A stretch of DNA of 64,000 nt from Klebsormidium nitens. Taxonomy: Eukaryota; Plantae; Klebsormidiophyceae. The notes under the pieces were generated by a model. It did no database searches. It saw only the letters and a program-made list of their open reading frames with translations, and had not been told where the DNA came from. Position numbers and translations under genes: made by a program. Positions 1-64,000 of this stretch are shown here, in pieces. The number at the start of each line of letters is the position of its first letter. The first letter of the stretch is position 1. The stretch lies in contig DF237074.1 in NCBI GenBank assembly GCA_000708835.1, positions 62,001-126,000 on the forward strand, in the 5' to 3' direction.

Positions 1-943
1 AGCACGGGCTGGGCAAAGGTTGTACCGCAAAGTGCGCTAAGAGAGGGGCTGCACTGTACGTTCTGGAAAAGTCAAAGCGAGCGACTCAGAAAAGGGGCCG
101 AGATTCATCCTTGCGCGGGCCTTGCGCACTGGTCAAGCCGGGCCGGGAACCAGCTGATCGGCAAAGCGCGGGTTTCCATAGCATATTTGACGGCAGTACC
201 GAGTGGCTTCTACATCGTTAAGGGTAACAGATCAGAGACGATCCGCCAAGTTGTTCTGTTACCCGAACAGAAACGATCCACCGCAGCCGACGTCACGAAC
301 AGGGACCGCTTCAGCATCCGGCTGACGCGGCTCGCCCCAAATTGCTCTATTTCGAATCGGACTCAGCCGCGCGTTTGCGCAACCGCTTCCCCGTCCTGCG
401 CGCCACCTTTCGCACTGGCCGGGCTGACTTGCCCGTCCTTGTCTGTGTGTTTGTCTTAGACCAGGTTTCCGACCCGGGTTTTCACGTTCACCGTCAGGCT
501 CTCGTCACCCGTCCCGTTCTGAGCAGCCTGCAGGAGCGACCGCCGCCGCCCCGAGGGGGTCTCGCCTGGGCGGACGCTGACACCCCCGGCGCGTATGAAG
601 CTCGCCGCGCGCTCCAGGTCCGAAGGGCGCGAGTCGCACAGCCGAAAAGTGAGCGCGGTGTCGAGCCGGCTTAGGACCTCTCGCCCGGCTGCCGCCTTCG
701 ACAAAAGTTTCGAGCCAGGGAAAAGGGCGACGAAGGTGGTACTAGAAGAGAGCCCGGTGATATTTTCCGGGGGAGGCCCTAGGGGGGGTGGCATTCCGCG
801 GAGCCGACGAAGTGGTTGTGGTCGAAGGAACAGGTCCAGCGGGAGAAAGAGAAGGAAACGGCATTTGCTGCAGTGACATAGACGGGGGGAAGCGGCGCCG
901 CAAAGGAAGGGGAGCTTGTGAGAGATGAAGCCGCACTGGCCAT
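1..943 (-). pseudogene. Disrupted or atypically spliced protein-coding gene of unknown product, possibly plastid-targeted; may run off the left edge
   Basis: ATG at 943 gives a Ser/Ala/Pro-rich, transit-peptide-like N-terminus (MASAASSLTSSPSFAAPLPP) that stops at 779-781, right after a C7 run (782-788). One extra C would fuse it to the frame of ORF 456..794. That frame keeps high GC3 through two in-frame stops (TAA 456-458, TGA 363-365) into RVSRMLKRSLFVTSAAVDRFCS. No family recognised. Confidence 0.3.
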
Positions 944-2812
944 GGTTTCACTTCCAAACAATTATGTAGGTCTTTTCAGGGTTCGTCCACTTTCAGTTCA
1001 CAAAATAAAGAAACTCTTCTTGCATCGTCTTGCCTGAAGTGGGTTCGTTTTTGTCGTTGCCAGATTGAATGAAATCCACAAGAGTTCTTACTTGAGCACT
1101 TCAAAATCAAAGCGAACCGGCACAACCGGATATGCTCATGGAACAGAGCTGAATCAATCTCTTGGCAGTGGCCGGCAAAGCTTCAGCACCCCTGTCGGGA
1201 TGGTTTCAGTTGTCGAGGGCCTTGTGCTGACTGCCTTTTCAAGTTGTTGATTCAGGGGGGGATCCCCATAACGCCCGTTCTTCACAGCATTCAAGATGGG
1301 TGAAGCAAGGGCCTGACACAACTCTAAGTTGCGAGGTCAGGAAAAGGTAGTCACCCTGTCATGCAAGCCCCAAGCGCTGCAGCTTGTTGACCCAGCAAGC
1401 TAGTTACTGCCCCAATTCACATTGCCCGTGAACTTCACCAAGCTGAAACCTGTTGCAGGTGCAATTGCTGGCCCAGGTGCGTATCATCTGACAACCAAGT
1501 AGCTGCTGAAATTAGACAAAGGCGGGCCACAAGATTGCAGAATGCTGGACTTGAAGGGGCCAACTCTTGTCCTGAGCGGCCCTGATGAAGAAGTTGTTGC
1601 GCCAGAAGACTTGAGAGGATGGAGTGCAATTTTTCACAGCTTGGCGGGATGGCACCGGTGCAGCTACTCAAGTGTACAAATACCTTCAAGGCCCCAGTGG
1701 CTGAAGAACTGCCACCAAAGTGGCCTCACTTACGAGATGCCAACAAGACAGCTCAACGGACCAAGGGGGATCCTAATCAGCATCAAGCTGGTAGTTACGG
1801 TCATGTGCTTGCATCTGAGTATTTCATCAACTAAAATGGTGCTGTGAAGCATGTGTGGCGTGGGGCTACGTCTGTGAACCCGCAAGCTGACACCCGCGCG
1901 AGTCCTGGCTTCACTCCAGACGAGCTGCAAAGCTCCATTGTGCAATCTAAGAAGAGCTGCCCTCAGACTGCTGTGTTCGAAACTTTGGGGCGGGACTTTT
2001 CTTCTCTTCCTTCTTAGCTGGAAGGAAGAGATTCAGAAACTTGACGAGCCATGCATTGCCATGATGCACCTTGAAGCAAGCGTATGCAACGATAGCTTTC
2101 GCACTAGACCCTGCCAATTGAATGCGGCACCGTGCCAGTGCGCCGTAGTACCTAGGTACTAGATGGGTCATCTCAGATCTGTTGATCTGAGCTCTGCACA
2201 GTGCATCATGCATGCACATTGCTCAGTCCTTCGCTGCATTATGTGCAGAGGACCAGCTTCTTCCGAGCAACCTGCTAGCTTTAGTGAAATTATTAGTGTA
2301 ACTTAGTCGGTCCGTTGCCGAGTGAAATTAGTCTGATTTAGATGACACTAAAACTAGCAGGTTGGTCGGGAGAAGCTGGCTGAGCCCGCGACCGCCGGTG
2401 CGCACTGCGAGCGTCTGTCCTGCAATTTGTCAACGACCCGACTCGGGACTCCGTTTAATAGCATATAAGAGAAGCGTACCTGCTGTAATATGGTCTACTA
2501 CCATACGTCCGACTCTCGACTTTCAATATTCGAAGGCCGGAGAATGTATGGCATATATTACGTCAAAATGACAAGATCTGTAAACATATAACCCGAGCGT
2601 GGGTCATGTAATATGTATTGGAAGTTGCAATTTCGACTTAAAGGTATCCGGAGCGAGCTGCGACAAGAACGTCGAGCTTGATTCTTGCAAGCTTGCATTC
2701 TTCCGGTGGGCGCCAGCCATTGCGCTATCTAGTAGTCTTGCCTCTTCGTCCTATTAGCTTGTATTTGGAGTTGCTGGGTGGTGCAGGCCCCTGGCGTTTT
2801 GCAGGTCACGAG

Positions 2813-5235
2813 ATGAAGGTAAAGCGGCAAAAGCAGGTCCGGAAGACCATTCGCTTTTACAAGGTTTGCTTTGGTTTCAAGGAGCCCTACAAGGTGCTGC
2901 TGGACGGCAATTTCATACACCAGAGCGTCCACTCGCAGTAAGTTCACAGCGGCCTCTGATTGCCACTCAGTAGACCTGCTGGTAATGGACTCAGGGACTT
3001 TGAACGTGCTATGATTGTACAAGCCCCAACGCGATGACAAGGTGGTGGTTACATCAATCAGAATACGGCTTTTGCAATGAGAGTCTTCTCATTGGGGAAT
3101 CTTAGCACCATCTTGTAGACTGATTGGAAGATTAGAATGTTGCCTGATTTTCAGAATTTTTGAAAGGGTTATCACTTCACCGCGCATGCCACTGTTCAAG
3201 AAGGACAAACGAGCTCTCGGCGCGATGACATGGCGGTGCGCCTCTGAATTGACCTAACTCCTGGCCACCTTTCAGGGCCGCTGGTCAAGGCGCCATCCGG
3301 GACGTTCTGCACAAGTTCTTCAGCGGCGCCACCAAGCCGATGGTCACTCGCTGCATCAGCGCTGAGCTCAGAGCGCTGGGCCCAGAGTTTGCGAGTGAGT
3401 GCTTGGTCGGGCTTGCTGTTGCTGGACCGGCGCTCCGATATGGCTCTCTGTTTCTGCCTGGCTATGGCATGTCAGCCCCATCCATACAATTGCTGGACCG
3501 GCGCTCCGATATGGCTCTCTGTTTCTGCCTGGCTATGGCATGTCAGCCCCACCTCTGTATGGATGGGGAGCAAAAAGGCTTTTTCCATTTACACCACCCT
3601 CTGGTCCAAAGGAAAAAGACTTTCCTGAAAAGCTCAGTGCTTCCTTGAGTTTACTCGTTCGGAGTCAAGATAAACTTCCAACCGTAGATAAGGAAAAAAT
3701 GGTGTGCTTCTTAGCTTGATTCGGTACAAAGTCAAAAGTTATGTCCAAAAGGTAAAGCACATATATCAGGATCTGTGGGTATAAGCAGATGCGTCCGTTG
3801 AATGCTTCCCGCTGTGTCCACTTTTGATGTATCACCCTTAAATGGAAATGGCGGCTGATTCGCTTGGATCTACGCGTCAGCATCCGGTGGGTCTGGAATA
3901 CCAGAACTTTCCTCACTCGCCACCTTATGTTTCCCTCTGCCCAGAAAGCTCTAGCGCGGCTCGTACGCTCGACATGGCACGATGCATCCACGAGACGCCC
4001 GTCCCTGCGTCCGAGTGCGTCCTCTCCATGGTTGGACAGGACAACCACGAGCACTTCTTCGTGGCGTCGCAAGACGCAGAGCTTCGAAAACGGCTCAGAA
4101 CAGTTCCCGGGACAGCCCTTCTCTTCCTGTCAACGGCGGGCCTAATTCTAGAACCCCCGTCCGAGACGCAGCAAAAAGTAGCGAAGCTGGTGAGAAGCAA
4201 CCTTGTCATCTTGGCTCGCGATAGTTCCCCTCGATCTTCCTGAATGGTCGAAGAAGGATCGAAGGCTGAGAGACTTTTGATGAATCAAAGGGTTGTCAAG
4301 CTGGTACATTCATACGTCCGAAGGCTGTCCCCAATCGACGTTCTAATTGAGGTCGACGCCTCAAACGGTCCTGCAATGCATGAGTCTGTCAACCAGCACC
4401 TGTCCCTTTTGAAAAAACTTCCTGACTGCGAAATTGATCTCCTCACTTCATACGCGGCAACTTGTAAGTGTCGTCGCGTCACTTTCTATCAAGACTCCAC
4501 ATTCAGCGCCCGTTCTTCGTCTCTGGTCGAATCTTGACTTTTGGATGCTTCTTCTTATTCGCAGAGCGAGGCAGAGAGGCTGCACCTGAACGAACGGGAG
4601 CAGAGGGCGGCCCTTCGACAACTAGAAGCGGCGCAGGCTGCGGTGCCAGCGCCAGTAGAAAGTCCGGCTGCGGAGGCGCCCCAGTCGGAACACCCCGAGG
4701 CCCGCGGACAAGAAGCGGCGCCCGGGCCAAGGAAGCGCAAGCGGCCAAAGGGCCCGAACCCCTTGTCGATGAAGAAGAAGAAGGCGGAAGATGGAAAAGG
4801 GGGATCGAAACAGGTGAGCAGGCTTACGTAAAATCCTCCTTTCGGCAAAGGCTTTGTCGCACGGCCAAGTGGCCAGGGGCGTATGTTGTGAGCACTAAGC
4901 GTTGACGGATGCTGACGAGAAATGGAGTTCCTTTAAGGGTGTGGAATGAGAAGCAGGACGGTGTCCTTGTGAAGTTTTAATTTCTGGCAGTACTAGGTCG
5001 GGTCTGCGGGGGTGATGCCGTCCCAAGCCCTTGCGTCGACCATTCTTGTATGGAAGCACTTGGACAACGGCGTTTGAACATTCAGGGGTCTGAGTTGTGG
5101 CCTGCCTTTGCAAGCAAAAAAGAGGCCGCTGGTTGGCACTCCCCCTTTCTCCAGATTTCGCAGTCAGGCGGAGCCGAAGGCCGACCAAAGAAGCGGAGTA
5201 GACAGAGGCGAAAGAAAAACGCCACGGATACCTGA
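2813..5235 (+). CDS. UTP23: rRNA-processing protein UTP23 (PIN-domain, Fcf1/Utp23 family), 5 exons, about 272 aa
   Basis: Exons 2813-2937, 3276-3394, 3945-4189, 4565-4813, 5155-5235, all GT-AG and phase-consistent. Motifs: MKVKRQKQVRKTIRFYKVCFGFKEPYKVLLDGNF, FFVASQDAELRKRLRTVPG, C-terminal RKRKRPKGPNPLSMKKKK. Confidence 0.93.
3419..3551. repeat. Perfect 62-bp direct repeat (3419-3480 and 3490-3551) in UTP23 intron 2, with a 9-bp spacer
   Basis: Both copies read ttgctggaccggcgctccgatatggctctctgtttctgcctggctatggcatgtcagcccca with no mismatch. Confidence 0.97.
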
Positions 5236-5890
5236 CGAAACGTCTTTTGCAGTGTGACCAATAAGGTTCTAGCTTATGCAAGATTGTCACAGAGGCCACG
5301 AGCTTGGTGTCAAGCTTCCGAGGATTCAAGAATTGCAATATGCATTTGGATTAACACTGTGCGGAAGCTTCTGCCAAGAATAGCAGATTGTTAATCAAGT
5401 CATCCGTTGTCCCAGATACTGCATGGGCAACCATGCAACATTTGTATCTCGGAGGTGGTCCTTTGGCGTTACTGACTTTCAAAGCTGCTTGTAAGCGAGA
5501 TGCACATTACATCGTCGTTAAATTGCAATTATGATATCGAAAGATCTGCCAGATTGCGGCCGCCCACTCAGCTTCGCCTTAATGATCAAATCGCACCAGA
5601 TGTTGATCATGGATAGAAACTTGTAATCCAAGAAAGATATTGGGAAGCGATACATATCGGTCAAGTCCGGGGCTTGCGAGACTCTGCCCTAAGTTGAAGT
5701 TGCACGCGCGTGAGTCTCCTTATCAGTGTTTGATTCCCTCAACGCTCCTTAAATATCAATCGCTTGCGCTTGCCACGCGTCGCACATGCACACATGTGAG
5801 ATTGAGCAGCAATGATATCTCTAGCCTGCGGGCCAATCTAAAATCGACCCCATGACGCCAAATGCACAAATAAGTGCGCTGCCGGCTTCT

Positions 5891-5998
5891 AACACGTGTT
5901 GATTCTTCGTCCGGACGAAGAGTACACGATCCTTCGAAAATGAATTCAGCTTAAACTATTAAAGGGCCCTTAAATATCTACATCCTGCGAAGGATGTA
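5891..5998. repeat. Intergenic cluster of short palindromes and hairpins
   Basis: aacacgtgtt (5891-5900), tcttcgtccggacgaaga (5904-5921, perfect 18-mer), tgaattca (5941-5948), aagggccctt within ttaaagggcccttaa, and tacatcct-gcga-aggatgta (5979-5998, 8-bp stem with GNRA-type loop). Confidence 0.8.
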
Positions 5999-6568
5999 TT
6001 CATTGTTTCCGACACGTGAAGTATTCGAAACCATGATATGAATGACGCATCTCCTTGGACAAGTAAAGTGTGTGCACCATAAAAAACGTTGGATCATTGA
6101 TATGGATGCGCTTTCGCGACTCAGCTACAGGTATATATACGCTAGTAGAAGTCATACGGTAGCCTAGAAAGGCATTATATAGCGCCCCGCGCGGCCGCGA
6201 CTGCATTCGGACCGTTGTGCGTTACAACTTACAATTCCAGGTTCCGCACTAGTTGCGAGTGTGTCGAAAACCCTGAAAATTCGCGTTATCGATATCGCAA
6301 ATGCCAGTGAGTCAGCAGTCTCCAGTGACGAGCTGCTCAGCAGAATTATTCTCAGAATAACAAATAGGGTGTCCGTAGGACGTCCGAAAACGTCCATCCC
6401 AAACCCTGGATGCGGTATAGTAGGTAATGCCGGCCGCGTGCGCGCTTTCGCGAAACTGACGAGACAACAGCGCGGCCAGGCGCGTATCTGCTTCTTCATT
6501 CTATACCAGTGAGTAGGCCGCTCGAGAAGCAGCATAGGCGCCCACCCAACGTACGAGCCATAGCAGGC

Positions 6569-7508
6569 ATGCAGGACCTTCCAGATGCCGCAATTCTTTT
6601 GGTGCTCACCAAGCTCGCAGTCCAGGATCCCCTTTCTCTGTTGCTGGCTAGCCGCGCATGCCAGGCCTTCCGCCGTGTCGCGACAGACAACCCTGGCATC
6701 TGGAAGACGGCCTTTAATGGAGCACCTCTTTGGCAAAGCCTGCCTCATCAAGTGACTTTGCTCTATGAAAAGCAGAGCGCAGAGTTAGAAGCATTCCTAA
6801 AGGACCTGGAACTTCTGGATGATTTGCAATTGACTGGATACAAGAATTTTTTAAGCACGGGTGACGAAGCGGAATGGTCCACCAGAAAAGCGCCAAACGC
6901 TCAGGGAGGTGCTGAAAACTTTGCGGGCTGATGTTGCCAGCTATTTCTTTGTGCTCAGAGTGCGCGGAAGCATCCTTCTTTGGGGCTCTCATGGTCCTGT
7001 GTCGGGCCAGGAGTTGGAGAGACTTGCGTGGTCAGGTCATCCGAATCTTCAGGTACTGCGAACGTCCGGCAGATCGTTACACGCCTTGTATTCCATGGAG
7101 AAGGTGTACCAGGGTATCAGAAGTGCATGTTGGCCCAGTCTACGTCCTCTGTCTCTGGATCTGTACGCCATTTTTGGGAGGTCGACCGAAGGATCTCGGC
7201 CAATGAGAGTCGGGCTTTCTCTCTGGCAAAGTTGTCCTGGGAAATGCGCAGCGTACCGGACTGAGGATCCTGTGGAGGCCGCGAATCCAATGGAATATTT
7301 CCTTCTTGACATGCCGCTCGAGCCCATTGCCTTTTGGCCTAATATGCAGATCATGAAAGCTATTCCCATGCTTCTTACTTTGAACGAAATTGAAGCGCAG
7401 CAAGAAACGTCAGCTCGATCGCAAAGCAGATTAGAGAAGGAGCAGGAATACGACCAGCTGTTTGACACAATCAGTCCGTACTCCATGGACCTTTGGTTAC
7501 ATAACTAG
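6569..7508 (+). pseudogene. F-box protein gene split across two overlapping frames (frameshift, or a 25-nt GT-AG mini-intron)
   Basis: F-box-like N-terminus MQDLPDAAILLVLTKLAVQDPLSLLLASRACQAFRRVATDNPGIW in ORF 6509..6931. The coding-like continuation (ADVASYFFVLRVRGSILLWG...) is in the +1 frame (ORF 6861..7508). The switch must lie after the TAA at 6852-6854. Confidence 0.6.
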
Positions 7509-8639
7509 AACATAGGGATGCTTTAACATAGAGAGGCCCAGAACTCCTTCAGCTGACTTTATCAGTGGTCAAATGCAAAGCAGATTAGACTGACTGCTTT
7601 TTGATTCTTCGGTGAGTGCAAGAATCGATAGTTGTGGTCTTCTACATACAATCAACGGTTTGCAGATTCTTGATACCCGGGCCGACGAACATCTAGCTGC
7701 GCCAATCACTTCATGTGCATCATGGTATACTACAGGGGAAACCTGGAAATACGTACAGCAAGTTTGTCTTCGTGATGTCATGAAGCCTGAGGTAAGATCG
7801 TGCAATTAGTTGTACCGTCAGGATGCAGCGGATGACTTTTATGGCATTTATTGGGTGAACAAAAGCTCGTGGCTCTCCTGCTGCTATGCAACCAACCCTC
7901 TATCTAGAACTGAAGGTAAGCTGCATGGCTATGCTCTATATGACCCATACATAAGCGAGACCCTGAGTCTTGAAGCAATCATGTGCATGTGTCACATGCA
8001 ATATATGTTTGCATGCTTCAGATCATTCAGTCATGCGTCCGTGCCGGACGGCCGCACAGGCCAGTTGCCAGGCTGCATGGTCGCCCTCTGCCTGAGCGCG
8101 CCAGCTAGATATGCACATAAGCGCAGGTCGTCCGCGTCGCAGCGCGTCAGTGTACTGAACGCTTGGGTTTGCAACTGGCCGCAACCGTGCCAGCAAGCTT
8201 TGGCAATGATGGCCACCACATTCCCGCGCTTGCACGCGGCGCGCTAATCTGCAGTCCGACAACCTTGCCCGGTTGCATTGCATGATAGCTGTCAATTCTT
8301 CAAGCTCTAGTCGCTGTTCCAATGGTCCAGGACTCCATCCAAAATCATGTACTGGCAAGTGACCATCATGGCATTACAACTGGATTCAAAAGCAGGCGTT
8401 ATTTGGTGCAAATATGCTATGAATTCGCAACGAGCTCCAGCCGGTCTCCGGGCGGCAAGATGGATGCAAGTAAGTGCGAAACCAGCTCCGTCAGATCGAA
8501 CTCTAAGAATGTCAAGCCGGAACACATGACTTGCGGCCAACTCAACCACGCTTCAAAGTCGGCCTAATCACAACGGACGCTCCAAGCACTGGATGTTGCG
8601 GTCCGCAAACGCTAGGACCCCAGGACTCTGCTCCGTAGG

Positions 8640-11600
8640 CTACAGGTGTGCTTTACTTAACGTCAGCAGCTCACGCGTCGCAAAAATCTTGTTCGCTGCT
8701 GCCAGACCACTCAGAATGGCACTTTCAACCCGAGGCCCTAAACAGTAGTCCCCACATGCCGCAACCCGTTTGCTCTCATCCCACAAGCATGCCTCCCCCG
8801 GGTTGGCAATCGCGACTGCGGGAAACCCCCCTCCCCTGCACGGCAGCCCAAGCGTATTAGACACCGTACCAGTGGCCCCGTTGCTGAGAAGACAACGGTC
8901 ACAAACTCAGTCACAGTTACAGGGTACTTCCTGTCTTCCCTCGTCCTTTTGCTGCAAATCCTTTGCTCATTACGAAAATCGATCGGATCTGGAGACGAAT
9001 CATGTAAGAGAGTTTTCATGACTCCTGTTCAACATGATTCACGAGCGGGCCCAGGCGGCGACCGGCAAACCGACGAAGACGTACGTCGTTCGCTGGTCAC
9101 CTCAAAAGCAAGCCACCAAAAAGAAAAACGTTTCCGTTAACATGCTTCCCTACCATCTGTGCGCCCGTGCGAACAAAGGCTCTGGCATCTCGGGTACGAT
9201 CTCCCGGAACCCAGCCAACATATCCTCCGCAATTTCGCCCAACCATTCGGCGCTCGGCTTCCCGGCCGGCCCCTCCTCCACCCGGCGCTTCGCATAGTCC
9301 CCGTTCGAGTGCAGCACCCAGCACTCCGGGGCGCCCGGTTCCTTCAACCGACCGGGCTTGGCGCTGTCCCGGCCAGCCCAAACCAGGGTTTTGTGGTTTC
9401 GAACGTCCAAACCGTCGAATGGGAGTTGGGTTAGGGGTTGTTTGAAAGCGAGCATAAGGGCGAAGCTGGGGATGCTCGAGACGGCGGCCACTCGGGCGAA
9501 CAGCTCGGGGACTCCGGCAGACTCTGCCGAAAGGAGTGGTGGGCGGTTGGTTGTCTGCCCCAGGCTGGGGTGTTGGAAGCAGAGAAAGTTGCGGGGACTC
9601 ATTGAATAGGGCGTTCAAAGTGTGAGAGACGGAGTGTATGTTCAAATGAAGGAGCCAGAGTGACTCTAGCAGACTTTTTCCGGGGGACTTTCCCTATGGC
9701 TTCCTTCTCTGGACTGCAATTTGGTACAAAGACAAAGTCCCGCTCAACTGTCAGACGTTCTATGATATCAAGCGATTCAAAAGCAATCGCACGTTGTACC
9801 GTTTGCATACTAATGGTAGGCCTGCGACGGGTCGAAACTGCCCCGCCGCTTGCAAACTCGACATGCCTCGCCAGAACCATCCTCCTCGCTCGTGGAACAG
9901 ATCGAATTTGCCGTGGCGTCTGTGTGCAAAAGAAGCGCATTGTGCGATTGTCAAGCCGTATGTGCCATCTTAAAGCTTTCGGATTCCAGGAGTTCGGCAG
10001 CTTTTTGGACTACCGACCTAAGGGCGGAGGCAGACCCGCGTTGAGTGCGGAGAACCGTGGGCTGGCCAAGTTCTTGTCGGTGACAACCAGAGCGGCATAC
10101 GTCCCAAGCGCCGCCCCGTCCTTCCCTGTCAGAAGCCACCGGCCGTCCCGCCACTCGAGCCCAGTCACAGCAGTGCCAAGGCGGGCAGAGACGCCTGGAA
10201 AATAGAACATGACGTCAGAAAGAGTGGGGAAGACCAAGCGCTTGTCGGCTGGATTGGCATTGATTGAACTTTGAGAACAGAAGCGATACGCCGACCAAGA
10301 AGACGGTAACACCCAAGGAGGCAAGTGTACGATAACAGATTCAAAGAGCGTCAAGACTTTGCCATTTCGTTGCACCACAGTGCAAGTGTTTCGTCAAACG
10401 GAGACATTCTTGGACTACCTACTTGAAGCGAGCGCATGGTCAACTGTTGTTCTACTCAGCCCGTTTAGGTCCAATAAACTGCTCGAGGTCTTCCGCTCTA
10501 CGAAGGACTTTTAAACTCTGACAAGCAGCAGATTTCGGACCAGGGCTTACCTGGCTGTGAACTCAGGTGTTGACAGATGGCGTTCATGCCCGGCACGCCA
10601 ACATAACGAACCTTTGAGTCGGCCTGCAGGAAGTAAGACAAATTCGCAACAGATATACATTTCTGCATTTGGGCGCTTCAACTTAGCGGGGCTGAAAGAA
10701 CTCCCGGGGCACTTAGCGATTTTACAGTCCGTTTGAGATCATGTTCCTGTCCAACGAAGGAGATGGAGGTGTCTCAATTTGCGTTCGTTCAGTCAATGTT
10801 TCGAATACTCATCTTCTTGAATTTGACTCAGCCCCCCCACCACGAGTGCCATCCTCCATCTGATGCCTCGAATAAGTACAAACCATTTTCTCGCAGATCT
10901 CTGTAAGACGCTGTGATTTGACACCTAGACGCCCTTAAAGTGGGCGCACGTCGTCATACTGACGGTATCACCGGATCGTGACAGCTACAGAGGCAATCAA
11001 TTTATACCTTCCGATAAATCCACCTCAGTAGTTTGTACCGCCCGATTAGAAGGCTCTCGAGCCCTACGCCCACTCTAAGCTCGAGAAAGGAAAGCAGAAC
11101 CAAAGACTGATTGCCGCACCTCCTCGGGCACGAACCCCTTGCCCGCCTCCCAAGTGCCGAGGCGGGGCGTCCAGGGTGCGGCCACCCCCGCAGCAACCCA
11201 CTCTTGAACGAGGGCCTGCACTGCCAGGTCCTTGGCGCTGAAGTACTGCGCGCCATGATCGAAACGGAGCTGCTCCCCTGTCTCGAGGGTCTGTCTGTGG
11301 GGAAGCCAAAGTTTCCGGTAGGACAGTTTCTAAGATGGAGATGAGGAATCTGAAGTTTTCTTTAGCTAAATTCGTTTTGAGATGAGAGATGAGGAATCCA
11401 AAGTTTCCCTTAGGATAGGTTCAGAGATGATGGGGGGATATTGGAAGCTTTGCGCCAGGTGGTAAGGTTGATGAGGAGAGAATATCAGAGTGGGAGCAGC
11501 AAGGAACCATGTATATTCCAAGTCGAGTAGTGATTCAGCGTGGCAGAGATGGGCGTACGACCCCGTCACATTCACATCGTGTGGAGGTGTTGGGATCAGA

Positions 11601-12479
11601 GCATGGTGTTTGTCTCAGGGGGCGGAATAGAACAGGGGCGGACTGCTGACTCTTTGGAGAAAGAAGGTTTCAAGTTGTGGGGCCCTGTTTCAACAGAAAA
11701 CAGAACCGGTCCAATCAGCAACAGCTGAAGACATACCTGCGAGTGGACATGCGCCCTCCAGGACCTCTGGCCTGCTCAAAGACGGCCACCGGAACGCCAG
11801 CTTTGGCCAGGGCGGACGCACAGGACAACCCACACACTGCAAAGACACGGTGTGAGATGTGTCAGATTGTCAGAATTAGATGAGCACGAGTGCAGGACTG
11901 GAATGGTTCGCTGGCTTGTCTCTAAGGTGACTCCCCAGAAGAGATGCGAAAATGGGAAAGTCAAGTTGAAAGGGCTCTGCCTGCCTTTCTTAGAGGGGCA
12001 ATCAATCTGACAAGGCAGAGAAGACCACATTCTAGAGTGTTGCTCATTAATATTGGGAAGAAGGTGCCCCAGTAGCGATCAGAACTGGTTTTGAGCTGCA
12101 GTCTTAGGACTCAACCGCCACTGTCGCTCAGCTGCCAAGCAGATTGATACAGTTTCTCACCACCAGCCCCGATGACTGCCACTTGCGCGTGCTCGCCCCC
12201 TGCAGACATGGTGTGAACGCCCCTCGACCACCCCTGCTCCCTCAAATTTTTGACCTGTGATTCAACAGAGCCCCTTCTAGAAAGGGAAGTGGATCCAAAT
12301 GTGCTGATATTGAGGCCAGTGACTGCCGCAGGAGGTCTGATCAGGCTACGGAAAGCAGCTCTGTGCAATGCTGCGAGCAGGTTTGGCGAGCGGTGGCGGG
12401 TTGTGGCTGCACTTCTGAAGGCCGAGGCTTGGATGCAAACGCCAGTGGGGTGCCCTAATCTGCACGTCAGCTGCATCAT
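8640..12479 (-). CDS. Renalase-like FAD/NAD(P)-binding oxidoreductase with probable organelle transit peptide, 7 exons, about 469 aa
   Basis: Exons 12479-12161, 11836-11737, 11294-11120, 10623-10551, 10194-10018, 9523-9154, 8835-8640, phase-consistent. Motifs: Rossmann VAVIGAGVCGLSCA, FEQARGPGGRMSTRR, FDHGAQYF, RYVGVPGMNAI, AHRWG, ACGDYCLGPRVESAILSGLAAA. Start codon uncertain (12479 or 12209). Confidence 0.88.
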
Positions 12480-12790
12480 CTCCCTCAATGCGCTGAAGTC
12501 CTCACAAAAGTCTTGCGCAATGTAGATGATGAAAAGCCCCTCCTTGATCCATTTTAGCGTCTAGAGCAAGGGCTGCCGGCTCGGTTAGCGGAACCTGGTT
12601 GACACCAGAACGCATCTGTTTCCCAATATTGAGATGAGAATAGCATATTGTGTCCTTAATCAGGACGGTTTTAGCAACGGTTTGCCAAGGTTGTAACAGG
12701 TAAACTTCCTCTCTATCTTGGTGCGTCTCTTCTAGCCACGCTGTGCAAGGAACCTGCAGCAAGCTTTCCAGTTACTTTTTTACCCAGGGT

Positions 12791-15700
12791 ATGGCTCTTC
12801 AGATTTCAGTACAAGGGGTCACCACCAGTTTTTCTGACCTCCCCCCTGATGTGCTCAGAAGGATTCTGGGGGGACTGCCGTGGGCCAGCTTGTGTGCGGC
12901 TGGGGCAACCTGCTGCTCTTGGAGGGAGGTGGCGACGCCTCTGCAGGTGGGGAAGACTAAAACTAAGTCCCTTGTCAGAATCAGCTCGGTTGATCAGAAC
13001 AATTTGAATGCTCTCCAATGGATACTGTTGAAGCGGCACTTTCAAGTGTGGACTGCCACCATGTTTTCTCAATACAGAAAAATGGATGGTTTTGGTGGTG
13101 GTGTTGTTGTTTGGCATGCATGGGTTTGAAAGGCGCTTTGATGGGACAGGTGCCTGCGCAGCATTTCCTTTTATCTTCTTACAAAGCCTTGAGTTGGTGG
13201 TTTGAAGTCGCTCCGCGTTGCCCCATCTTGGAGCACAGATGATTGCGTTCTTGGCTTGAAGGGAGCATATTGCAAGAACCAAGTTCCTGAGGTGCTCCAC
13301 CGTCATTGGTCGCCGTTGCTGGAAAATAGTTGCTCGCAGCCATCGTTCAAGTTTTGCTCACGCATTTAAGCTAATGAAGCAGGCTCAAAGAACCTTGTTG
13401 CTTGCTGTCAGGGCCTTTCTTCCGCAGATTCCAAGAGCATCAGCCACACTTTTAGCAAGCACGGCTAGGAACGACAGACGCCCCAGACAGACAAGCTAAG
13501 CGCGTCTTCCGCTTCTACAGGAGGCGATGCACCTAGTGCACTGGGGCAAGAAGTACAAGCATGGGACGCACGGCGAGGCTCGCAACCCCCGCAAAGCCCT
13601 GGACTGCTTCCTGGGGGGCGCAGAAAAGGGTTGCGCTGCGGCCATGGTCGATGGGGGCCTAATGCTTTGGGAGCGGGGGGACAAAGCGGAGGCGGTCAGG
13701 TGGTATAAGCAAGCGGCGGAGATGGGGGATAGGGTGGGGCAGACCAATCTAGCAATTGCGCTCCAATCAGGTGAGGGGAGAAGCTTCGGGCCAGGTTGTG
13801 CGGTGTGCTTTGGGTGGGGGTGGGGACCGCGATCGGTTGGGATAGAAAGGAACTGAGCTTGTGATAAAAGACACTTTGTTTTGTTTTTTATGCTGATGTG
13901 CACATCTTGGCCCCGCTGAACATGAGGCCTCGCATATGCACAAAGCTTTTGCCTGGTCGCTTTGAAGCGAGCTCGGTGAAAGGAGACCAGTACGAAAGGC
14001 TCAATTTCTCCGCAGGCACAAAACATGGCTCCCAGGGAGCGGAAACGAGGCATGTCTTTTCTGCATTCTTGGTCAGAGACGAAGTGTCTCGTTCAATACA
14101 GCAAGATAGAAAGCTGGGATGGATCGAGAACAGATTACACCACACCTTACCATCACACGAACTGTTACCTAATTCATCGTCCAAGGTAGTCGCTGTAATT
14201 TTAAGCGGCCGTCTAAAAGTCCCATGCTCGCTGGCTGATTCTTTATCCAGTGCCCAAACGCCTCATTCAAAGTGGGGACCGCAGCTCGTTCGCACACGCT
14301 GTTTCCTCGACCCGTAATGGATTGAGAGTGCAGCCTCGATATTGTCAGTTTCCGACCTTTTCACATCGTATGCAGGGGAGGGGACAGAAAGGCAGCCCCG
14401 CGAGGCCATCCGGTGGTTCAAGCTCGCTGCAGACGGGGGCAATGACAGGGCGCAGTACAGCCTGGCACTGTCTTACCAGAAGGGGATTGGGGTCGAACAG
14501 GACGCGGGCAGAGCGGTGAGCAAAGAGTGGTTTGCACAGGAGCCTCTCGTGGTTGGTTCATCTCGAGAGCAGCATAATCTCGCAAATGACATTCCAATTG
14601 ATCGGCACCGCTTTCGTTTTTTGTCGTGTCGTTTTGCGAATTTACACGATTCGACGTGCAAAGCTTCTTTTTTCATCGAGTCTCCCAGGGCGATGTCAAA
14701 CTCATGATGTTCAAGACTCCTGGCTTCGTTAAGTATGGGCTCCTTCTGCAATCTTTCCGCTATGGCTCAATGGTTGATGAAGGTGAGATAATCCAAAGAC
14801 AGGCCATGGGGTGCCCTCCTTCCACCAAGACAAACCTTGATCCACCTCACTTTTCCTCGCCTTCATATACTTTGTCTTGTACGTAAGATCGGAGGCGACA
14901 TCCCCTTGTCGTCACCCAAGTCGGAAGCGAGCCTCGGTTTCCGTCTCAGGCGTACTGGGAATTCACCTCTTTTTCTCCCCTTTCATATATTTTTCCCCTG
15001 TCGTGTACTTGACATTCAGTAGAAAACTCCCTTGTCGTCAAATCGAGCCTTGGGCTTCGTCGCAGGCATACTGGTACAATCGTGCGGCGCGACTCGAGAA
15101 CAGGCGGGCAATGTACAATCTGGCACTGTGTTACCAGGACGGGGTGGGGGTGCGCAAGGACCGCGCTCTCAGCCGCAGCTGGATGAGGCGGGCCGCGGCG
15201 GCCGGGCACGCGCGAGCGCAACTAGAGCGGGCGAGACTCGCAGAGGAGGTAAGGACTCAAGAGTACAACGTGTCATTTTCTGTTGCACCTACTGTTGACG
15301 GAGCCCGGCTCTGTTGAATCTCGACAATCGTTGGAGTCGTACTGTAGGTGGTGCGGCGCGCTCTGCTGGTCTCATCAATCAGGCGTTTCTGAGTGTCAAG
15401 ATTGTGGAGTTCGATTGTTTTCTGCTGACTCTTGTTTCGAAGAAGGGTTGTTCTGATCGGTTGATGAGGCTTTTGAGCTTCTGGCAAGGAACAATGTACT
15501 AACATGCTGTGTCAGACTCGCTGTCGTGCACTTTGCTGCCATGGAGGGTGACCTCATCGCTCAAGAGTAGACCCCAAAAACTTTGCTGAAGGCGGCTTTG
15601 ACACTCGTCGTATGCATTCTTTGGTATGAAGGATCTACGCCCCTTCTTCCTCCAACAGTTCCGCCATTCCTTTGCAGGAGGGAAACACAACGGAAGCTTT

Positions 15701-15866
15701 AGTGTACTGTAACCTGGCAATGGAAGGGGGCAGCAGAGAAGCGGAGGCATCTCTGGTGTCCCTGACTTCGCACTTGTCTGATCGTCAATTGTTGGTCGCG
15801 GCTCAAAGAGCGGAAGCGTGGCAGCCCGCTGGTCGGCGTAAGAGACAACGGTGTTCCCGAGCTTGA
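12791..15866 (+). CDS. F-box protein with Sel1-like (SLR) repeats, 5 exons, about 305 aa
   Basis: Exons 12791-12946, 13521-13770, 14376-14515, 15066-15248, 15678-15866. F-box FSDLPPDVLRRIL...WREV. SLR repeats AVRWYKQAAEMGD...Q.NL, AIRWFKLAADGGNDRAQYSLALSYQKGIGV, AYWYNRAARLENRRAMYNLALCYQDGVGV. Confidence 0.88.
14903..15074 (+). repeat. Diverged tandem duplication of the intron-3 acceptor and exon-4 start of the F-box/SLR gene (AG-to-AG 116 bp)
   Basis: cccttgtcgtca at 14903 and 15029; cgagcct at 14928 and 15044; ctcag|gcgtactgg (AG 14948-14949) versus cgcag|gcatactgg (AG 15064-15065). Confidence 0.85.
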
Positions 15867-16558
15867 CATGTGCGTAGTCAGCAGAACCACGGCGGCAACC
15901 TACGGTCGTCAACCTTCGACCTCGGCTTCTCACAGCGGAAGAAGCTGACGCTCGAGCTTCTGAGGGAAAATGGCACGCAGATGTACCAAAAAGCCTGAGT
16001 CGCGCAGGAACTCAGAGATTAAATCTAAGTAGGGTGCAACGGAAGCTTTGTATGTCGTCAAAATTGGGTAGGCCGGGCCGCGGACTTCGTGTACAAATAT
16101 ATTCCAATTATTATGGAGTGGACATGATGAGTGACATGCCAGCCTCACGCGCACCATGCTAGCTGGGCAGCATCATTGTGTTGTAGCATAATTTAGTAGG
16201 CGGTAATTCGACTATAGGCGGCGAAGGTCAGTGTGTCCACTTGCATGCGTGCGCCAAATCATGTGAGTAAATGCATGTGGCCGTTTAAGCCATGGTGACT
16301 ACTGCACTGCGCTGCACATGCGCTTTCGAGTTTGAAACGTCGATCGAGCGCACATGTTCAGCGCATTGATACATGAAAGCTATCGGTTTAAGGGTCCAAT
16401 GCCCACATACTGCGCGTCGCAGCTGCAGCCTGCGTCAATCTGTATGCAAGGGCCTTAATTTTGCAATGAACACTCTTAAAGATCCAGGCGCGCAAGACTT
16501 TAGTAAGTGAAAATTCGTTGACGAGTATTTCAGTGTCGTACTCAATCAAAAGTAACCT

Positions 16559-19500
16559 CTAACCAGCCCCCGCCGTGTCCATTGCGTTGGGCTCTGAGGC
16601 AGCGTCGGAGAAGGCGACCTGGACTCTCAGAACCCCGGCCAACTTTTTGTCGTTCACATTCACAGTGCCGCCCTTCTCGCCCAGCAGTTCAACAAGAGAC
16701 TTGCTAAGATTTTCCCGCGTCATTTCTTCTAGAATTGGAGGTGCGGCCATGTACAGGTTCTCTCCCAAGTGCGAAACGCTGGGCTTGGACAGCTTGCCAC
16801 TGAAACGGTCGTCCGCAATAAGCTGCTTCATGAACTGCAGACAACGAAGCGAAGCTGTTTTGGAACGTTGGCGACTTGGACTGAAACGAAGAGAGTAGAG
16901 AACTGTTGCTTCAAGCAAGAAATCACGCTCGAGCGACCGTTCCCAAGTGCCCAAAGCAGCGGTGGTAAGACATGAGGACATCGCAGACAGAGTCACCACG
17001 TTACGACCATGCTCTACTTTTCCGGTAAGTCGAGAAAATCAGCAACAGCATCGAACATCTTTGCCGAAGGTTGCGAACTCGTGCAGTCTCGCAGAACCAT
17101 TCCAAATGATGTGAGTTCGCATTAGGGCGCACGGTGTGGAGGGCTGACCTGATCAAGGGTCGAATCTGCATCGGCATGAACAGGCACCCCAAGGCTGCAG
17201 ACGATGCACGACATGTCCTTTTCGTACGAAACTGTGTGTGTATAAACGCCCTGCGTGCCCACGTACCTGTGTGGCAAACGGAACAGTAAGTCAGTGAACA
17301 CATCAGACAACATAACTGCGAAATCTACCGAAGCAACAACAGGACCACCGAAGCTCGCTCGAAACTTCACTCGCCGACGAGGATTCGACAAATCAAAGCT
17401 CTGCCCACCCTCTGTACCTGCTCCTCGCAAGCTTGTAGAACGTTGGGAGGCGCTGCCGTTCATTGCAGCTTTTAGACGGCAGCTGATGAACAAAATACTT
17501 CCCTGCCTCAAACCGCGAATTGATACAGAAAGAGGGGCGCAGAGGCAAAAGATCCTCACGATAACAGTCGTCCATTTGTTGAGAAGCTGCTCACATCATG
17601 TAGTTGTCCATCCCGGAGCTGCACATGGTCGCGATCTTGAGCGCCTCCAAGGAACACGATGCCGCTATGATGGCGTTCGTGGACGCGATGGCGGGGATGA
17701 TGTTCTTGACGACCCCTTGCGTCAGCGAGTAGGTGACGCCCGAGATGTTGAATTGCTCTGCACGCTTCAAAGCCTGCACAAAAACGAACGGCTCAAATTA
17801 TGCATCTCACTTGGAAACGTCGTCAAAGAATGCAACGAGAGCGCTCGGAAGATGATTGAAGCGAACCTAACGAGAAACATTAGAAGGAATCTCAGGGATA
17901 CCTTTTTTGAGACTGACTGCCAGGCATAACTTGGACACTGCTCGTGCTGATTTATCAAAAAGTTTCTCAAACAAGATTATAATATGTTGCCTCTCTGTGA
18001 CCGTTTGACCAATAATGGCAGAACTTACAACAAACAGCTCAATTCGTGAGACATTAAGGTGGATTTCGTACCTGCTCGTACATCCACTTCATGTGCTCCG
18101 GATTATCAGCGTCAAACGTCTCGCTCGTTCGTTCCTGCCAAACGAAGCAGGATACGATATGTAAGCGACAATCTGATCACTCTAATTAAATCAAGCACAT
18201 CGAACTGTCGGCTGTGTAGGTGACATGACGAGTTTGTTCAAAAAAAGGAATGGGACGACGGAGAGCATCTTTTTTCCAGGTCAAAGACCCACTCGCAACA
18301 GAAAACGACCGATGACAGAGCGCAGCTCTTCCCCAATCAAAGGTGCACTGGCAACAGAAACACCCTAGTAGGTAACCACGGTCTCTCACCTGTCCCCACT
18401 GGATGAGATGTGCATATTCGATGCAGTGAGCAGGAGACCGCGGGGTTTCGGCCAGGGTGCAGAGGGGAAAGGTGGTCTGGGGCGGGAAGAGCCAGAGGGT
18501 ACAGTGGAAGCATGGCGTCACTCCAGGCAGGATCACACGAGCGTGACCTTTGAAGCCTTCTGTGCCTCCGTCCACCATCGGCTTGATGGTGCTCATGTCA
18601 AGCGTCCCATCAGCATCATATTCTGCAGCGATGTGGTTGGTCTCAAGAGTCTTGTTGCATTCTGGCGCAGGTAAGTCTCACACAGTGAGGCCAGTACATC
18701 CTAAGCCTGTCATTTACATACCACAGCCTTCTTGTCAAACTGAAAGCAGTACAGAAGTCTCAGCCAGCAGAAGCTGAGATCTGCGCCTTGCTATCCATAC
18801 GTTTGCTCCAACATTTGTTTCAGGTTAATACACAAATAAGGAGTCCAACGAAGGTAATCTTCCTCACCGAGGAAACTGCAGACGACAGAGTTGATGTAGC
18901 TTCTTGCCTCCAGCGAATCCAAGCCTAGAACAATGATGTGGAAGTCCTTATAGAACTCGTCTGGCTTCTCTTCGATCCGACAGTGATGAGGAATTACAGT
19001 TACCCCTTTCACTCTCTTCATCACCCGCTCCGCAGCTACAGTGGCTTTTGGCTTTCCAACATCATGCATCCTGCAGGCATTAAAGGAAGGCGTCCAAACC
19101 AAATGGAGTTGCCTAATGCATCCACTTGGGCAGTAAGCACCTGAAGTAAGCCTACAGATGAGACTTTCCTTCTGCTTCATTCCAACAAGGTTTGTCATGC
19201 ATCCTCAACAGTGGAATTGTAGCTTGAAAGTATTAAGATACATCATCTCCTCAAGTTACAAATGAAACAGAGAATAAAGAACCTTTCATAGATAAAAAAG
19301 GAGCAAAACGTTTTTTCCAGACCATCAATCGTCTTCAACCACATAATTTTCTGTGTGGTGTTGGCATGGTCACCCAACTCTATTTCCTAGACGAGCCCGT
19401 CACGATGTGGCATAAAAGCTTCCTTAACGTGTATAACCAAACTTATCAGTATCTTACCTGAAGAGGAATTGCCGATTGAGGTTTGAAACATCAATTGTAT

Positions 19501-19965
19501 CCATGTCAATCACGTCAATATGCCCAAACCCAGAGAGGGCCAGATCCTTCAGCAGCTCACAACCTAGTCCCCCGGCGCCGATGACGAGGACTTTAAAATC
19601 ATCTTGGAGGAAATCACGAATCTGCAGTTGATGGAAAAGGTGGTGGTACTTTTGGAATACATACTCAACCAGATACATGCTTGGCAGAATGAACAAGACC
19701 AAAATTCTGCAGAAGAATGTAATCAAAGGAAGCAATTGGTCAAGCCACTGCCTCTTTCTGGTGAGACAACGAAGCAACACAAATGATCGCAACAACTTGC
19801 AGGATTGATGTTCTGTTCAAGCAGCCAGTGGAATAAAAGTTGCAGTCCGAGAAGTACCTCTGGTGCTGGCTCAAAGCCAGGCCCAACAATGTTCCCTTGC
19901 CGTAAAAGCAAGTAATCCAGATCGCGCCACCTGCCCTCCATGTTGCCAGTGTCCATTGCGCCCAT
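16559..19965 (-). CDS. UBA3: NEDD8/RUB-activating enzyme E1 catalytic subunit (UBA3/ECR1), 8 exons, about 447 aa
   Basis: Exons 19965-19858, 19621-19458, 19070-18868, 18622-18390, 18134-18072, 17773-17595, 17266-17149, 16834-16559. Motifs: [55 protein letters not shown], catalytic-Cys region [39 protein letters not shown]. Confidence 0.96.
17255..17421 (-). repeat. Probable decayed copy of the UBA3 exon-7 acceptor junction inside intron 6 (period about 151 bp)
   Basis: Plus strand tgcccac-gtacctg at 17256-17269 versus tgcccac(cctct)gtacctg at 17402-17420. The copy keeps CAG|GTAC on the sense strand. Confidence 0.5.
19054..19205 (-). repeat. Decayed copy of the UBA3 exon-3 acceptor junction inside intron 2 (period about 133 bp)
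   Basis: Plus strand ttccaaca-tcatgcatcct at 19054-19072 versus ttccaaca(aggtttg)tcatgcatcct at about 19180-19205. Confidence 0.6.
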
Positions 19966-20089
19966 TCTCTCAGAACCAGATTGGATGAGTAAACATGAGA
20001 CGAAATCAAACCTCTTCCAAGCAAACCTTTTCAGATTTCAATCTGCACAACGTCCTAAACAGTAAACTTGGATGCATTTGAACTTCAAC

Positions 20090-20120
20090 AGCCTGCACAA
20101 AGCCTGCACAGAGCCTGCAC
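20090..20120. repeat. Three tandem 11-bp units (AGCCTGCAC core) upstream of the UBA3 start
   Basis: agcctgcac at 20090, 20101 and 20112. Confidence 0.85.
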
Positions 20121-20499
20121 TGAGTTAAGTACGACGAAGTAGACTCCTTTTGTTAGTGTCTCAGGCTCCAAAAAAGTGTGAAAACATCTTACACGCGGGA
20201 TCATAGGTTCACAGGGTATCCGCGTGGACCGTACTGTCAGATCAGGTCCTTCGAACAAAAATGCGTCAGAATGTCAGGTTTTACCGTACACATTGCGGTA
20301 CAGATTCTAGTAAAGATGGAACCGGGTCAGGATAAATGGCTTACAACACCAAAACAAAATTACTCTGCCCGGTTGTTACTGTCAGTGAGTAACCCTAATG
20401 TCACTCGGAAATGGCGTAACCCTAACAAAGCGCTCGTCGGCTGGCGTGAACCGTCACAGGTTTGCAACGTAACCCGAATGTCATAGTAAGTGCCCCGGG

Positions 20500-20557
20500 G
20501 TCAATGTCAATGTCGATGTCAATGTCAATGTCGATGTCGATGTCAATGTCGATGTCA
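20500..20557. repeat. Hexamer microsatellite (TGTCRA)n, about 9.5 units
   Basis: gtcaatgtcaatgtcgatgtcaatgtcaatgtcgatgtcgatgtcaatgtcgatgtcag; the flanks carry several gtaacc(c) and tgtca motifs. Confidence 0.95.
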
Positions 20558-21089
20558 GTCTCATTGTCAACGTTGTAACCACTCCCGTAACCACCGACAA
20601 CTTGCAATAATTGTCACACTTCAGGTGCTTCCAGGTGGGTTGATCAAGAGTATTTCACACCTATTAGAGGGGCGGAGACACTAACAAAAGGAGTCTACTT
20701 TGATAGTTATGCTGCACTGAGGCTACTACTACTAGTAGTAGTACTGTAGATTCATATGCAACTTCAACCTTCAAAGCAGCATGACTTGTATGTTAACCGC
20801 TGTATTAACGAAAGGGTTAAGAGGGATGGGGTTTATCGACCGAGCCGAACCCGCAACCAGCTACAGTTCTGTTTATATTAAGTTTCTGCCAACGCATTAA
20901 CAGTATTCCGTTAGAATGCAAACCCACACCCCTTGTCCAAGGTTAAACTCTAATAACTAGGTAGACTCTGTTTGTGCATGGAGCTTGGCGCAGCTCAAGC
21001 TGTCCAGCACATCAAAAAGGCCGCCTATCCTAGAAATTTTGCTATTAATTTTGATCAGTCTGGTGTGTGCAATGCTGCCAATTGCCTAG

Positions 21090-22796
21090 ATGACCGCCAT
21101 AAGCCCCTCCTCAGCTGGGTGCTCCGGTGAAGGTGATGGTGATGTTCCTGGAAGAGAGCACGGCGGCTCTGTACCGCTCGCTCTAAGCCAGAGCTGGCTG
21201 TTGGAGCTGGTCTTGGAGAAAGTTCCAAAGACGAAGGACAGGAACTCGTGTTCTCTGGTCTGCAAAGATTTCAAGGACGCAGAGCGCCAGACTCGCAAGC
21301 ATGTACGCCTGCGATGCCTTCGGAAGGAGGTCAAGCTGATGCCTTCCTGCTTCCAAGCTGTCACAGATTTGGATCTTTCCAGCGTGTTCCCCCAGTTTGT
21401 TACGAAGTTCTCGTACCCAATTACTCAATTGAAGAACCTTGGAAGGTGTTTTCCAAATGTGCGGAGCCTCACGTTCTTTTGCGATGGATGCCAAGCTTGG
21501 TTGAAGAAGAACAGGCTTCCATTTGAGGGCACCTGGCCAATGCTGGAGACGGTGACGGTCCTCCAGCCTGGGTACCATCAATCGTATCCCTCTTACAAAG
21601 AATCTTCAGGTGGGAGGATAACTTACGGGCCACTTAGACTGAAGTTGCGCACAGGCTCCAGTGATGTCGAGCACTCTCAACGGGGTGGCATAGCTTTAAA
21701 GGAAGTACATTTCCACGTCGCTGGACAGTCAGAGTTGGAAGCACTGGCAGAGGATGATGTAGCCAACCTTGACACGTTGAGCTTCCATATGCAGAGAGCA
21801 GCTCTTCCTCCTCCTGACCTTTCAATTCTATCTTCTGCGAGGTTTCCCTTGCTTGAGAACGTCAGTGTCTCTGTCAATGTCTACAGAGGGACACAACACG
21901 TAGCCACAGATGACACCTTGAAAGAGTTTCTAGTTGCTTTGCCGCACTGTACACGGAGCCTCTGCGTCAATGGTCCTTCAGGTCCTGAGCTGACTATGAT
22001 CCCATTACCTTCAGAACTCGCAGGAAGCTTGCGCATCCTGCGCCTCAAATTGCAAAGGTCTCCTTGGCTTGTTGACACTCTTGTTGACCTTTCCCCAATC
22101 CTCGAGTGTACTTCGCTTGAAGTTCTTGAGTTGGCAAACCCGTCTGTGCTTACCGTCAGCACACATCTGGACGTTCTTGTGGCCATTCTTGAGAAGTGCA
22201 GAGCCCTCAGAAGCTTGAAACTTGATCTTTGGGATAAAGCTTTTAGTCAGACCCCTGAAGAGCTGTGTCTAGTCCTCAATCGCATTGCGCTAGCAAGTTC
22301 TGAGACGCTTACAGAGGTCGGCATCTCCACATTGTCTTGGTCAAAGGCAGGAGATATATTTGCTTCATTCAATCCATTCAGAAGCCAGGTAGCAAGCCTT
22401 GGTTGCAGAATCAGGACGCCAACCGGTCAAAGCTTGGAGACGGTTGGATGGCCTCTCCTGATCCACTTGGACCTTGAGTTGGTAGGAGTCCACGGGGCTC
22501 TCTCCATCGAGTGCCCCAATCTTCACACCCTGAGGTTGCGAATGGCACCTACGGAATTGAACCTTGTCGGGGAACATACAAAGCTCGCCTCAGCAGTGCT
22601 CCACTTCTCCAACACGCACAGCAATCGGGACATGCCTGATTCTATGCAGATATTCATGGAGCTTCAGAAGCTTAAGTCCTTGACCGAGCTTTCCGTGTTC
22701 AACATGACTCGCAGCGAAGCCTTTTGGAAAGACAAGAAAGGGGCCGAAGCAATGGCAGCTTTGCCATTCCTCGAGAAGCTGCTCATTTCATATTGA
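21090..22796 (+). CDS. F-box/LRR protein resembling MAX2/D3; 568-aa intronless ORF ending at a probably premature TGA (coding-like sequence continues to 22973, then a possible last exon 23231-23299)
   Basis: N-terminus DRNSCSLVCKDFKDAERQTRKHVRLR...LMPSCFQAVTDLDLS...CFPNVRSL...WP and many LxxLxL repeats. The same frame continues after the TGA with another LRR (PLLASPSLTELRV), a GTGAGT donor at 22974 and a cttattgcag acceptor at 23230. MAX2 similarity is judged from remembered sequence, not from a search. Confidence 0.75.
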   Translation: MTAISPSSAGCSGEGDGDVPGREHGGSVPLALSQSWLLELVLEKVPKTKDRNSCSLVCKDFKDAERQTRKHVRLRCLRKEVKLMPSCFQAVTDLDLSSVFPQFVTKFSYPITQLKNLGRCFPNVRSLTFFCDGCQAWLKKNRLPFEGTWPMLETVTVLQPGYHQSYPSYKESSGGRITYGPLRLKLRTGSSDVEHSQRGGIALKEVHFHVAGQSELEALAEDDVANLDTLSFHMQRAALPPPDLSILSSARFPLLENVSVSVNVYRGTQHVATDDTLKEFLVALPHCTRSLCVNGPSGPELTMIPLPSELAGSLRILRLKLQRSPWLVDTLVDLSPILECTSLEVLELANPSVLTVSTHLDVLVAILEKCRALRSLKLDLWDKAFSQTPEELCLVLNRIALASSETLTEVGISTLSWSKAGDIFASFNPFRSQVASLGCRIRTPTGQSLETVGWPLLIHLDLELVGVHGALSIECPNLHTLRLRMAPTELNLVGEHTKLASAVLHFSNTHSNRDMPDSMQIFMELQKLKSLTELSVFNMTRSEAFWKDKKGAEAMAALPFLEKLLISY

Positions 22797-24335
22797 GAGG
22801 ATTCCGCTTATGTCTGGGCAATCAATGATTTCTCTAAAATCCACGAGAGTGCGGGAGAGTTTTTCAAGCCGCTTTTGGCTTCTCCATCATTGACAGAGCT
22901 GCGTGTGCATGAGCCGGCTCTAGAGAAAAGCACCGAGAGGATCTTCGAGAAGCTGTATGGACATCGGCAAGAGGTGAGTCACCCAAGAATCAAAAATTTC
23001 CTTCCTCATCGAAGTGTGGCGCAATTGAGCAACCACGAAAGTGCGAACCAAGGGACCTTGTTTCTGTTGAACACACTTTGCTTGCACTGTGGCTCGATTC
23101 CTGAGCGCCAACTATAGACAGCTGGCACATGATGGAGCTGACTTTTGATAGAGTCTTTCATTTTATCAGGCCGGGCTAGTTGTATTCTGCCCTGCCATGA
23201 TGGTTCCGTTGATTCCTTATCTTATTGCAGGCTAGCTCTGTTCGGTGGCTCCGCTCAATGGGGCCATCTTCCTCAGAAGGCCCAGATGCTGAAGGATAGG
23301 TTGGTAACATCGCAATTGTCAAGCTAGAGTGGCGCAGGCTAATTCTGATTGGACGGAGAGTCGTTTACGAGCTTTGCTAAGAGATTGTATGCAATGAACA
23401 CTCGATTCTCGCGAAATTCAAGTGCGATCCGGTAGATCTTTTTATTACAGTGATCTTTCAATATCTTCATGGCCCCCTACAAGTGAGATCAAAACTCCTC
23501 CCTTTCCAATCGGAGTAACAAGACAAAGATTGTACTAATGGCTCCTATGCATGAACCAGGCTAGCTCAATACAATTGCAAGCAATGACTCATGAGCTGTT
23601 GTCATGTGCAATCGCGCTGTACTAGATATATGTGCATTGCACTTGGCCGGTATGATCCACCGGCGTTTAATTCAAAGCAACGTAAATAACCATGGTATAT
23701 AGGATAGCTCAAAACGAACATACATGTATAGAACGGCTTGAGGGTCGGTAATTGTCGAATTGTCACATTGTAATGTAAAAACGACGAGTCATTGCATTAT
23801 TTCTTCAATAGCTAGTACATGTACCATCTCTTTCTCTTCAGGAGCCTGCGGTAATACTGGGCCGGATCTATGCAGTGGCACTCGCATCTCTTTTTGAGCT
23901 GATAGTCCAGGTACTATCTTATTTTATTTACTTGTATCTGACTCTGAGTGATAGAGCGTTAGTCGATCGTTAGTGATATAATGAGCCATATGCAAGCAGG
24001 ATGAGCATGTACATGCTTGTGTACATGCGTGGAATCAGACGCCTGCAAATCGGAAGCTTTCGTTTGCTCTCAGCAAAGCTTTCGACAGCAAGACTTGAGA
24101 TCAGCGAAGGAAACAGACTCGTTCTGCAACAACTCTCAACACCTGCTCTACCAGGCCAATCCAACATACCTTTATGTACACACTGGTACTACTCCCCCGC
24201 TCAGACTCTGGAACATAATCTTCTATACCTGCGGCGCCAGCCGGTTCCATCGCCTGTCGACGACTTCTTAAGAACCTATTGCATCTTTCAACCGATCTTT
24301 TCCACCATCGTGAACAAGCGCTTCTCCTCTCTGCC

Positions 24336-27300
24336 TCACTCCCATTCGACCGTTGCGGGCGGTTTTGACGTAATGTCGTACACGACCCGGTTGACGGAAG
24401 CGACGGTGTTGCAGATCTTGGCGGAGACGGACGCCAGGAACTTGGGCTCGAACTGGAACCTGCAATCGAAACATGCGGTCTCAGTCAGTCTTTGCAGATT
24501 TTGACTAGAGATGTAGCCGCCGTCACGAGACTCTAGTCACGTTGCTTTTCCAGCAACCAGAACAAGCAGCCTCTTCGCAAGCGGCCTCTCTGAAGTTTCT
24601 GCAAGCACCTCTTCTGTTCATTCTCGAATAAACTTCACTTCCGCCCATTTACTGCAGATTCTTGAACAAACGACTCTCATTGCAATCAGCCCTTTCCAAT
24701 TGTCGGCGAAAACCGGGGGCAGGAAGCAACATACGATATACTGCAAACCAGAAGCACCTTGTTCATGGCCTTGCTCGTCGTAGTCGCAAAGGAGGACGAA
24801 AGCACGACTTCGCTCTTTAAAAGCCCCGCCAATGGAGTGTCCACACGGGGGCAAGAGCACAGCACACAAAACTGTAGCTTTTAGGGCCACACACAGAAGT
24901 CTCCGGACCAGCTTCCATTTGCAGCCAAACTCCGCGTCCATCAAGTGTGCCCCGGGCGGCAAAAGGAGGACTAATGGGACCTTAGCGGCAAAAAAGATAA
25001 GGGGCTCACCAGTCCGCCGTCATGCCGTCCTGGCTGGTGATGGCCCGCAGCGCGACCACGTGCGTGTGCGTGCGCTTGTCGCCCTGCACGCCGACGCTCC
25101 GGATCGGGAGAAACACCGCAAACGCCTGCCAGATCTGGTCGTACAGGCCCGCGTCGCGGATGGCGTTGATGAACACCTCGTCCACCTGGGGGGCGCGGAA
25201 GAGCGCATTAGACAACACTGCGGGGTGGAGCGGTTGGCGAGTCTTCTGTCTGGGGTGGAGAAAATCGTGTGCTGTCACGGCGAGACACGCGCGCATGCTG
25301 ACCAACAAAGGCGTTGCCACCGATGACCGATTTGCGAAAGCAACGAGGGCGTGCAGACCTTGGACGACCGTGCGCTCCGTTTGTTTTGGCGCAATCTCGC
25401 CCCAAATCGCACGCGACTAGCTGCCCTAACTCAAGTCTCCCTAAACAGAAACTTCACGCCAGACTTTGCAGCCAACTGATCTGCACTGGGCATTTTCTAA
25501 CTTGACAGACCACTCGAAAGACCCATCTTGACTTCCTTGGAAGTCTGCGTGCGAAAAGCGAAGTACATTCGTTAAGTTCACCAACCCAGCATATGCCATT
25601 CCGCAAAAACCTCAGCAGATCGTGACCGCAAAAGCGCCCCAAGCATACAGGTAAGCTCAGCAACGAGCAGACGTATTTCCCCGCCCCACTTCCCGCCCTA
25701 CCTGCAGCGCGTCCCGGCCGTCACGTCCCCGAGCACGCCGCACTCGATGCACTCGTTGAATTCACCGACCCGACCTTTGCAGGCAACTCTGCGTCGAACG
25801 ATTCCCGGGAGAGCGCCCCAAACAGAATTCAAAAACACACAAACGTCTCCAGATCCAAAGACGTCTCTGTGCGCGCCTCACCTCCCGCAGTACCTTCAGC
25901 GCGTCCCCCGCTGTCATGTCCCCGAGCTACGCCGCACTCAATGCACTCATTTTCAACGGACTTGACATTTGCAGGCACCAAAAGATACCCGCAAGAGCGC
26001 CCCAAACACATGAAAAAGCCTAATCCGAACATGTCCAGCGGGCGACTCACCTCCCGGAGCACCTGCAGCGCGTCCCCCGCCGTCACGTCCCCGAGCACGC
26101 GCACCGCAAGGCCCGGCCCCGGGAACGGGTGCCGCCGCAGGAACCCGACGGGCACGTCCAGCAGCTTCCCCATGGCGCGGACCTCGTCTTTGAACAACCA
26201 TTTAAGGGGCTCCACCAGCTTGAACTTGAGGTCTTTGGGCAGCCCACCAACGTTGTGGTGGCTCTTGATTGTGTGGCTGTGCTTCTTGTCGCTGCCGGGG
26301 GGAGGGCACGACTCGATGACGTCGGGGTAGAGCGTGCCCTGGACCAGGATGCTGGGCAGCTTGCCGTACTTCTTCTGGATCTGGGGGGGAGGGAAACGGG
26401 AGAAAGTGAGTATTAGTACGGAGTTCGAAAGAGAAATGGCGTAACGTTGGGATGGGCCCGAGTGACTGAACGAGGGCACGACTCCAAGCGATGAAGCTGG
26501 GGCGTTGTGGCTCGCTGCAATCTCCCGCGTGATTCTGCTTTACCAGTCTGACGGAGCCCTCAATCTGCCGTGTCGCTTGGTTTAAGACCAGCAAATGTCG
26601 TCATCGTAGGTCTGCATGAGTGCACTTTGGTCCATCAGAAGATGGTGGACTCGACCCGTCCAGTATCTGGATTCAAAGCTCGTGGGAGGACAGGCCTGCT
26701 TTTTATCAGCACCCAGATCCCAGTCACCTTTTCAACCTTTACACGAAGGTTGTCGCATTTTGAGTCGTCGACTGTGGGAAAAACGAAGCCTTCCAAACCA
26801 TCCAAACCGTGGATGCTGTCGCATCCACGAGCAATGCGACAGCACATGTCAATCGACTTTGATTCGTATCCAGATAAGCAGCTCACCTCAAGCGCAAACT
26901 CGTCAAATACTGCGATGAACTCGCCCCCGATGATCTTGCGCTTCTTCTCGGGGTCGGTCACGCCGGCGAGCTTGCTCAGGAAGCGCTCCGAGGCGTCCAC
27001 GCACGTCACCGGCAGGTGCAGGTCCTTCTCAAACGTCGCCATCACCCGCTCTTGCTCCTTGTACCTGTAGGGGCGAAAGGAAAAAGGTCGGAATCTGTCC
27101 AAAAAGGAGATTTTGAACTGGCTGAACGAGCGCGCAAAATCTGAACCCTCGAAAGAAGGTGCGAAGTCCGTGGCTTTCAACGAGAAGGGGCGAAGTTTGT
27201 AACAAAGCTCTGGACAGATGAGGGATGAATCCTGGAATCGTTCAAAAGAAGTAGCGGGAAACCGTTGTTCGAATCTGGAGCCCATGGAGCACAGAAAGGA

Positions 27301-29643
27301 CCCGCAGAAAACCTTGAAGGTCTGACAAAACACGATCGAGAGCCGAAGACGAGGGTCGAAGCAGGTCGGGACGAGAGGGCTACAAAGAACAAAGGAAGAA
27401 AGATGTTTCTGGAACCCGTGCAAGTGAAACATGTCGAACTGTCTTGAAGAGAAATTTCTTAGCTTGCCCAAAAGTCTTGGTATGTCTCAACACCACATTT
27501 CAAAGCAGGAACCAGTTCCGCTCTATTAGACCATATGTATCCCTTCCTGTTGCAAAAATGTTCTGAATGAGAATGAGCAAGATTCCCTGCCGAAACTTTT
27601 GACAGGCTGCTTTACGTCCCGATTCCCATCATGTTAGAAACTATCGGACTGGCTCCAGCAGACTAATTAGACAATCTGAAACGAAGAGCCCACTCTTGCT
27701 TTCCTCCCCGTCTACAGGTCACATTATTCAAGCGGACAAATCGCACAGACGATTGGAAGCAAACTCCCTCCTCGAAGTACCGAGCTACTGCCAGACATGG
27801 GCAGCACTCACACAGAAGCATCTCGAGCAAGTCGAGCCCATAACTACACCCGCATCCTGTCAGAGCTGTTCAGGCTCCCCCCAGAACCTCAAAATCCAGA
27901 CCTTGAAGACTCCAGAAGCTTGTAAGATAAGAGCTCAATTCTGCGGCACTCCAATTGGAAAAATCATGTTGTGCGTCTGTGTTTGGGAGTGGGGGGAATT
28001 GGCGGGGGTCCGGCTGAGGGGGTATCCAAAGCGAGGGTCTTGGCGCCGTTGCCGGTCTCTGCCCTGAGAAAAAAGCTACCGACCTGAGCAGCCCATTGTC
28101 CACAAAGCAGCAGTGCAGCCTGTCCCCCAACGCCCGGTGCACCAGCGTCGCCGCGACCGTCGAGTCCACCCCCCCGGAAAGCGCGCAGATCGCATGGTCG
28201 TCTGGCCCCACAGCTGCATGGATCGCCTTGATCTCTTCCTCCATGACATCCTGCATCTTCCAGTCTGCCGTGCAGTCGCCGATGTCAAACACGAACCGGC
28301 GCAGCGTTGCAAGGCCCCGTTCACTGTGCGTCACCTGATCGGGTAAAGTTGTGTTGTAAGTCATGGTGGCTGCGTTGGTGTTAGCCAGTCCGAATCTGGT
28401 GTCTGTGCCTTGTCTGCTGTCTTGAATACCCATGGTTGTACCCTTCCTGCCAGGCAAGACTCTGACGACTGCCGATGCTCCTGAACTTGCCATGATTCTT
28501 CGCGGGGTCTACATAAGGGTGGTGCGGGGCTCACTTCAATCTAGCCTAGGTGCCGTTACTCTGATGATACCATGCTTGCTCTCGGACAGACTTGTTTTGC
28601 AACAATGGCACAACAGATGATACATCCTTCTCTCGATCTTCTCAGCTTTAAAGAGCCGACGAGAGCGGTATCCTAGGTTCTCTCGTTGCAAATCAGATGT
28701 CTGAAGCCTAAGCAATGGAGCAGGTTGAAGGTACATTAGGCCCAGAATTGAGAGGCTGACCCTGGCAAGCCCGTAGACCTTCGCAGCCCGCAATCTGGGC
28801 GCCACATACCACTGAAAGCGGTGAGTTGCTGAAGAGCTTTCAAAAAGTGGCGATGCACTGGTGGTCGCAGAAACGCAAGCCAGCAAAGAAGAGATATGGT
28901 CCAGACGAATAGCCCTGTCCTGAAACTGAACTACCGGCAAGCAGGTGTGACCATTACCACCGGTGCGCCCTTTGATGCGACAACTTTCTATGACACGGGA
29001 ACATCGCTCAATGGACCCTCACCTCTGGGTGGTACTGCAGCCCATACAGGTGCCTCTTTGGCGCCTCAATCCCTACGATCGTTCCCCCACTGCTCTTCGC
29101 AATCACCTCAAAGCCCTCCGGCAACCGCACCGCCTCATCTCCATGGCTCATCCAAACCACCTCTTCGTCTACAACGTCAGTGCCATAAAGGTGCGAGCCC
29201 TTCACCGGCCGAATGGGCATGCGCCCGTACTCCTGCTCCGCCGCCTGCTTCACCTCACCCCCCAACACCTGCACTATGAGCTGCATTCCGTAGCAGACCC
29301 CCAGAACAGGAATCCGCTTCTCTGCCGTCCATGCGAAGAAGCTCCGAGGCAGGGTGGGAGACGTGGCCTCGTGCACCGAGTTTGGTCCCCCGGAAAGAAT
29401 GATGACCGTCGGGTGGACCGCTTCGATCTTCCCCTGCTCGGAATCTCCCGAGAGACTGACCGAGTACACACCCAGCTCGCGCACCCTTCTCGCGATGAGC
29501 TGGGTGTACTGAGACCCGAAGTCGAGCACGAGGACAACGGACCGCTGCGGAATCGGCGGGCCGAGGTTCGGATTCCCTTCCAGGTCTACCTGCGGGGAGT
29601 TTGCTTCCGGATGGGGCTTACCGCCCAACTCTACTGTGCCCAT
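24336..29643 (-). CDS. GMPS: GMP synthase (glutamine-hydrolysing), 6 exons, about 559 aa
   Basis: Exons 29643-29023, 28334-28084, 27064-26887, 26380-26051, 25185-25010, 24459-24336. Motifs: [94 protein letters not shown]-stop. Confidence 0.97.
25686..26105 (-). repeat. Tandem triplication of the last about 60 nt of GMPS exon 4 plus donor and adjacent intron sequence (periods about 169 and 190 bp)
   Basis: Plus strand ctcacctcccggagcacctgcagcgcgtcccccgccgtcacgtccccgagc (26046) recurs as ctcacctcccgcagtaccttcagcgcgtcccccgctgtcatgtccccgagc (25877) and as cacttcccgccctacctgcagcgcgtcccggccgtcacgtccccgagc (about 25687). The intronic parts share cactc.atgcactc, tttgcaggca and gagcgccccaaaca. Confidence 0.93.
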
Positions 29644-30190
29644 CGTTACTGTCTGCTTGGTGAGGAAGGTGGGCGGACGTCTGTCGAATTGCTCGGTGAT
29701 AAGTGCAATCCCCCTTCGAAATTCAATGTCAGCCCCAGCGGCTGGTAAATCGATGCTGTACCTAGCCACTTCTGCGCCTAACTACAGCGGCAACATATGC
29801 TTGTTTGTGATAATGTAGCTCAAGCAGGCGTACAATACAACGGTGGCACTTCGTGCGCCCTCTGCCTCTGACTCACATTACAAATCCATGTGCGAGCTTC
29901 AGCCGGCTTCACTGATGTTCACAAGCGTGTCAAGCGTGGTACTGCAGTCTGCAGCCCGTGCAGGCTCATCCTGAGCTGACTGCAGCCATTCAAGATTTCA
30001 AGTAGGTAGGTAGGTAGTACCGTATTCTGGCGGGAAGGGTTTGGTCAACTTAATCCAAATTTGACCCAATTTTCTAAGCTGGGCCAATGGAGGCGTATTG
30101 ACCGCACCATCTGACAAGCTTGTTGATCGGGCGGCTCAAATTTTCTATCTCTGTCTAATATAGGGGGCCGGTTTGACAGAACCTGCAATA

Positions 30191-30367
30191 ATGGAGTCGG
30201 AAACTAGGTTGGGTTCTTCTGAAGCACAAAAGCTGAGCATTGATGAGTCGAACGAATTGTCAGCAAAATATCTTCTGCACAAAGTCACTGTAAACATCCA
30301 GGACATCCAGGGCGCGTTGCAACTGCAAGGGCGGGCAATTGCGTGGCGTTTGCAACCCTTCTCTGAG
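30191..30367 (+). CDS. Probable first exon of an unknown gene divergent from GMPS; downstream exons not resolved
   Basis: ATG GAG TCG... is open for 59 codons (MESETRLGSSEAQKLSID...WRLQPFSE) and ends at a canonical GAG|GTGAG donor. No family recognised. Confidence 0.3.
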
Positions 30368-31454
30368 GTGAGAAGCTCTAGATCATTGGGGAGCATCGCT
30401 GGATTGCTTGCAAGCAGGAGTTGGTCAGGCGGGCGTAGTTTTGGTGGTGGCAGCCGCCCTGCAGAGTCTGATTGTCTCAAATGGTGTCTTTTCATGTGAA
30501 AGACGATGTTTTGTGCAGCAGCAATTGCATGAAAGTTGCATCTTGTCTTTCTGAGGACTCAATCTTCCATCATGGTAGCTCGTGCTACCACCCAGAGTGC
30601 GCCTCTCACGCGCCTGGAAACCACATGCGTTGGTGTGTCTGCGTTTCTTGTGTGGATGCTTGTTGCGTTGAGTGCATCATCAAGTCTGGCGGACAGAAAG
30701 AGGGAGAATGGCACTGTATTCAGAGGCGCGCACGATGGTGGGCAATGGACCGAGACATTGCTATGCCAATTTAGGTGTCTCTAATGGCAGGGTTTGAGTT
30801 TTCCCCTGAGTTGCCGGTAACAGTCGGCTGACATAAACTGCACAGCAGAGGCGATTGCTACTGTTTTAACACCTGCTCAATGACAAGAAAGTGTTGACTG
30901 CAACCTCTGACTTGGCTGAGCCTCGTGTAGGCTCTTTGCAGATTCTAGAAAAATGAGACGAGTGCTAAGTTTGTGCTGAGGGGAGAAAATCTGACGTCAG
31001 CAAAATGCTCTAATCACTGCAGAATGATCTGTCAAGCAATCATTTGTTGATTCTCGTGACGGACTCAACTCAAGGTTGTTATTTTACTTGAATACCAGCG
31101 TGCGCAAGCACAGATGACCCATGTTTTGTAGCGACCAGCTTCTGCAGTCCACCTCCTTTGGCTCCGAATGCTGCCTCTGTCTCGGGTCCATTGTAGGGTT
31201 CTTGTGTTTGGAGTCTGCGTTCTGAGTTGCAGCATCTGCAGCAACAGTCTCAGTCGTTGGCGTCTTGTCAAACGGCAAGACGATAATAGTGCTTTTTAAG
31301 CAAATTAAATAATGCTTTAAATAGTGCTTTGCAGCGCATCTGTTCTCTTAGCGGTGTCTGTACCACCAGAACAAGGTAATTGAGTGTCAGACGGAGGTTT
31401 GTCAATCCCCTATTTGGAATGACGAGCCGCTTTTCTTCATGCAGTTTTTAAAAG

Positions 31455-31861
31455 ATGGCTCCCAAGGAAGAGTTCAAGCCCAAGCCAAGTGCCAAGTCAG
31501 AAAAGAACAAGCCCAAGGGAGGGAAGGCGAAGGAGGAGAAGAGGAAAGCAGATAAAGAAAAGAAGGCTGCAAAGAACGGAACCGGCCCTATAGCTATTGG
31601 AGGTAAGGTTCAAATCATGCTTACTAGATTGCTGGAGGGCTCATCAAATGTGAAGTCTCCTGTCCCATGCATGTGGTCAAACATGTGGCACCAAGTGCGA
31701 CCTTCAGCCCTTGAAAATCTTATCAAACAAGACTTTAATGAAGTTCCAAGGCCCAGCACTATACTTGTCCCGATCCTGGTAAGAGCTCTTAGTCTTGCTT
31801 GAATTGGCAGCTCTTTGTGGATAACCTTTGCTTGTTGCTTCTTTATGCAGGCAAGAAGTAG
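31455..31861 (+). CDS. Small Lys/Glu-rich protein, 52 aa, 2 coding exons
   Basis: Exon 31455-31602 (GAG|GTAAG donor) plus exon 31851-31861 (ctttatgcag acceptor) gives MAPKEEFKPKPSAKSEKNKPKGGKAKEEKRKADKEKKAAKNGTGPIAIGGKK-stop. There is a candidate 5'UTR intron at 31376-31444 and an AAG-ATG-G start context. Confidence 0.6.
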
Positions 31862-33444
31862 GTTTGGTGAGTCCTCTAGAAGAGGTAAAGCATGAGAGAG
31901 GGGTTCGATTTCAGGCTTACCATAGCTTGGTATCGGCTTGAACGATGTCCCTCTGATCTCGGAAGTTTGAAATTGTGTGCCAGCCACAGGTAAGTCACGA
32001 ATAGGATCCACAGGCTTTTGCTGGATAGGTATAATGATACTTTGGGTTAGAACTAGCTCTTGTACATGGCCCAAAAACTTGTACTTGTGCACACCGCAGA
32101 CTTTGCTTCCCTGTCGGACTTTGGGTGATGAATCCCAAGTTTGACACTTATCCAGAGTTTCCTTTAACTCCGCCGCAAGTTCAACATGCAGTGAGCAGTT
32201 AAGAAACGTTCGTAAGACATTCTCTGCTTAGGCTGCATCTGATGGCATATGACCGTCCAATTGCGTCCATAGGACCTATGCAAAGCCCCACAAGGTCTGC
32301 CGGCCTTCAGGACTACTGTGGTCATCAGTTGAGTATACTGCATGCTTGGTATTTGTTGTCTGTCATTTGGGACAACATTTTGATCAACTACGTGGCAAGC
32401 AGGTGCATAGCACTGGGTGCAGCTTGCTGGCTGTCAATGCGCGAGTAAAGCACGATTTAGAAGTGGCATCAAAGATGTACGCTTCGTGTAGCACTTGCAA
32501 TCCATGGAGCCAATGCACATGGCCCCCTCTTTCCTCATTGCACATGGATCTGCGCGGCTGCGGCTTGCATAGTGTGCAGTGCACAGGCCATGTGTAGGCA
32601 CAGGCTCAGTCCTATATGATCATGATACACATCAGTGATGACATGGCGGGCAAATAGAGCCGCCTTTGGAGTCAGCTGCCAGCCCATGAGTCGGCGCGGC
32701 CCTCACTAACACTTGGTCAGTAGAACAGCATTTAATTAGAGACACTTTTGATAAACCCTTTGCCTCCGATTGGTATTGCTAAGTGACTTTTATACCCAGT
32801 AGTTGCCCCATGATGAGGTAGCATGTCATGTCAGTCATGTTGCTTTGTTGTTAGTAACTGCTCAGTTAAATTAACTAGCTATAGAAACATTTTTTGATGA
32901 AGGCCGAACTCCGAAATTGCTTGTTTCTGCGCCATGGGCCCAGGTGCCTAAGCGTGTATAAAAAGAAGTGACCATCAGTGAGGATTGCGCCATGATCGGC
33001 AATGACATGGGCGCAAGCTGATGGCCTCGGTGCGTTATGCAGTCCATAAAACGAATGTACCCAGTCACTAAAGCAGCTGTAATACATGCAGCCTAGCAGG
33101 CATTCATAGCAGGCATTCATTCTAGCAGGCGGCCGCCGGGTGCATATATGCCATGCACTGAAAGCTTCACGACACGTCGGCCGCGTGACACGCAGCATGC
33201 ACTGAAAAATAACCCGAGTCCAGTGGCCATGCCCAACCACACAAGAGATGTGTGTAAAACTGTTCTTACTACAAACTCAAACGTCAGGTGCAGCCAGGGG
33301 GCGTCGGTACATCAAGATTGCGAGCGCTATGACAAGAAAGGTGATATGCAAACTCGCTGGACAGAATCAACCTCCGCATGACCATGGGGCAGCAAATAGC
33401 GGGCTTTTTGGTCCAAGAGAAGACACGCGCGTCCTTAAAAGTTC

Positions 33445-36400
33445 TTATTGCTTTCCCGCCGCTAGCTTCGGAGATTGCGGCTCAATCTCAACGTTCTTCG
33501 GGGGCTGGCCATTTGTTGTGCCATTTGGGGCGGCCGTTCCTAGTTGCCTCTCCAGCTCTTTCAAAAAGTCCTCGTACTGATGCGCGTTGGGCTGGGCTCG
33601 CAATGTCCGACTGTATGCTCCCCACACCTTCGTGTCCGCTCGGAAGACTTCTAAGAGGACGTCCTGCCGTCGCAACACCGTCGAGAAGATGAGCGTCCAT
33701 TCCCTCGAGCCGGCCGTCCGCATATGGTACAAAAGGAACTCGGCGTCCGACCGGAGCTTCGGGTTGTCCCCGCCGACCTGCAAAGATAGATCGCTTATGA
33801 TCGACCTGTGACGACCAACGGGCTTCTAACAATCCGTCCCACGAGACGGCTTTGCAGAAACTTCCGGAATAAATCCCCAGCCGGTTAGGTAGAGATAGCC
33901 TAGACATCAATGTGCAGTCTGCACCAAAGCTGCTGCAGCGAATGCTCGCCAAACTCGGCACTCGAATTCCTTTCTGGGCTCGAAGTCTAGCCTTCCGGAC
34001 TCTTTTGGCCCTCGACCGGGCTCACACCTCGACAGGAACATCTGCCCTAAAACACTTCTTAACCCGAAACGGCTGTCTACCATGTTTCAAAATCCGTTTG
34101 GTACCCCACCTTGCTCCGTATGCTCCGAAGCGCGGAGGGGAAGTCCTCTGCGCGGGCTGCGCGGGCGCGATCCGACTGCAGGAACTCGACGAAGTCGAAC
34201 TGCGTGCCCTTGATGAAGGCCACCAGCTCCGCCAGCTCCTTGCGCTGCATCAGGGCCACCGCATGGTCGCCCAAGATGTGCTTCACCGTCGCGTGCAGCA
34301 CGTCCGCGCGCACCTGCGGGGGAGATCAACCGTCAACAACTTGCTTCCAATGGCAAGGTTTGAGGCAGAGACAATCCCCCGGTCAAATGCTGGAGCTTTA
34401 ACATTGTGGGCAGCGCCGCGCATACCTGCGGTTGAGATTATTGAAAAACGGGTTTGGAGCTTGGGGTGCTGCTCGGCAGACGCTGTCCTTCTTTGAGAGT
34501 CCGCTGCGGGTTTTCACCGTCGCTTGCAGAGTTCGGCGCGCACCCGCAGCTGAGACTGTTATGCAATAGATTTGGAGCTGAGAAAGCTGCTCGGCAGACG
34601 CAATTCTTTGTTGGACACTGAGCTGCAGATATTGGCAGTCGCGTGTAGCACACCTACGACTATCCTTGAGGTTTCTCCAAAAGGTTCTTCGATGACGTAT
34701 CCCGGACAGGTAGCAAAACAGACGCCCCCCAAGACTTCGGACTCAGCAGAGCCTAGCAATCCTCAGACTCCAGAGATTTCCGCAACCCCCTAGCGCACCT
34801 GCGGGGACGCGCTGGTGAAGCCGAAGCGGAAGAAGGACTTGAGGATCCCGTCGTCCTTCTCGTCCTCGCGCCCGCTCGCGCTGTAGTCGCGCCCCGACCG
34901 CAGCAGGAACCGAACCAGCTCGCCCGCCAGCTCGTACAGCGACACCGTCAGGCACGTCTGCAAGAAACCCAAGAAAGATGGTAATCAGCTCATACCCACC
35001 CTAACCACCGAACTAACTTACCCGTCCCACTTGCAGTTACCTTGTTGTTATGTCGGCTTATCAATATATTTCGTGTGTTCAATCACGTCTGCGGGGCGGG
35101 GCACGGCGGGCAGGCGTCAGGGGTGACGTCATCCACCAGCAGGAGCAGAGTAGTCCTCAAATTGCTGGCGCGCCCTTTCATTGCGGAGCCTGACGTCTTG
35201 AAGTAGGATCATGTCGAGAGGAAGCACAAGCCTCCTTATTGCGAGGGAAAAGTGGAGTGCTGGAAGCGCGAGCCTGAACTCAGGCGCTGAGGTCCGTTGA
35301 AACAGGAACTGCCCATGGAAGCAGGAGTAGAAGTGGGCGACTGTAGCAGGAAAAACGACAGGACACACGCGGGACTTCCCTGCGAACCCATGGAATTTGA
35401 GTCAATTCGAGCGTTTCACCTGTAGGAGCCGTAGTGCGTTCCGCTGGCCCATGGTGGGCCCGTCCAGCTTTTCGACCACCAGGATGTAACACGTGGCAGT
35501 CCGGTACTGCTTCCGTTTTAGGCACTCCTCGAACAGCCTGCACAATGGAAACAGGTCCAGTTTAACGCAAAAAGCTTCCGCGCCGCACCTTGTCAGTTTG
35601 CATTCATTTCGGAACCTGAATTAAGAGTCTGACTTTGGTTCTTCAGAGGTTCTCACCTCAAAAGCAAGACGAAAAGTGAAGAGAAAAAGGAAAGGTCTTC
35701 CGAGAAGCGAGTTTAGGCAGATGTTGGGACTGCGTGCTTGAGGAGTCGACAATGATATCTTGGTATCGTTCTGACCCAAAACTTGGCAGAATCAACCGGT
35801 CAAACACTCCTAAAAGTTAGAACATTCCGCTGCGACGGCGGCCCACACAACCCTCATCGTGGCACCCAGCCAACCCCGAAACACACCGAACTCCACTCTC
35901 GCCACTCACTCCGTCGACTTTCCCGCCGCCGCAAACAGCTCCGCCCAGTGCCGGCTGTCCGTCTTGCGCGCCACGCTCACAACCACGTCCAGAAACTCGG
36001 GGAAGTGCCGGATCAGGTCGCACGCACGCTGGAGCATCGACTGGCCCGGCGGGCGGCCCTCCGGTGGGGGGGGTTTCCCGGGGGGCGTCTTGCCCCCCGG
36101 CCGGCCCGCCTGCTGCGCCTTGAGCGCGGCTTTCCGGCGCGCGGACGCCTGGGCCATCTCGGCGTCGAAGACGGTGAAGAGGAGCCATTCGAGGGAGTGG
36201 GAGAAGTGGGGGCGGCTCGCGGAGAGGCGCGCCAGCTGGACGGCCTCCTCGAGAGCGCCGCGCTGCAGGTGGAAAAGGTTCGAAGCTTGAAGTGTAGGAT
36301 GGCAAAGTGAGAATTCCAAGCGGAACAGGACTTCTGAGTACTGAGAAGGCCTGCCATGTTGAGCAGACAATGGATTTAGAAAGGATGTTTTCCAATAAGT

Positions 36401-39400
36401 GAAGGAGAGGGAGGAATGGAAACAACGGAGACGTTCTTGACACGCTGAAGGGGATAAGTAGTGGAGGTTGGTTTCCAGGTAATCGGCCGAGGGCAAAAAA
36501 GTGCACGGCAACGAAACGAGCCTCGTTCCGGGAATCAGCAGATCTGCTTGTAAAACAGGAAGTATGAAGGAGCCGTGCTGTCATCTCGTTCTTCGTACGG
36601 CGTCAAAGCACACAGAGCTGCAAGCGTGCACTTATCAACGAAGTCGCAGCGAAACGGATGACCATCCTAAGAGCGGCTTCAGCAACCACAGCGTAGCGTA
36701 AGGACCCTTCCGTTTGGGGGCAAACTACACCCCTTAAGCCCGTCAACGCCTGTGATCTCAAATCCCCAGAACCCTTCGATCCCGGATCCTTACACCCGGC
36801 TCACCTGTAGCAGGTGTCGCAGCAGGCACGGCAAAATGGGTTGCGCCTGTGGGATGGGCTCGAAGCAGGGCATGTCCGAGCACGCGGAGAGGGCGAGGCG
36901 CTGCGAGATGCCGACAATGACGCCCGCGGCGGGGGACACGCCGAGCGGGTACACCTCGCGGTCGAAGTCGAGCTCGGGGTCCAGGCGGTCCAGGTCCGTG
37001 CTGCTGGTGCTGGTGTCCGCGGGGCTGGACGGGTACCACACCTGGGGGGGAGAATTAGGGTTTGAGATAGCAGGGTTTGATACTTTTGGCCGCAGGGTTG
37101 GACGGGGTACCACCTGGAGGGAGGTTCACTATTTCGAGATTGTAGACTTCCATGGTTTTAAGATCTAGTAGCCGGATGCTGGGGAGAGACCCTAGAAGAT
37201 TTTGCCTTGTAGAGCTGAGAGATTGGCAGGGACAAGAGAGGTACCACAACTACAAAGAGAGTTAAGATGCGAGATTCGTGAGGTCTCGGGGCTTTTTGAG
37301 CAGAAGATGTTCAACAGCTGTGAAGGAAGGTGGTTCCAACGTCGTAGGGTGCATAGGGGGAGGTGCAGGATATCCATAAGCTTTCTTCTGTCAATGCAGC
37401 AACTTCAACGGTTTGGTTCAGTCGCAGACGACTGGGCGTGCTTGGTCCTTTGAACAATAAGTTCGACAAGGAAAGAGAGAGAGGTCGGGAAAGCCGTCGA
37501 ACTCCCACCGAATCCTACGAACGGGTCCACCCACCTGCATTCCCCGATGGCCGTACGCCCACCACGGCACCTCCTCCATCAGCAGCTCCTCCTCACGCGC
37601 CCGCGCCCCCGTCAGCCAAAAGTGCTCCACGCCCGCCACGAGCGCGCGCTCGCTCCCTCGGTCCAAGTCCAGCAAGCTCAGCTCCCCGTCGGTCCGCAAT
37701 AGCATGCACCGGGTCGGCTGACGTAGCACGGCGTCAGCGGCCTGGTCCCGGATCCCCCCCCCAAGGGGGGCGGGCCCCGAGGGGGCTGCGGACCCCCCCG
37801 AAGCGGAGGACGAGGCCTGGTCCAGCTCGGGGAAGCCGGACGTGGGCACGAACCGCATGTCGATGGGGGGCTTGCGAGCGCTCATAATGGACAGCTCACG
37901 CACCGTGCGGGCCTGAGGAGGGGGGGATAGATAGAAAGATTCAGCAATAGTGCTGAGGGTTGGGCTTTACTGGCGGACAGTGGAAGTGGTTACGTGGGGA
38001 GAGCAAACAAAAGGGGGCAGGGAGACGAGCAGACGAGATGACAAGCAGACGGCCTACCAAAGCGGCTTGCATGTATTCGGTGGGGCTTTATCCTGCCTCC
38101 GAAACAAGATCAATCGAAACCAGGTTCGATCAAGTGTGGGCCAGATCAGCTACTTCTAATGCAAGAGCAAAGGCTGTGATCGTTGTCTATGCAAGCCACA
38201 CCCTTGCAATCAACGGAAGGCCGCCTAAGACCAACATTAGTAAACAAGTCTGCTGCGTAGCCTTCATCGGCGTAAATAAGGTCTGGAATCAAAACTTCAG
38301 TGGCCGGAGACCTAGGCCGCTCACCCTGACCGGCGGCGTGCTGAGCGGCGACAGCTCCCCATCCACGTGGATGTGAAATACCCGGATGTCAAACGGCATC
38401 GTCGCCACCAAAATGTAATCCTGCCACGTGTCCATTGCGATGGGGCGGTCCGGCAGCGGCAGCCGGCACAGCAGGCTCGACTCGTCCAGATGGTAGCGCG
38501 GGTACAGACACAGCTCAAAGGAATTGGTCGCCTCGCGGTGTAAACAGGCTACCACGATGCGCCCCAGCCAGAGGAGCCCCACGCACGCCACCTGCTTCTC
38601 CTGCGCGATGTCGCCGAAGACGCGCCACCTGGCAGGACGAGATTGGGCGGCTGTTGAGTGTGATGAATCCGGAGTTTATAAATGAGCGGGTCTAGATCCT
38701 GTTGCAGTGTGCTTCGATCAATCATCCCAAGTGGAACTGCGGAAACAACTGCTGAGGCGATTGGCCGATCCAGACCGGGCCCCGGCTCTCCGAGAAAGCC
38801 AATAACGAGAGCTAAGTCGCGTTGGCCGTCCCAGCAAATGTTCGATGATAGTCGTTTATATTCGACAATCGAATCTGCTTTGTGAACAAACAGCACGTCC
38901 CGTCCGTCCCTTGCCTTGGAACCCTCTGTCTTCAAGAACCGACTATTAATTGACCTTTCCGACCTCTTCCTGCTTAAAAACCAGGAAGGCGCCTACTCAA
39001 TCCCAGCAATGTGCACTCGTCGCTCACCTCTTTGCACGAATGTTGTACAGAGTGAGGCCACGGCGGCCAGCGATGGCCAGGTAGGAGCCGTCCTCGTTGG
39101 CTGCCACGTGGAGGACGGGCCAATTGGCGGCGAGGTAGTTGCGCGGGACCACCAAGTGCTGCAACTTCAGCTCTTCCTCGTCGTCGCTTTGTACCAGGAG
39201 CACGCGGTCCTCCGCCTATCAAGGGGGGAGAAATGTTGTGTCAAGCGAAGAAGGAGAGAGAAGAAGGTAGGAGCCTGCGGGGGAAGCGAGGGGTCGATCC
39301 ACTTAAAAGGAAAGGGTCTGCAGCGGTCCTCCGCCTACCAGAGGGCGAAGAATTTTGCGTCAACCTAAGAAAGAGAGAGGGGAAGGTAAGGAGATCGCGG

Positions 39401-42400
39401 GGAAAGAGAGGGCTCGATCCACTTAAAAGGAAAGGCTCTGCACCAGTAGCATGCGGTCCTCCGCCTGCGGAACGCGGCAGGGGAGATGACGGTCAGCATC
39501 CGGGATGAGCTAGTAAGAAAAGCAAGAAAACAACAGCTGTCAAACCCTTGGTACGTTAGGAGTTCCCACAAAGTGGAACTGCTCCCGCCAACGGCAAAGA
39601 AGCAAAATCCCTATTTCACAGTCTGTCGTTCTGGTACGACCAACAGCTGTCTATGACGTACAATACCGATGAGCATGAAACCGGTCAGCCTTCAACTTCT
39701 CTCTCTGTATATCCTCGTTCTGCCGCCACCCAAAGGAAACAAAGGCTAGTCAGCTTCCCGAATCATCGTCCCAGCTCTCTTTGGGAGTATTCCGACCCGT
39801 TCCCTTTCTACCTCTTAACAACCAAAGCTTCCTGCCTACTCACCTGCATCAGCTGGAACACCTGCGCGTTCCCCACAACCGGCCGCGTGACACACATCCG
39901 CGCAAACGGAAACTGCACCAGCCGGCTCGCCGACTTTGCCTCCGCCGCCACCAGCTGGTACCCATATTGCCCCCAGGCCAGTCCCCCGACCCCGCCCGCC
40001 ATGGGCTCCGCACTCCTCTTCGAGGGCGTCCGGGGGAACCCCCCGGGCGAGACCGGAGGCAACGCGTGGCTCACACTCCCCTGCCGTATCGTGCACATTA
40101 AACGGCATCCGGACACGGACCACACGGCCAGGCCGCGCTGGCACCACCCGACCGCGAACGCGGCGTTGTCGGGCGTCCACCGGATGCAGGAAACGGGGCC
40201 CGTGTCCTCGACGGAGTAGCCCCAGTCGAAGAGCGCGATGGTGCGCAGGTACGCGGCGTTCTGGGAGAGGTCGAAGAGCTCGACGGTCGCGCGCTGCGAG
40301 CCGACGGCGAGGACCTCCGCGCGGGGACCCACGGCGGCGCAGACCGCGTCGGCGACTCCGACCCATCTGAAGAGAAAGAGAAAGGTATTATTGTGCTATC
40401 GGCGTCGAAGGCTGCTTTTATCCCAGAAACTTGGAGAGTGCCGTGACCGACCGTCCCTCCTCTGCAATGGATCTCACGGAGATGGGGCCCCAACGCAATC
40501 GGCATGCTCGTTCCGCGCCCCCCAATGCATCAGGGCATGCCCGCACCAATGCAGGTGTCGGGTCTCGGGAGGGGGGCAACGCCAGGCGGCAAACAGCTGA
40601 CGTCGAAGCCCGTTTTGATTGCCTCTCATGTGCGATGCAGTAGCCAGCCGTACGGAGGATCTGAAACTTGAAACTTAGTAGTCTCCTGGAAGAAGAAGCC
40701 AATTCACTGAGCCCACACCAGAAGTCGTGCTTTTTGTCCCCCGTAAGACGTTTGTACTTGTTGGGACCTGACTCCTGAGAACTCGCTGCCCTCAGACTCT
40801 GCGGAGCCCAGTGACTGGTAATAACTTCGATGCTGCTCTTGGCCAGGAATAGAAATTATAAAAGTACGATGCCCCCAGATCCCCAGAAACAAGCGCACAA
40901 GAAGCGAATATGCGCACCGTTCCGGAACGATCTCGTTCACTGGCCGCAGGCCCCGGCCCCCGCTTGAGCAGAGAACGACGCGCCCGTCCGCAAGCACCGC
41001 TACGAGCAGCTTCAGCTCTCTGCAGTACTCCAGGTCTGCGATGCCAATATCAGGCGCATGACCGTTGGCCCCGCCGGCGCTGGCAGTAGGGGTCTCGTAG
41101 GCGGGGGACTGAGGGGCGATCGGAAAGGCGTTGGCCTCAGGAATAAAGCTGGTGCCGCTGACGTTGTCGGAACCCCCAGCCCAGAGGTCGCTGCTCCCCC
41201 GGAGCTGGAGAAGGAGTTTGACGGGGGAATGAGATCCGTAGCTGTTGCCGGCACCTGATCATGCGGCATCGGCCCAGACCCCGCTAATACACTACTGAGA
41301 GGTTTGTGCTCCTGATGAAGCATCAAAGCAAAAGAGCAAAAATCTGTATGCCTAGAACACAGACCTGAAGGCAGGGCAGGCGGGAGGGGCATAGCTGCAT
41401 GCTGAATGACATTGCCAGGTGAAATGCAAATGCCTCGTGCTTACCCATGCGTTCCTGAAGGCTGGGATGGCGAACCAAAGCTGGAGAACATGTCCGTGCA
41501 AGAACTTTTGGAAAGGAGTAGGAAGGGAGGTCTATGCTTGAATGAAACACAGAACAGAAGAATTGGATTGGGCCTCTCACCTGGCCCCTCCACGATACCA
41601 GCTGCAGCCTTCCGTTTGAGATCCCAACCAGGAGGTGGTCATCATCTCCAGTAAGTGCGGTGCTGCAGTCAGGTTTGAGATGAGAGTAGTAAGCCGCTGT
41701 GCTATTGTATAGATCCAGGCAACTCTCAAAGCCAGGATAACAAATAATCTACAGTGAGGGGCAGAGGAATAGTTGGGGCGTCTCGACCCCAAAAGTCTCA
41801 CCAATTTGTTGTGCAGCTCTTCCTGAACTTACTGACAAACACGGCCCCATCAGCTTCCGCTGAAGGTCGAGCATGAAATCGCTCTGTGACAGTTGTGAAT
41901 AAGTGAGAAGGCCGTAGGGATGTACTCACCAGCCGGCGCCCTCATCTTGCAGAGGGATGGCCGTCCGCGACCTGAACCTGACGGACACCAGGGGGACTGC
42001 CTGAGAGTCAGCCCCCAACTCCGGGGGGAGCCGCTTGTCAGTGGTTATGACGTCATAGAAGAGGAGGCTGTTGTTGCCAGTCTGCATAGAAGGGGGACCC
42101 AAGGTTTGATTATAACTTTAGGTGGGGGATAAAACTCTCAGTACGGAAGTTGTAGCCCCTTGAGTTTGTAGCTTTCAACTCTTTGGAAAGGGCAGGGGAA
42201 TGTCCCGCACTTGGTCGTTGAGAATGTGATCCATGGGCCAGCACATCTTTGCAAGTATACCACGATCCAAGATGAGTTGAATTCAAACTGTGTGATCAGC
42301 TGCGAACTCCGGTCTCGTAGGTGCCGGCACGAGCTCCCATTCTACATGAAGCATCTGAGTATTCGAGTAGATGACAGGATTCATGTGCAAGGAGTGGACC

Positions 42401-43071
42401 ACTGCAAAGCCCCTTCTTGATTACAACCTAATGTGCCTTGAATTGTTCATCACTCACCAGCACAGCTAGAGTGGAGGCCGCCTCATTGAATGAAGCGCAC
42501 TCGTTAGCCCCATCCTGCTCCAGCGACTCCGCCTCTCGCGCAACCTCTCCAATCTTCACACGATGCTGCACAAGAATGATGTACACCAAATACTAACTTG
42601 CCTGGCGCCATGAAGCAAATATGAATGTCTGTGATGAGGTCATCAGTGGTGATGCCTGCTGCGAACGTACGGTTTTCAAAGTAGTGCAGGATACATGAGG
42701 TTAATAGATTGAGGGAGAAATTGGTGTTCCAACAGAGGGCCACTGCGGCTTAGTGCACACAACAGGGGGAATCACCAATCCTTAAGACGAATGCTTAGCA
42801 GCTAAGGAGTTCGATGAGATCACTCAAAAATTGCTCCGCTCAAGAATCATCAGAGTGTGCCGGATGTGTGATGGAAGGTGACTGGAATGCTTGGTGCAAG
42901 ATAGAAGAAGTTACGCGCCCAGCGCACCTGCCCCGCCGTCCAAATTTGGATCACGGTCGACGTCACCAGCACCAAGTACTCTCCCACCGTGCAGACACTC
43001 ACAACCAGCTCCCTGTGAGTGCTGTGATCAACTGCTCTAAGCAACTTTGGCCAGCCATATGCGAAATACAT
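33445..43071 (-). CDS. RIC1: RIC1 homolog (RAB6/Ypt6 GEF complex subunit; WD-like plus RIC1 domain), 15 exons, about 1189 aa
   Basis: Exons 43071-42928, 42565-42458, 42081-41930, 41662-41581, 41204-40918, 40366-39844, 39215-39028, 38628-38325, 37912-37535, 37041-36805, 36262-35910, 35537-35420, 34957-34799, 34313-34110, 33777-33445, all phase-consistent. Motifs: MYFAYGWP, WTPDNAAFAVGW, YPRYHLDESSLLC, LDPELDFDREVYPLG, PHFSHSLEWLLFTVFD, VARKTDSRHWAELF, LYELAGELVRFL, LVAFIKGTQFD. Confidence 0.95.
34282..34660 (-). repeat. Four-copy decayed tandem array of the RIC1 exon-14 acceptor junction in intron 13 (period about 110-118 bp)
   Basis: Exon start ttcaccgtcgcgtgcagcacgtccgcgcgcacctgc (34282) recurs as ttcaccgtcgcttgcagagttcggcgcgcacccgc (34512), as cgcgcatacctgcgg (about 34417) and as gtcgcgtgtagcac (34638). 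Intronic 16-mer gctgctcggcagacgc at 34468 and 34586. Confidence 0.9.
37017..37258 (-). repeat. Decayed copies of the RIC1 exon-10 acceptor junction in intron 9 (period about 73 bp, plus a fainter third copy)
   Basis: ccgcggggctggacgggtaccacacctgggggg (37017) versus ccgcagggttggacggggtaccacctggaggg (37090); third remnant ggtaccacaact at about 37240. Confidence 0.8.
39204..39480 (-). repeat. Triplicated RIC1 exon-7 acceptor junction in intron 6 (AG-to-AG 119 and 130 bp)
   Basis: gcggtcctccgcct at 39204, 39323 and 39453. Units 1 and 2 also share tcgatccacttaaaaggaaagg. All three copies keep an AG (39216, 39335, 39465). Confidence 0.95.
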
Positions 43072-44177
43072 ATTTGCAGTTGGGCACGGGGTTGCACCGG
43101 CACATTCTAGATCACAAGAAGCATCTGTCCTGGGGGCAGCTCTGGAGCAGGCTCAAGCGCTTACGACAGAAGGAGCCTTCTCAATGGTGATTTAGCCTAG
43201 GTTTAGAGTCAGATTTGAGATGCCCGCAGTCGCCTCGCTCTTAGATAAAGATAAACCTCTCTTTTCCAGATTGCATGTGCGGAGGCTTTCCCTTTGGACA
43301 CTTGGAAAGATGAGCTGGTGCGCAACTCATATGATTGTGAAACGTTGGTCCAACTACCAGTAGAATAGAGAAGTTTACCGCCCTTCTTCCTTCCTCTTGG
43401 CCAAGATTAATATGAAGGATGCTTGCACGCCTCTCGCCTGTTCTCTAGCTAGAGCGTGGCTGTGTCTTGAACGTGCCACCATTGATGGCAATTTGATGCA
43501 CATTGGAACGTGAAATTGGAAGACAGAAACCTTTCATTCTTGGGAAGATTTGGTCAATGTCTGAATGCTTATATTTAAGTCTCATGCGAATATGTATCTC
43601 GAAGACATCACATTTGGCAAATCGACGATTCGGTAAATCCAAAGGGCTAAGTTCCCGCCGCCGGACGTGGATATCCAGTGTCCACCGTATCACCCTTGTC
43701 GATCATCTTGATGCTGCTTGAGCTTATATGGTCCCTCTCTGGCATATGAGCCTTTTGGCCTCGCCAATTTGCTCGAGATTCGAAGCAGCTCGAAGTTGCA
43801 ACTTGCTGCAGACTCGGTTCACTTTTCTTGGCAGCAACTGTGAACAAGCAAGAAGAAGGCAATTGCAACACGCAGCGAGTTTGGTAGGGCGCCTCCCATA
43901 TGCTAGTTTTTGAAAGAGGCAAAAGCCTTGGGCAATTGGGTCTAGTTTGAAGGAGCAGGTTTAGGATAGCTCAGTTGACGTGGTTGGGACTGGAAGCAAG
44001 CTGCCGCTGCCAGAAATCTAGATTTTGTGAATCTGGAAAGCATTCGCCCACTGGCTCGTTTATGATTCTCTACTATCTACTTCATTGATCAAACCTTCTA
44101 GATCAGCATATCGTTGAATTGTAGGGTCAACATCATCTGCTTATTCACGACATCCGGAAAGTCATTAAAAGCTCCCA

Positions 44178-45428
44178 ATGGGTTACTCACCAGACCCCGG
44201 CTCTTGGCGGAACGCTTTGACATACATATCACCATATGCTTTCTCAGCAGTCGGAATTGGGATAGCGATTGGGATTTCTGTCCTTGGTGCATCATGGTAA
44301 GTTTGAGGAGAAAAGTGAGCACAGGACAGGATTCAAAGTTGTCAATATCAGCGGGTGCTCTCTTTGAATAGGCCGGGCTGTTGATTGGCATAATTCCATT
44401 TGCAGCCTTGAAGCTGCGCAACGCAGATGCTGGTGAGAAAATCTATTGCACAAGCTCAAAGCTCAGAGTAGAGACAGAGATCCTGCACAGGTTCGGTACA
44501 TTTTATGCAGCGCCAGAGACCTTCTGAACATTCCTGTGATTGCAGGGGTATCTTCATCACTGGTAGCAGCTTGGTTGGAGCAGCAATCAAGGTTCCTCGT
44601 ATCACATCAAAGAATCTGATCAGGTGCGGCCTGTTTGCATTTATTGCGTCCCTGAGCTAGAAAGGAAGCTTTAGTTGATTGTTTTGATTGTCCAATACAG
44701 TACCTGAAGCAACTGCTGCAGAAATCGCCTTTGCTTGGAGCCAATGCAAAGTGATACTCTGCATAGGCACGAGCTTCATTGGTTCTTAGGCAGATTGGAC
44801 GCTCAGAATCAGTTTAGAATATCACAAAGTATGTTTATTCCCTGCTGACACCAAAATTGGCTTTCTGTTGCTGTCCAGTGTGATTTTCTGTGAGGCTGTG
44901 GCGATCTATGGGGTCATTGTGGCCATCATCCTCCAAACAAAGCTGGAATCCGTGAGAATGGTGGACGATCGGTGGACGCCAGATGCATTGCGGGCAGGCT
45001 ACTCCATCTTTGCATCCGGGCTGATCGTGGGGTTTGCAAACCTCGTGTGCGGGTAAGTTGCACTGCTATGCCTTGCTCCCATGAGCTTCTAGCTGTGTCT
45101 ACTTGTCACGTCAGCACTTCTTACATAAAGCCTAGTCTGCAACTTCCTTGTTGACTTTTAATCTGAAACCTTCACGCGCTAATGTTTTTTTCCACATGTT
45201 CGAAGTCAGGGTGTGGTCCACTGAACAAGGATGTCCAACGATCTGAATCACGGTTTGTCTGTTTGCAGGTTATGCGTTGGCATCATTGGCAGCAGTTGTG
45301 CCCTTTCTGACGCCCAAAATTCCACACTGTTCGTGAAAATTCTCGTTATTGAGATCTTTGGAAGTGCTCTTGGACTGTTTGGGGTCATTGTTGGCATCAT
45401 CATGTCATCACAAGCTATCTTTGTATAA
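44178..45428 (+). CDS. VHA-c'': V-type proton ATPase proteolipid subunit c'' (VMA16/ATP6V0B family), 4 exons, 176 aa
   Basis: Exons 44178-44296, 44546-44623, 44879-45052, 45269-45428. Motifs: [87 protein letters not shown]. Confidence 0.96.
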
Positions 45429-46639
45429 AGCATAGGCCGTTCTCTAACTTGGTAACTTGTAGCTTTTACTGTTGCGTTTTTGCAATCAGGTAAAAGGCAT
45501 TAAATATGTGCAAGAGGAGGTTTCAAAAGACGCTTTAGCCCGTGAGCATCCATGATCGAAATTTCCATCCATTTCGAAATTGTTGTGAGAAATATTGCTC
45601 CTTGAATCAGTGCGCAAAGTAATGCAATTGCATGTTGCGTCACAACCAGATCGCCAATGCATTTCCTGTTTTAGAAGCTTCTAATCTCGGTCCTAGTAAC
45701 ATTGGATTTCTACTGTATGCTTGGAGATTATGCATGGAGATCTGCATCCGGGCTGCGGGCATGTCCTTAACCAAACGTATACTTGTAGATGGTTGATATA
45801 ACCCAAGGTGTTGAAAGGGCCGCAGCCCTGACAAAGCCAAATCCTTGTAGTAAGCGCCGAAGTGCTACACAATCCAATCAGTGCACCGTCACGTATCATT
45901 GAGTCGGAGCCGCCACCGCAGAATACGATCATTGAACATTCTACCGTCAAGTGCACATATGTGAGATTTTAAAATATAGGTACATGCTAGCATGTATGTT
46001 GACCAATGATTGCATGCCTTGCAATATCACGGTATATATATGCATATTGAGTCCGAGCATTATACGTATACTAAGCTGATCACATATGCACCGCGTACAC
46101 GTATATTTTGTGGCCGGCTGATCGACGCGACGTGTGTGCATCATGATGCGTATATATCATTCTTCTTTGGTGTACATGGCCCAGGCTCATATATCCGTAC
46201 GTACGTATGCAACTTGCTATTGGCTTGAAGACTACATCTTGCAGTATATATTTGCGGCACAACCTCCGCTCGCGAGCGTGGCATCCGACATAGCACGCAA
46301 GGCCGCCTGGGCGGCCCAACTCATGGCAGCCTCAGGCATGGCAGGTGCTGCTCACTGGGGGGCTGTGCGCGATGATATTGATTATGCCTCTGGGTGCGGC
46401 ATGACGAACCGACCATGCATGCCAGGCCAGGCACTGGCAGGTCCAATGCAGTGTGCTTCGCCATCCTGATGCTTGGCACCGTGCATACATCTGGTGCAGC
46501 AAGCCTGAGCGTTGAGTGCTGAGCACATGCAAAGCTCTCAGAAATTGGTTGAGCCAGATGGCTGCTCTAAGAAGCGAAACGAATGATGTACAGTACAGAG
46601 GACGGGTTTGCACGTTGCATTTTACAAGGGTCCACCTAT

Positions 46640-49600
46640 CTACATCCGGAAATCTAGAACGCAGAGCGTGTTATTGGCAAAGCATGCGCCTACCTTGTCG
46701 CCGTCCTTATTCCAGCAGACTTCGAAGATCCCGCCGCTTCCCCTGTACGTCCTTATGCAGCTCCCGTCTTTTAACGACCATATGTGTAGACACCTATCGA
46801 AGGATCCGCTGGCGAGGTACTCCCCATTCGGGCTGAATGCCACTGAGTACACCGGTTCCCTGCGCGATGAAAAAACGGAAGGGGTTAGGCTCCGGTGACC
46901 CTACTTGAGTCCTACGTCACCAACTTCACGGCAGAGGTCAATTGTATCAGAGTACAGGCGCTGACTAGTAAGGTGCACTAGCTCAAGAAGGTCCGGAAGT
47001 AAACGAGCAATCCCGGTTTGCACTACAAGGGGGAAGGGTGTTCCGTGTCCGAACGTAGGTTGCGTGAGAGACTCACGTATGGAGGGTCAGGTTATGGATG
47101 ATCTGTCCCTTCTCGACTTCCCAGACTTTGATGGTCGAGTCGAAGGAGGCGCTGCATAGAGGAGCATGTAAAAAGAGTCAGAACAGATCCTGACACTCAA
47201 AACGACATGCTCGTTCTTAATCCCTCCTCGCAGTCGTCTCCTTGGCCGCCTTCTTTGCGACCGGAAAGTAGCCAAAGCGTTGGCAATCACTGGTAAAGGG
47301 ATGCTCTCGTGTATAGAGACCGGGTGACGCATCTTGCAGTAAGTCTTTACGACGAAACGAACTAACCCGCCGTCCCAATCTCTACCTAACCGGAAACGCT
47401 CAGCTCTTGGCAACGCCTCAGTCACGGATTTCACGTTCATACCACGATGCTCATCCAGAACTTCCACATGCCCCTTTCGGAATGAACTGATCGACGAATC
47501 ATCGCGAGCCCGAAAAAGGACCGCGACCTTAAACCCCCTAACCTGACTAGCTGCAGGGGAAGGTTGGGGTTAATGCTGCCGGGCCCGGTGGGGCTCCATT
47601 TGATGGTGTAGATCTCTTTGGTATGTTTCCGCAGGTCGAGCAAGCACTTGTCGCTCTTGAGGCTCCAGATCTGCGAAGCGGCGACGAGGCTGGGATAAGG
47701 CGGCTGGAGGGAGACACTCTGGGGGCAGCTCATTGTCGACACCCAACCAACGAATATGAAAGATTTGAGAGGTTCAAGCATGCGACAGATGTGAACGCTC
47801 TGTAAATGTACAGCGCACAGCCTTCCTCATAATCAACAATATGAGGAAAAGGCAGAACACTTGTGCACTAACGAGACGTCTGGAACCTCCGTCTGTGCTG
47901 AGAATCATGTTGGGATCCTGCCCCTTAGTCGCAAGGGAGACTTTGACAAATTGGATGATGACTTGCAATGCGCAGATCGACCCGACGTCTCGACCTGAGT
48001 ACCTTCCAAGGTCGGAAACTGCCCGCGTGTCAAGGCAAAGGATCACAGGTCCCTTGGATGCGCCCACCTTGGCAACCTGAAAAAGTAAGGGTATCCTGGA
48101 ATTGCAACCCCACGAAGGAGTCGAGAACCCAGCAGATCGTAAGTCAAACACTAGTATGTGGGCCCCACCTTGGCGGTGAAGTCGTCGGAGCAGGACGCCA
48201 GGAGGTTCCCCGCTGGGTCCCACTTGATGGCGTTCACCTCGTCCTGGTGGCCGTAAAACACCTTGACCGGCGCGCTCTCGCCCAGCTTGCACACGAAGAT
48301 GTTCTTGTCCGTGGAGCACGTCGCAAACGACTGGTTGTTGCGCCAGTCCACGTCCAGCGTGGGGGCTGTTCGAGGCGAAAAAACAGCCGAGTGAGTATGA
48401 CGACAACCAAAGGTATGATGTTTAGATGGTCAATGACAGAATCCGAGGCCGTTTTTTAATAGGGTGCACTGCTGAGGCGAACGCTTTCCTCAACTCTTAC
48501 TTCGGTTTGCGAGGGAGAGAGCATAACCAGACGAACGCCTTAAGTCTACGAGGTTAAGGCGAGACTGTGCTTAACAACTTATCCAGCAGAGACTGAACTT
48601 TCATTGCGCAGTCGGAGGTTGGTCCCGCCTCAATCAGACAGAAGGAGAAGCACAGAAAATGTAACATTGCCGCCACAAGAGATACAAAGGGCGCCGCCCC
48701 CACCTGTGTGGTACGCGAACTGCTGCTTGACCTCGCCCGTCTTGACGTCCCAGATGATGGCAGTCTTGTCCACGCTCCCGCTCAGCAGGTAGTCGCCCTT
48801 CTTGTTCCACTTGAGCGAGAAGATCGGGCCGCGGTGCTGGCTAAGCGTCTGCTTCAACTCGCCTGTACCGCAATGCAGGACTCCGTCAATGCTTTGAGGA
48901 GCGGGCGCAGAAGTGGCCGATATGTCAAGGAGCTAAATCTCATGGCACAGCCGGAGTGTCTGCTTAGGATGCAATTGGGAAGACCATGAAAGCTATACGA
49001 CCGGAGTGGACCTTCAGCTCTGACTCACAGGAACGAAAAAATCTCGACGTTCTGACGAAGGTAGCATCAAAACGTGCGGCTAGCCCAAACGGAACGGCAA
49101 TGAACAGAGGACCTACCGTCTTTACTCCAGACTCGCGCCTGCCCGTCGTAGGATCCGGTCGCTAGTAATGATCCGTCTCCCTGCAACCATGGCGAATTAA
49201 TTTTATCAGGCAGTTGCGATTCAAGCAAGCCCCAGAGCGTGAGCGAAGGTAATTGCATGTTCGCCCGCCCAGACTATAGACGCTCAGAGTAGAGGCTTTA
49301 CTAGTGCAAACTGCTGATGCTCCTGTCGCGCCCATTTTGCTCGGTCGAACGACCGAAATAGGATTGCCAATCAACTTCCAATTCCTCTTAGAAAGTCCGT
49401 CGTAATCAAACCTCAACTCTCTTTCCAGTAGATGACCAGACTTCAAGGCCGTAAAGTCCGTCACGGAAGAAGCAGTGCGCTTACGTTCCAGTCGAGCGTG
49501 GTGACGTCCTTGCTCTTCTCGTTGGTCTTGCCCTTGAAGTGCTTCAGAACGAGCGGCTTCGGCGCGGCCGCCTGGGCCGCCACGTCGCCGCATGGCCCCT

Positions 49601-52600
49601 CGGGAATGTGCCAGATGCGCGCAGTCGAGTCGCCAGAGCTGCGCAGGCGAAGTAAACGGACCAAGATAAGATGGAATTGTGCTTCAGCGTGAGCCACAAC
49701 CGGCTTGATACCTTTCCGGATTGGTCACCTTATGGATCGACGTATTCAACCAGTTGGCCATGCGAAAGCGCTGCAGGAGGTTTGCAGAACGACTGCTCAA
49801 AGAAACCAAAAGACCAGCTCGAAAAACTCACCCGGAAGCGAGTAGCGTGGAGCTGGTGGGGCTCCAGGCGCAAATGAAGACCTCCGACGTGTGGCCCTCG
49901 AGGATCGTCACCTCGGACGGCTTGATCACTGTCCCGTACTGGTCAGGCTTCAGGTCCTCCTCCATTGGCTGCGGAGTTGTTGCGGCTGCAGCAGAGCGAG
50001 TCAATCTTTAGCTCTGGCCTTGCTGACACGAAAGAGGGAAGGACAGCTATCAAAACGGACCCGTATCGTTCGTATCGTTCTCTCAAGATATGGACGACTG
50101 GTCCGATCAAATCTGATCGTATAACAAATGCCAAACCTCGGTCCTTGGCGGATGTGTCTTGAAGAGACCAAGCAACTGTCGGAAGTGTGGCCTTCACATA
50201 TGGATCTAACCGGGGGGCAGGAGACCACGCCTTGACAAGAGTTGCCCATCAAGCTCGCGAGGATGTCTTCTGCTTGCACAAAGATCTCTAAGCAGAGATA
50301 AGCTTGCACCACTTTCGCTGATGAGCGCTCAGCACGAAGGCGGCCAGCACACGACAAAACAACTGCCAAGGAGGACAGATTTCAAAAGGCCTTGTCGTAC
50401 TGACAATCCCTTTCAAACTCCGGCCATCTCCAGCCTTTCTGTCAACTCAATTCACCTCCTTCAGCTGCCCTCAAAACTCCAAGACTCCCACCGCCCATGC
50501 TCCACATCAAGTGAAAGGTGACCCGAAGTGGCTCACGGCGCACGTTTGATGTAGAGTGATGTACGTTCTTTTGTTCAATAATAAACCGGCTTAAATAATT
50601 CACTCAACCTTTTGAATTCGGAAATACTTGGTCTCGCTCGTGCCAGGTCAAAAAGGAGACTTCCACCAAACCCAACGAACCACTCACCTTTCCCGTCGAC
50701 CCTCCGAGTGTCGTCCACCTTGAGCCGCTTCTCCTCGCGCTCTTTCTCCCGCGCTTCCCGCTCCTTCTCCCGCTCTCTCTCCCGCTCTAGTTTCTCACGT
50801 TCCCGCTCCTCCTCCCGCTTCGTCTTCTCGCGCTCCTTCTCCGCCGCGCGCTCGCGCTCCCGCTCTTTTGCCGCCTCCTTCTCCTTTTCCTTTTGTGCCT
50901 CCTTGTCGCGCTCTCGTTCGAGCCGGTCCCGTTTGCCGCGGATGATCTCGCGCAGCTCGGCCACGTCCTTGGTGATCAGGTCGATCGGTTGGAGCAGCGC
51001 AAAGTCGCCCTCCACGTCCGTGTTGTTCTGGAGAAGAAAGTGAAAAGCTGTACGTTTTTCTGGTTCGCAAGGGACTATTCTAACTGCAGAAATTCGATAG
51101 AAGTCGTCAAAAACTTGCTCCCTTGTTCTGGCACTGTTCTCACAATGGGGGCGGATACATGGACAAGTGGCCATCCTCGTCAGTAATGTTCCAGACGATT
51201 GAATGACGATGATTTTGGCTGCTGTCTCAAGGGTTTCAGTAAGTCTTTTGTTGTCTTGGCTGCACAAGCGAGAAGCCCAAAGTCCAGCTCACTCTCAACG
51301 GATGGGTGGGCAAGTAGAATGTATCGAACCGATCAGTTGGGGTTTCAGTGGGCACTGCTTTCTGATCAATCAAACATGGATTGCAGTCCTCCGCTTTCGT
51401 CCCATTCTGTACTACTTGCCAGTATTATCGCAGGAGGCATCTCTTGATCCGAGACCGCACTTTGTTCAGTAGGGAACACAAGATCTGTGTGCCAGCAGAA
51501 CAAAACCGCCATCGAAGCCCCCCTGCTTACAAGGGCCAGAGGCAGAACGGTTCCAAACTTGGCGGAAAAAGAGCGCAAGCTCTTAAGCTGCCAAGAAGCC
51601 TTCGACTGCCAACAACACCAGGCGGTTCATTGACAGCGAAGCTGGATTGCAACCCGCTTCCGACCAACACAGCTGGTGGTGAGATCTTCTGGTCTGGCAA
51701 AACAAAGAACCAAGTGCCAAGTTGTGGCCTCACTCCATGGTCCAGCAACCGCACCATGCGTATGTACAATCTTGTCACATCAATTCAACAATTATTGATA
51801 TGACGAGGCCCACATGCTTAGCATAGGCTCTCAAGATCTCAGGCTTGCCCAGACACCCATTTTGCAATGTACTGAAGTTGCAGCTCTCATGCCACCAGCA
51901 AGCTCTGAGATGTGGCGCAATTACTCGCCGCTGATATTCTCCTCAGCTTGAGTAAGTATTGCACGCAGTTGATTGACTTCTAAAGTGCTGCAAACATTTC
52001 CGCTTCAGATTGACCCCACCTGGGCTGAAGCCATTTGCATTGTAACCAACAACGCAAACTTTTCCACCGTACTTGGTGACACCAAGCTGATGTTTCTAAT
52101 AACAAGCTTCCACTGATCAGCATACCTCGCTGAGGTTTGCCTCCATTTCCAGGTACTGGAGGCCTTTCTGAATGAAGGAGATGAGCGCGCCGGGGGGCAC
52201 ATTGTTCCCGTTGATGTTGGACTTGTGCAAGAACGCCTCGTAGCCCAGCACGTATGCAGAGTGCGTGAAGCCTGTTGCAAACAGGGCACCGGCTAAGAAG
52301 TTGTGCCAGGACCAAGAAAGTCAAGGTACGTCAAAGCGTTCCAATCTGTTATGCTTTTAGCGGTGTATTTGAATCAGAGGTGAACAGGGAAAGGTGACAA
52401 GAGCTTAGTCTGTGAGTTTATTCAAAACTTTCTCAATTTGCAATCATCAAAAACAAGGCACACGCAGAAGAGGGCGACCAGAGCGGAAAAGAACACCTTC
52501 CTCCCACACTATTTGAAAATAGAATGCAACCAGATCAGTTAAACTAGAAGGGGAGCCAGAAGATTCGCCTAGACTGGTGGTAAAGAGAAGCAGCTTGATG

Positions 52601-52807
52601 AAACTGTGTGGAAAAATCTCTCCGTATGGTATGGACCCCGGCATGCACCGGAAGAGGGCAGGGTAACCAAGAACCATCAACAAATTTGCTGGACGGCCTT
52701 AATTGTAATGAAAATAGGAACTCCTGAAAAGAGTATAGCGCCTCACCAGACTCCTGCAGGTATCTAAAGACCAGGAAATTGAGCTCGTCGGATGTGATTG
52801 ACGCCAT
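46640..52807 (-). CDS. HOS15: LisH plus WD40-repeat corepressor subunit, HOS15/TBL1X(R1) family, 11 exons, about 565 aa
   Basis: Exons 52807-52747, 52271-52126, 51027-50688, 49985-49832, 49638-49485, 49180-49117, 48862-48704, 48365-48169, 47670-47543, 47151-47077, 46859-46640. Motifs: [22 protein letters not shown] (LisH), [64 protein letters not shown]...VLDFRM. Confidence 0.95.
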
Positions 52808-53081
52808 TGGTGGCAGCAGCAAGTACGGCACGGATTCTTTCCAATGGGTCTGACTGCAAAAAGAGTCCTGCGCAAGGAATGGAAAACCAATCCCCAATTG
52901 ACTACAAAGATTATGTACTCTCCTCAATTCACGTCAGTCTAGGACAGCAAACAGAAAGCCTGCTGTCAAAGCAGTGCGACTACCACGGCCAGAACGCCTT
53001 CTCTATTTCGCCGAGCTTCTCGCTGTTAGGAAGGATGAAAAGAAAATGATGGGCGCCAGGCTGCGGCTCCCATTGACAAGT

Positions 53082-53090
53082 AAACCCTAA
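53082..53090 (+). promoter_or_regulatory. Telo-box-like motif (AAACCCTAA) in the divergent HOS15/RPL12 promoter
   Basis: Exact AAACCCTAA about 300 bp upstream of the RPL12 ATG. Telo-boxes are an established feature of plant ribosomal-protein promoters; function here is inferred. Confidence 0.45.
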
Positions 53091-53392
53091 CCAGCTTGTT
53101 GCGGGCCAGGCGCTTTCCTTGATTGCAAGATGCTCAGGACTAGGCGAGGCGCTAGCACTTCGAAGAGTTCGCGGGAAGCAGCTAGCAAAACCTAGCGTTT
53201 CCCTTCTCTTTCGCTCATGCGCGACTGCATCCAACACTTGCAAAGCGGAGCTTCCGTTGTAACGCTCACCAGCTGAAACCCTCTCTTCCCTGCTGCCGTA
53301 GTCCTCCCTGGCCCTTTTCGCCTCGAGCTTGCTGGATTCGCCCAGCCGCGCAGGGGCGCCATCTTCCTGGGACAGCACAGGCAGCCGCCAAG

Positions 53393-53893
53393 ATGCCTCC
53401 CAAGTTCGACCCCTCGCAGGTTGTGGAGGTTTACGTCAGGGCCACCGGGGGGGAGGTCGGTGCGGCGTCGTCGCTTGCGCCCAAGATCGGGCCCCTCGGT
53501 CTGTCCCCTAAGAAGATTGGAGAGGACATTGCCAAGGAGACGGCCAAGGACTGGAAAGGTTTGAGGGTGACGGTCAAGCTGACCGTGCAGAACCGTATCG
53601 CCAAGGTCTCAGTGGTGCCTAGTGCCGCGGCGTTGGTGATCAAGGCCCTCAAGGAGCCGGAGCGGGACAGGAAGAAGGTGAAGAACATCAAGCACGAGGG
53701 GAACATCTCGTTTGACGATGTCATCGAGATTGCACGGGTCATGAAGTCGCGGAGCATGGCCAAGGAGCTGTCCGGCACGGTGAAGGAGATCCTGGGCACG
53801 TGCGTGTCCGTCGGGTGCACGGTAGACGGGTCAGACCCCAAGGACTTGCAGTCACAAATAGATGACGGGGAGCTCGAGGTGCCCGAGGAGTAG
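53393..53893 (+). CDS. RPL12: 60S ribosomal protein L12 (uL11), single coding exon, 166 aa
   Basis: [50 protein letters not shown]...[16 protein letters not shown]; full-length and intact. Confidence 0.99.
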
Positions 53894-54809
53894 CTCTGAG
53901 ACGCTCTGACATTGTTCATACTTTCCTGTTGACTGTCTCCATAACCGTTACCAGCTGCGTTTTCATGCAAGCGAGGCACACGAGGACACGGTCGACCCTG
54001 TAATGTAAGCCCATTCTGGCACCCCAATGAGTGCTTTCCGCATACATTGCAAGTTGATGAATGGGTGCCTGCCAGCTCTGCCCTGGTAATGGTTTTCACT
54101 GCTGAATACTGTCATTCTACAGCCAACCCTCCTTTATTTGACTTCAGATTGCCAGGAGAAGTTTGCTCCTGGTCTTTCAAAAGGTTCCTACTGTCACTCT
54201 GTAAAGACTGCAATTTTGAAGCCTACTGTCTTGGTCAGACCAGTCGCTGATTTGGGGTTTTCTGAGTGTTTTGTCTTCTTGTGTGAATCTGCCCTCGTAT
54301 AGGTATTTTGACGACGCTGTTTGTAATTCGCGGAGTATCTTGTTCCTTATGGGAATCACGCGGCTCTGGCTGCTTGAATTCTGTTCTAGTCGGCCGTTAG
54401 GCTCTTTAGACGCTTCTATCTTTGCGTAGTTGGGGTTGCCTTAGGTCACCAGCCGCTTGATGGTAATGTTGATTGTTTGACCAGGCGTTGTGAGCGATTT
54501 GAGCTGGGTTCTGGTAGCGGGCTACTTCTTGTAGCTGTGACCAGCTTTTGAGCTCAAACTTGCAAATTGTTCCCAACATGAAGGAGCCTTGGGTGCTCAG
54601 CTGTGCTCAACGTCGGCGTCACATTCTGGAGTGCACAAGAACAGGGTGGTGATTCATTGTAGAGTAACTTTTGGTTGGATGAGTTCCTGGATTCTGTGGC
54701 ATCATCCAGTGTGAAAGTAGTGCACCCGTCTGGGCAATGCATCTAAAGTGTAGCACTGTGAATCGAAGAGGATGGTAGGGGCACTCTGGTACTCTGCATT
54801 TTCAACGTC

Positions 54810-54965
54810 CGTTTATGCCCTTGAACACGCGATGCACGGCGCGTGCTCATGTCAATTCTGAGAGCAATTGGAGACGGAGAAACCAGCGATCGTTACGCCC
54901 TTAAACATGGGATACGCGCGCGTTTATGTTGATTCTATAGCAATTGGTAGACAGAAAAGCCCAGC
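54810..54965. repeat. Diverged intergenic tandem duplication, period about 81 bp
   Basis: cgtttatgcccttgaaca...attctgagagcaattggagacggagaaaccagc (54810) versus cgttacgcccttaaaca...attctatagcaattggtagacagaaaagcccagc (54891). Confidence 0.8.
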
Positions 54966-56646
54966 TCTTTGACACTGGTTTGGTGGTGCTTGTTACTCTT
55001 GTTTGAGCACCTGTGAAGGCAGGAGGACCCCTTTTAAGGAGGCTCAAAAGTAGTGGTGGCATCCAGAGGGGTTTCTCAGCTGCTCAGTTGGTTGCAATCT
55101 GGAGACCAGAAACTTTTCTTTTATTTTGTACCAACGGCCGGAATATTGTTGGGTAGTAGCTACTTCGCTGCGAGCGTGAAGAGAGGACATTTGCCTGTTG
55201 ATTGATGAACGACAGCTTGTCTGCCTGGAAAGAGGAATGTCACTTTTTATAGGACTCATAGGTCTCTGGACGCATCTCTAAAGATGACCGTGTACCACCA
55301 CCTGATCGATGCACCTGGTACCCGGCTGTGGCTACTTACTAGCTTTGGACTTACACCCACATTAGCCTATGTTGACGCGTCGTCTGGAAGGGTCAGTCAG
55401 TCTTTGCAAGGTGGTAAGTTTCTCGATTCATTGCTTTGATCACAAGTTGCTGTTTGTGCGGCTCGGGTGTTCCACTTATCGTTCTGTTTGTTTGTTGGTG
55501 TTGTTTGTTTGTTGGTGGTAAGCTCGTCTCACAAGTTTGTGGAGGCGGTGTTCACAAAGCTGCATGGCTTGTGTGTCTGAGCTGCCTTTCCAGGCCGCTT
55601 ACATGGCAGGCGAATCTAAGCTGCAGGACACTGGCCACAGAGTTCGGTTTTGTTACTCTGGGGTTGCTCGTATCAGAACCGATGTCCGCGTCAGCCTGTT
55701 TGTGCATGGCTTATTTTATACTAAAATAAACGTTCCATTGCATGCTATTGCAATCATGTGCATGCTTGACTTTGACTGTTTGTTACCGTCGATCACGGCA
55801 TGCTGTCGGACATGTACATTGGAGCGTTCCCTGAAGCAACTAGCTAATCATTCATTGCAATTATGGTTCTCAACCTTTATGGCAGCAGATCTTGGAACTT
55901 TTGTCAACCTGTGCATGACCAAGCGCAATCAGTTGTGAGTCAATCCCGTGACTGAGCTCAAATTACAGCTGCGCGCAGCTGCAGGTTCGAAACTTGAGGC
56001 TTGCAGTACCCTACCGGGATATCTGGGCAGATTGTTCAGCTCGAAATGATTCAGTAATATAGAATCGTAGCTGAGTCCATGTTCAATGATCCTAGAGCTA
56101 CGCGGAGCCATGTGCCGGACTCGAGATCGAGCTTGATTAGTTTAGCTTTAATTGTGCACATGCCAGCCATCATGCATGCTGCAGCGCATTCAGTGTATAT
56201 ATATGCTATAGGGCATGCCTCATGGGCCACCGTCGCATAATCAGCACACTGAAACATCATGAATTCGAGAAGATCTCTCGCGCTCACGCTTATTTAATCA
56301 TGAAATCAGCTAAGAATAAGTTTCACGATTCATGTGGATATACCGTCGTGCGCAGTAGACAAGGTCCGTAAGCGATTCTGTAAGTTGAATGCTGTGACAG
56401 CCCAAGGCAGCCATGGTGTCAGCACTTGCGGAGTGGTCAACGAAGTTCAGTTAAAACTGGAGCAACCCAAGCTCGGAAGAAAGAATGATCGAATTGGCTG
56501 CAACACTTTAATCACGCCAGTGGCATCAAGTTGCAATCGCCACCACTACGATTGCTTGATAATGGCTACAATAATGCATGACATTATGTCGGAAGGCACG
56601 AGGGCTGTAGAGGGGTGATACAAGGAACCTGATTTTTATCGTGTCA

Positions 56647-59600
56647 CTAACTTTTGGGTCTTTGAGCTGCCCCAGCAGCGAACAGGAGGTTCCGAGGGGA
56701 GAACTGGAGGGAGTAAACGGGGGTATGCTTTGTTGGTAGCGTTTTCAGTAGCCGTAACCGCCGAGCAGTGCCTGGTTTGTCATCACCCTTCGGCGCCCGT
56801 GTGCTCGCGCCAACATCCCAGATGCGGACACAGTTATCCTCTGAACCAGAGGCTAGCAGAGAGCCTTCCGAGCTGCATTGCAGGATCACCGATCAGTACA
56901 GCCGTTTGCGAAAATGTCGTTGCGCAATCCAGGGTATACTTTTGAACAGCTTGGCAAGGGCCTCTCGAAGTGACCTCTAAGAAGCTCTGAATTAAGAGGC
57001 AACCATTGTCCTTCCTCGTGTCTGATAAAGCCAAAACCTCGGTGGCCACGGCAGGAAGCCAAGACTTGACCTACAGTATGGCGCTGATTCCGGGAACAGT
57101 TACGGCCTTTCCTCAGACCTCGAGTAAGTTGTACTCGTTCTACTCTCAACCTTTTCTCGAAGACAGCGCTGCAGCTCCGCAATAAAATCGCCCCAACAAG
57201 TGACCCACTCATGACCAGCACGCCAAAACCATTAATCCTCACACAGCCTACCCACGCCCTCCTTCGTTACCTTACTGCAAGTGATTAGACAACCCGACTC
57301 ACCTTGACCGCCAGCCATCATCACATCCCAAACCTCGCAACATTCTCCCGCCACTCTTCTCACCTGAACGCGAGCGACCACACACACCCGTTCCGCCCCA
57401 GGAGCGGCGTTACCACCTTCCGGCCGGAACCCAGGTCCCAAACCATGATGGTCCCGTCCTCGTCCGCGGACGCCATGTGGCGGCCGTCGGGCGACATAGC
57501 CAGGGACAGAATGGTGCTACGGTGGCCCGTGAAGATGCGCATGCACTCCCCGGAAGACACGTCCCACAGCCGCACCGTCTTGTCGCTGGACCCGGTCGCA
57601 ACGTAGTTGCAGTTGGGGTGCCACCGCACGCACTGCAGCAAGAGGGGGGTGACATTTCTTCCAACTTGTAAGGCTTTGTTTAAGCCGAGTTGCGTACTTT
57701 GGAAGATGATCCCCTGCTTATGGGGTGGCGGTTGGGGTGCCACCGCACGCACTGCAGCAAAAGAAATGTAGCAGTTTTCCAGATCGTAGTGCTTCTTTTC
57801 TCCACGTTTGTCAAATTTGAAGATGCATTCCCGCTTTTAGTGAGCGGGATGGAAGAGTAATTAAAGGGCAATGGTTAATGAACACGTGATATCGACGGTC
57901 GTGACGCCAAGGCACAAAGTGCAGTGAGAAGTTCGGTCATGGCAGCGCTTAGGAGTCAGCTTGGGGACACCAATGTATGAAAGTACCGGCACTCTGGGCT
58001 CACAGGCAAAGTTTCTAACATGAGGGACTTCCATCTGACTATCATTGTGATGATTCTTGGCTCAAACGATAAAATCAGCCTCTTTACTCGCAGCGTCAAC
58101 CCTCAAGCATGCCAATTGTTGCCAAACGAAAGCAGACCGATCCAAGGGCCAAGAAAAAAGACAGATCTCGTCAGATGGAATTTTCTGGCATAACTGCCAT
58201 TCTCAAGGCTTTCGAAGCTTTCCATTTTGATCATCGCATGTTTCCAAGTCCGGTGCCTTCCAGAGCTCAAAGGCACAACTCACGTCCACGTCAGACAGGT
58301 GTCCCGCCATGATTCGCAGCGGGTGCACCCTGTCGGTGGACCAGATGCGCGCGGTCCGGTCGTGGGATGCCGTCGCAAAGTAGTGCCCCAGCGGGCTGAA
58401 CCGCACGTCCCACACGGGGTAGTTGTGACCCTTGTAGCACACCAGGTTGGCGCCCAGTTCCATGCTCCATAACCGCACTGCAGGAAGAGCGGCCGGCGGA
58501 GGGTTAACGATTCTGCCAAACTCTCTTGAGGCAGACGCACGGATTTACTGAGGGTAGTCGGAAAACGTGAGGAGAGGCTCAAGTGGTGTGAGTGAAGGAC
58601 TGTTGAAGTGAAGCTTGCTTGACTCCAACATTTTGATCCTCCCAAATAACAACGTTCAAACAATCCAACAAGGACATGCTTTCATAAGCTGACGTCAAAG
58701 CCAGGAAAACTGTCCTACCCGGGGCAAGACAGTGAAGCTACAAACACCAACAAACATTCCATCGTAGCCACGTTGCCATAATCAGAAACTACCCACAATT
58801 ACAATCTCCATAAGTAAGCGACTTCGCTGCTCACCGGTCGTGTCCGCGGACGAGGACAGCAGGAACCGGTCGTCCGGGCTGAAGTCCGCCCCGTACACCG
58901 GCCCCGAGTGCGCCTGGAACAGCGAGTAGCCCATCGAGCCGGGAGCGGACGCAGCCTGCGACTGGCTGCCCGGCCCCGGGCCCGCGCCCTCGGACGTCCG
59001 CGCCTCGGCGGACTGGGCTTGCGGCTGGCTGACCGTCCGTTTGGACATGTCCCACACCTGAACGGTTGCAAAAATCCAATCAGAAGCGCACGGGAGAATG
59101 GCGGGTCAGAAGGCCAACAGCGAAACGAAGGCCCGGCATATGGACCTGTTCCTTCTGCTAGGATTAAACTAGTGGGGATCCACCGGAGGATAATCCAAGT
59201 GGAGGGCACAATATCCGTTCGTCGATGTTCTGTGGCTCGGCCTTGCCTAAGGTGTGCAAAGGACTTCTCTGAGCCTATGGTCAACTTGGGAAATGGCGTT
59301 TTGCTGCTCACCTTTACGGACGAGTCCGAGAAGCCGGCCGCGACTTTGGAGCCGTCCTGAGAGAGGGCGACCGTGTTGAGGCTGTACAGAAAGGGCCACG
59401 CATTAGAAAAAGAAGCACCATAGTTGACCGAATGATTGATACGCATGCTCATCGGAATCAGAGTAAGTCAAATGCAAATGGAGTACGAAGCCCACTGCCA
59501 ACCCCGTTGGCGACCACAATGACATCGTCACATAAACTGTCGAACCTGAAGGGGTTTTTCGGTGGGATATCAGAGGCAGTGCAAGAACAATGAGCTCCGC

Positions 59601-62600
59601 TTTTGTTCAGACTCATCATACAATTCAGCTTGTCAACCGGACAGTCTGAGTTGGCCCCCCATCTGTGTGACGAATCAGACGTCTAGGAACGCAGCAAAAC
59701 AACCTGCCAATGTTAGCCGTAAAGGAGCAGGTAAGGACGCTTGCGTGGGGGTGTTACCCACCTGTTGTAGTGGTTCATGAAAGTGTAGAAGCAGACGGAG
59801 GGCAGCGCGGCCGAGCCGAGCTGCACGCGCTTGCGCAGGTCCTCGAAGGCGAGGCCCTCCACCTCCTCGCTCCTGCACGGCCGCAGGAAAACAGCGTCAC
59901 TCAACGAAATCAGAAGAGCAGTCTCATATTGCAAGTAAGCTCCTGACGAAATGCAGAAGTGAGTTGTCAGGAGTGGCGGCAATATTCGCATTTGGATTGG
60001 GTGAAGTGTAAGCGGTTGCTCCAACCAGCAAGACTGACGCGAAAGGCTACAATAACTCGCAAAGACAGTTCCCTGCTTGTCGCAGTCCAGGGTGCCAACA
60101 AAACCATTAATTGTCTCCGGCAGATTGCAGCTATCGCAATGAGACCAAATTTACAATGCCAACAAGAAGCAGGGACTCCCCAGATTTGGAGGCAAGGACA
60201 GACGGCAGTCACAGCCGCCGAATGTGCGAAGAAGGAGTTCAAGACCAACCGCTGTTTGTGAGAACGACGAACACGAGACCGCTCAAAATCGAATACCAGA
60301 CCGCTCAGTACCGCGGGACCTAGAAAGTGACAACGAATTTGAGATTACTCACAGCCGCGGCAGCGGGATAACGCTGGGCACCCGCGTGGCGCCAGACGCC
60401 GCGGCCTTGGCCCCCTGCTTGCCCGCCTTCGCGCCGCCCCCTGCCTTCCCGTCTTTCTTGAGCTTCTTGGAGGGGGGCTTGCTGGGGTCTCCTTCCTTCT
60501 TCTGCGCAGCAAGAGCGTCGGGTCAGTTCACGACGCATCAGGCCCCACCATGTGTCAAACCACAAGGCATAGCCGACAAGATCCGCGAAATCTGGCGTCG
60601 TATCTTAAGCCGAAACCCGCTACGAGCCACTGATTGTTCTAGCAAACAGCGGCGGCTTGGTCGAGGAAACGGTGAAAGAATTAGGACCTTCGTGCCCATC
60701 CTTGTGAAGCGGCTGTCACGAACTTCGATCGCTACGAACTCCGTCCTGGATGTAGCACCTTTATCTTTGGGACTCACCTCCTCGTTAGCAGCCTCGGCCG
60801 CTTCCTCTGCCATTTTCTCCTCAAACCGCTGCTCGATCCCGTCCTCCAGTTGCTGCAGCACACATTAAGAACGGAGGACACGTCAGCAGCAATCGCCCAC
60901 TCTACAAAAGGAATCGCACAGCAATTGAAGGAGCGACAAGCTTTCCGCAGATTTTATCGAGCTTTTCGGACGGCAGCCTAGAAAAGAACGCGTTTTCGAG
61001 AACCTGGGCTGGCACTGACCGGCAACCTGCACTTGTAAGGGATACTAGACTGGAACACCGGCACCAAAACACGTCAACACTCTGACGCAACCACTTCTTC
61101 AGATTCTCTTCCAAGGAAACTGCTCAGGTGACATTGCGCGAGCAACAACCGCTTCAAAACCACCGCAAAGAAAGTGGAACGTGAGAGATCAAGAGGTGTT
61201 TCCTTACCCCCCATCGGATCTCGCTCCGGTTGAGGTTCTCGAGCGCCTCCTGCGGCTTCCCAGTGACCGTGAACGCCTCGTCCTCCTCGGGCAGCGGAGA
61301 CGGCTGACCAGGCACGACTGCAAATGGGGGATAACGAGTCAAATCCCGTTTTTCAATGCACGAAACTCCCGCCTAGTTTTTTCAGCCTCACGCAGAAGGG
61401 TCGCTTTACTTATTTGAGCCCTTAGCACCACAGGCACGGCAAGTGAGAGACCAGCGAGAAAACCTCAAGAAATGGAAAAACGCTCTTTTAAGGAAACTTC
61501 AAGATAGTTTGCAAAAACAGGCACGTCCATGCACACCCTCTGGGCCACAAGCGAAAGCAACGGGACGAAAATTTGGAAGTGGAACTCAAAGTAGAGGAAG
61601 CATTGACTGGTTCGGAGGGAAGCGCGATGGCCGTACCTTCGAGGTTGAGGTGCTCATTGACCAGGCTGAGCATGAGCATCATCTCCGAGTCGTGCAGGAA
61701 GGAGATCAACAGCTCGCACGAGTACTGCACACACGAACAAGCGCCTACGTCATGACACTCCACTTGGTGACGAGTAGAGAACGACCCTTTTACATGGATA
61801 CGAATTATCAAACTTAACCCACTTGTCCATCGCTGAAAATCTTACGAGTCCACCGTGAATAGCACACACAAGAGTTACATTGTCTCGATCATTGCCGCTT
61901 CAATGACCTAACTTCAGCAGCCAAAGGGAAAGGAGAGACGTTCGCCTCACCTGACACAGCTTGACGGAGAACTTATTCTCACGGTAGCTCTTGGCGAGGT
62001 CATTGTCCTGTACAAACAAAACCGTCTTTTTTCTTAAGCAACGGTCTAGTCTGCAGATCAAAAAGGACGATTTGAATCAACACGACTTCATAGGTAGAGA
62101 TCCTTCAAAGCAGAAGAGAAGCTCTTGCTGTCCTCACGTCCCGATTCATGACGAATTGAAGCAGTCTACCTTCTGCAGCGCCTCAACCGATCATCGAACT
62201 CTCCCAACATATTTTGCCAGATTCTTCCAAAGAGTGCTTGTCATCAAAGAAAGCACAGGACGCGTCACTAGCGAAGGCCGTAGCTATTCAACAATAACGT
62301 ACATCTCCTTGTAACAATGTGCGCCCCCTACCAGCAGATGCTGCGGGTTGCTGACCCCCTCCAGCTTCTGGAGGTCTCGGCCGTGTGCACTCTGGTGGTC
62401 GGCCTTGAACGCCTGGAAGAACTCGCGGGCTGCATGATGGATAGGCGTTCAGATTTGAGTGATCTTCTCCAATTCACCACTTTTGAGCTTATTCTTTCAT
62501 CTACTTCCTTCTTTGAATCGGTACTACCTCGCTTCTTTGCTGACTCTCGACCTTGAATGCCTGGAAGAACTCGCGGGCTGCACGACAGAGAGCCAATAAG

Positions 62601-63985
62601 AACCGATTAGTCTCCCTGAGTAACTCCCCCCGACCGTACCGAGACTCCCCCTCCCTCCCGGGCTTCCTGAACCTTAAGCTTTCTCTGTGGCCCAATCGAC
62701 GTCTGCAAATGGTATCAAATGCCGTGTGATGAGCCGTTGGATGAGGATCATGAGATCTGAAGAGATGGGTATCTACAATCCCAGATTCCACTTGCCTCCA
62801 CTTGACTCAAAAACAATGGCTCCTCACCAGACACTCAAAGTAGTTTTCAACAAGCAATCTGCGCAAAACGCGGGATAACCACAGCATACCAAAAGTCGAC
62901 AATCTGCCTGCACTCTCCCGACGCGTTCACGGTTCGTCGTGCCCAACTCCAAAGTAGTTCGGTCGACCTAACATCTGAAACATAACATTTCTCACCTTCT
63001 GTTGGGTAGCCCTTTGCCACCAGCTGCAAGAAGCAGTGCACGAAGATGGGGTACAGTATGCGGGAGAGCTCGTTCTGCAAAAACCGACAGAATATCAGAA
63101 GGCACTACAAAACTTCACAAGGAAGCTCCAAGTGAGACAGAGCACGGTTGACACTCTCAAGTCTGTGGATGCCAAGCGAGCCGGTCATGTTTTGTACCAT
63201 GACCTGACGTCCTCCACAAGCTCACAGGAATACCAGCCAATTCGTGCACTAAAAAAATCAGCTGAGGCTAATACAGCGTCGGTGCGAGTACCTTGTAGAG
63301 GTCCAGCGAATCGTGCACCCAGGCCTGAAGTTTGCTGTAGCTCTCGCCATAGCGGCTGGGGCTATTCTCACCCCTGTTGACACAAAGGAAGGGACTCAAT
63401 GCAGAGTTGATACATGCCATAAAAGCTCATGAGAAACTTCTGATAGGTGGTGGTGCGAACTGGCGTCAAGTGATTCAAAAGTGCACTCCTTGTGTGTCAA
63501 ACCTGCGGCCCCACTCAAATTTTCAACAATCAAATGCAAATGAGAGAATCACTGAGGTGCAATTGGGTGGTACATCCACCGTACATGGAAGAACGGTCCT
63601 CGCCAAAACTATATCTTGATTACATGTGCCAACAACGACTTCAATAGGACATTTGACTCTGACCGAACATCAACGCCTAGAAATAGATGACGCACATTCA
63701 TCAATTGCCTCCAATAAGTTCTGAAAGTTCTGCCAATGGGGCTGCATGGGGCTGCAAAATGAGGCCCATCAGATCAAAAGCAGACTTGTCCCTGACTCAA
63801 ACCACTTACTTGACATAGAGGTAGACATGGTTCAAAATGCTGACGTCTAGATCATTCTCCTGCCCGTTTACCATTTCCTGGAGCGACTGCGTTTTGCTTT
63901 CAGACTTGAAGGCAGCCTCAGCGTTTCGATACCCTTTCTTCTTCAAATATGAGAGGACGATGCGATTGAGGTCTTCTTCCTTCAT
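56647..63985 (-). CDS. TAF5: Transcription initiation factor TFIID subunit 5 (TAF5), 15 exons, about 668 aa
   Basis: Exons 63985-63810, 63373-63292, 63074-62996, 62429-62332, 62007-61951, 61724-61637, 61317-61208, 60852-60778, 60501-60353, 59872-59762, 59381-59312, 59057-58835, 58477-58284, 57632-57364, 56872-56647, phase-consistent. Motifs: LisH-like [98 protein letters not shown]. Confidence 0.97.
57612..57760 (-). repeat. Perfect 30-bp duplication of the TAF5 exon-14 acceptor and exon start, 119 bp upstream in intron 13
   Basis: gttggggtgccaccgcacgcactgcagcaa at 57612-57641 and at 57731-57760. Confidence 0.97.
62403..62582 (-). repeat. 32-bp (31/32) duplication of the TAF5 exon-4 acceptor and exon start, 148 bp upstream in intron 3
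   Basis: ccttgaacgcctggaagaactcgcgggctgca (62403-62434) versus ccttgaatgcctggaagaactcgcgggctgca (62551-62582). Confidence 0.97.
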
Positions 63986-64000
63986 CCTGCAGACTTTGCA

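Follow-up and report, generated by a model that had tools for sequence, protein, structure and literature searches.

Are MAX2-like F-box proteins used in KAI2-type signalling in early-diverging streptophyte algae? MAX2 is the adaptor of strigolactone and karrikin signalling in plants. The protein, also named D3 or ORE9, is the F-box/LRR adaptor of SCF-MAX2 in D14 and KAI2 signalling, in which SMXL proteins are its targets, and structures exist (5HZG, 6BRO, 9KKX). It has been reported to be encoded by a single-copy gene, and none was detected in the Klebsormidium genome (Bythell-Douglas et al., 2017; PMC5490202). The same study reports proto-KAI2 proteins in Klebsormidium with no obvious MAX2, and judges the earlier BLAST-based reports of Klebsormidium 'MAX2-like' sequences (Wang et al., 2015) to be 'only very weakly similar' (PMC5490202). 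The origin of MAX2 has been placed in charophytes, and SMXL has been reported absent from algae (Walker et al., 2019; PMC6728956). A reading frame in a 64,000-nt stretch of Klebsormidium nitens DNA (the window) was singled out in an initial annotation as MAX2/D3-like. As 'MAX2-like' sequences had already been reported from Klebsormidium (PMC5490202), the lead is not new in outline. What can be asked is which kind of MAX2 relative the locus encodes and whether the gene is whole.

The gene and its C-terminal interruption

The ORF extends on the forward strand from an ATG at 21090 to 22796 and encodes 568 aa, at the coordinates first given in the ORF list. By tblastn it is present once in the 64,000-nt window, with no tandem paralogue there, and a look-up of the exact 568-aa product found no existing record. 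Its description as an F-box/LRR protein holds: F-box_5 is the only significant Pfam domain, LRR matches are sub-threshold, and the AF2 model is a solenoid. Residues 1-34, upstream of the F-box, form a disordered N-terminus. The F-box_5 match begins at profile position 9 and therefore leaves the usual 'LP' start of the F-box unmatched. Such a partial match is common to 7 of the 9 family members; the matches of MAX2 and of the outgroup proteins begin at position 4-5. Throughout clades A to C of the family the 'LP' motif is replaced ('LSQSW').

The same ORF had been called long and intronless, and here the annotation has to be revised. The ORF is better read as a large first exon with a premature stop, followed by one predicted 3′ intron. 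In a word search, homologues extend 70-100 aa past the ORF end, and the codons after the TGA read '...FFKPLLASPSLTELRVHEP...KLYGHRQE', matching homologues P0001-P0003. A donor (exonic GAG followed by GTGAGT) lies at 22974, directly after the 59 conserved codons. The paralogous loci L002, L004 and L005 have a GT(A/G)AG donor a few codons past the 'KLYG' motif; the clade C locus of KFL_000900220 (L003/L004) has the same layout, a single large exon whose GT donor lies just past 'KLYG'. Our main reference for the rest of the gene is L001, the syntenic orthologous locus in Logan sample SRR23617307, with 83% nucleotide identity and matching flanks. Nucleotide identity to L001 is ~63% in the intron, and the sequence flanking the terminal exon has diverged; the terminal exon itself (23231-23299) has the same frame and TAG stop in L001. 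The predicted gene model has a TGA-interrupted exon 1 (21090-22973), an intron (22974-23230) and an exon 2 (23231-23299), and the full product would be of ~650 aa, with the TGA at codon 569 (Table 1).

At the TGA the window copy stops short of its last LRR and terminal helix, and its C-terminus is incomplete. In the AF2 model of P0002, an intact family member, the equivalent part is made of a helix (586-599), a strand (606-610) and a second helix (612-626). The P0002 segment after the TGA-equivalent position aligns with the C-terminus of rice D3.

Table 1. Features of the MAX2-related locus, in window coordinates
Feature	Position	Strand	Basis
Exon 1, codons 1-568: N-terminus, F-box, LRR solenoid	21090..22793	+	ORF list; AF2 model; homologues aligned over the whole length
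F-box, aa 38-71, Pfam F-box_5	21201..21302	+	PF18511, E 1.5e-8, above cut-off
In-frame TGA, codon 569	22794..22796	+	Sequence; nucleotide alignment with L001; joint alignment
59 in-frame conserved codons, last LRR and terminal helix	22797..22973	+	Homologues; dN/dS; P0002 model
Predicted intron, GTGAGT ... TTGCAG	22974..23230	+	Donor conserved in L001, L002, L004 and L005
Predicted terminal exon, 22 codons and TAG	23231..23299	+	66/69 nt identical to L001

MAX2 is the nearest family in sequence

When the window protein was compared by phmmer with PDB sequences, the top match was 9kkx_C (E 4e-7, residues 38-131), which is Striga hermonthica MAX2 (PMC12639087); TIR1 and COI1 scored 0.07 and 0.12. 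The family profile gave 2e-13 for ShMAX2, 3e-5 for D3, 2.5e-4 for TIR1 and 2e-3 for COI1. The N-terminal resemblance to MAX2, noted in the initial annotation, is thus significant in both searches.

The family profile was also scored against all 1.84 billion representative proteins at a cut-off of E <= 1e-3. It gave 71 matches, ~27 of which are full-length relatives of Klebsormidium type, including K. nitens KFL_000150170; the closest named relatives of the window protein are K. nitens paralogues. This fits K. nitens as the source, as does a divergence from SRR23617307 that is similar at two loci. Next after the Klebsormidium-type proteins comes P0024 (E 7e-24, full length), together with Riccia sorocarpa P0028. 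The remaining matches cover profile positions ~9-145 only. Once the protein's own family is set aside, the nearest among the 1.84 billion are MAX2 proteins. Matches were placed by BLAST clustering, and a sample was named rather than all 71. The named MAX2 or MAX2-like matches include Selaginella MAX2 homolog A (1.8e-11), MAX2 of Hibiscus, Melia and Rhynchospora, proteins of Spirogloea, Mesotaenium, Pteridium and Diphasiastrum, and a second zygnematophyte MAX2-like group. Weak exceptions come from a pair of unrelated LRR proteins and from a cluster of Coleochaete TIR1/COI1-like proteins (E 5e-5 to 3e-4). Land-plant TIR1/AFB, COI1 and EBF are absent from the named matches. No K. nitens protein belonging to MAX2 proper was found in the search of 1.84 billion proteins, in agreement with the literature.

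Profile-profile comparison by hhalign extends the likeness beyond the F-box, as had been claimed. The family aligns with MAX2 proper at 99.9% probability (E 2.9e-31) over 542 collinear columns, from the F-box to the equivalent of MAX2 'LRKLFVHGT..LLRI..LRDVQLR'; a control made of the Coleochaete TIR1/COI1-like protein and two FBXL/VFB proteins gives E 7e-14. Two further stretches that had caught the eye fall within this alignment: 'SETLTEVGIS' in the middle of the protein is aligned with MAX2, and in the C-terminal part 'LPFLEKLLI' stands against MAX2 'LRKLFVHGT'. The LRR part alone, left after removal of the first 131 residues, gives E 4e-14 over 376 columns with MAX2, vs. E 4e-8 over 189 columns for the control. 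It should be noted that the LRR part of MAX2 also scores 6e-17 against the control, so the specificity of the LRR-only comparison is moderate. Pfam Transp_inhibit is absent alike from the family, MAX2 and the outgroup, and is therefore uninformative for TIR1/COI1.

The fold follows the sequence

The AF2 model of the window protein (pLDDT 80.6, pTM 0.78) is built, between aa 70 and 567, of repeats in which strand and helix alternate; that of P0002, residues 1-631, has a pLDDT of 80.0. In Foldseek the top 14 matches are all ShMAX2/D3 (2e-12 to 3e-7), with TIR1 at rank 15 and COI1 at rank 22. VIA-align of P0002 places four D3 chains first (Z 21-23, 459-480 residues), and the alignment goes end to end, model residues 28-627 being paired with D3 34-715. 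Generic LRR proteins come after D3, with far shorter coverage, and neither TIR1 nor COI1 is in the VIA top 50 for P0002. In these structural alignments the identity to D3/ShMAX2 is about 18-20%. The predicted fold, proposed earlier as a check against D3, therefore ranks ShMAX2/D3 ahead of TIR1 and COI1. The latter two have the same F-box_5 type and LRR solenoid architecture, yet are clearly more distant than MAX2.

Could the protein be a generic FBXL protein, its likeness to MAX2 being that of a shared F-box_5 and of unspecific LRR periodicity? We regard this as very unlikely. Direct HMMER significance against MAX2 is indeed confined to the ~110 N-terminal residues, and the LRR-only profile scores high also for MAX2 against the outgroup. 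The ESM Atlas neighbours, too, are generic F-box proteins, although that feature search returned generic F-box clusters only and so does not discriminate. Against this, the collinear hhalign match extends to the C-terminal segment, and P0024 bridges the two sides, having a full-length match to the family (7e-24) and matching ShMAX2 (2e-19) and D3 (2e-10) to about residue 506. D3/MAX2 also take the top structural ranks end to end, with TIR1 and COI1 lower or absent, and the tree described below splits the ingroup from the outgroups at 94/89. Profile search, hhalign, Foldseek and VIA all name MAX2/D3 as the nearest family, as first proposed, and not TIR1/AFB, COI1 or generic FBXL proteins.

A probable sister family rather than MAX2 itself

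The maximum-likelihood (ML) tree was built from 30 rows and 643 columns under LG+C20+F+G4 and rooted on three outgroups. The outgroup is thin: one Coleochaete TIR1/COI1-like protein and two of FBXL/VFB type, with no land-plant TIR1/COI1 among them. Two clades make up the ingroup. Clade I (97/92) contains MAX2 proper (100/99, Spirogloea and Mesotaenium included) and a Spirogloea/Closterium MAX2-like pair. Clade II (97/94) contains a liverwort group and all Klebsormidium lineages; within it, the window gene is sister to P0002 (100/100) in the core family (100/99). The Coleochaete TIR1/COI1-like P0062 groups with the outgroups. A second tree, which takes in Marchantia paleacea Mapa_010722 and leaves out the three longest branches, has the same topology, and in both rooted trees the window gene lies outside the MAX2 clade of land plants and zygnematophytes.

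The liverwort group consists of Marchantiales proteins called 'F-box/LRR-repeat protein' (Riccia sorocarpa R1sor_023085, Marchantia paleacea Mapa_010722) and the metagenomic P0024. It is the sister of the Klebsormidium family in both trees (97/94; SH-aLRT 94), and the two are about 20-25% identical. The Marchantiales LRR part is nearer to MAX2 than to the algal family (hhalign score 162 vs. 119). The position of the group is insecure: moving it to the MAX2 side is disfavoured by the AU test, not rejected (p = 0.062). If it does belong there, the Klebsormidium clade becomes a co-orthologue of MAX2. Since the best trees join the family with the liverwort lineage, an old duplication is implied.

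Residue conservation was scored at the 80 positions where 11 MAX2 proteins all have the same residue, with the TGA codon entered as X. The window protein keeps 36 of them, the outgroups 26-29, and the Spirogloea MAX2-like P0052 50. The positions kept are mostly in the first ~130 residues and among LRR leucines; those changed include 'HGT', R641/D642, D648/Y649 and E670 (Hibiscus numbering). In the joint alignment the window protein keeps neither of the C-terminal MAX2 hallmarks 'HGT..EH' and 'LRDVQLR.DYYPAPE'.

The architecture is otherwise that of MAX2/D3: an F-box of F-box_5 type, directly followed by a ~20-repeat LRR horseshoe and a terminal helix. The N-terminal ~110 residues also have the MAX2/D3 pattern 'DRNS.SLVC...ER.TR..L.LR....L..P.CF..VT.LDLS' and 'FP.V..LT'. 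Unlike MAX2, the window protein is without the long acidic insertion, 'DYWPP', 'HGT..EH', 'LRDVQLR.DYYPAPE' and the F-box 'LP' start. Its family also differs from the single-copy MAX2 in being multi-copy: K. nitens has at least five related genes, and Logan sample SRR23617307 has three. Four of the K. nitens paralogues (KFL_000900220, KFL_000150170, KFL_005070070 and KFL_001930100) are annotated as hypothetical or as 'COI1 F-box domain-containing'. They belong to the same family or to neighbouring clade II lineages, are 28-42% identical to the window protein and have the same N-terminal signature.

The window gene is a distant true relative of MAX2, not its orthologue, and is a member of a multi-copy sister family. 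Of the 'MAX2/D3-like' label, homology to MAX2 stands; orthology does not, in view of the sister clade in the ML trees and the 36/80 residues. What is new relative to the literature is that the algal genes are genuine full-length MAX2 homologues in a separate sister clade. The clade is multi-copy and partly decaying, and is possibly shared with liverworts.

One may still ask whether the family is the Klebsormidium (co-)orthologue of MAX2, its intact members being partners of proto-KAI2 receptors. MAX2 is nearest by sequence, profile and fold, and the absence of K. nitens MAX2 proper from the 1.84-billion-protein search, in line with PMC5490202, suits this reading. So do the liverwort LRRs, with their higher score against MAX2 than against the Klebsormidium family, and the AU result, which allows the liverworts beside MAX2 and would then leave every other MAX2-type gene in the sister group of the Klebsormidium clade. 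We nevertheless think it unlikely. The old duplication implied by the best trees speaks against it, as do the low count of MAX2-invariant residues (36/80, against 26-29 in the outgroups) and the missing C-terminal hallmarks. Moreover, the family has several copies and is decaying, while MAX2 has been reported to be strictly single-copy (PMC5490202), and the window copy is truncated. We prefer to place the family beside MAX2.

A probably recent stop in a decaying family

In the nucleotide alignment L001 has CAA (Gln) in place of the TGA; in the joint alignment the TGA falls where the last LRR begins, opposite the 'HGT' that is invariant in MAX2. Relative to intact homologues the reading frame is disrupted, as in a pseudogene. 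The gene does not look like an old one, however. Its dN/dS against L001 is 0.31 (622 codons, dS 0.41), 0.20 over the F-box and first LRRs, and 0.27 downstream of the TGA; relaxed selection (dN/dS near 1) is not seen for the window gene. Lineage-specific amino-acid changes, counted with the TGA codon again as X, are symmetric between the window gene and L001. Purifying selection has thus acted during most of the divergence from L001. Because of the dN/dS of 0.31 across the whole exon and the symmetric rates, the gene is not an old pseudogene; for the same reasons the TGA may reflect strain polymorphism or faulty assembly.

Accordingly, the gene could be intact in the organism, the TGA being a sequencing or assembly error or a strain polymorphism and the ~650-aa protein being made. 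The dN/dS past the TGA, the symmetric rates and a last exon 96% identical to L001 are what one would expect from such a gene. TGA and CAA differ at two positions, however, so a simple miscall would not account for the stop. We infer an ancestral CGA (Arg), which explains both the TGA here and the CAA in L001 by one CpG transition each. A search of metagenome contigs with the exact flanks and the stop codon left free gave no match.

The rest of the family also argues against an intact gene. L001 is itself affected: deletions of 1 nt and 2 nt, at window positions 21236 and 21689, shift the F-box and first LRRs out of the frame set by the start codon. At the KFL_000900220 locus (K. nitens, GCA_000708835.1) a 1-nt frameshift and an in-frame TAA immediately precede the same C-terminal segment, and the annotated 448-aa model splices around both. 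L005 has a mid-gene in-frame TGA, and its identical 318-aa product recurs in three separate runs. With such independent stops and frameshifts in three other loci, real disruptions are common in the family, and an intact window gene seems improbable. Four of the six loci examined are disrupted, each by a different lesion; P0002 (clade B, 667 aa) and P0003 (clade C, 665 aa) are the only intact family proteins among them. Taken with the purifying selection, this points to birth-and-death turnover with recent independent inactivations.

Alternatively, the family might get past its stops, either through programmed readthrough or because an unusual intron is spliced out, for example the in-frame 105-nt stretch 22695-22799. 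TGA accounts for two of the three in-frame stops, the downstream frames are still conserved, and the sequence does offer a GT..AG pair that removes the TGA in frame. Yet the third stop is TAA, two loci are frameshifted instead, and the stop positions are unrelated. The 105-nt intron, the sole in-frame GT..AG option, is weak in its splice signals, and its removal would cost the protein a conserved LRR, one that L001 encodes stop-free; it was rejected as the main reading. Selenocysteine insertion or readthrough was rejected as well, there being no conserved Cys/Sec position at the TGA and the other lesions including a TAA and frameshifts. Bypass of the stops is, in our view, extremely unlikely.

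Proposed origin and role

The lost region is the one that, in D3/MAX2, closes off the solenoid and helps to engage the receptor. On balance, and with reasonable though not high confidence, we consider that the window gene belongs to an SCF adaptor family, sister to MAX2 and expanded in Klebsormidium-type algae, and that it has recently been disabled or truncated. The F-box/LRR family would lie inside the MAX2 superfamily and outside the MAX2 orthogroup. By homology, the N-terminal F-box would bind SKP1, and the ~20-repeat LRR horseshoe would recruit substrates or receptors to an SCF ubiquitin ligase. The TGA, at codon 569 of ~650, would cut off the last LRR and the C-terminal helix. In a birth-and-death family this copy has most likely been inactivated recently; at best its product lacks the C-terminal end.

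The origin of the family can be carried a step further. An F-box gene ancestral to MAX2 may have duplicated before the Klebsormidiophyceae parted from the remaining streptophytes, one copy giving rise to MAX2 and the other to the Klebsormidium/Marchantiales family, which would be expanded and fast-evolving in Klebsormidium and a single lineage in Marchantiales. In Klebsormidium, which would be without MAX2 proper, intact members of this family would partner proto-KAI2. We hold this whole scenario to be decidedly unlikely. If true, the KAI2/F-box module, working with a sister family, would be older than MAX2 itself. For comparative surveys a caution follows: the window locus should not be scored as 'MAX2 present'. 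The candidate partners of algal KAI2 and SKP1 are the intact clade B and clade C genes, and not the truncated window copy.

Disrupted members of the family

The syntenic orthologue of the window gene (L001) carries two deletions, of 1 nt and 2 nt, about 450 nt apart, that put the F-box and the first LRRs out of frame. This stretch, though frame-shifted, is still 84% identical to the window gene at the protein level. In the K. nitens paralogue KFL_000900220, a 1-nt frameshift near 'QKCRL' appears to have been spliced around in the annotated model of 448 aa. The model ends at an in-frame TAA, past which conserved C-terminal coding sequence continues, and an intact orthologue of 665 aa (P0003) is present in another species. 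In a further family member (L005), codon 319 is an in-frame TGA ('AGRL*TLRLNL'), and a second ORF completes the rest of the protein; the identical 318-aa product was called in three separate runs.

Locations of disrupted family members and of features around the window gene
Feature	Location	Strand	Remark
Window-gene orthologue	L001:3479-5128 (SRR23617307)		with deletions
KFL_000900220	L003:4895-5760 (K. nitens DF237039.1)		disrupted paralogue
Family member	L005:489-2414 (SRR14092358)		in-frame TGA; also L006, L007
ThiF/E2_bind gene, NEDD8-activating-enzyme type	window:17144-19969	-	upstream neighbour; synteny with L001 called genes
GMP synthase C-terminal-domain gene	window:25007-26402	-	downstream neighbour; synteny with L001 called genes
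Hexanucleotide microsatellite	window:20500-20559

Other MAX2-related lineages

Published work describes MAX2 as lacking long-standing duplicates. Marchantiales liverworts have an uncharacterised F-box/LRR lineage (P0024, P0028, P0111) that is MAX2-related, yet distinct from MAX2; its named members are Riccia sorocarpa R1sor_023085 and Marchantia paleacea Mapa_010722. Zygnematophytes, beside their own MAX2 orthologue (P0055), have a second MAX2-like group (P0052, P0086 and P0087 of Spirogloea muscicola and P0033 of Closterium sp. NIES-68), which matches Striga hermonthica MAX2 at E 2e-45 and is placed by the trees as sister to MAX2 proper.

Surroundings of the window gene

That an SCF F-box gene adjoins a neddylation enzyme is probably a coincidence. 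About 530 bp 5′ of the window-gene start codon sits an imperfect microsatellite (GTCAAT/GTCGAT, about 10 units).
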